Assembly (NCBI GenBank): GCA_036785375.1
Contig: JAWMAR010000031.1
Coordinates: 7,254,001-7,318,000 of the forward strand
Length of the DNA: 64,000 nucleotides
From: Leucoraja ocellata
Taxonomy: Eukaryota
Direction of reading: 5' to 3'
Part shown: positions 1-64,000 of the stretch, one piece after another
Layout of the letters: every line of letters begins with the position of its first letter
Numbering within the stretch: position 1 is the stretch's first letter
The notes under the pieces: model-generated
Database searches by the model: none
What the model saw: only the letters and a program-made list of their open reading frames with translations
What the model was told of the DNA's origin: nothing
Program-made: the position numbers and the translations under genes

Positions 1-502
1 CTCCTGATGTATAGTTCCTGCAGGAGGGCAAGTGAAGTTCCCATATTGCGTTCGGCCGTACGCACTACTCTCTGCAGAGCCTTCTTGTCCTTGGCAGAGC
101 AATTCCCAAACCAGATGGTAATGTTCCCGGACAAGATGCTTTCCACCGCCGCTGCGTAGAAGCACTGGAGGATCCTCGGAGACACTCTGAATTTCCTCAA
201 TTGCCTGAGGTGGTAAAGGCGCTGCCTTGCCTTACTCACCAGTGCTGAGGCATGTGATGCCCATGTCATATCCTCAGAGATGTGGACTCCCAGATATTTA
301 AAACAGTTCACCCTATCCACAGGATCCCCATTTATCCTCAATGGAGTGTACGTCCTCGGATGATGTGCCCTCCTAAAGTCCATGATCAGCTCCTTTGTTT
401 TTTTGATGCTCAAGAGGAGGCTGTTATCCTGGCACCAGAGTGCTAGATCAGCCACCTCCTCCCGGTAGGCCTTCTCATCGTTGTCTGAGATCAGGCCCAC
501 CA
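1..502 (-). mobile_element. Rex-Babar clade LINE, ORF2 C-terminal fragment
   Basis: Minus strand translates KARQRLYHLRQLRKFRV...FYAAAVESILSGNITIWFGNCS...KALQRVVRTAE, typical of Rex1/Babar. Confidence 0.8.
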
Positions 503-522
503 TGTGGGTCAGCCCTAAGCCA

Positions 523-729
523 GCAGTTTGGGAATGCAAACTCTACTGATGTTTTCAAGAGAGAGTTAGATATAGCACCTGGGGCTAACGGGATCAAGGG
601 ATATGGGGAAAAAACAGGAATGCAATACTGATTTTTGATGATCAGTCATGATCATATTGAATGGCGGTGCTGGTTCAGAGGGCCGAATGGCCTTCTCCTG
701 CACCTATTTTCTATGTTTCTATGTTTCTA
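523..729 (+). mobile_element. CR1 (HER1-like) LINE 3' end
   Basis: GATCATATTGAATGGCGGTGC...GGCCGAATGGCC...CTCCTGCACCTA 3' UTR and (TTTCTATG)n tail, shared with other copies in the window. Confidence 0.85.
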
Positions 730-1392
730 CTCCAGATACTTAAACACACATCTTATCATTAAATACTACACTATTAGAAATACTATCTTTGAGGCCCTTT
801 GTATCTATCTCAAGCATATGTTTGTGGAAATGTCCATGGCTTCAATTGAAGATAGACCGAGGATATTCTCCAAAGGAGAATTTATTTCTCAACCAGATTC
901 ACCTGAGAAATTAATTGTCTATTCATTTTTCTGTTTGCAAATTGGTGGCTTCACCTGCTTACTTTACAACAGTATCTACGCTTCTGTAAAATATTTGATT
1001 GGTTGTTGACTGATATTTTGACATAGAATGATAAACAATCCAATTTAATTGCTGATTATTTATTTGCAAGGACCTCCTAAATCTACTTCACCATGATGTC
1101 ATCGCAACAAACAAAAAAGCTGAGACTACAAGGGAAAAAAATCTTGAGAAAAAGAAATAATACTTACTCAAATAAATTGAATTTATTTTATGATTGCCAG
1201 TGAATGTGCATTTATTTGACAAAGGATTAATGTTTGTATAGATTGCTGCAGTGTAATTCAAAGAATGGAAGATGTCCTAATAGTTATATAAGTTGTATAA
1301 GTTGCAACAGAGATTTTAAATTTACACGGGTTACATCTTGCAGGAATTGTAGTGTCATTAATCTGGACTACCAGATGCAATAGGAATTGAAA

Positions 1393-2020
1393 TTATGTCC
1401 TTTATAACAAGAGGAATCGAATATAGGAGCAACGAGGTCCTTCTGCAGTTGTACAGAGCCCTAGTGAGACCACACCTGGAGTATTGTGTACAGTTTTGGT
1501 CCCCTAATTTGAGGAAGGACATTCTTGCTATTGAGGGAGTGCAGAGTAGGTTTACAAGGTTAATTCCCGGGATGGCGGGACTGTCATATGCTGAGAGAAT
1601 GGACCAGCTGGCTTGTACACTCTGGAGTTTAGAAGGATGAGAGGGTGTCTCATTGAAACATAGATTGGTAAGGGTTTGGACATGCTAGAGGCAGGAAACA
1701 TGTTCCCGATGTTGGGGTAGTCCAGAACCAGGGGCCACAGTTTAAGAATAAGGAGTAAGCCATTTAGAACGGAGATGAGGAAACACTTTTTCCCACAGAG
1801 ATTTGTGAGTCTGTGGAATTCTCTGCCTCAGAAGGCGGTGGAAGTAGGTTCTCCGGATGCTTTCAAGAGGGAGCTAGATAGGGCTCTTAAAAATAGCGGA
1901 GTCGGGATATGGGGGGAAGGCAGGAACGGGGTACTGATTGGGGATGATCAGCCATGATCACATTGAATGGCGGTGCTGGCTCGAAGGGCTACTCCAGCAC
2001 CTATTGTCTATTGTCTATTG
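1393..2020 (+). mobile_element. CR1 LINE, 5'-truncated (ORF2 C-terminus and 3' UTR)
   Basis: LYRALVRPHLEYCVQFWSP...LWNSLP motifs; (ATTGTCT)n tail. Confidence 0.9.
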
Positions 2021-2494
2021 AAATGAGCACATGAAAGATTTAGTTTATTTCACTAATTTCTGCCGATTTTGATCTTTCTTCCTGCATAAATGCTGAGGAT
2101 TCAAAATAATTTTATAATTGACTGTCTAGTTGGTAAGCTGGCATCACCACAAAAAAGAATCACAGTGTTAATAACCAAACGCTTGGCTTACCACATTTTC
2201 TCATATTAATAAATGAACAATGGGTGCTTTTCATAACAATTCATTCAACAACATCACTCGCCGATGACATGGCAATAAATTATATTGTATGTTATGCCAC
2301 TTTTATTATACAATATTGTTGTCTTCATTGCATTTAATTATTTTTCTCCCAATTGGAACTTTCTATGGCAGTTGTAGAAAGTACTCTGCAAGCCCCCCCC
2401 CCGCAGCTGCCCCCACCTCACAATTCCAGTGATCTGTTTTTGTTCTTGACCTCCAATGCTGTCTGTGTGAAGTTTGATATTTCTCTGGATGACC

Positions 2495-2700
2495 AAGTGG
2501 GTTTCCTTCAGATGCAATTAATTTCTCCCATGTCCCGAATTAAATGGTTGCTGTAAATTGTCCCTTGTGGTGTGGATGAGTGTAGAACCTGGGAGGTGTT
2601 AATGGGAATAGAGGGGAGAATAAAGTTAAGATATGTGTATGATTATTGTAAATGGGTGTTTGATGGTCAGGGTAGACCACAGAGACTGTTTCCAAGACCA
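2495..2700 (+). mobile_element. Degenerate HE1/V-type SINE body
   Basis: GGGTTTCC...TGTAAATTGTCCCT...GTAAATGGGTG-TTGATGGTCAG, similar to other SINE bodies in the window. Confidence 0.5.
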
Positions 2701-3601
2701 ATGACCATGTGATCTCCAAGAGGCTAGCTTTGGGTCCAGAATATAATTTAACCATTCACTTTAACAAAATCTATTGATCTCAATATTCACTTTCCCCGTT
2801 CCAACGCCTTCTTGGTCAGGTTAATTTTCTATGACTATTAGCCATGATGGTGGTCACTAAATTAACTGATCAGCCAATCATAGACAACAAACTAGGGTGC
2901 ACAGAGCCCCTAATGTAATTTAATCATTATTCTGACAGATAATTAAAAAATAATTTAATTATAAAATTAGGAGATGATAAATCGTCATAGTTTTTGTTTT
3001 AAAATCTTACAAATTTTGAAATATTTACACGAAGGAATTACAATCCACACATGTAAAATTAGTTGCTTCAAGACAATTAGCTTTCTCAGCTGCAATTATG
3101 GCTTTGCATGCAATTAAGAATCACTTAGAGCTCATGTAACAGTGTAACATTTTCTGGCCATGTCACAATGGGGCCACTTCATAAATTACTATATTTCATG
3201 TCATTTCAAACTATTTTCCTTAATTGTGAGTGAAAATGCTACCAGCAGCTGTGAAGCGTCAAAGAAATGCAAAGGAAACTTTGGGATTCCTGTGTTGTAA
3301 CGCATGCTGGAAATCCTGCAGTTGGCGTACATCTCCCAGAGTGAAGTTGGCAAAATCATCACATTTGTTTATGACTCACTTTATTATATGCTTGCCAATA
3401 TCCAAGTATTCAATTTAATTTGAAAGAATTTTAATTTCAAACAGAATTTAGGTCTGTTTTATGGTTGTTTTGAAGTTGTTTTTAAAGTTCCAATTGACTG
3501 CTATCATAAATAGGACATTCTGTTTGCAACCAACTCACTTGCCATTAATTTTAGATTTATTTTACACTGTGAGAGGCACCATCATCAGTTGAAAATAGTT
3601 A

Positions 3602-3833
3602 TGCCCCTGTCCCACTTAGGAAACCTGAACGGAAACCTCTGGAGACTTTGTGCCCCAAGGTTTCCGTGTGGTTCCCGGAGATTTCTGGAGGTTTTTGTCA
3701 GTCTCCCTACCTGCTTCCGCTACCTGCAACCTCCGGCAACCACCTGCAACCTCCGGGAACCGCACGGAAACCTTGGGTGGGGCGCAAAATCTCCAGAGGT
3801 TTCTGTTCAGGTTTCCTAAGTGGGACAGGGGCA
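3602..3833. mobile_element. PIF/Harbinger-type MITE, copy 1
   Basis: TIRs TGCCCCTGTCCCACTTAGGAAACCTGAAC... of ~80 bp; TTA target-site duplication at 3599-3601 and 3834-3836. Confidence 0.85.
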
Positions 3834-5044
3834 TTACTGTGTTGGTAGCATTGGTGAACTGCAGAATAATGTTTTCAGACTCTGGAAACCTACTGTACAT
3901 ATTGAATTTGAAGATTGCAAAAGGTGTAAAAACCTATGCAAATTTGGTCCAGGTAGCCTTACAAAGTCACCTGAAGCAAATGCAGTGGCCATGTATGTGA
4001 AAGCCTCTATCTTCATCTAATGTTATAGTTTAAGATCTGTTTAACTCAATTTCAGACACAATTATAATACATTGCACATTATAAACCCCATCTTATTGTA
4101 GCAGACTGTTCCCTCGAATCCCTGGTTCCAGGAATTCTATTACCTTTGTGCTACTGGAAGCCATTCAGAAACAACTTGAAAGTATTTTATTACTGCTCTT
4201 GCCACTGTAATTTATTAAATTATTACATGATAACTTAATTGTTATTCCTCTCAGAATAACAGTCAATTTAAAAGGAATGTTTCTATGTTTCTATGTTTCT
4301 ATGAATGTAAATATACTATGTTAAAATCCAGGTTTAAGTTCTGCCGACATTGTTGACAATGTTTGACCATTGTTGAACCTGAAGCAGTTCTCAACAGCAA
4401 TAATGTAACTCTAGGTAGGTGGGCTGCTCTCTCTCTCTCCAGACTAAGCAACACAAAGAAGCAGCATTTGTGGGAGGGAAAGTAGTGATATCGTCAAGCT
4501 CCACACGAAAACATTCAGCAACCTCTAGCATTTGCTGTCAATGTAATCCTGCACCTCCACAAGAAGCATTGTTGCAGTTTTCATCATACATATTGGAGGG
4601 CGGTTGAAGGAGGAGCAAGAGGAAAATGGGATTCATATAGATGAGTGCTTGATGTTCAACGTGGACCAGATAGGCCCGATTCCATGCTGGATTAGATAAT
4701 GAGCCTAAAATAAAAATATATTCAATGAGCTGATGTAACTCCAACTATTTATCTGCTATTTACCCTTTGTAAACATTGTGAAGCCTCGTTGAATGATGAG
4801 TAACTGAGCATTCTGAAACATAATGACTTCTAAACAATTTCTCAGTCTCTGAAAAACTAAGTTACTATCTGTAAGTTGCCATGCCCTTGACAACTTTTCA
4901 AAATTCTATTATCATGATCACGATATTTTCACAGCATTTCAGCCTCCACTTTATTCACATTTTTAACTTTAATTCTATATTTCACTTCATATTGCACATT
5001 ATTTAAAAAAGTGGTATAACTGAAGCTTTTTACATTCTTATTTG

Positions 5045-5300
5045 CCGTCTGCGAGTGGAGAATTGTCATTGGTCGCAGAGCCAGCGTGGTAGCTCACTGC
5101 TGTTGGATGTCAGGGAATCCCTCTGTAGCCTGTGCCTGAATAGTAATCTCATCAGGAACAGGGAAATCAATGCTGCCGAGCCACCTTAATTTTTATGGCC
5201 AGGTTTCGTTGACACAGCATTAACCCAGCACTGGGTCAAACTGAGATTAAGCAGTGCATAGGGAGTTCATCGAACCTCCTGGGTCATGGCCAACTTGAAA
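5045..5300 (-). mobile_element. Possible ancient tRNA-derived SINE remnant
   Basis: Minus-strand B-box-like GGTTCGAT near 5270 and weak resemblance to old elasmobranch SINE bodies; highly diverged. Confidence 0.3.
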
Positions 5301-6540
5301 CAGAGTTTATATAAATGCATTGGGAGAAGGCCTGGCTTCTCATATGTAATATATTGCAAATATATTGCATGAAAACAGAGCTCCTTGGCTGTGAGAGTTG
5401 AATTTATAGCCAGGCATTATAAATAAAAGGCTGCTGGGTGAAAATTGATACTGTAACTTCTGACATCAGTAGCTACTGTATAACTAGCCTCGGGGTTTCT
5501 GACATCACCAGGTCCTTGTGATTGAGTTACACTGTTTTAATAAATACGAGTTACTTTATCTCTTTGCATTTTCTGAAAATTATATCCCCATAATCCGTGG
5601 AGTCATTGGTTAGATCATATAAATTACGTTTCTGTAAATTTCCCCTCTCTGACACTAGATACGTATCATCCTTTTACACCTATACCAGTACACACACACA
5701 CACTTTCAGTCAATATCAGATATGATGATTAAATCTCTGCAAAGGAAATGGAAATATGTTGGGGGTGGGAGTGTGGGTGGATTGGGCAGGAAACATACCT
5801 ATATGTTGGTGATTAATTATAGGCATGCATTTCAACAAATCTATTTGTGGGGTGCATCTATAGAATCTGGGGTTGCAGACACTAAATCAAGACGTGCATG
5901 AGCCTTGATGGTAAAAATCTGAAGATAGTCAGGTGGACACTGATAAACAAGGGTTAGTGGCAGAAATGTAGCTCATAAGTGAAGTTATCTTGTAATAGGG
6001 TAGGTGTCTTCTAGGTTTGGTTCTTGTAATGAGTGCTGCATTGAATTGACTTTAATTCACCAATGCTCTTAATTTGAATTTCTTCATTTCGAAGTCAATT
6101 TCCATTTGTTTAGACCTATTGCGTATTTTGCGTATTGACGCTCTTCCCTATTCTATCAACATTTTTTCTTCCTGTGTCTTGGGATGCCTCTTGCAGGTCT
6201 TGGAGCATAAAGGATGGGAGGGGACAATGCTGCCCAGTAGACCCTTTGCTCTGTCTCTTGCCGATGGATGGTAAGCTGAGGAAATAATTCAAGCTTGTGT
6301 TCAAATCTTTCGTGAAGAAATGCAATATCCACACTAATTCCGAAATAAAATCTTGCCCAAGGCCACTTAAAGTATGAAGATGCATTTGAGATGGTTCAGG
6401 AAGGTCAAAACCATGCATCAGATGCACAGAAACCTAGCACAAGGATTGCCCCACCTCACAAACTTGGAATCCACCCATTCCATCACCTGCCTTGAAGTTA
6501 GACAAATGCTGATCTATGTAGAAGCTTAAAAGAGTGTCCT

Positions 6541-6677
6541 TTCAGACTGAAGGAGGGTCTCGACCAGAAATGTCACCTATTTCTTTTCTTCAGAGATGCT
6601 GCCTGACCCGCTGCGTTACTTCAGCATTTTGTGTCTATCTTTAGAGTAAATCAGCATCTGCAGTTCCTTACTACACA
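6541..6677 (+). mobile_element. Penelope-derived short unit (degenerate hammerhead core plus 3' tail)
   Basis: CTGAAGGAGGGTCTCGACCAGAAATGTC...AGATGCTGCCTGACCCGCTG...CAGCATCTGCAGTTCC, homologous to the 3' end of the element at 37218-37681. Confidence 0.75.
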
Positions 6678-7075
6678 TTTTGCCATCACTTACCACATCA
6701 GTGGAAGAGTCTGCAGTTCCCACAGTATCCTTACTATCCACAGAGCCTGAATTCCAACAGACTTCTTCAATCCCAAAGGGCATCCTAAAAATAAGTTTTT
6801 CTACATTATTATTGAGTTGATGTTCTTGTGCTCAGACTGAAATCTTATGGTTACGCTTATGTTGCTCTCTGTGTGGACTTCATGGGACTGCATTGGAAAC
6901 AGTTCATCAGACCAGCACAACAACGCATACACTGTAAAAACACCCATCCTCTTACTGGGTACCTTTCACTCCTGTACAGTCCTTGCCTTTTGGTACAGCT
7001 AGCAGCTTCGCTGTCTCGGGGTTAAACTAGTGAGGGCGATGTTTGTCACTGTCTCGGGTTCCTTTCCATAAGTAA

Positions 7076-7291
7076 TGCCCCTGTCCCACTTAGGAAACCT
7101 GAACGGAAACCTCTGGAGACTTTGCGCCCCACCCAAGGTTCCCGTGCGGTTCCCGGAGGTTTTTGACAGTCTCCCTACCTGCTTCCACTACCTGCAACCT
7201 CCGGCAACCTCCGGGAACCTCACGGAAACCTTGGGTGGGGCGCAAAGTCTCCAGAGGTTTCCGTTCAGGTTTCCTAAGTGGGACAGGGGCA
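7076..7291. mobile_element. PIF/Harbinger-type MITE, copy 2
   Basis: Same family as 3602-3833; ~86-bp TIRs; TAA/TAT flanks. Confidence 0.85.
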
Positions 7292-8771
7292 TATTTATAG
7301 ACTCCGAAATTTCCAGGCGTTCAGACAATGTTTGTTTGCCTCTTTCAGGGCTCAGCGGGATTAATGACTTGGTGGCCGATTCGGTTACATTACTGGCGTA
7401 TCAAAGTAGCTCATTTGACTAACGTTGGTTAATTAAAATCACGAAGCATTAAAGCAAGAAGAGGAACTGAGAGCCGGTCTCGAGTTTTCACACTGCGTTC
7501 ATCCGCTGTATATTTTGCATTGGATTCCAATGTATTAAATGTTCCCTAAAATGTACGAAGTTCGTATTGTCAGCATGTTTTCATCTCTGGTATGTATGTG
7601 CTTTCCACACTGCAGCGATGAATTCACTGCTAAAAAAAATACTTTCCTCGCCACATGGATCGCGAAATGTTCTGTGTATGTCTGAGGACGCTATCGAATG
7701 GAAAGCGATATTTCATCATTTGGAATGGTTTTCGCTGCACCATGCCTTCCCGCGGCCCAACTCAAAATAAAATTGACGCGTCCTTCATTGCCTGTCAGTC
7801 CCAGCGTCCTCGCCGAAGAAACCCAATCTTATTTTTTTATCTCTCAGAAAGAGCCCCCCACCCCACCCCGACTAATGAATGTCGCTTTATTCAGATGCCC
7901 CCTGTACATTTTTTACAAGCGGCAACAGCTGTAAGTGCTTTCCATTGGGGCAGATGTGTAGCAGAATGGGCGGAAGGACTCGTCAAACTAGGGGAAAATC
8001 TTGAATTGCTCCTCCATCCCCCATCCCCCATCCTCTCACCTCCACGCACAGCACCTAACAGGATCAATCTTCCCCCAGAAGACTTAATGCTAATAGATTC
8101 GTTCTCTGCCGCCTCCGTTGCACCTTTTGCGATGTATGCTCGCCTACATGTAAACGCGCACCTGTGATCAAAAGCCAAGGTGACTACCGACACATGCATT
8201 GAAAGGCACAGTCGGGAAGGTATTGTACAGAAATGTCACTTGGCAGATTGACGAGGAGTACGCGCATATTTGGTTAATGAATAGAGAGGTGTTTGCACGT
8301 TAGACTCATGAGTGATGCTGACTTGCAAAGAACATGCCAACATGCATAGACACATTTAGGTATGTCCCTTCCCGCACGATATGGAATTGTACTTGTTTTA
8401 TTTGGGTAAAAAGTCGCTCATCACTGATATCACATCAAGTATATCAGAGGGATTAAGATGCTGTTGCCGAGCTGATGCAAATGTAGTGATCCATTGGTGA
8501 AAACAAATATTCACTACATTCGACTACAGTGACAATCTAGTTTTCGCTATTTTGCTTAAATATATGTAGAATCTACGCGTTGGTACACGTTCCGCCTTAT
8601 TAAACAGTACTCGACAATGAAGGACCAAATTAACGCGGCGTGAAGATGCATCATTCCAACATCTACTCCCGTCCACCAACAGGATTGTCAAATATGTTAA
8701 ATGGGAACAGCTTTACAGAAATTACTACACTGATTTTAAATGCCTTCTTAATACACACATTAACGTACATA

Positions 8772-8990
8772 AAACAAAAGACGCGAAGTGCTGGAGTCAG
8801 CGGGTCAGGCAGCATCTCTGGAAGATTTGATAGACAACTTTTCGGATCGGGACCCTTGTATGAAGAAGGGTCTCGACCTGGAACGTCGCCTGGTTATATC
8901 AGTCAGAGGTGCTGCTTGACCCGCTGAATTACTCCAATACTTTTGATCTTTTTTTTTGTGTAAACCAGCACCTGCAGTTCCTTGTGTCTT
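8772..8990. mobile_element. Penelope-derived inverted (fold-back) pair
   Basis: Reverse-complement copy of the unit followed by a forward copy, with the symmetry centre near 8860. Confidence 0.75.
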
Positions 8991-11900
8991 CACTTAACTA
9001 GAATTCTTACTTATTCTAAAGTATTCCTTTGGAAATGGCGCTCTGCACCGGCGCGAACTACAACGAATATCTTCGGTATCATACATTTGACGAAGTTTCC
9101 CACCTAGTTATATTTTGATCATTAGCTTCTCACACGGTTAAAGAATATCACGTCAATGGCATGCTCTGAGACTACAATGGATGATTGGAACGGCAGATAG
9201 CAAGTGCTCGGTTGCATATCCATATCTATTCGATGTATTCTGAAAACAGGGCTATTGCACTTACTGTGTAATACCTTCATCTCAGGGAATGTATTGAGCT
9301 GTACCTATATTTTGTGTTCGCTGGCCGTTTTACGATCCAAAGAATATTTCCCCAAACATAGTCAGAAATAGTAACTCACAAGAAGCCTCGGGGGGGGGGG
9401 GGGGGGGGGGATTTTGTCCTCGACGCGGTAACTTCGTGACTGAAGTATCGAAATATCTAACTTCTAATCGGCGTTGAAGCACTAATTTAAGTAACTTCGG
9501 GGCATTTCGGGGAATGTACCGCGATGGAGAGCCTCACTGGGGAGAATATTCGAAGAATATTCACAAAACTCGCTGCGTAAACGAACGCATTGTTTTGGAG
9601 ACGAGTTGGTCATATGTGATATTCCTTGAACCCTCACACTCTTCCAATTTGCATCAACTAAATAGTAAACAGGACAGAGGGGGCGGGGGTGGGGGGGGGG
9701 GGGGGGAGGGGTTGAGAGAAGTGCTCATCAAAATACAATCCGTAATGAACTGGTTGCGTCCTAAAGTGGGTGTTGTGGAAAGGTAGATCCGGAATCACAA
9801 CTGACAATGTGACATCAGAAATGTGTAATTTATCACTGCGCATATACAGTGCAAAAATATTAGGTGTGACATGTTAGTGTAAGGAGGTTCACCAGTTCCA
9901 GTGAGAAGTCACAATGCTGGCTAAAGATAGTTTAAGCATTCAGTTGCTAAATGCGTCAATGTAGGAATTTATTCGTGAATAAAGTCCGCACAGACTTGTT
10001 TTCCGAGTTCAGGTTTGCATTCTGTAATTGCTGCCGCGTTCGTTTGAAACAAAACTGGGGAAACAGCAGTTACCTTATTTTGGGTCGTTTTAGGAAAACA
10101 ATAATCCTGTTGTGCTCTAACGAAGTTTAATCCAGTATTCACCCAAAACATAATAAGGGCAGCAATAAAGCATTACGAAGAAAAACACGGCGCATTTTCC
10201 GATCATGTCATTGAATGGAAGGAAAGGCTTCAAAGTGACATTTACATTATTTTTATATTTAACTAATAAGCAATTGCCAGAATTTGCTTTTTGAAAAAAT
10301 AACTGCAAATATGACCAGTGAACCCAAACACGTTCTTCCCCCTCTCCCACCCGGACTTGGTGACACAGATGAACACAATAATATTGCACCAAGTTATTAA
10401 GTATTATAGCTCCTGGTATGGCGCGGACATTTATATCCGTGTGTAATTAAAAGCTCCAGCATACTTTTATGCACTTCATACATTCAGAAGAACCAACATA
10501 TTTGGAGCTCCCTACACAGTTGCTATAGCCAACTGTGCCAGGGCAACTAGTTGTCAATGTCTTGCGTTGCTGCAGAAAGTTTCTTGTTGAATCGCAAACT
10601 TTGAACAAGCTGGCCAGAATCAACCAGGAACATGGAAAAGGCGCCGGTAATAAAATGTAAACAACGATTCGCTTCCCTGCTTCTTGTTCTCCCACTCTAA
10701 ACGCTAACAGAATAAATTGATGGCAGCATTGTAATTAATTTGTGAGGTGTACTAATTCTGGTAACTTGAACCGCCGGTATAATCTTTCTAAGTGCTGGCA
10801 GCTCCGGTGGGGATTCGCACATTTCATGCTTCATTACTCAAGTCAAGCACCTCCTTCTCAGTATATAACCTGCTTGCACGCTGCCCTCTGAAATTAGAAG
10901 AAGCGAAATTATCAACCAGTAACGACAAATTATAACTTTTTTCATGACCAGATTTTCGGAAAACAAATGTCATTATTTCTAGCACCCGGTCATTCTTTAA
11001 TTTCAAAGTTGCTATCAGCGTGGTTGTTGCAATCGTACAGTTCAATGGTCGGGAATATATATTGTGGTCATCTACGAAGTGCTTAGCAATATTCGCTTAC
11101 ACACACCACCAGTATACCATAGAAAAAATGTGATCAATTATTGCCGTTAAAAGTTTATTTCACTGGCTAAATACAGGCCAGTCGTTGCATGTCAGTTGTA
11201 TTAAACACGCTGAGACCAAATTAAAGATAAATCTATTTAATCCATAGGTGTATTTGTACTTGGAAATAGTTTAGAATAGAATGATAAACTTCAATGAACT
11301 AATATGTTAGTCCTGTAAAAAAAAATGCAAGGGGACGGGCCACTGTGGCCTTTTACAAGACACGTGTGAAATGCACACGATTTCCGTGTGAGCTAGAAGT
11401 TACATGACATGTTAAAAATTCTGCATTTAATAGTCCTTGGCATCCATCAAGTTGAGTGGACATCAAACATAGGTTCAAGTGGGTGCACGAAGTAGTCATA
11501 ATCAAACTATTGGGTATTATAGTGGTGTTTGGCTAATCTGCGCGCGTAATCTCTGAGCGCCAACGTGCAATATGTTACCTTGCAAAAGCATACATTTGAA
11601 ATAAAGTACAAGACTAACATAATTACAAAGCGTAAAGAGTTGAACTAAAGAGTTGAAAGCGTGAATGTAAGACACACGTGAAGGGGAAGACTGTACCGTG
11701 GAAGATGGTAGTCATGCCATTAAATAAATTACCCGCATACTGAAACAACTTTGAAGGGGCGTGAGACTGCGTGATCGGAGAACAGAGAAGGATAAGTACA
11801 TATTCACAACAGGAGATATGGCAAATATATGCAGAAATGTTGTATGTATCAAACGCCTCTGTCGACTTGTTGTATTTCTTTAACAGACTGACACCGTGCG

Positions 11901-12499
11901 ATGAAGTGTAACTGACACTGAAGGGAAATCTTAGGAGAGCTAATAGACTTTGCAACAAGCCATTCACCCAGCATAAGCGGGCTATGGAATAAATACGTTC
12001 GTATTATAGGGCTAACAGAAGGAATTTCCTTTATTTTAAAGCAGGAAAATAACAAAACAAAAATGCTGATGTTCTAAAGTCACAAATGCGCCCACTAGTC
12101 CTAATTAGATTAAGTGATTAAGGAATGGCTTCATTTTAATAGCCTGAGAATCACGATATGACACTCAGCCAGGTAGAGAATATTTTTGTAAGGTGGTCAT
12201 TAAAATACTAGTAAGTAGATTTACTTTATTTAAAAAATACAAAAACAATTAGTGAACCATGAGATTGGCACAGAATAGTTGTAAAGTTAGTGTAAGAGAA
12301 CACCTGCCACCATTAGCACTGTGGTTACATTAGAACCGACAGCAAGGTGAAACAAATAATTCAGCTATATTCTTTTTTAATTAATACTATTTTCTCTATA
12401 ATCATATGCCGCTTATGTATTACCTATAACACGGGGTTAAAGTAATTGTTTCAATTTCTTTATTCGATTGGCTACTATTTGCTCCAAACCGCGCCTCGG

Positions 12500-13397
12500 A
12501 TCTTTTACATACAATTGGGTCCCACGGTGAAACCATCTTGATGTTTTAAATGCTGTTTACATTTTGACGGGGCACTTTTAGAAATAATGGCATCAATAAA
12601 TCTAAGCGCATTATTATTGACGAGCAATAATAATTCACATAATATAAAGAACAAACAGCAAACTCCGACGCCAACGCTAAGATACAAAATAGGGTTCACT
12701 CTAGTTGGAATGTAGAGGGGACGCGACAAATCGAAGTGGATCTATATGCAGCACACATGTCCCCTTTGTTGTGTATGTACGGCCTAACACAAGATCGAAA
12801 AGCGAGCGAAGAGAAAGAGAGCGAAAAATAAAACGCTCCAACCACTTGTTGGTCAATTCCTTCCCCTGTCTGTTTTCTGTTCATTCTTGGTAACTTTTGC
12901 AACTTCTAGATAAGCTTTGAATCTGTTCTACCCGATACCTTTCCCTCCCCCATCATCCAAAAGAGACTTTGCAGCATTCCCAGTAATTGCAGATGACTTT
13001 TGCAGGTAACATTAAACTCCCTCAAATTCATTGCAACAGAGNNNNNNNNNNNNNNNNNNNNNNNNNNNNNNNNNNNNNNNNNNNNNNNNNNNNNNNNNNN
13101 NNNNNNNNNNNNNNNNNNNNNNNNNNNNNNNNNNNNNNNNNNNNNNNNNNNNNNNNNNNNNNNNNNNNNNNNNNNNNNNNNNNNNNGAAACTGATGGAAG
13201 GTCTGGCTGCAGAGGTACATATCTGTTGTAAATCCATCAGTGCTGAGACAGGCTGTTAGATTCTGACATTCCTGGCGTGTACGCAGGCGCAGGCAGGTGG
13301 CACGCAGACCAGGTGAGATGATTCTGTAGAGGTAAAAAGAGAAATTACTCAACAGTTCGCAGATCAGTTGACGCCACCACGGACATCTCCAGGCAAT
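12500..13397 (+). promoter_or_regulatory. Probable promoter/5' leader of exon 1c (interrupted by assembly gap 13042-13186)
   Basis: Position upstream of the 1c coding exon; CpG-rich and repeat-free. Confidence 0.4.
13042..13186. other. Assembly gap (other gaps: 15867-15998, 23451-23620, 42769-42972, 49289-49478)
   Basis: Runs of N. Confidence 1.
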
Positions 13398-13430
13398 ATG
13401 TCGATACTGGGCAAAATGAGCGACTGGCAG
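13398..13430 (+). CDS. tfap2a: tfap2a alternative first coding exon (1c-like), MSILGKMSDWQ
   Basis: ATG TCG ATA CTG GGC AAA ATG AGC GAC TGG CAG followed by GTATGA donor, phase 0 and compatible with exon 2. Resembles the mammalian isoform N-terminus MSILAKMGDWQ (recalled). Confidence 0.88.
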
Positions 13431-16400
13431 GTATGAGGAAAAACATATTAACTACACAGCTTCAACATCACAACCTGTGTTTCACTAGTTGCTGAAAGTT
13501 GTTCTTTAAACAGCACCTCATATTCTATTGCGCGCACACGTACAATTAATAAATCCGAACATTTGGGACGAAGAATTAGCAACTTGAAGTGCTTAAGTCC
13601 AAACTTTTTTACCAGTACTTGGCTTTACCTGGTTAACGTAAGCGAGATAAACTTGTAATTACTCTGTGGTTGAATGAAAGGAGGATTTAATTATTGCCAA
13701 CAGCTCTAGTCAGATAAAAATCATCTACGTTTTATATACATGATCAGTCTATTTTTTGTTCCTCTGGGCTATGAAAAACTTTCTTTAGTAATGTGTTATA
13801 ACCCCCTTTCCCTTTGTCTTCTGTGTTTTGAATTACATTTGTAGTCAGTTTACAATCGATGGAGTTCCCCAGATTTTTAGAAAACGCACCATCAGAGCCA
13901 TTACAATACTAGTAAGAAACTTTACAACTTTCAGCAAATTACTGTGCGATTAGAAACCAAGAAAGAGTAGAGGTTATTTCAACATTTCACCTCAATGCTT
14001 GTTTCATTTGTATGGGATTACACTGAGCAATGTTACTGTGGGGCTATTCTTACACAAGTACGAAACGTTGAATAAAATGGAAGTTCCATTTTATGTTTCG
14101 TATTTTTACTGATAATTACTGCATGTGGTTACGACTTCAAACTACTTAAAAAGTACTTAGTTAATTCTGTTTATTACAAAACCTACTTGGTAATCAATTA
14201 TATTGATACCGGCATTAAAACATCAGATTTTACTGTTTACGCCAATCATTTGAATTTTTTTGTAGCTTTGAGCGAAACAGCAATCATAACTTTTTGTGAA
14301 ACTTAGCCACACTTCGCACACTACGGATTATATTATTAATTGTGCAGCTCAAAATATATGCGGAATTTAAGCATCGGGTTGAATTAGTGTGTCAGTGATT
14401 CCGGTGTAATTGGGAGATTGCGTTAAATGCACATACCCATGAGTCTCCAAATTGCAACTGCTTAAAAGTTGGAGTTATGTGTAGCAAGTTTCTATGATGG
14501 GTCGGGAAGAGGGGTAGTGTTGAGGATGAGACACTGGACATGGCGTGTAGCATGAGGAAGTTCTTATGGGATGAGAAGGAGGCATTTTATCACTTAAAAC
14601 GAGGTAACCTCTACTTTAAAAAGTTTGAAAGATGCTGTCAACATTAGTATTAATCATATCCAAAATTACTGAGACATGTCTCTCCATTGTGTAAACGCAA
14701 CAGCAGCTGTTTTTAAAAAATTGCATCTTTTCACCGGGAAACGAAAAATTATCTAAATGACCAAAACACAAGCTCAATTTAGATCAGGTGCTTCTAATGC
14801 GTAAAATATACCATGGGGCAATTGTTAAGATGTGTGTTTGTATTTTGGTCATCACAGATTACAACTTCTTGCGTTATGGACAGTGTAAAATGCAGCAGGT
14901 GGGCAGAGACGTTAAATGCTACCCTTAAAGCATATACCCGGCGAATTTAAAACTAGTAGGGAGACTATTTCAATGCGTATAATCTCAGTTCGGTACATTA
15001 AAGAAATAATATTCCGATTCGATTTTGTCCACCTCATCGAAAACCGGGCATTTGTCTCAAAGGATCCGCGTCTCCTTATGGCTAGACAAAGATTCCCATT
15101 TAATTAAAATGCCAGCAATTGGGGTGTAGGGGTGTAGGGGGGGGGGGGGGGGGGGGTTGTGTAGGGCGGATGGAGTAAATTTCACAACTTTATTTTTTTT
15201 CTCAAATACTTTCATAAAAAGAGACCACGATAGCTATTTGTTTCAAGTTGTTCCTGCTTATCTGTAACATTGATTTGAAGAATTCATTGTCCTTTGATAT
15301 ACTAGCTAATCAGAGGATCATTGAATGGAATTAAAATCTTCTAGGAGCAGAGTATTTGCGCGAAATTCCAAATGAGCCCCCTGGTGAAGAAATAAATACA
15401 TTAAAGTTTAAACGACTTTACAACTAGCCAGTACCATATGGTATGTTATAGTCACCCCAACGTATTATTTAAGCACAACGTAACATGACTAATTGTATGT
15501 TCTTTAAATTAACAGTCCTTTGGTCAATGACAAAATGACACTGTCAGACATTGCCCTGAACGTTGATTATATCAAATAGGAACTCGTTTTAATCGAGAAA
15601 TTGGACATTTTGAGATATTGTATCCCCTCTAACTGAAAATACAACCATTTTAGATAAGTCAAACGACAGGTCCTGAATAAATACTTAATAACTGAATGTG
15701 AGCAGGTAAATGAAAACTTCCCGAAAATCTGAAAGCGAGGTAGTATTGGTTGAAAGTTTATTTTGTGAAACGAAAGTATTAAGCAAAAAACATACACTAG
15801 GTGATAACAGAGTCTATGAACGCGTTATATTAGCTCGATAGACAAGCAATTACATATATAGATATANNNNNNNNNNNNNNNNNNNNNNNNNNNNNNNNNN
15901 NNNNNNNNNNNNNNNNNNNNNNNNNNNNNNNNNNNNNNNNNNNNNNNNNNNNNNNNNNNNNNNNNNNNNNNNNNNNNNNNNNNNNNNNNNNNNNNNNNTG
16001 TTTACCTCGCTTTAGCCGCAATGTTGACCGTGATTCTCCCACAAGATGAGGGTGGAAATTATTTTCATCGAGTATCAAAGGATTTGATCTTTTGGAGCGA
16101 GATATCTTGAAACGGTTGATATTTCGGATCTTCTAGTTAAAGACAATAGGTCTTGATGACATCTTTATCCCGGAGCTCCACCAAAAATGGTAATGAAGAT
16201 TAATTGAAGACGACGCCTAAATCTAACCACGCAGATTACCTGTGTTGAGTTTTAACTTTACACACTTGGAAGAAAGACCTTGCGTCTCAATTCATAATTC
16301 ATGGTCAATTAGCTATTTATTATGATAATAACTTTTAACAAAACGTAGCAAAACGATTAGCAAGACGGCGCAGATTCGAAATACTTTGCTTATAAGTCAC

Positions 16401-17199
16401 TGGTTATCAGTGGTCTTAAATAGGTAAGTAGCTAAATAGCTAAACAACAACCTGATTTCCACATCAATTGACCGTAAACCCACACTTTACTTGCTTGTTA
16501 TTTAAAGCCTGGAAATATCAAAGAGAGGTAAATTTCGAATGAGGCTCTCCGGAACAGACCTAGTGTTTGATCAGGATTCCGCAGAAGGCAGCCACCGAAA
16601 TCATCTGATTAACAACGCGTTTTAGCACTGCTTCATTCCGCCGTGGTTATAGTCCTAAAGTCTACTAGAAATAAATTGCATGATGATAAAAAAAACCCGG
16701 AATTTCTTTACCTGCTCCATCTGAACTTCCCCGGGGAGATGGTGTAAAAATAGCAAGGGTAATGAAATTGCTGTCAGTTCGTAATCTATTTAAGCACACC
16801 CATTGTAAAATGCTAAATCCATTTATTTATTGGACCACAACAAGAAAGGAAGTTGGGTGCTTGATGCACAGAGGAGTATGACATTAACAGCTGTTTGGAT
16901 TTAAAAAAATACACATGTATTGTATTTATTATTATGGCGAGGATTTCATTAACTTGGTAAAAAAAAATACACTTCATCTATGCCAGTTGTTCTTATTAAA
17001 AAGTAAAAACTGTACTTTAAACAATTGAACCTCCTACGTTTCAATGAGATTATGAGTCTCTTGGGGAAGTTTCGTCGTATAACCTAAACACTGAATCATC
17101 ATCTGTTGGGGAAAGAGTTTCTGCGCATTAACACGATGGCCGATAAGTCAAGATTTAACAATTTGGGATTCCAATTCAATATAACAAATGGCCCGATGT

Positions 17200-17497
17200 G
17201 CATGTACAAGGTGCCGTGCACCTCACAATGTATTTATGTTGACGTCCATTTCAGTCGACAGGGCAAAGCTCTGTACCTGTGTCCATTGGAGCAGTAATGC
17301 GGTAGCATGAGTGTTTGGCTGGCGTTCATATGCTAATTGGGCTGTTATTAGCAAGTTACTAAAGAGCTGAGAGGGGAACTCGATCGACCATTAGAGGGAG
17401 ATCTCAGAGCACATACGGAGCTCTAAACCAACACACACTCTCTGTACAGGACTGTCCGCTTTCTGATACACCCAGCCAGCCACTTTTGCACCAATCC
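17200..17497 (+). promoter_or_regulatory. Probable promoter/5' UTR of exon 1a, with octamer-like ATGCTAAT (17330-17337) overlapping an inverted CCAAT
   Basis: Immediately upstream of exon 1a; motifs read directly. An octamer element is described in mammalian AP-2 alpha promoters (recalled). Confidence 0.55.
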
Positions 17498-30552
<13,055 letters not shown>

Positions 30553-31880
30553 TCGAATAGCAAACGCACAACTTCCTAAAAAGGAACAAAAACATTAAAA
30601 AAATTGTCATATAGGTGTGACTGTTTCCCCCTCAACCTGGAACTCGGAGTCTGAGTGAGAAGAGAAGGCGATGAAGAATTTTGAACTGCTTTTTGGGAGG
30701 AAAAAAAAACAGATCAGAGTTTCTAAAACTTTTTACCGAGTTAAACCTTCATCCATCAGACTGCATCTTGATTGACATATCCCCGTTGTTTAAGTCTGTT
30801 AAGATTGTAGTCACAATCATTTAAAGAAGGTAACGAAAGCTCATTTTATCAGTATTGTAAGTAAACTCGAGCAGTTCATGCTGTCATAACTATCGTTGTT
30901 GAAAACAAATCCTCTAAGGTATTGGTCAATTCCACAACTATTGCAAGTTGCAGTTCACGATATAATAAGGGAAACAGTGTTCATGTATGTATATATTTAT
31001 TTATGTGTAATTTAATGGGAATTGTAAATATGGTGCGTCCGTTTAAACCTTTATTTTATTTATCTGGTGATATCGTTTATCTCCTGTTAGTGGGTTTTAA
31101 TCTTCATCAAACACAGTAGATCTTTCCGTGATTTTATGGTACTTAGAAAGATATCGGGGGAACCCTGGGAAACACATTTTAGCTCTCTGTAGCATGTTGT
31201 GGCGATAAGCAGTTGAACAGAATCCAAAAGAGAGGGGGGAGAAACGAGTTTTATATAAGCATCGAATTTAGTTTATAATACCACAGAAATTCGAATTTAA
31301 GAATAATACCTACTTTTTTTTATAAAAAGCATCTGTGATGTTTTTTTGTGTTTTAAAATATCCCATGTGTTGTGACAAAGGAATTATCTGACACTATGTC
31401 TTCTTTCCCTACTGAAAAAACCAGAGCAATAAACTGATATTGTCTATAGAACGGTTTAGTATTTTATTGTTGATCTGACAGCATTTGGGACGAGCTGATA
31501 TCTTGTATGACCGGTGGCTAAATTGGAAACAGTTTTTAGCTGTATTATATAGAGTTGTGTTGGCAATAGTTTACATGCCTGTCGATGTATCATAGTCCTT
31601 TGTTACCCAGAAAAATAAATATTTGATACGCTTTATGTCGATTTTTTTTATTCAGTGGCTCTCTGTTGCCCAGGCGTATTTTTACTTGGCAGTATTTTCC
31701 TGCAGCCTTTCTGTATGGCTTGCAGTAATTGGGTTTAACTCTCCCTTGACAATTGCTCCCCTGCAATAAGCAGCTGAACCCATTGTTTCCCTCAAGTATA
31801 ATAAAAAAAACTTGAACTTCAAGTTAGAGTTGAACAGGCTTGCTCTGCTACTTTATTGAGCCGTAATCAAAATAAATGAT
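30553..31880 (+). other. tfap2a: tfap2a 3' UTR with several AATAAA polyadenylation signals (31428, 31614, 31800, 31871)
   Basis: AU-rich, repeat-free sequence after the stop codon; four AATAAA hexamers, with U/GU-rich tracts after 31614. The true end is not determinable from sequence. Confidence 0.7.
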
Positions 31881-31883
31881 AAA

Positions 31884-31968
31884 GAGGTGGCGGTGGTGGG
31901 TTGGGAGGGCGGGGGTGGCGGCCAGGGGTTGGCCGGGCGGGGGGCGGGCAGGGGGTGGAGAGGGGAGT
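31884..31968 (+). other. G-rich tract (G-quadruplex capable) just downstream of the polyA signals
   Basis: More than 8 runs of GGG or longer within ~85 nt. Confidence 0.6.
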
Positions 31969-34900
31969 GCACCGTTCAGGTCTTTAATGCCCTTGAATAA
32001 TGTACCTAATGATGTGACAAGTCACTAAATAAACTTCGTAGATTTCCATGACACTGTGGTTATAAAATGCCGGATCTGCCGTTTAACTCGTTAACACTCT
32101 GCTTTCTTAATGACAGTGGGGGCTTTTTGGATAATGATCATAATTGTAATATTTTCTAGCGGACTTGAATGGAGACGTGTTGAGAGATACTGGTATGTTG
32201 TTTACAGCCTGCGTTAAGAAGTCGATTTACCGACCAACACCTTCCATCCCCACCCACATTCAATGCATTATGTTTCTTTTTCATTGCTATGGTGCAGTGC
32301 AGCCAATAGATTTAAAACAATAAGGTTAAAAGCGACATTACCCTTTTTATATTGAATTTTACAGGCTTGGCGATTCGTGAATGAAGTAATGTGCGTGGCG
32401 TGCGCACAATAATTTCTCAACTAAGAGATGGAATAAATCTGTGAGATGAGATAAGTTTCACGTATGGCATATAACAGGGTCGTTTGGTTCTTGTTAACTG
32501 CGATTTTTAATTGTTGTCAAGTGGCAGTCCGTTTTACAGTATACTAAACGCACGGGAAATCATAGCCGGAGAACCCGCCCCCCACCTCCTCTGTCCAGCT
32601 CTGTGTTTGTTTGACATGAAATGAAATGCGCAATGCTAGCAGGTGAGGTGAAGCGTTGTCTATCAGAGCTGTTCCTGGCCGGGTCTCAGAATGTGTGTGG
32701 GATACTGTACTTACCCAGGGCACAATTTAGAGACATTATTTCAAGTCCGCTCTTTATACAGGGGAAGAGACACAAAACTATCAAACAAAGTAAAGCATAT
32801 TTATTAAATTCCGAATGCAACGTCAAAGATGTAACTGCCCGAGAAGTGGATCTTAATTTTAAATAACGTTAGTGTGGCAAAACGAATGACTTCCAGTTGG
32901 TTGTGACGATCATGAGATTTTACAGGAATTATTAAACCTGTTCAAGCAATGCAGTTTAATCTTGCAAACATATTAAAGTTTTTAAAAAGTTAGAAAGCGA
33001 AGACTATGAAGCACAATTTTGCCACGTTGAATATGTCTTTATGTTGTTGAATCGTATGCTGCCAATATCGTCTCAATCGCTATACATTAATATTAATGAT
33101 AACTGCCTGGTAAAACCCCAAATCTAATCAATCCATTTTGCCTTGCTGTGGTAATAGTATTGTTTAAAAAAAGATGGACCTTGTTTAGACATTTCCCGGA
33201 ATATTTTACCCGTGATATTAATGTACTGCTGCCTCAGTATATTGAACCAAAGAGAGCTCCTTAAGTTAAATAACCCCCAGTATTTGTCCCAGTTTTCTTC
33301 GTTGACTTCTCGTGAGAGTTTTCCTGCCAGGAATTGCCTTTGATAAGAGCTGCGATTTGCTAATGGGGGTTCCTAGTGGGATGATCAGATGTCTCTCTCT
33401 GGCAGAAATGCGTGCACGCCTTTCGACTGAAAAAAAAACTTACTGGCCGCTGTTATCTAACAATACTGTGTGTGTTTACGGGGAGGGTTAGGGTTAATTA
33501 GCGCCATTATCAATCATTAATGCTTGCCTAACATGTCTGAGGTATAATCAGGTTTAGAAGACTGGAATCGACATCTGCTTCGTTCCAATTAAATATTTCA
33601 TGCTAAATCATTTATTACATACACAGCCTACCTTCCCCAAAGAGGCCGGTTGTTATTGTATCTGAATTAAAAATAAAGGCCATTTAACCATAAAATAGGA
33701 ACCTCACCCTTGGGGTGTTATCATAAAGTCAAATTGCCACAAAGCAATCTGAACAGCAACGATATCATTTCTGAAATGATTCTTTAGCATTAAAGTAGTT
33801 TTAGTAAAAGTCAGCGATGCTGAGAAGATTTTTAAGGATTAGTCTGCAGAAAAACGATCTGTCGACTGCTGGGCGAAGTGGGGGCAATAATAGTGAAATA
33901 GTTATCAACCCAAGGACGTCTCGGAATCAACTGCATGCGGGTCTCCAACTTTCTGGGTCACTAACTCTTTCTATCTAGTCTACTCACGCCCCCGACCCCA
34001 CCTCACCCCTACTGCAGCGTCTGTTTAGACGAACAAAAATGTCCCAAAAAATGCAGAGAAATAGAAAGAACAGGTCAAAAATATCGTTCCTAATTATTTG
34101 TGACTGATTAAACAAACATCGGAGCGACCCTCTCGCTTGCAATGGTTAAAATGAAAGAAGGGGGCACTCATTCAAAACATCAAGAAATCAAATATTTTAT
34201 AACGCCCAACTGTCTAGAGTGAACGACGGACTCGTGTGATCTGTAACAAATAATCCCGGGTTACAAGGATTTGGAGCCATCGCTAACCAGAAGAGACGTG
34301 GCGCTGTAGCGTTTGTCCTTGCGTTTAATCAAGTTACCCTGCCCAGAGAATATTCGAATTAACGACCATCCAACACTTAGACAACCTAGCGCTGTAAAGT
34401 GCGAGAAAACACGTTACATTTTCGGTTGCGAGATTTGATTAAGGATTAAAATCCCAAATGAGTTAATTTCGTTTTCGCTTTACAGATGCTGACTGACTAG
34501 TGATGCAATCTTAACGCTCTTATATATAGATTTAGCTTTCCTTTTAATGATGAAGCCTGATGCCTTCATGGGTCGGAACTAGATTGCGGATATCAGAAAG
34601 TGAAAAACGCCAAATACGTTCGATTGTTTGTTGTCCTTCAAGCGCCTTGCTCATTCCTCTCTCCTGCATTCCCAATTAAATGCACAATCTGTGCTGGTGT
34701 GCGTGTCCCAGTTTAAATAAAGTATATTGCGTGTTCCTTCTGCGCACCTGCGAGTGCGAACGGTAGCTTTATGAGGGGTTGGTTGGTGCAAATGTATTTC
34801 TGGCAACGTTGACAGTGTGGCAAAGTAGCGTGCTGAAGTTTGAGGGGTCGCGGTCTGAGGTGTTAAGTGTGTAATCTGTGTTTCTTTATTTGTAGCCTCG

Positions 34901-35698
34901 GTGCCCTGGATACAGGTTGGTGCATTTTATTTTTGACAGGCAAATTAACAGTTACGATTCAGTGCTTTAGTCTTCGTTTGGACAATACTTGGTTAACTCG
35001 TTTCGACTCTTGGTTGCGTTCAGTAATCTCTTGCATTGTGAGTTTGGATTCCATTCGGATCAATATACTGGTGGTCAATTCAGGTCAATATTTAACCACC
35101 TGTTCAAGGCTTCTCTGGGTGATCTTGCCTGTGTCTTCTTAAATCTTGCGTGGATTCCATGGTCCTTGTTAAAAACGAAAGATCTTGAAATTAGTTGTTT
35201 CGTTCAGAGGTTCGGGTTTACCATCTCCGTGTCATCCCATTGATCAAATCTACTAATTAGGATATAGATGGTGAATATCCAACCTATACTTGTCCCCCAG
35301 ATTGAATACAATGGTGGCAAACTGGTTGGTAGGCAGGACGTTTTGTTTACTGGTAGCATTGTGATAAATAGTTTAGAAGATGCGAATGCTAATATGAGTG
35401 AAACAGCGGCTCCCATCTAACCTTTATGGTGGAGGGAACAGAAAGTATCTAACCCATGTTGTAAAAGCTCTGGGGGTTTTGATGGGAAAATATAGAGGCT
35501 GAAGAAGGGTCACCTATTCCTTCTCTCCAGAGATGCCTGTCCCGCTGAGTCATCACAGTGAGGAAATGTTGGAGATTCACTGTGATAGATGTTTGTGTAA
35601 ACTGTGTTAAGTGTGGGTCTTGTTTTTTTTTTGTAATGTTAAGACGGCAGAAAATGCAATTTTGGTCAGACCAAGCTGTTTGAATGACAATAAAAGGC

Positions 35699-35752
35699 AT
35701 TCTATTCTATTCTATTCTATTCTATTCTATTCTATTCTATTCTATTCTATTC
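35699..35752. repeat. (ATTCT)n microsatellite
   Basis: Directly visible. Confidence 0.95.
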
Positions 35753-35948
35753 TGGCATTTTTTGTCTATCATTTTTTGTCTATCTATAGTCATCTAATTA
35801 TTTTTCCATCCCCACCATTCATTCCATCTCCCATTTTTTTTTACAAAATCACTTTGTTTAATCCCATCTCCCGAAAACAAGCCCAGAAAGCATCAAGGGT
35901 GCACCCCATCAGTCAAAGAAAGTTTGAAGTGTACAAGTTTCCATAGAC

Positions 35949-36135
35949 GGTACACAAAAAAGCTGGAGAAACTCAGCGGGTGCAGCAGCATCTCTGGAGC
36001 GAAGGAGATAGGCAACGTTTCGGCCCGAAACGTTGCCTATTTCCTTCGCTCCATAGATGCTGCTGCACCCGCTGAGTTTCTCCAGCTTTTTTGTATACCT
36101 TCGATTTTCCAGCATCTGCAGTTTCTTCTTAAACA
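35949..36135. mobile_element. Penelope-derived near-perfect palindrome (75-bp arms, 1-nt centre at 36024) plus 3' tail
   Basis: 35949-36023 is the reverse complement of 36025-36099 with 3 mismatches; the ORF track shows near-identical peptides on both strands. Confidence 0.9.
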
Positions 36136-37217
36136 AGTTTATATAGACCTTGGACTGACTTTTCGGACTTTAACATAGATCAACAAGATCATACAGTCTT
36201 TTAATATGTCAATTAAAATGAACACTTTGTGTAATATATATAATTAACGGAGATATGGTCCCACATGAAAATTCTGTAGGTGACATTTTCAAAGTAGATT
36301 GGGATATGCAAAAAAAAAAATCCGAAATATGTATCCCATCCCTGCCATTATCGAAGGTTATTTGTAATCTTCTTGATAGACCAGCAGAAGATTTATCCCA
36401 GCCATGCCAAACCAATTGGGGTAGTTCTGCATCAGTGACTTGCCACAGTCAATGTCACTATTATAGTGCAACGTGATATATTAACATTTAGTTTGAACAT
36501 TTAATTTGTGTTAGCTCCAAATTGTAGAATAACGTGGATTTAATGAAGGTCAGTGGCACAAGGAAGGTAGAGTGTGAGGCTACTGGTGAGTGAGATGTTG
36601 AGAATGAAGTTACAAACATTACACTCATATTGATCTGACATAGATAGTATGTACAAAATGGAGCACCCATTTTTGCCTCCTCACTTCCTCACCTCGTTTT
36701 CATTCTCCTGCACTTGCTCATCAGTGAAATCATGCAGTAAGTGGCAAGGAATGTCCCCTCATGGTGGCAAGGTGGAAGAACATACAATAGCCAACTGTGT
36801 GGTTTGATGCTGAATACAGTAGAGTCCATACAGTCGGACCAAATTCCTATTTTGCATGGCTGTTGGTGTGTGCTTGTTGCCTGTATAGCATTACAAAATG
36901 TATCATCCACTTCATCAGTAGATAGCTTTTGACCCATAGTGATAGCTGGGCCAAAATAGTATGTCGAAGGAATGAAATCCGGTTAAATTATAATGCAAAG
37001 CTGATGTAAATTTGCCCATAAAGTAGTCTCCGTGAAAATACCTTGTGTTCTAACATGGTAGATCTTAGCAACATAAGCATTTATTGACATAGTCATCTTA
37101 ACAAAAGTTGGCAATGCAGTCTCTGTCCCGCACCAAAATTGCAATTCCAGCTGGAACAGGTGGAAGGTTCATTGAACATGGATGTCTTACATTGTTCCTC
37201 ATAATGGTTTGGTTCAA

Positions 37218-37681
37218 AGAGACTAAGCGGGGAGACTAAGCGGTTGGGCGATCGTTTCGCCGAACACCTCCGCTCAGTCTGCAATAACCTACCTGAACTC
37301 CCGGTGGCTCAGCACTTCAACTCCCCCTCCCATTCCCAATCCGACTTCTCTGTCCTGGGTCTCCTCCATTGCCAGAGTGAGCAACACCGGAAATTGGAGG
37401 AACAGCACCTCATATTCCGCCTGGGTAGCCTGCGTCCTGATGGCATGAACGTTGAATTCTCCCAATTTTGCTAGCCCTTGCTGTCTCCTCCCCTTCCTTA
37501 ACCCTCGAACTGTCTCCTCCCATCCCCCCGCCCTCGGGCTCCTCCTCCTCCCTTTTTCCTTCCTTCTCCCCCCCCACCCCCCATCAGTCTGAAGAAGGGT
37601 TTCGGCCAGAAACGTCGCCTATTTCCTTCGCTCCATAGATGCTGCTGCACCCGCTGAGTTTCTCCAGCAATTTTGTGTACC
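37218..37681 (+). mobile_element. Penelope-like element 3' fragment: GIY-YIG endonuclease C-terminus and 3' UTR with hammerhead motif
   Basis: GETKR-LGDRFAEHLRSV...VAQHFN...RKLEEQHLIFRLGSLRPDGMN is the Penelope GIY-YIG C-terminal signature; TSD TTGGTTCAA at 37209-37217 and 37682-37690. Confidence 0.85.
37584..37622 (+). ncRNA. Minimal type I hammerhead ribozyme-like motif in the Penelope 3' UTR
   Basis: CUGAAGA (37589-37595), A, GGGU-UUCG-GCCA stem-loop II, GAAA (37609-37612), CGUC cleavage triplet. Stem I is only ~2 bp, so activity is uncertain. Confidence 0.55.
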
Positions 37682-37823
37682 TTGGTTCAACAGAGTTGTT
37701 CTGTGAAAATGCTAAGTGGAATGACCTCCTGTCTGAGAATATTTCTTCTCCCCTCATTCTCATTAATTCCAATGTCCTGTTCCCAGTACCCGATGGTCAT
37801 TCTCCCAGACATGTTTTGTTCCC

Positions 37824-38312
37824 AATAATAATAATAATAATAATAATAATATATTTTATTGTCATTGCACATAAACGCAACGAGATTTGGTATGCAGCTT
37901 CCATCTGATGTCATAACATAAATAACTAATAACATTTGGATTTAGATACCCCGAGAACATGGTTTGTAAAACGACCAGTAAAATAGTCAAAACAGTTCAA
38001 CAGACTAAAGTGCAGATGTGTCTGTGCGACGTGACCATCCGAGGGCGACAGTCCAGGGGGGATGGGGGGCACTCAGCAGGGCCGGTTCAGAGCCGCTGTA
38101 GCTCTGGGAATGAAGCTGTTCCTGAGTCTAGAGGTTCGGGCGTAGAAGGCCTTGTAACGTCTGCCGGAGGGAAGTAGTTCGAACAGTCCATTACAAGGGT
38201 GTGATGAGTCTTTATGGATGCTGACGGCCTTCCTGAGGCACCGTGTGTGGTAGATGCCCTCCAAGGCTGGTAGCTGTGTCCCAATAATCCTCTGCGCTCT
38301 GTGGACGACGTT
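37824..38312 (-). mobile_element. Rex-Babar LINE 3' end with (TTA)n tail
   Basis: IYHTRCLRKAVSIHKDSSHPCNGLFELLPSGRRY...TSRLRNSFIPRA; (TAA)n at 37824-37850. Confidence 0.85.
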
Positions 38313-39199
38313 CCTAATGAAATGTACACCAGGGCAGGTAGTTTATTCAGAAATCACAAATGCAACCTCAATTCTTCAAACCTGCCACATCTCTCCCAAA
38401 GGAATAAAAACAGCGAATGCCGGAAATACTCAGCCGGCCAGGCAGCATCTGTGGAGAAAGGAACAGAGCAGGGCATTTCATCAGATGTCTTCTCATGACT
38501 TCCATAATTTGAAACAACTACAGAATGCAAAAACACTTGTGGAGATGTGCCAGGACCAGATGAATTCAATCAATAACAAAACTGTAAGTGATATTGGCAT
38601 GAGTTCTGGCTATTGAATATGTTAGGTTAATGATGGGCATTGGTTAGAGCACTGTGTTTAAGATGGCAGCCCTGGAGATGTATTGGCATATTGTTTCTGT
38701 TTTGTATTAGCTTTCCACACCGATTTAAGGCTGATCTGTTTCCCTGCATTCTTCCAATGGATGCCCATTGAGCATATACAGATCACATTACTAACATGGT
38801 ACCTGGTACAATTTGCCGAGCAAGTACTTGTGTGCTGCCAATGAGAGTTTGGACCTCTTGATGTATGGCTATGATCCCAATTAACTGCTCAATCTATTTT
38901 AGATTTAACTGAGAAAGAAAATGTTGACCTACACATTGGGGAAAACGCTGCTCTTCTTTGAAGATCAGCACCTCTGATAATGACACATGTTAAGTATTGC
39001 AAGCTGCCAGCCTGCATTAACCGTTCACACTGAATAATAGAGCTTAGTTCAACACCTGAACCTGACTCCTACTGCTGAGCCAAACCAATACTTATATTAA
39101 CAGAATCATTCTCACACTACTAGTCCTGCAAAAAAACATAGACTTTGCCTTAATGACTCATGCTTCCAAGAATCTGTGCTGGAATCACTTAAAAGTGCC

Positions 39200-39610
39200 T
39201 TTCGTTTGCATTTACAATGCAGATTTAACGTCGGTACAAAATGATTTCATTTCCCAAAGGACTGTAATAGCAAGTGAAGGTCCTTTGAAGAGTAGTCTCT
39301 GTTGTAAAGTAAGAAGCGCAGCAGTCAATTTCGGCAGAGCAAATTCTCACAAACAACAATGAGATAATGACCAGATAATCCATCTTTGTGTTGTTTATTG
39401 AGTGATAAATATTGGCAGGGAAATAGGGATAACATTCCAGTTCTTCTATTGAAATTAAAGTTTCCACCCAACGAGGACACAAGGAACTACAAATGCTTAG
39501 TTTATTTTATTGTTCTAAAGATTTGGTTATTTGTTCTATCTGAAAGTCAGCACCTGTGACAAGTGCAATGCCCCCAGGTACTGGACCCCAAGCATCAGGC
39601 AAACATTTTG
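39200..39610 (-). mobile_element. Deu-domain SINE (SacSINE1/AmnSINE-like), ancient
   Basis: GCAGTCAATTT...CACAAACAACAATGAGATAATGACCAGATAATC...GATAAATATTGGC matches the recalled reverse-complement Deu-domain consensus. Confidence 0.65.
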
Positions 39611-39689
39611 GTCTAATTATTCCAACACCACTTGGGCCTTCTGACTCAAAGAGGAGACTCCCACCAATTCAGCCATTGTTGGCTTTTTT

Positions 39690-40213
39690 CCAGATATAAT
39701 AATTTGAGGAAGAACATTCTTGCTGTTGAGGGAGTGTAGCATAGGTTCATTAGCTTAATTCCCGGGATGGCAGGACTGACGTATGATGAAAGATTGGGTC
39801 GACCGGGCTTGTATTCACTGGAATTTAGAAGAATGAGAGATATCTTTTTGAAACATATAAAATTCTTGAAGGATTGGACAGGCTTGATGCAGGAATAATG
39901 TTCCCTATATTGGGGGAGTCCAGAACCAGTGGTCACAGTTTAAGAGTAAGGGGTTGGCCATTTAGGACTGAGTTGAGGAAAAACATTTTCACCCAGAGAG
40001 TTGTGAATCTGTGGAATTCTCTGCCACAGAAGGTAGGAGAGACCAATTCAATGGATGTTCTCAAGAAAGATTTAGATTGAGCTCTTAGGGCTAACAGAAT
40101 CAAGGGATAAGGGGAAAAAACAAGAAAAGGGTTCTGATTCTGGATGATCACATTGGCTGGCTCGAAGGGATGAATGGCCTACTCCTGCACATAGGTTTCG
40201 ATGTTTTTATGTT
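39690..40213 (+). mobile_element. CR1 LINE 3' fragment
   Basis: SRTSGHSLRVRG..FRTELRKNIFTQRVVNLWNSLP and the shared 3' UTR. Confidence 0.88.
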
Positions 40214-40292
40214 TTATATTAACTTTTTCACAATGCAAACATTGAAATATTGATTGGGATATTGATTGCCCCACACTGTAAGATTGAGGGAA

Positions 40293-40700
40293 AAACTTGC
40301 ATTCACCCAGGATCTTTCAACACCTGAATGCTTCCCAAAGGACTTTGGAGCCAATTTCATAACTTTTAATACAGAGGTCCAGTTGAAATTTAGGAAGCAT
40401 GCTACTAACTTGAACATGGTGCTCTCCCATAAATAGCATGACTATCAACCTGAATGTGTGTTTTATGGTGTCAGTTGAGAGATCAATATATTGGCCAGGC
40501 CATCTGGGCTTGGGATCTTTAACTTTCTCCTGAGTAAACAGGCGGGATCTTGCTTTAGCATCTCATCTGAACATGTTCCCAACATGTCAGAACTTCCCCA
40601 CAGCACATTGGAGTAAAAGTTAAGGGTTTTATGCTAAACTATCTGGAATGGGATCAAACTCAAATAATTTGATGCAGGCAACAGCTCTATTAACTGATCT
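40293..40700 (-). mobile_element. Deu-domain SINE, highly degenerate
   Basis: Collinear similarity to 39200-39610 (CCCAAAGGACT...ATATTGGCCAGG...CATCTCATCTGAA). Confidence 0.5.
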
Positions 40701-41329
40701 GCAGCGGACAATATTTATGCAACTTCATAGATTATTTAGACCGTTGATTCATCAACCTTGTCTTCTGAGTATGACTTTCATCTTGACAGAAGAAACTGCA
40801 GATGATGGAATCTTGCATAAAACACAAAGTACTGAAGGAACTCAACGGGACGGACAGCATCTGTGGAAAGATAAACAGTAATTTTTTTAGGTCCCAAGAC
40901 CTTTATCGTGTTTTACACTTTTAGTCCTCACAAATATTTTTAGAACCTGTGAAATGTTTGCTACAGAGATAGCGTGCATGTGAACAAGGCCAGAGAAATA
41001 GAGAAAGATCTCCTTATTTGAACTTCTTCAAGTGTTCCACACTGCTTCATTGCAAACATTGATCTTATGACTTTATGTGTACAGTGCAACACCATGATTC
41101 TGTAGCTTTCCCCATTTCAAATATGTAATCAATATTCCATTAAAGAAATAGAAATCTTGACCTCAGCCACTCTGTTCTGTAGTGCAGCAATCCTCTTCAG
41201 AAATATATTTCATCCAATCTTTCTTTGTGATAATATTAAACTAATTTGCCATCAGTAGGCACTCCCTATCAGCAAGAAGTAACCATGAGGCTATTTCTCA
41301 CAGTTTAACAAAACTTATGTATGTTAGAG

Positions 41330-41900
41330 TCATAGGAGTTGGAGCTAAATCCTTTAACCCACCAAGTTCATACTGACCACCAATTCACAATAATCAATTT
41401 ATTTATTCTTCCAGTATTCTCACCAGTTCCTTTCAGGTTGCACCACACTTACACACCACACGTGGCAAGTGATAATAGCCATTTGATCTACCGATTGTCT
41501 TTAGAATGTGGGAGGAAACTGGAGCATCACATGGTCACAGGGAGAACATGCAAACTTCTCATTGACAGCAGGTACACACGTCTCGGGCCGAAACCCCTCG
41601 GACTGTCTCCTCCCATCTCTCAGCCCTCGGGCGCCTCCCCCTCCTTTTTCCTTTCTTCTCCCCGCCCCCCACCCCCACCCCCATCAGTCAAAAAAAAAAA
41701 AGTTTCGGCCTGAAACGTTGCCTATTTCCTTCGCTCCATAGATGCTGCTGCACCCGCTGAGTTTCTCCAGCATTTTTGTGTACCTTCGATTTTCCAGCAT
41801 CTGCAGTTCCTTCTTAAACACATCTCATTGACAGCACTTGGTTTCAGGACTGAACCCAGGTCTCTGGCACTACGAGGGAACAGCTCTACCAGTTGCATCA
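41330..41900 (-). mobile_element. HE1/V-type SINE interrupted by a Penelope insertion
   Basis: GAATGTGGGAGGAAACTGGAG...GGTCACAGGGAGAACATGCAAACT, then resumes GAACCCAGGTCTCTGGCAC...CAGCTCTACC (tRNA head on the minus strand). Confidence 0.7.
41571..41822 (+). mobile_element. Penelope 3' UTR insertion with short inverted 5' piece
   Basis: 14-bp TSD TCTCATTGACAGCA (41557-41570 and 41823-41836); body homologous to 37500-37681. Confidence 0.85.
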
Positions 41901-41952
41901 TAGTTGTCAACGTTTTCCAAGCCATAATGGAAATAAATATAGTGTATCAAAT

Positions 41953-42040
41953 ATAGACACAAAAAGCGGGTGTAAGTCAGCGGGACAGGCAGCAACACTG
42001 GAGAGAAGGAATGGGTGACATTTCAGGTCGAGACCCTTCG
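41953..42040 (-). mobile_element. Penelope-derived short unit
   Basis: TAGACACAAAAAGC...TCAGCGGGACAGGCAGCA...GGTGACATTTCAGGTCGAGACCCTTC is the reverse complement of the unit. Confidence 0.75.
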
Positions 42041-42235
42041 TCTATCAAGGTCCTCCTCCTAACTATAGTTCCCTACATCTGTAAAGTATATGACGTGTAC
42101 CCACACCTGCATAATCTAAAAATCTGAATTTCCCCTGAAAAGGGGATTAATAAAGTATTTCTTATTATTATTATTATTAATAAGGCACATACATTTCTTC
42201 ATTCCTTAATATGCAGCTAATTCAAACCTATGTTA

Positions 42236-42275
42236 TCTATCTATATACTTTTAAAACTGTGTGTGTGTGTGTGTG

Positions 42276-42315
<40 letters not shown>

Positions 42316-43280
42316 TGTGTGTATGGCATTTTGCCTTTGAAACGATTCTCCTCGAAAACCAGATGCAAAAACGCGGAGATATTTACAATTTCGGTAGGGA
42401 TTTATCTTATGAGTTCAGAAATCCACTCCTTGATCAATTATTTCCCTAGATTTTGAATAAAATTGTTCACAAAACTCACTTAAAAAAATCGGCGCTTGAG
42501 CTGCTGACGTCACAATGCCCACATGCCCACCAATCGAGGCCCACCTGCCCCTCCCTGCGCCGTCCCCCCACTGCCCGTGCACATCTGAATCCTTTCCATA
42601 TCCCCCACCCAATTGTAGAACATGGCAGCCCTGGCGGCCATTATTCCGTCAGGGAAACTCGGCGCAGCGAGTTATGTCGCGCCCCTCCCTCCCTCCCGCT
42701 GCAAACTCAATGCGCTGACAGTCGCACTGCTCGCAAGTTCTTTGATAGAAACCTTGTGACCCCCCCACNNNNNNNNNNNNNNNNNNNNNNNNNNNNNNNN
42801 NNNNNNNNNNNNNNNNNNNNNNNNNNNNNNNNNNNNNNNNNNNNNNNNNNNNNNNNNNNNNNNNNNNNNNNNNNNNNNNNNNNNNNNNNNNNNNNNNNNN
42901 NNNNNNNNNNNNNNNNNNNNNNNNNNNNNNNNNNNNNNNNNNNNNNNNNNNNNNNNNNNNNNNNNNNNNNNNTTTATCTCTCTCTCCCTCCCCCTCCTCT
43001 CTCTCTCTCTCTCTCCCCCACCTCTCTCTCTCTCTCTACCCCCCCCCCTCTCTAGACGCTCCTGCGAGTTGGGGGCTATGCATCAGTAGATAGTGCGGTT
43101 ATGGGGTAAAAGGAGCAAAATAATATTAATATATTGACAAGGGGGTTAATTAGTGTGTGTGGGGGTAGTTAATCTGTGTGTGGGGGTGGATAATATGTGT
43201 GACGCCACATGCCCCCCCCTCCCCCCCCCCCGCAACCGCACATTGGGGGAACAGACCCAACGGGTCTGCACTTGGTCTAG
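42236..43280 (+). mobile_element. Non-autonomous Helitron (spans gap 42769-42972)
   Basis: A|TC 5' end, internal (GT)n, 3' hairpin CAGACCC-AAC-GGGTCTG (43252-43268), then CTAG|T; no TSD. Confidence 0.8.
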
Positions 43281-44499
43281 TATATTTTAATTATCTCTGG
43301 GTATTGGTTTAACCGCATAACCACCATTCATTGGCCATTGCTGTATATTGTCTAAAGTGTACCTCTGGTCTGTCTCCAGAAACAAGCTTCTGAGATCCCA
43401 GTGATATATTCTAATATGCTCTTCCAGAAAATGACATTTGAAAAAAAGAAATCATGGGAGATTTTATATATTGTATTTCAATTTTGGACATAAATATATG
43501 ACTCTAATAAATTCAAGTTAACTCCAGAGAGAATTAGATGATAACATTTATCTGAAGGTGTGAACAAAATACCTTATTCTATTGCCTACAGATCTAATGC
43601 CCTTGAGATGCTGGTATTTCTCTGTTTTTACGCAATGATAATAGGACACCATTCCTATATGCCTGGTCCTAATACTTAAATTCCAAGTCTCTCGTTCCAT
43701 ACTGAATCACCCCACTGCAAGCATTTTGGTCTCTATCGTTGTCTTCTGTGGGCTTTTCCCCATTCCTTATAGAGATTTTATATCTTTGGAATCTATAGTC
43801 CACATATTATGTTATGTCAAAAGCATGCTTTTGCTCCCATGTGCTTATGTATTAACCTTTTTTCTGGTTCCAAATATTTTGTTCTTATTCCTTCCGAGTA
43901 AGAACCTGTTCTCTTTTGGGAACAATATCTATAATATTACGCAATAGGCATTATATCCATCATATTATATAAACAAATTCAGTGAGGAATACTGTCTTCC
44001 TCTATTGTGGGTGACTATGTTGTACAAAATACCTACCGTTTGCCACCAGATTTAATCTGCTTGCATATCAAATCATTCAGATCTAGATCTTGAAAACTGG
44101 CAAATATGAGCTCCCACTGGTTTTACGACCCTTCCATCCAACACAACACATGTGCCAATAGTAATTTGATATCACTTGATATTTATTCTATTTCTGGAAC
44201 AGGATAATATGTAAACACTCCGAAGGATCTAATACATTTTCTGCCTTGGGATTTCTGAAGCTCTTTTTAATTTTTTGCTTCACCTCTGTTTTAAAGTGCC
44301 ATGCTTGAGTATTTTCGTTACACTATTCACACTTAAAGAATATTTATGTCATTATATACTGTACAGTGATGTGATTTCAGAAAATGGTCTATGATCGCTT
44401 AAGATTTAAACAGACTTCCATCCTTTCTGCATCTCCTGTTCTCGCTCTTCCAGCTGAATATAAGGACTTGATCTAGGTACTCAATTTGCAAAACATTTT

Positions 44500-45420
44500 A
44501 GTGTTGTGGAAATCATTTCCTGTGTTTAGTGTAAGCCTGGGGCTAAGTTAGGAGAATAAAAGCATACCCTCCATTGTTGTTGCAATTTGCTTCCATGTGA
44601 TTGGCTCCACCAATTTTTAATAATTAAGTATCTTTGTTATTTTAGGCTCACAATAGTCCAATTTCTAAATCCCCACAGTTTAATGCATTTATCTGAAACA
44701 GAAGCAGATTAGTTGAAGGCACTATAGTCCTATTTCGATTAAATCTTCATTGGACTGTCAGTATTCCGAGATATTTAAAGATACACAGAATGTGATACAA
44801 ATTCAAGCCAAGCCTTAGGACTCAACTTACAAAGAGACCTAATTCGGTAACTTGGGACACAAGCAGTATTTTTATTTTTTTCTATTTGCCTTTTATAACT
44901 TGACACGAGGAATATAATTCTGATAATTCAACAGTGACAGGTTCTAAATACAACTCAGAAGCTCCGGCTGGTGCTGGACCCAGGATTGTTATATGCCTGC
45001 AGTCCCAGGTCTGTGTCTCCTCTCTCAGTCTGATCACTCTGCCGCAGCCGGGGGGGAGTCTTGCCTCAGGCCAAACATATGCTTCTTTCCAGCAAACTAA
45101 TACAAATTCACCATGGAGAAATAATTGCTCCAGTGAACATTTTTTCTCTCAGCTTTGTCATTCGCTCACTCAAATCGCTGAGGCACACGCCATTTAAATC
45201 AGGGGCTTTGATGCTTGCCTCTCCTTTTTAATGAAAACCTGGACCCTTGTAAATGATGTGAGCGTTTAAAAAGGCTTCATGGTTCTCCATCAAATGCATA
45301 ACAGTTTGGCAAATGGATGAATCCCGACAGAGAAGTTTCAACAACAACTTCAGATGGGTTGATTTGGATCTCTTTGTAATTTGATAAAATTGATTGCTTT
45401 TCTCATCTCTTTTATTAAAG
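44500..45420. promoter_or_regulatory. Candidate downstream enhancer with AP-2 and TCF/LEF sites
   Basis: GCCTGGGGC (44535), GCCTCAGGC (45063) and CTTTGATG (45206) inside a repeat-free island. Confidence 0.4.
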
Positions 45421-48400
45421 AAAACTTAAATATATTTGTTTTGAGTCCTCTCATTCTTCTTTTTCTGCCCATCAAATGGTTCTCAATTTTCCGTCTTGTG
45501 CCTTAATATGTTGCCTTTTTGTTCTTGCTTGTCTCTTAAATGTCTTAGTTATTCCTATCACTCTCACTCCCTCTCACACAAAGAAACATGTCTCCAATAT
45601 GAATAATTACCAAAGAATAGGAAGAAAATAATCCATTATATACCACTTAAAGAGAAAAAAAACATGAAAGAAAATCAGAGCCATGAAAAGGAGTGAACAG
45701 CTTTTTTTATTATTTCAATTTGTTTAAATTATAAAAAAAAAGCCCCTTAAAGTTAAACCTCTGTGAAATGACATAATTCCACAAACACAATGCCACAATC
45801 GTTATTTATTTCAGGCAGATTAAATTTGTAGAAACCTGAGATTGGATTTTGAGATATTTATTACTGAAGATTCAAATGAGTTTAGTAGTGCTGTCTTTTC
45901 ATCCAGGGACCAGTTTGCTAAGTTTCATTTTTTTGTTAACGTTTTGAATAGTGCACTTGTCTGCTTAATACGGAGCAACTGTTATGCTGTGAGCTAGTCT
46001 AGAATTAAATAAACGTTGATGGCTTAAGACCACACAAATATATTTACAGTTTCAAAATATGTATGTTAATATAGAAAAGATGGTGGATACAGTTGTAATG
46101 GATTGGGTGACAGGACTGAGTTGCTGCTTGCTCACAGAGATGGTTTATCCAACAGTGATTCCAGCTGCCTCTCGATTCCCCCCCCCACCCTTTAGATAAG
46201 AACAAATCTGAGGTTTGAAAGTGAATTAGAAATGAACCATTTTATGTTTTTGCTTGAAAGTTTATGGTTAATCACTGATGGTACAGGAAACGACAAGGAA
46301 AGTTAAGCCAAATACATTACCCATATTAATTTAGAATGTGTATTTACTGCACAGATATAATTTGTAAGTGTAACAGGGAATGGTGATAAGCAATTGTAAT
46401 GTATTAGTCGGTAACTACATTTCAGCTCCATTCTCTTCACCAGCACAAACCTATATTTAGGTTTGAATGAACTGACCCTTGAAGGCAATAACCTAGATTT
46501 CTGTCCACAACGCTGAATTCAGTTTCAATTTAAGCAGCAACATTTTATGGCTGCTTGACACACTGGGAGGCAAGTCCTCACAAAGCAAATGCAAGTAAAT
46601 AGGAGTTTTACCAACAGGACATGCACAATAGGGGTCAAGAAGGAACATGTATTCAACTCCACCCATAATCAGCTAATAAATATATATAACATGAGGTTTT
46701 GAGTGCACACACATAAATGCTCATCCCTGTAATCATAGGGATGTGTGCCAGTCTCAAAGGCAGTCAAATTTAATTACCAGTGCGCACCCTTATTTACCAA
46801 CATTATGTAATAGTAATTTGTATTTAACGCACAGTTGGTTATACAGGATGCATGCTTAGCATAGATTCAGAACATGTGTGTTTAATACTGAAATATGTGC
46901 TTTAATATAGATACACCAAATGCACATAGAAGGCAGATGCACAACGTGTAGACTTAACCCAATCATACAAATGTTGTACGTAAGATAGGCGTACAGCACA
47001 TGCATTGCAACTAACTGATGAAAGGGTTGCAATTATGTCTGATAGGACACAAAATATGATACTGTTTTTTTTTGATGGGCCTTTCAACTGTGATGTGTCC
47101 CGCTAATAAATGTGGATTTAATTTTTTAAGGAATACATCACTATTCATCAAGCCATACACTTTAAATCCTGAGACTGTTATAAACATCGCAACGGTGTTC
47201 CTTGCATCCATCTAGCCAAGACTATGATCCAATTGAACGATACAATTGATTCTAAATGGATACCAACATAATTGAAGAAATCATGAAGGAACTGAAACAT
47301 GCTGGCAATGGGTTGGGATTCTCTGACTGGGGAAAAAGAAAGCAAATATTTTTAAAGAGTATTTTATTTCAGTTTAGTGTTTTCTTGACTGTTAATACTT
47401 TAATGAATTGTAATGAATGTAACTTTAAAGAAAAATAAGTTGTATTTATTCTAATTTTTTCCAAACATTTATTAAAATTGAAGAAAATAACACCACAGGC
47501 TTTGATTTTTTAGGCAGAACTCTGCCTCCATCCAATTTCACCTCCAGTCTGGGTTATTCCAAGGGCAGAGATTCAGATCAGCACTGCTGAAGACCCAGTT
47601 GCAGCCTTCAGACCCCTCTGCTTGGTGGGATGGGACAGGCAGAGTAATCTTTGAGGACAATTAAATTAACCTTCTGAAATAAAGCATGGTCACAAGAGTG
47701 AATGGGCACTATGAGTGCAAGCGGTGAGCTGGATCTAGACCAGTGCTTCAGCTCAGTTCTGAATGAATGATAATTGACCAGAAATGTTAATTCTGTTTTC
47801 CTCCCCATAGATGCTGCTTGATTTTTTGGGTACTTGCAACATTTTCTGCTTTTACTTTACATTTCTTGCATCTGTGATAATTTATTTGGACATAAAAGTG
47901 TGCAAGTATTTATTAAACATTTTAATTTGCATTTGTTTGAATTTTCAGAGCCTATTGGTGGTGTAAATTGCAATGGTCCAAACTTTAATCACATATCTGA
48001 CCTCTGAATTGAATCGCACAGAAACAGAAATAACAGCAATTTATATTTTAGTTCTATTTGAACCTTTTCTGATTCAGGCGTAAGATGTGAGTGCAAGTCA
48101 GTACAGACAGAATTTGGCTATAAAGGTGCGCAACTGTTCTTTTTCTCCCCTGACTTTCTTAAAGGTAGTGAAACTTTATGGAGTACAGTATCACCAGCTC
48201 TCCACGGCACTAGCTTTGCATCTACTCTTGACATAATGCTTCCAATCGATGTGTCATTCGATAACATGTGTTGTTGCTGTCATCAGGGGAACACGTGCTG
48301 ATTTTCATGCGGGTATTTGCAGTTCTTTTGCTACAATTCTTGAGTCCATAATACAGTTATTGTTTCTCAAATAATTAAGTTCATTTGATGGTTGATGGTT

Positions 48401-50084
48401 GGCATGGGTTTGGTGGGCTGAATGGCCTGTTTCTGTGCTTCATCTCTCTGACACCAGAATTCTACAGCTCGTTTAACGTAAAATAATTAAACCATTAATA
48501 TTCAATTATGAGAAAGGAAATAAATCATTTGGCTTTAGTTATCTCTTTTAACCATTGGTTATCAATCCCATTCCAATAGGGCTGTGATAGATATGTTCGT
48601 TCAATGGCAGCAGGATCTGTCACCTGTCCTCCAGCACGTTGCAGAGATTTAGGAACTGTTGGCCTGCACACTTCCGCTAGCCTAGAGCTCTCCAAAGAAC
48701 AACTGGATAAAAACCACTCTGCTGTGGCACAATATTGTCCTGTTGTTTATGGCAATGTAATGCTAAGCTAATGGAGAGGCCTCTCATGGAATGTCAAACA
48801 ACAGCATTACCATATTTTAAAATGCCATTTTAAATCTACTTATGGACGAACCAAATTAATCCTATGAAGGTTCATATCGTGAATGGAATTAGGTTTAAAT
48901 ATCTTGATCTGCAATTTAGTTGAGCGTTCCCAGCATGTACTTGTTACTTTGACCACAAGATCTTAACCATGACTGAATGCCAGCATGAAAGAGCCACTAT
49001 GATGCTTGGAAATGCAGTTGCTTGAGATTGAATTTTCAAGAGCTAAGCAAATGGGTGGGAAATATAAATACATAATTCCATTAAACTATATATGTTATTT
49101 GATGAACAACATAATATATTATAGTTGCCCTTGGGATATAATGAATGAATTAAGTTTATTTTGGTCATACATTAAAAAGAACAAACTTTACCATCTGTGT
49201 GAATATGAACCAACATTGTATCCATTTCACACAACGTTCACATAATCAATGACTGAAAAAGGAATAGGCTGAAGCCACAAAGCTTATTNNNNNNNNNNNN
49301 NNNNNNNNNNNNNNNNNNNNNNNNNNNNNNNNNNNNNNNNNNNNNNNNNNNNNNNNNNNNNNNNNNNNNNNNNNNNNNNNNNNNNNNNNNNNNNNNNNNN
49401 NNNNNNNNNNNNNNNNNNNNNNNNNNNNNNNNNNNNNNNNNNNNNNNNNNNNNNNNNNNNNNNNNNNNNNNNNNNNNNAATTTGTACACCAAAGATATAG
49501 GGTTCTTCATAAGGGTTAGAATGGGTTGGGAACTGATCAAGAATGTGCAGGTCCAGCTCAAGTGCGAGGTCACATAAATGAACAATACCATTTGCTTGGA
49601 TAGAAAGCTATCATGGCCTCACTTACATTCAAAGACCTCTCGCCTTTCTGGGCATTGAATGTTGAAAGTACATTTCAACAGATTTCGGAATTAGTGTGGA
49701 GAGATGAAGCATAGTTTGAGCATTATAGTCTCATACTGCCGTAACAAAACACAAACCTTGAATTGTGTAATCTCATTGAAAAGTGTTGAGTTCTTATGGG
49801 GCTCCACAGGGTAGATGCAGAGATGATGTTTCTCTTGGCAGGGTCGCAGTCTAAGACCAAGGGGATGGTCAATCAGATAAGAGATAAGGAGGAAGTTCTT
49901 CACCTGGAGGATGCTGAATCTTTGGAGCTTTTTACCTACGGGAGTGCAGTCACTGAGCATGTTCAGAACAGAGATTTTGGAAACAGTGATCATAACTGTA
50001 GGTTTATGGATAAGGATAAGATCTGCACCTTGGGGTAAAGAGCTAAATTGTAGTAAGACGAATTACAACAGAGTTAGACAAGAC

Positions 50085-50795
50085 AAGAGCTGGTGAGAAT
50101 AGATTGGGAGCAGCTGTTTTGGGTGTCCATATGACATGTGGGATGCATTTAAAGGCAAGCTGTTCAGAATTCAGGACTAACATGTTTCTGTGGGGAAGAA
50201 AGACAAGGATGGCAAAGTTCGGGAGCCTTTGACGATAAGGGATTTTGCTAACCTAGTCAAAAAGAAAAGCATATGTAGAGTTTAGGGAACTGAAATCGGA
50301 CAGGGCCTTTAAGGAATATAAGAAAGCAAGAACGATCTTAACCAGGGAAATAGTAGGTAAAAGAGACCATGAAATGTCATCGGAGTGTAGGTTTAAAGTG
50401 AATCTGAAGGCAAAATCAAAAGGTGTCACAAAAGGGCCATGCAAGGAGGAAGGAGGGAATTTATAGTTGGAGCAAGAGAAAGTCATGACGAGCACTTTGC
50501 ATTAATATTCACCAAGAAGAAAGACATGGCCTGTTTCAATATGTGGGAGGGATATGCTGATTTCTTGGGCATGTCAATATCAGGAAAGAGGTGCTGGGTC
50601 TCTCAACGTGGATTAAGATTGAAAAGTCACTAGGTTCTGATGGAATCTATTCCAGTTTATTAAGTAATGCATGAGAGGAGATTCTCGGGTCCATGGCAGA
50701 GTACTTTGAGTCCACTTTGGTCATGGATGTGATCCCAGAGGACTGAAGAATAGCCAATTTTGATCCTCTATTTAGGAAGAGCAGTGCCGACAAAC
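50085..50795 (+). mobile_element. Old CR1 ORF2 internal fragment
   Basis: Ends in a degenerate PEDWRIAN..PLF.K motif (GAGGACTGAAGAATAGCCAAT...CCTCTATTTAGGAAG). Confidence 0.6.
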
Positions 50796-52146
50796 TACGT
50801 GTAGGAAATGGGTACGTTGGTGGAGCAGACCCAATGGTCTGCAATTGGTCTAGTATACTTATTAGAACTCTGATTTTGTACGTGTGTATATGTGTACGTA
50901 TATGTGGTTGTCTGTACATCTTTGCAAAAACACTATGCGGTTATGATTGCATTTTTACATAATCCGATTGACATTTTTCCCCTTGAGGCTGAGAACAACT
51001 TCACAGAACATTTTATGCTTTATATCTCGACGTAACTAATTAAAAGTAAGGTTTAAAAACATCAAAAGACTTTGAATTTATAACAACCAGTTTTCACTGA
51101 CGTCACAATAGCTCGGCTAGCTGTGATCAGCTTCACTGAAGATTTTATCGTATATTTGACACATTATTCATGATTAAAGCTTTCACAAGTTTTTTACATA
51201 TTCTGATGCATATTTTCCCCTTCTTGGCAGAGATCACCTTCACTGAACATTTTATGCTTTATTCCTTAACATTACTGTTTAAAGTTAAAAAAAATCGATG
51301 ATGTCACAATGGCTCGGCTAGCAGTGACGACGCAGGAACACTCTGAACTTTTCACTTCACAGGAGAGGGAGGGGGAATCGCTATTGTCTAAGACCAAGGA
51401 GGTGCAATGGCAATAAAACATATTATTATTATTATTATTGCAACATGCGGGGGAAGTGCAATTGGAATTTTTTAAAGCCCACTGCTCAGGGAGGCAGGGG
51501 AGTGCTGGAATCTTGCGTTCGGGAATGGCTTGAGTTGGAGGAACATGCCTCCCCTGGGGGCAACGGGTAGGGAACGGGTGCATTGGGGGAGCAGACTCAA
51601 TGAGTCTGCACTTGGTCTAGTCTATATTACTAAAGTCTATATTACTAAAGTCTGATCTTGACCACTTTCTGTTGTTCTCTATATTAATTTTTAGAAAAAA
51701 ACGCTGCCACTTGCGGCTGTGATTTTTGTCCATCTTACTCAGTCCCCCTCCGCTGTGCAGGACCAGAGGATTTTTCCCATCGATGAAAAATAAAACAGTT
51801 ATTCATGTTTAAAAAATGTTGAGATTCTCTCTCCTGAAGGCCTTGCACCTTGCTTGAAATGGAATTTCAAGGAATAACCATGAGTCAACTGCCAGCCCAC
51901 CAGCCGTGAGTGAGTGAGCGGCCAGCACAACAGGCTTGAGTGACTGAGCCGCCAGCCCAAGAATCCATTCGGCCCACAATGTTTAGACTAGCCCTCTGGA
52001 AACCAGTCCCTTCAGCCCACAACACCCATACTAGCGCTCCATACTAGCCTCCCCCCCCCCCCCACCCCACCCCCACTGGCCACCAATATTGAAATTGGTG
52101 GATAAGTAGAATATTGCGTTGGGGGACCAGCCCTCTCGTGTGATGC
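50795..52146 (+). mobile_element. Tandem Helitron array: 3'-end fragment 50795-50853, unit 50854-51620, unit 51621-~52146 lacking its 3' end
   Basis: Hairpin + CTAG termini at 50825-50853 and 51591-51620, the second followed directly by a TCTATATTACTAAAG 5' end. Same 3' terminus as 43252-43280. Confidence 0.75.
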
Positions 52147-52159
52147 AAGGGAATTTTCC

Positions 52160-52670
52160 TATCACCTTTCGGGCATTCTGTTTAGTACTGCCATTATTTC
52201 ATGGGGCTTCCATGGCATATGGGTGTCTGTAGCACGGGGATTATTCATACTCACTGCGCTGGCCGAATCTGATATACCTATTCCTTCTCTTACTGGTAAC
52301 TGCCTATGGGATACCTGTTCAATTTGTAAGCATTCGGTTACATCAAAGTATATTTCGATATCTAAAATCACTGTCTCACCCTCAGATAAATCTACCAGTT
52401 CACTAGTATCTGCTGTTGGTAGAACCACCTTTCTCTTGTTCTGAGTGTTTCCCTTCATCTCCTCTCCTGTCCTGGAGGTCGATCTACTTTACTTTCTTTT
52501 AGTTCTAATCCAAGTTTCGTGATGGCTTTTTCCCAACTAGCCATTCTCTTGACCTCCTTATTCGCCTTCCGATCCTCAAAATATCTTCTCCATGACCCGA
52601 TTATTTATTTTGCACCTTCATTGTTACTATGCTGCCAAATGATCCGTTCTATGTATTTGATGTATTTTAT
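52160..52670 (-). pseudogene. Possible degraded retroviral/LTR-element gag fragment
   Basis: Minus-strand frames give IERIIWQH..WRRYFEDRK..ASWEKAITKLGL and ...PWKPHEIMAVLNRMP, with stops and a frameshift. Resemblance to gag MA/CA is an impression only. Confidence 0.3.
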
Positions 52671-52987
52671 GTCCAGAACAAGGGGTCACAGTTTAAGGTT
52701 AAGGGGGAAATCTTTTAGGACCGAGATGAGAAAAACATTTTTTTACACAGAGTGGTGAATCTGTGGAACTTTCTGCCACAGAAGGTAGTTGAGGCCAGTT
52801 CATTGGCTATATTTAAGAGGGAGTTAGATGTGGCCCTTGTGGCTAAAGGGATCAGGGGGTATGGAGAGAAGGCAGGTACAGGATACTGAGTTGGATGATC
52901 AGCAATGATCATATTGAATGGCGGTGCAGGCTCGAAGGGCCGAATGGCCTACTCCTGCACCTAATTTCTATGTTTCTATGTATTCTA
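52671..52987 (+). mobile_element. CR1 LINE 3' end, young
   Basis: SRTRGHSL..FRTEMRK; shared 3' UTR and (TTTCTATG)n tail; flanking repeat ATGTATTTTAT at 52660-52670 and 52987-52997. Confidence 0.9.
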
Positions 52988-53055
52988 TGTATTTTATCCC
53001 TCTTACTGTTCTAATTTGAGGGGCGATTGAGTTATATTATCACAAGATTGCGTTG

Positions 53056-53500
53056 AGTGGTAGCGGTGTGGAATGAGCTTCCAGTGGAAGTGGTGGAGGC
53101 AGGTTCATTGGTATCATTTAAAAATAAATTGGATAGGCATATGGATGAGAAGGGAATGGAGGGTTATGGTATGAGTGCAGGCAGGTGGGACTAAGGGGAA
53201 AAAAAGTTGTTCGGCACGGACTTGTAGGGCCGAGATGGCCTGTTTCCGTGCTGTAATTGTTATATGGCTATATGTTATATGGTTATAAGATGCATAGACA
53301 GGGTAAATAGTCAATCTTTTTCCCAGAGTGGAAAAGTCAAATACCTAAGGGTGTAGTTTTAAGATTAAAGTTTAAAGGAGATTTACAAAGCAAGTTTTTT
53401 CTACAGAGAATCTTACTTGCCTGGACTGGGGAGGTGGTGCAAGCAGATACAATGGTAATGTTTGAGACCGATTTAGCTAGACACATGACCGGGTTGAGAA
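53056..53500 (+). mobile_element. CR1 3' ends of other subfamilies, including one with a (TTATATG)n tail
   Basis: GTGTGGAATGAGCTTCCAG...GGGCCGAGATGGCCTGTTTCCGTGCTGTA. Confidence 0.7.
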
Positions 53501-53536
53501 TCCATCTTGGGCAGCTCAACCTAATTTTTTTTTAAA

Positions 53537-53960
53537 GTACAAATTTATATAGCACCTTCTTTAACCCTTTCAGAATGCCCTGGAGTGTTTTTAATGTTAT
53601 GTTTATTGTTATGTTTTTAAAGGAGAAAAGCATGGCACCCAATTTGCATCCAAGAAGCTCTCAAAAGAGAACTCTGAAAATGAACTAAATGCTATGTTTT
53701 ATAATTTTTGTATGGGGTGGTAAATATTGGGCAGTGCACTAAATAATTTCCCTGGAGTCGTGTAGAAAAGCCGCATGAGATGTTATGTACTCGTGAGAGC
53801 ACAGACAGAGCCTAGGTTTACTCTCTTATTCAAATTGCTGTCTCTCTGGTAGTCACAGGGCATTGCACCTACATGCAATTGTGCTCATATCACTGGGAAG
53901 TACTTAAACACTCATATCTTCCATCTCATGAAACAAGAGTGATTCACAGTTGTCACTATC
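53537..53960 (-). mobile_element. Deu-domain SINE, degenerate
   Basis: ATTTATATAGCACC...CCAATTTGCA...TAAATATTGGGCAG...CAGACAGAGCCTAGGTTTA, collinear with 39200-39610. Confidence 0.5.
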
Positions 53961-55315
53961 AAAGAAGGCAAGCAGTGTGTTGCAGGTGCACTCTTAGAAT
54001 TTGTGCAAAGGTTTACTCTCCAACTGGCAACATTTGTTGCGTTGTATCATCGTGTCATCTTCGAGTTTAAATATTCAAAAGAAAAAAGTGGGAATATAAA
54101 TTCTTTTGCCAGCTCTTTTGACCCAAATGACATTAAGTAAAGATCTGCTGACATTTGATTGCATTCTTGTGATAATCTTACTCAGGCATGCCTCACCCTT
54201 CTGCAAACCTGTTTCTCTGAAATGTAATTTATGACATGACGGCTTAAAAGTCACAAGCCAGATCTAAGTTTATCTCTTAATGGAAGTTATGCCTGAACAT
54301 GCATTTGGAAGCTTGGTGCCACATGGGAAATGTAGTTTTATTTTTGTATGAAAGTCTGACTGTAAAACTGTGCTGTGGTCTCTCCCATATGCTGTGATTT
54401 TCTTTCTAACCAGCTGCAGCTTGTTCTGTCCTGTAACAAATGTTGGCTGAGTTCAAGCAGCCCATCGGTGTACGCAGAGGCATTTAACTCATTCCCTACT
54501 CCACTGCTCTTCCTGGGATAGTTTCCAGTTCCTGGACAATTGCCAGATGGAGCAATCTTTATAGCTGTGTGATCGTAGTCTCAGCTGCAGAAGATGACAT
54601 CATCATAGTCGTTGCATGCCAGCGCTTACCACTGGTAAAGTGCAAATTAAGCATTTCTAGAATTTTGGCCACCTGTGTGGGAGATAACATCGTGAACAAT
54701 TAAAGGAAAGCTTGTGTGATTCATAAATGTCATCTGAGCTCTGAAATATAACTCTTTGCTCAAGGGTATTAAAGGAAATGGCGCCAAGACTGGAGGATGG
54801 AGTTAAGGATACATGTAAGGCATAGTCACATTGAATGGCAGAACAGACTTCCAAAGAATCTTATTTTCCTGAACCAGTTTTCTTTTGTAAGAACATAGGA
54901 AGTAAAAACAAAGGTACTTCACACCAAAGTTGCCCGACAACTCTTTATTTATCATGTCTGGTTTCTTTTCCATTCCTGATTTTAACTGCCCCATATTTTG
55001 ACAACCATATCTTCAGCAGCCTCGATCCCAAGCTCCAGAATCCCTTTGCCAAAACTCTTTCATTCTAATGCTCTCTCACTCTTTAAAGACAATCCCTATA
55101 CCTACCTCCTTAAACAAGGCTGTGCAAATATATTTTCATGTGATCTTAGGCTGTGGAAAGCCTTGGTTCATTGCTACCACAATAAAAGGGCATTTTAAAT
55201 GAAAGCTGTGGGTTGCTGTGTGTCCATGAATGTTTGTTTTTGTACTTGTATTTCCAGCGTTTTCCGGTCTCCTCCTGGACCTGCTTCGCTCCAGAAGGAA
55301 GATTGACCTGCAATG

Positions 55316-55883
55316 AAACGTAGAAACATAGAAACATAGAAACATAGAAACATAGAAAATAGGTGCAGGAGTAGCCCATTAGGCCCGTCGAGCCTGCACC
55401 GCCATTCAATATGATCATGGCTGATCATCCAACTCAGTATCCCGTACCTGCCTTCTCTCCATACCCCCTGATCCCGTTAGCCACAAGGGCCACATCTAAC
55501 TCCATCTTAAATATAGCCAATGAACTGGCCTCAACTACCTTCTGTGGCGGGGAGTTCCAGAGATTCACCACTCTCTGTATGAAAAATGTTTTTCTCATCT
55601 CGGTCCTAATTGTTTCCCCTTTATCCTTAAACTGTGACCCCTTGTCCTGGACTTCCCCAACATCGGGAACAATCTTCCTGCATCTAGCTTGTCCAACCCC
55701 TTAAGAATTTTGTAAGTTTCTATAAGATCCCCCCTCAATCCTCTAAATTCTAGCGTGTACAAGCCGAGTCTATCCAGTCTTTCTTCATATGAAAGTCCTG
55801 ACATCCCAGGAATCAGTCTGGTGAACCTTCTCTGTACTTCCTCTATGGCAAGAATGTCTTTCCTCAGATTTGGAGACCAAAAC
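55316..55883 (-). mobile_element. CR1 LINE 3' fragment, young
   Basis: FWSPNLRKDILAIEEVQRRFTRLIPGMSGLSYEERL...; (CATAGAAA)n tail. Confidence 0.92.
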
Positions 55884-56228
55884 AGATTTGGAGAGAAAAG
55901 AATTGTCACCAACACTGAAAAGCAGTTCACCTTTCCTCTGACCTACCTGGTTCCACCCATCATCTACCAGCTTCAGCCACAACACTACCCCTCCCCTTCC
56001 CCCATCCAGCGTGATCGGTTCCAAGTACCCTACCCCCTACCTCATCTTGTTCACCCTACTTCACACCAGCCTCTGCCTCACCAATCCCTCTCTCTTGTAC
56101 ATGCACGGCTCCCCAACATACATATCACCTGACCTATGGAATTCCAACTCTACGCAACATCTCACATATATTTCCATACATTTTTGAGGCAATCTAGTAG
56201 TAACATTAATAAAAAAAATTCTAGTCAA

Positions 56229-56321
56229 AGGTAGACACAAAATGCTGGAGTAACTCAGCGGGACAGGCATCATCTCTAGAGAGAAGGAATGTGTGATGTT
56301 TCCGGATGAGACCCTTCTTCA
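56229..56321 (-). mobile_element. Penelope-derived short unit
   Basis: GGTAGACACAAAATGCTGGAGTAACTCAGCGGG...GAGACCCTTCTTCA. Confidence 0.75.
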
Positions 56322-57015
56322 TTATTAATTTTATATACTCCATTAGTTTAATTCTGAGCAGTGTTGCCAATTATATGAAATCAAGAATTATTGCAATTGT
56401 ATATAGAGTGATATGACATGGTTATAGGAAACATACATTCCTTACTTATGGACAGTAATGTAACTTGAGATTGTACTGGCTATCTTCCCTCCACTCTCGG
56501 TCCTGATGTAGGATCTCAACCTAAAATATTGACCATCCTTTTGCCTCAACAGATGATGCTTGACCCGTTGAATTTGTCCAGCAGTGTATTTTTTGCACTT
56601 AAATACAGTAATTGTAGCAAACATTTATCCAACCAATATAGTTTGTAGGCATAATGCACCTACATCTCGTTTACTAAATCATTTTTCTCTCCCCGTTGCT
56701 GATTTTGACTACTGGGATACAAGTGCCTCAGACATCAGGCGCCCCTTTTCCGTATGATATACTTGCATTTGAGATGGTTCATGTAGATTCACCTGGATCA
56801 TCCTCAGTATGCGGGCTGTCCCATGAAGAATGATTGAGGGAGATTGACCTATATTCATTGCACTTCAGAAGAATGGGAAATGGTCTAATTGAAGCATGAA
56901 AGATTCTGACATAGATTGACAGGTGGATTTGAGACTGTTTTTGTAGACTGGAGAGTTTAGAAGCAGGGAAAATAATCTCAGGATAAAAGGTTGGCAATCT
57001 CGGAGTGAGATGAGA

Positions 57016-57199
57016 AGGTAGACACAAAGTGCAGGAGTAACTCAATGGGTCAGGCAGGATGGAGGAGAGAAAGGATGGGTGACGTTTTGAGGTGGAATGT
57101 CCGACCCAAAAAGTCACCCATCCCTTTTCCCCAGAGACGCTGCCTGTCCCGCTGAGTTACTCCAGCATTTTGTCTCTACCTGCAGTTCCTTCCTGCACA
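57016..57199. mobile_element. Penelope-derived inverted pair inserted in a degenerate CR1 (~56775-57430)
   Basis: Arms 57016-~57087 and ~57102-57181 are reverse complements; TGAGATG-GAAG-like repeat on both flanks. Confidence 0.75.
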
Positions 57200-58010
57200 A
57201 TGAGATGTGAAGACTGTACTATGAATCCCCGGATGTTTTTCATGCCAGGCAATTATTTGCTCCTTACTGTTCATGCAGTATCGATAGATTTGCATACAAG
57301 AAGAAATTCAAGGGATGTGGAGATCAGGCAGCAAAGTAGTCAAGGCATAATATCCATCATGATCTTATTGCATGGACTAGCATGCTTGAAGGGCTGATTG
57401 GCCAACATCTGCTACCAGCTTATGTCCTTGTACTATTGGGAGATGAGTGCTGCAGTCTTGGCAGGAAACTAGTTTCCTAGAGAAATGTGATGAGCTTATT
57501 TTTTGGACTGCAGCCCTGAATTGAGAGGACCTTAGAAAGCAATGACTGCAGGGCTGGAGATAACTTCCCATGGCTCTGATGATCACCTTGCCAAAAGTTT
57601 ATAGCTTCTTTGAATTCAATGTTCACATATTTTAAGAACCTTGACGATGCACAGGGCATTGTAACTGGCTTTATAGGTACCAGTTCCAGTTTCTTAAATG
57701 TCCACTCTCTCCAACATCGATGCAGTGCAGCTGCAATAATGGTCTTTATAAGATGAACATCATCAATTCACCAAGGCTTTTTCACTAACACTTCAGAAAA
57801 CTGCAACCATTATCTTCCAGAAGGACAACGATTCTCTGGATCAAACATCATCCTGACTTGGAAATACAGTGCATCAGCATTTCTTCATCGCTGCTGGGTC
57901 ACAATCCTCCATCAACAGTGTTCAGTTTAGTTTATTTTCACATGTACTGCGGTACAGTGAAAAGCTTTTGTTGCATGCTAACCAGTCAGTAGAAAGACAA
58001 TACATGATTA

Positions 58011-58350
58011 TTTTATTTTATTTTTTTATTTTTTTTAATTCTATAATAGAAAGAGAGAGAAAGAGAGGGTAGAAAGTTACAAATAAAAAAAACCTGAAAA
58101 ACGGAAGTGGAATGGGTTACCTGTAATTCGTCAATGGAGATAGGTTCGTAGATTATAAAGTATAGCTTTTCATCTGATCCTGAGTTCAAGTTTCAGTTGG
58201 GTCCTCGTGCTGTGCCAATCTATCCCTTCAGATAGTTAATGAATGGAGCCCAGATTTTATCGAAAAGATCTTGTTTGTCCATTAGGACGTCTAATTCTTT
58301 CTAAGTATAGGGTCTCCGACATTTCCGTAATCCACATTTTAATTGTGGGG
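58011..58350 (-). mobile_element. 5'-truncated L1-clade LINE with poly(A), nested in a LINE 3' remnant (~57915-58550)
   Basis: T-rich tail at 58011-58036; minus strand reads PTIKMWITEMSETLYLERIR; 15-bp TSD GACAATACA(T/C)GATTA at 57996-58010 and 58351-58365. Confidence 0.75.
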
Positions 58351-59082
58351 GACAATACACGATTATAATTGATGCATTTGCAGTGTATAGATACATGATA
58401 AGGGAATAGCGTTTAGTGCAAGGCAAGGCCAACAAAGACCGATCAAAGATAGTCTGATGGTCATCAACGAGGTAGATAGTAGTTCAGCACTACTCTCTAG
58501 TTGTGGTAGCAAGATTCAGTTGCCTGATAACAGCAGGGAAGAACAGTGTGGGTGTAAACTCATCACAAGGACTGCAGCACGTCGAGAAGGCTCCTTCTCA
58601 AGGGGATGAACAATATTTTCTGGCCTTATCAGAGATGTTCACATGCTATTGATAAATAAAATGTGTTTTGAATTCCCACCATTTGAGTTGTTAGTTTAGG
58701 ATCATAATCACTACAGGACCTAGTTGCAGGAGACTGCACATGCTTGAAACTGAGCAAAAAATAAACTGCTGGAAGTAGCGTTTGTGAAGGGAAAGGGAGG
58801 CGATACTGTAGTAGAATGTGGGAGAAAAACCCGTAGAGAGAATTGGTGAAAGGATTGTACAAACCTGAGATCCTGGCCGATATTGAAGAGGAGATTCACC
58901 AAGATGTTGCCTGGATTGGAGAACTTCAACAATGGGAAGAGATAGGACAGTCTGGAGCAAAGGAGGTTGAGGGGTGAGTAATAGATGTATAAAGTATGAC
59001 TGGCATAGCTAGGGGAGTTAAACAATTTTTTTTTTCCTGTGATGAGACTATCCAAGATCGAGGCAGCATGGTGGTGCAGTGG

Positions 59083-59570
59083 TAGAAACATAGAAACATA
59101 GAAAATAGGTGCAGGAGTAGGCCATTCGGCCCTTCGAGCCTGCACCGCCATTCAATATGATCATGGCTGATCATCCAACTCAGTATCCCGTACCTGCCTT
59201 CTTTCCATACCCCCTGATCCCTTTACCGAAGAAGGCAAGTACATCAAACTCCCTCTTAAATATAGCCAATGAACTGGCCTCAACTACCTTCTGTGGCAGA
59301 GAATTCCAGAGATTCACCACTCTCTGTGAAAAATGTTTTCCTCATCTCGGTCCCAAAAGATTTCCCCCTTATCCTTAAACTGTGACCCCTTGTTCTGGAC
59401 TTCCCCAACATCGGGAACAATCTTCCTGCATCTAGCCTGTCCAACCCCTTATGAATTTTGTAAGTTTCTATAAGATCCCCCCTCAATCTTCTAAATTCTA
59501 GTGAGTACAAGCCGAGTCTATCCAGTCTTTCTTCATATGAAAGTCCTGACATCCCCGGAATCAGCCTGGT
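59083..59570 (-). mobile_element. CR1 LINE 3' fragment, young
   Basis: MSGLSYEERLDRLGLYSLEFRRLRGDLIETYKI; flanking repeat TGGTAGA at 59080-59086 and 59567-59573. Confidence 0.92.
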
Positions 59571-59604
59571 AGAGTTGCTGCCTTACAGCACCAGCAACAC
59601 AGGT

Positions 59605-59730
59605 TCAAGTCAAGTCAAGTCAAGTCAAGTCAAGTCAAGTCAAGTCAAGTCAAGTCAAGAGAGTTTATTGTCATGTGTCCCAGATAGGACAATTAAATTC
59701 TTGCTTGCTGCAGCACAACAGGATATTGTA
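59605..59730 (-). mobile_element. (CAAGT)n microsatellite tail with short LINE 3' remnant
   Basis: About 10 CAAGT units followed by TTTATTGTCATGTG, similar to other minus-strand LINE 3' ends here. Confidence 0.6.
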
Positions 59731-59839
59731 GGCAATCCTGTCTATGGGTTGTGTCTGCAAGGAGTTTGTACATTTTCCCTGTGACCGTGTGGGTTTTCCC
59801 TGGGTGGTCCGGTTTCCTCCCACATTCCAAAGACATACC

Positions 59840-59973
59840 CAGTCTGAAGAAGGGTCTTGACCCAAAACGTCACCCATTCCATCTCTCCAGAGATGCTGCC
59901 CGTGCCAGTGAGTTACTCCAGCTTTTTGTGTCCACCTTCAGTTTAAACCAACATCTGCAGTTCCTTCCTACAC
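59840..59973 (+). mobile_element. Penelope-derived short unit with hammerhead core (GAAA mutated to AAAA)
   Basis: CAGTCTGAAGAAGGGTCTTGACCCAAAACGTCACC...CATCTGCAGTTCC. Confidence 0.8.
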
Positions 59974-61004
59974 ATACAAGTTTAATTGGCATTGGTAAAA
60001 TTGCAAATTCTAAATTGTGGAGGGTAGGGCTAGTGTGCAGGGATCGCTGGTTGGCGCTGCTGTATTCTCTAAATAAAATTAAGCTAAAACTAAACAAGAG
60101 GACATAGATTTCATATGAGAATAAAGAGTTTTACACAGTGAGTGGTCAATACTGGAATGCACTGCCAGAGGAGGTGGTAAAATCAGATGCAATGACAAAG
60201 TTTAAGAGCCCTTTGGACATTTATACAGGTACTTAAATTGGCACGGATATGATTTTAACATGGGCAGAAGGCTGACTTCAGTGTGGTGTTCTGAAGCGGC
60301 CATTTTTATGCTGTACAACTCCACAACTCTATGACGACACGGTTCTACTACATGGGTCTATATCTTGTGTTGTAAAAGCATAAAATCAATCCATTGGTCA
60401 ATGCGAGTTAATTTTGGATTTGGGATAGAATAGATATTTAATAAATTTAGGTTTAGGTTAGATTTACTATTGGTACATATATTGAGGTATTGTGAAAGGC
60501 TTTGTTTTGCATGCTATCCAAACAGATCAAAATTCCTTTCTACTTACTTAATCTCGACCCCTCATATGTTTATAAATGTGAATCAATTCTCTCCTTCAGC
60601 CTCCTACGTAATCCTATCTTTCCTCATAATTACAATTGTCCAGTCTTGCCAAAGACTAACATAAGTCTCCTTTGAACCCTCTTCAATACAATCACATCTA
60701 TTTTCTGATATAAAATGGTGCACACAACGGAAGTTGGGCTCTGACTAATATTGTTTGCAGATGTAGCATAACCTCACTTCTTTTATATTCTATGCATCAG
60801 TTGATAAAGGAAAGGTATCTGCTTGCACTTACACCACCTATTACTCCAGACTCCTTTGTTCTTCCACACTACTGAATAACTTGTCATTTGTTCACACTGC
60901 TTTGGATTAAACTCAAATTGCTACTATTTTCCAAATAACCGGTCATCCATATATTTTATAACATTTTAGTTCAGCCTCATTTGGAGCATTGTGGGCAGAG
61001 AGGA

Positions 61005-61578
61005 TCTGACAAGGTTTATCAAATTATGAGAGGCACAGAGGTAGGTAGACAGTCAGAACTTTTCCCCGGGATGCAATGTCAAATAATGCAGGGTACAGCT
61101 TTAGGGTTAGAGGGAAATATTTAAAGGAGATATGCAGGAAGAACCTATTGACAGAGAATGGTAGGTTCCTGGAACTTGTTGCCAGGCATGGTTGTGGAAG
61201 CAGATGTAATATACTATATCTTGATTATTTACAATAACAACATAAAAAAAAACATTTGGATACCATCAGTACATGTATAGAAATGTTTAGAAGGATATGA
61301 GCCAAATGCGGGCAGATGGGACAAGTGTCGATGGGTTATCTTGGTCAGCATAGGCAAGTTGGACAGAAGAACCTGTTTCCATGCTGATTGACTCTATGGC
61401 TCCACATGATAGTGACATTTAAGTGGCTTTTACATAGGCACATAAATATGCACGAATAGAGGGATATGGATCATACGCAGGCTAAAGAGATTAGGTTAGT
61501 TCCGTATCATGTTCAGCACAAACATCATGGGCCGAAGGGCCTATCCCATACTGTACTGTCCTATGTTCTATGTTCTAT
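61005..61578 (+). mobile_element. Degenerate, stacked CR1 3' fragments
   Basis: AAAATTATGAGAGGCA...GGAACTTGTTGCCAGG...GGGCCGAAGGGCCT...CTATGTTCTATG. Confidence 0.65.
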
Positions 61579-61666
61579 TTGTCTCCCTACATTGTAGCAT
61601 TTTCCTCCTCAATGTCAACCACATGGGCAATTTTTGTATCACCTGCCAGCATCAAAGAATCACCTG

Positions 61667-62901
61667 TCATAGAAACATAGAAAAAACATGGAAACATAGC
61701 AAAATAGGTGCAAGAGTAAGCCATTCGGCCCTACGAGCCAGCACCGCCATTCAATATGATCATGGCTGATCATATAAAATCAGTACCCCGTTCTGGATTT
61801 TTCCCCATATCCCTTGATTCCCTTAGCACCAAACTCTTTTGAAAACATCCAGTGAATTGGCTTCCACTGCCTTCTGTGGCAGAGAACTCCGCAGATTCAC
61901 AGCTCTCTGGGTGAAAAAGTTTTTCCTCATCTCAGTCCGAAATGGCTAACCCCTTATTCCTAAACTGTGACCCCTGGTTCTGGACTCCCCCAACATCCGG
62001 AACAACTTTCCTGCATCTAGCCTGTCCAATCCTTTAAGAATGTTACTTGTTTCTAAAAGATCCCCTCTCATATTTTTAAATTCCGGTGAATACAAACCCA
62101 GTCGACCCATTCTTTCATCAGATGTCAGTCCTGCCTTCCTGGGAATTAATCTTGTGAACCTACGCTGCATTCGCTCAATAGCAATAATGTGCTTCCTCAA
62201 ATTAGGAGACAAAATTGCACACAATACTCCAGGTGCGGTCTCACCAGGGCCCTATACAACTGTAGTAGGACCCCCCTTGCTCTTAAACTTAAATCCTCTC
62301 GCAATGAAGGCCAACATGCCATTAGCTTTCTTCATTTCCTGCTGTACCTGCATGCTTACTTTCAGTGACTGATGTACAAGCATGCCCAGGTCATGTTGCA
62401 CCTCCCCTTTTCCTAATCTGACACCATTTAGATAATAATCTGCCTTCCTGTTGCCAACAAAGTGGATAATCTCACATATATCCACATAATACTGCATCTG
62501 CCCACTCACCCAACCCATCCAAATCATCCTGCAGCCTGATAGCATCGTCACTGCAGCTCACACTGCCACCCATCTTGGGGTCATCCGCAAACTTGGAGAT
62601 GTTACATTTAATTCCCTCGCCTTAATCCTGAATATATATTGTAAATCACTGTGGATCCAGCACCGAGCCTTGTGGCACCCCCACTAGTCACTGCCTGCCA
62701 TTCTGAAAAGGACCTGTTAATTCCTACTCTTTGCTTCCTGTCTGCCAAACAGTTCTCTATCCATGTCAATACACTACCCCAAATACCATGTGCTCTAATT
62801 TTGCACACTAATCTCTTGTGAGAGACCTTGGTAAAGGTTTTTTGAAAGTCCAGATATAACACATCCACTGGCTCTCCCTTATCCATTCTACTTGTTACAC
62901 C
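61667..62901 (-). mobile_element. CR1 LINE, 1.2-kb fragment including degenerate RT core
   Basis: DKGEPVDVLYLDFQK..KVSHKRL, AAGTTTGCGGATGAC (KFADD), QRRFTRLIP, and the 3' UTR/tail; frameshifted. Confidence 0.92.
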
Positions 62902-62924
62902 CAGTCAACTTGTACCATTTCCCT

Positions 62925-63625
62925 ATTTAGGTTTAGGCACAAGTTTATTATTGTCATGTATTCCAACGTGCAGAGTATTGCACGCTATTCAAACAGAACA
63001 GATACGCTATATACAGTGTAAATATAATAAAGTCAAACTCAAGTACAAATAGACAGAGCAATGGGAAAAACACAGAGTGCAGAATATAGTTCTCATATTG
63101 TAGTGCATCAGTTCCTTTGACAAAAAGATAGACACAAAATGATGGAGTAACTCAGTGGGTCAGGCAGCATCTCTGCTGAAAAGCAATAGGTGACGTTTGG
63201 AATGAGATCCTTCTTTAGACTGAGAGTGAGGGGAGAGGGAAACTATGAAAAGGTATAATGAACAAATGTATGAAAGGTATGAAAAGAACAACTCAATGCC
63301 AGCAACGATGATCAAGGAAAGGACCTTCTGCTGGATAGGAGCAGGGAGAAAAAGGAATTAATCGGGTGGGAAAGTCTGAAAATGGTGGCTGCTTTTCGAG
63401 TCAGCGTGAAGTGTAGAGAGAGTCAATAGTAGGGAGTCTAGTCTGTGTGATAAATGATGCTATTGAAGGGGTTTGAGAGAGTCATTGGAGGCATGCTGAA
63501 TTTCCTGAGGGAGTAGAGGCAATGGTGTACTGTTTTCTCTGCAACATCAATGTGGTTGGTCCATGACAGATCATTGGTAATATTAATGGCAAAGAACTTG
63601 AGGCTCTCAACCATTTCGACTTCCA
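62925..63625 (-). mobile_element. Degenerate Rex-Babar LINE remnant with a Penelope unit inserted at ~63128-63330
   Basis: VESLKFFAINITNDLSWTNHID...LYSLRKF; reverse-complement Penelope unit at 63128-63225. Confidence 0.6.
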
Positions 63626-64000
63626 TACCATGTGCTTAACATTCATGGCAAAGTCATGGGACGAGATTTGAGGAATAGGACTAGCAAGGTGGGTCTTAAA
63701 TAGAACTTGCATGGACTTGATGGGTGAAATAGCCTTGTTTCATATTGTATCCATCCGTGATTGGATGTATGTACTGATACATCATGCACCCAATAAAACA
63801 TAGAACAATACAACACAGGAAAGTGTCCTTCGGCCCACCTTATCTGTGCCGAACATGATGAAAAATTAAACTAATCTCCTCTGCCTACCTTCATTCTCTG
63901 CATACCCATGTGCCTATCTAAAAGCCTCTTAAATGTAAGTGCTGCCTCAACTACTACCTACGGATACGCCTCCAATTTCCAGTGGACCAAGCGTAGACTT

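Follow-up and report, generated by a model that had tools for sequence, protein, structure and literature searches.

The window, the whole 64-kb stretch of skate DNA analyzed here, contains the end of an AP-2 gene, which we take to be tfap2a, and, beginning 5.4 kb after its stop codon, a palindrome that was the sole hairpin reported by a scripted scan of the entire window. The initial annotation described a near-perfect palindrome of 151 bp, and this description holds: two arms of 75 bp each (35949–36023 and 36025–36099) surround a single central C at 36024 and mismatch at three positions (36007/36041, 35994/36054, and 35953/36095). As DNA, the palindrome has a folding energy of −93.8 kcal/mol (z = −18.9), which none of 200 shuffles equaled. 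The element itself is larger than was first described. The right arm extends a further 36 nt to 36135, giving a full insertion of 187 bp, and a 16-bp direct repeat with two mismatches flanks it on either side. The same insertion is present on a second contig of the assembly (locus L237), and its right junction, together with 225–245 bp of flank, was found in contigs from public runs X1 and X2, which belong to two different studies. A contig from organism C stops at 35948, at the left edge of the insertion. The features of the locus are given below, with element positions numbered from the central C (36024) as 0.

30247–30552, plus strand: last coding exon of the AP-2 gene (tfap2a-like); PF03299, E 2.7e-15
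35933–35948, plus strand: left copy of the target-site duplication, 16 bp; 2 mismatches to the right copy (1 in L237)
35949–36023, minus strand: inverted tail-less arm, +1 to +75, with the fixed short end of the family as its outer end
36017–36031, unstranded: 15-nt quasi-palindrome of the element, where the arms join; axis at C 36024
36025–36099, plus strand: paired part of the forward arm, +1 to +75; GAAAC-GUH half of the hammerhead motif, without the CUGAAGA half
between 36034 and 36035: predicted hammerhead cut, from the core numbering of PMC4209133 applied by eye
36100–36135, plus strand: 36-nt tail, +76 to +111, on one arm only
36133–36148, plus strand: right copy of the target-site duplication; its first 3 nt are common to the tail end
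37220–37683, plus strand: separate 5'-truncated linear copy of the Penelope-like family, ending at the short end; endonuclease C-terminus at 37229–37474, then a pyrimidine tract, then a hammerhead-like motif from 37587 with C11.1 changed to A
41571–41822, plus strand: second head-to-head insertion of the family, with an internally deleted short arm and a long tailed arm

The frame of the linear copy at 37220–37683 shares 98% identity with the C-terminal end of a 759-aa frame with reverse transcriptase (RT) and GIY-YIG domains elsewhere in the genome; a Pfam search with the 81-aa fragment alone returned no families. The insertion at 41571–41822 lies between perfect 14-bp target duplications (41557–41570 and 41823–41836). 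Its short arm lacks most of the middle, and the CUGAAGA core of its long arm is replaced by an A run. Both downstream units (at 37597 and 41702) had been read as containing the self-complementary GTTTCGG/CCGAAAC. Each in fact has a mismatch, A or T at +2, but the full match characterizes the family majority, being present in 87 of the first 100 copies listed. Older relatives, 70–83% identical, lie at 6542–6677, 8790–8983, 35503–35550, 41946–42042, 56225–56321, 57019–57181, 59840–59974, and 63125–63223; those at 8790–8983 and 57019–57181 match in both orientations and may be the degraded remains of head-to-head pairs. Positions 35904–35926, immediately left of the target duplication, read CCCCATCAGTC followed by an A-rich stretch. 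This resembles the ribozyme-region start of the copy at 41680, either by chance or as an older remnant.

That the insert is a Penelope-like head-to-head stub is virtually certain. The Penelope-like origin proposed at the outset was borne out by a parent element that encodes RT and GIY-YIG domains and by the arm itself, which is the end of the neighboring family copy. In a long copy (L316), a 763-aa frame matches RVT_1 above the cut-off (E 4.5e-7) and GIY-YIG at E 0.0011 (19.7 bits, under the cut-off of 22.6), and its 3' end runs into arm sequence. The linker between RT and endonuclease carries a CxxxxCxxC motif, given as a mark of Neptune and Nematis in the relevant passages of PMC8557442. The Cys-rich linker would thus place the parent in a Neptune/Nematis type, the motif alone not separating the two clades. 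The arm unit occurs, as expected of a pLTR, at both ends of the element: 3' of the ORF in five of five long copies, and 5' of the element body in 7 of the 30 loci that a 5' probe retrieved. Six of the latter were aligned, and in all six of these full 5' copies, one of which starts at −18, the body continues past +111, so the outer ends +75 and +111 both lie inside the 5' region of the element. Three loci (L336, L349, and L325) have an open frame without an early ATG that begins at −13, inside the hammerhead motif, and runs 134–369 codons into the body. At L336:1260–2700, a 1.4-kb insertion bounded at both ends by a 14-bp duplication starts at −18, includes 1.3 kb of body, and closes with a second unit that extends from −17 to the short end. 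Long-armed head-to-head pairs, each arm measuring hundreds of bases to ~1 kb, were seen at L153/L154, L171/L172, and L320, the first two with one tailed and one tail-less end.

Linear copies of the family resemble the minimal type I hammerheads of metazoan Penelope-like elements, as described in the relevant parts of PMC4209133. As read from the sequence, they share the CUGAAGA and GAAA boxes, the unpaired base before stem II, G10.1–C11.1, the palindromic CG at 15.2–16.2, and UH; the exact core pattern occurs in 40,051 copies. They differ from those hammerheads in lacking a helix I of 4–5 bp, since only a U-G and a G-C pair are possible. The hammerhead motif of D. virilis likewise has a helix I of 2 bp. 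We considered whether a spliced short 5' exon restores helix I and rejected this idea, as 100 listed of the 1,796 copies starting at GGTCTGAAG had no shared upstream sequence by eye. An extra G or two is common upstream of these starts and may be untemplated. An Rfam search of positions 30000–48000 at E values up to 1 gave no hammerhead match, and the hits to hairpin-shaped microRNA and plastid families were rejected because all were under gathering scores.

The palindromic insert lacks a complete catalytic core. Both arms end at −7, the entire CUGAAGA half (−17 to −11) is absent, and the insert therefore cannot be a ribozyme. Nor is the palindrome folded exactly at the stem-II hairpin, as had been claimed. 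Stem II is GGGU-UUCG-GCCC, from −9 to +2 with a UUCG loop, and the axis lies 3.5 nt beside it on a competing hairpin that spans −7 to +7 and comprises loop II, the 3' strand of stem II, and GAAAC of the core. Calculated as RNA, the axis hairpin and stem II have energies of −5.0 and −5.1 kcal/mol, respectively; the axis hairpin belongs to the lowest-energy fold of the cDNA strand.

We examined 161 loci with the exact junction (101 with a GCC tip, 30 TCC, and 30 GCA). Removal of duplicates, by a heuristic that probably also discarded a few genuine singletons and let one pair be counted in two sets, reduced these to 137, of which 18 were unclassifiable and 119 had two classifiable arms. One tailed and one tail-less arm were present in 113 of the 119. 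A flanking repeat of 9–19 bp (mode 14–15), differing each time, was found in 104 of the 113 by a permissive search uncontrolled for chance. The window insert conforms to the layout of an inverted, 5'-truncated pLTR with a tail of 30–40 bp on one side, its own tail measuring 36 nt and its target-site duplication 16 bp. A MITE with fixed ends is excluded by this layout and by the variable duplications; instead of symmetric terminal inverted repeats (TIRs) and a short fixed duplication, the insert has ends that are asymmetric by 36 nt. The expectation that the copies would not form a single family with fixed TIRs and target duplications was thus upheld. Solo linear copies end at either outer site, so each DNA end can start a copy alone. 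The two arms agree in subfamily type in 66 of 85 classifiable elements, compared with 21% expected at random, and are of different type in the other 19, where many of the differences fall within 5 nt of the short end.

Genome-wide, 15,142 head-to-head pairs contain both anchors at a spacer of 0–120 nt. The window's spacer of 37 accounts for 4,540 of them (30% versus 0.8% if uniform), 36 times the uniform share over 121 lengths. Given that uniformly distributed breakpoints would have undermined the initial annotation, its prediction of preferred breakpoints survives, and the second site that it named, CTTCAG/CTGAAG, is also in use (737 exact copies). Among the first 50 pairs listed, 9 have the window's spacing, the others include CTTCAG/CTGAAG joins, and many junctions are blunt or contain inserted bases; two meet at the predicted ribozyme cut, in a sample too small to judge by. 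The proposal that a ribozyme stem determines where folding occurs is not supported: a patch of the ribozyme region does recur at the junction, but that patch is not stem II and 70% of pairs use other junctions.

Asymmetric pairs bear on whether such junctions derive from one cDNA or two. In 2,075 pairs the tail-less arm reaches −19 and the tailed arm is cut short, and in 510 the reverse holds, a ratio of ~4:1 that was obtained on asymmetric junctions, including older subfamilies, and that would apply to the symmetric class by extension. Tested on 43 arms, the two search patterns recovered 98% and 95%; when 30 loci were fetched for each pattern, 29 and 27 proved to have the intended arm types. 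An unbiased sample of 50 pairs, judged by eye with symmetric, duplicate, and unclear cases excluded, likewise had the tail-less arm reaching further in 18 cases versus 7. Of 30 loci, 22 have a leading arm that ends at −19 or −20, adjoining TCAGT and CAG after the pyrimidine tract; TCAGT here is presumably an initiator-like motif. Because the 100 listed copies share no upstream exon, the 5' end of the transcript is the likelier cause of this stop. The Penelope element of D. virilis has an internal promoter and a 5' intron, according to the relevant passage of PMC2377424. A snapped-back cDNA copies only what it already holds, so a tail-primed fold-back would make the tailed arm reach at least as far 5' as its partner, and a fold-back of the +75-primed strand would leave no tail.

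The exact junction occurs with three tips: GCC (2,323 copies), TCC (1,795), and GCA (391). The latter two differ from GCC by one and the same change, G to T at −1, made on opposite strands, and each gives a GNA triplet on one strand. TCC/GGA makes up 39.8% of exact tips versus 352 of the 40,051 linear cores (0.9%), a 45-fold excess. Descent of the TCC tip from a single source subfamily was rejected, because five named arm types carry it. In run X5, a 38-nt contig (shorter than our bridging rule) spans the TCC tip with no difference at a depth of 234, indicating that TCC is not peculiar to this assembly; some T reads in the RNA run must come from linear copies. Among 18 duplicate groups, four differ by an inverted centre and one by a changed tip (GCC versus GCA), which points to change after insertion. 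Three of the four inverted-centre duplicates (L013/L014, L065/L066, and L225/L226) share an identical A-to-G change 14 nt from the centre, a second shared change that could be an assembly or polishing artefact. TCC and GCA copies have more symmetric arms (23 symmetric versus 24 asymmetric changes, against 13 versus 77; with rare variants only, 11 versus 22 against 10 versus 64, p = 0.03). Folding energy with DNA parameters did not discriminate among the tips, all of which scored −7.1 kcal/mol. A caution here is that the G:C closing pair found at this tip is the weaker one (PMC3201870). Template switching at inverted repeats, as treated in the relevant parts of PMC8604942, resembles what we observe in the inverted 1–3-nt centres between duplicates and in the symmetrized arms; those accounts of arm homogenization and spacer inversion do not describe a recurring G-to-T tip change, and polishing could mimic inversions.

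The exact-tip class is also unevenly distributed. From listed copies, seven regions of contigs C1–C6 contain 2, 51, 32, 0, 2, 45, and 56 (p = 3e-12), whereas pairs of the CTTCAG, longer-spacer (899 in total), and asymmetric classes show an even distribution (p = 0.60). Flanking GC content of the exact-tip class is 0.454 versus 0.421 (p = 5e-6). Neither the TCC/GGA excess nor the clustering in GC-richer regions is explained, and a model of two primings does not predict uneven spread; region-dependent repair of a two-cDNA intermediate would be a guess at its cause. Linear copies with the TCC change also cluster (C61, C70, C33, and distal C1), with 17 of the 100 listed on C61. This pattern hints that mutation at the short hairpin depends on the region.

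Four things were observed directly: how the insertion is laid out, which element it derives from, where its two fixed outer ends fall (+75 and +111), and that the junction recurs. Our reading of them is that the window hairpin is a 187-bp head-to-head insertion of a Penelope-like 5' end, with one tailed arm, one tail-less arm, and a 16-bp duplication, that probably arose by two primings and not by one fold-back. The GIY-YIG endonuclease would make a staggered cut of about 14–16 nt, and each DNA end would prime reverse transcription, one at +75 and the other at +111, the template usually being a single RNA or RNAs from one source copy. The cDNA begun at +75 would generally run to the 5' limit of the RNA near −19/−20, a limit placed from DNA ends, and the +111 cDNA would stop earlier. 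If both reached the 15-nt quasi-palindrome, they could anneal there, with overhangs trimmed and gaps filled; the ribozyme sequence would supply the self-complementary patch, its catalytic fold not being needed. The hairpin tip would afterwards be likely to mutate (G to T) and to invert by template switching. The agreement of arms in 66 of 85 elements suggests that both cDNAs would come mostly from one RNA or one source, although such high concordance is also expected from snap-back.

Single-strand snap-back was the mechanism favored by the initial annotation, and self-priming at palindromes has been proposed in passages of PMC3846280. Under this account, synthesis primed at the tail would pause within the ribozyme region, and the cDNA would fold back at the quasi-palindrome, serve as its own template, and end at +75 through a cut or a stop. 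In favor of this account are the strong hot spot, which lies where the cDNA strand folds, the mostly concordant arms, and the GGA tips, which could represent a stalled end with an added A that folded back. In the exact junction class, moreover, 72 of 113 elements have a centre base that follows the tailed arm, versus 41 (p = 0.005), a polarity that fits either a tail-primed fold-back or the annealing of a tail-primed strand onto a leading cDNA and that is weakened as a test of mechanism because 4 of the 18 duplicate groups differ in it; later inversions of the centre can only even out a bias, not reverse it. What snap-back does not accommodate is the arms themselves. A single cDNA cannot give tailed and tail-less arms with fixed ends unless a second device stops it at +75, the very site at which solo copies start. 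In asymmetric pairs, the tail-less arm usually contains bases missing from the tailed one, which self-copying cannot provide, and the fourfold excess of such pairs is at odds with this account, as are the 19 elements with discordant arms, many of whose differences nevertheless fall near the short end. We therefore consider snap-back unlikely and regard two separately primed cDNAs joined by annealing as the probable origin.

A quite improbable origin is the later collapse of a longer head-to-head pair by deletion or template switching between two near-direct 15-nt repeats. Collapse would suit the clustering of the class in GC-richer regions, the changes in tips after insertion, and the more symmetric arms of TCC and GCA copies. 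Yet donors are not depleted where the class is rich, the CTTCAG, longer-spacer, and asymmetric pairs being evenly spread; none of the 22 printed pairings of non-identical duplicates differs in spacer length; conversion from asymmetric pairs predicts the opposite centre polarity; and the class is not older than the CTTCAG class (0.63 versus 0.73 changes per 33 nt). Less probable still, and in our view scarcely credible, is a hairpin family that spreads by itself, whether as a MITE-like DNA transposon or as a hairpin RNA that the Penelope protein copies again. Such spreading might account for the thousands of nearly identical copies, in which three tips recur, and for the regional pattern peculiar to them. 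Against it, the ends are asymmetric, the target duplications are both long and variable, every tip type is shared among five to seven arm subfamily types instead of being tied to one, and the same ends occur with dozens of other junctions. A re-copied hairpin RNA also sits poorly with the Anolis element, whose priming RNA, in the relevant passages of PMC11167929, extends beyond the start sites into sequence that these stubs lack.

The preferred reading of two primings has a close biochemical parallel in PAc, a Poseidon element of Anolis carolinensis. In the in vitro experiments excerpted from PMC11167929, the Penelope-like protein cuts and extends both DNA strands and starts at two internal sites in the 5' region, downstream of the hammerhead and bounding the tail as in the skate element, with ribozyme cleavage dispensable. 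The skate parent differs from PAc in its Cys-rich RT–endonuclease linker, and those portions of the PAc work give no joining of inverted arms and no leading site. Pen2a_Av of Adineta vaga (PMC3846280, with the general layout in PMC8557442) shares the inverted, 5'-truncated pLTR, the 30–40-bp tail at one end, the target duplication, and palindromes at the inverted junction, where the inverted and direct pLTRs overlap by 15 bp (15 nt here). As far as those sources describe it, Pen2a_Av differs in that the skate stubs have no ORF between the arms, a duplication of 14–16 rather than 8–10 bp, and thousands of copies that share one junction. Self-priming on an antisense template was proposed for it, whereas the skate counts favor two primings. 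The layout, the one-sided tail, and the self-priming proposal are thus already in print in these partial sources, and a passage of PMC8557442 describes the origin of Penelope-like inverted ends and of the one-sided tail as unresolved. A search of the literature outside most subscription journals turned up no publication that treats such stubs in cartilaginous fish, twin priming by Penelope-like elements, or the tip change, and no relevant passage was found in preprint 10.64898/2026.07.22.740005.

A role as dsRNA or as a cruciform at tfap2a, raised in the initial annotation, is not supported, as no locus-specific RNA for the palindrome was found among public runs. RNA run X21 contains family-level reads only, 98% of which continue into different sequence; the A>G and T>C differences in this run are also present in DNA contigs. 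Having thousands of counterparts and no complete ribozyme, the insert is by default regarded as a dead stub; it is most likely exactly that, and probably inert. For annotation, such stubs could be mistaken for MITEs or for microRNA precursors, the Rfam microRNA matches being sub-threshold. Their value lies in number: the >15,000 pairs in one genome provide counts that separate the models, namely the fixed pairing of start sites, the 4:1 lead of the tail-less arm, and the hot spot holding 30% of pairs. Tentatively, and as something we would put below an even chance, priming may be ordered, with the +75 start leading to a capped RNA 5' end, the +111 start trailing, and the two joined at the patch made by the ribozyme; the stubs would then act as a genome-wide hairpin reporter with a region-dependent G-to-T hot spot and a GNA triloop tip in about half of exact copies. 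Should independent assemblies confirm the tip change and the regional clustering, the family would also serve as a map of DNA hairpin formation and mutation in a vertebrate germ line.
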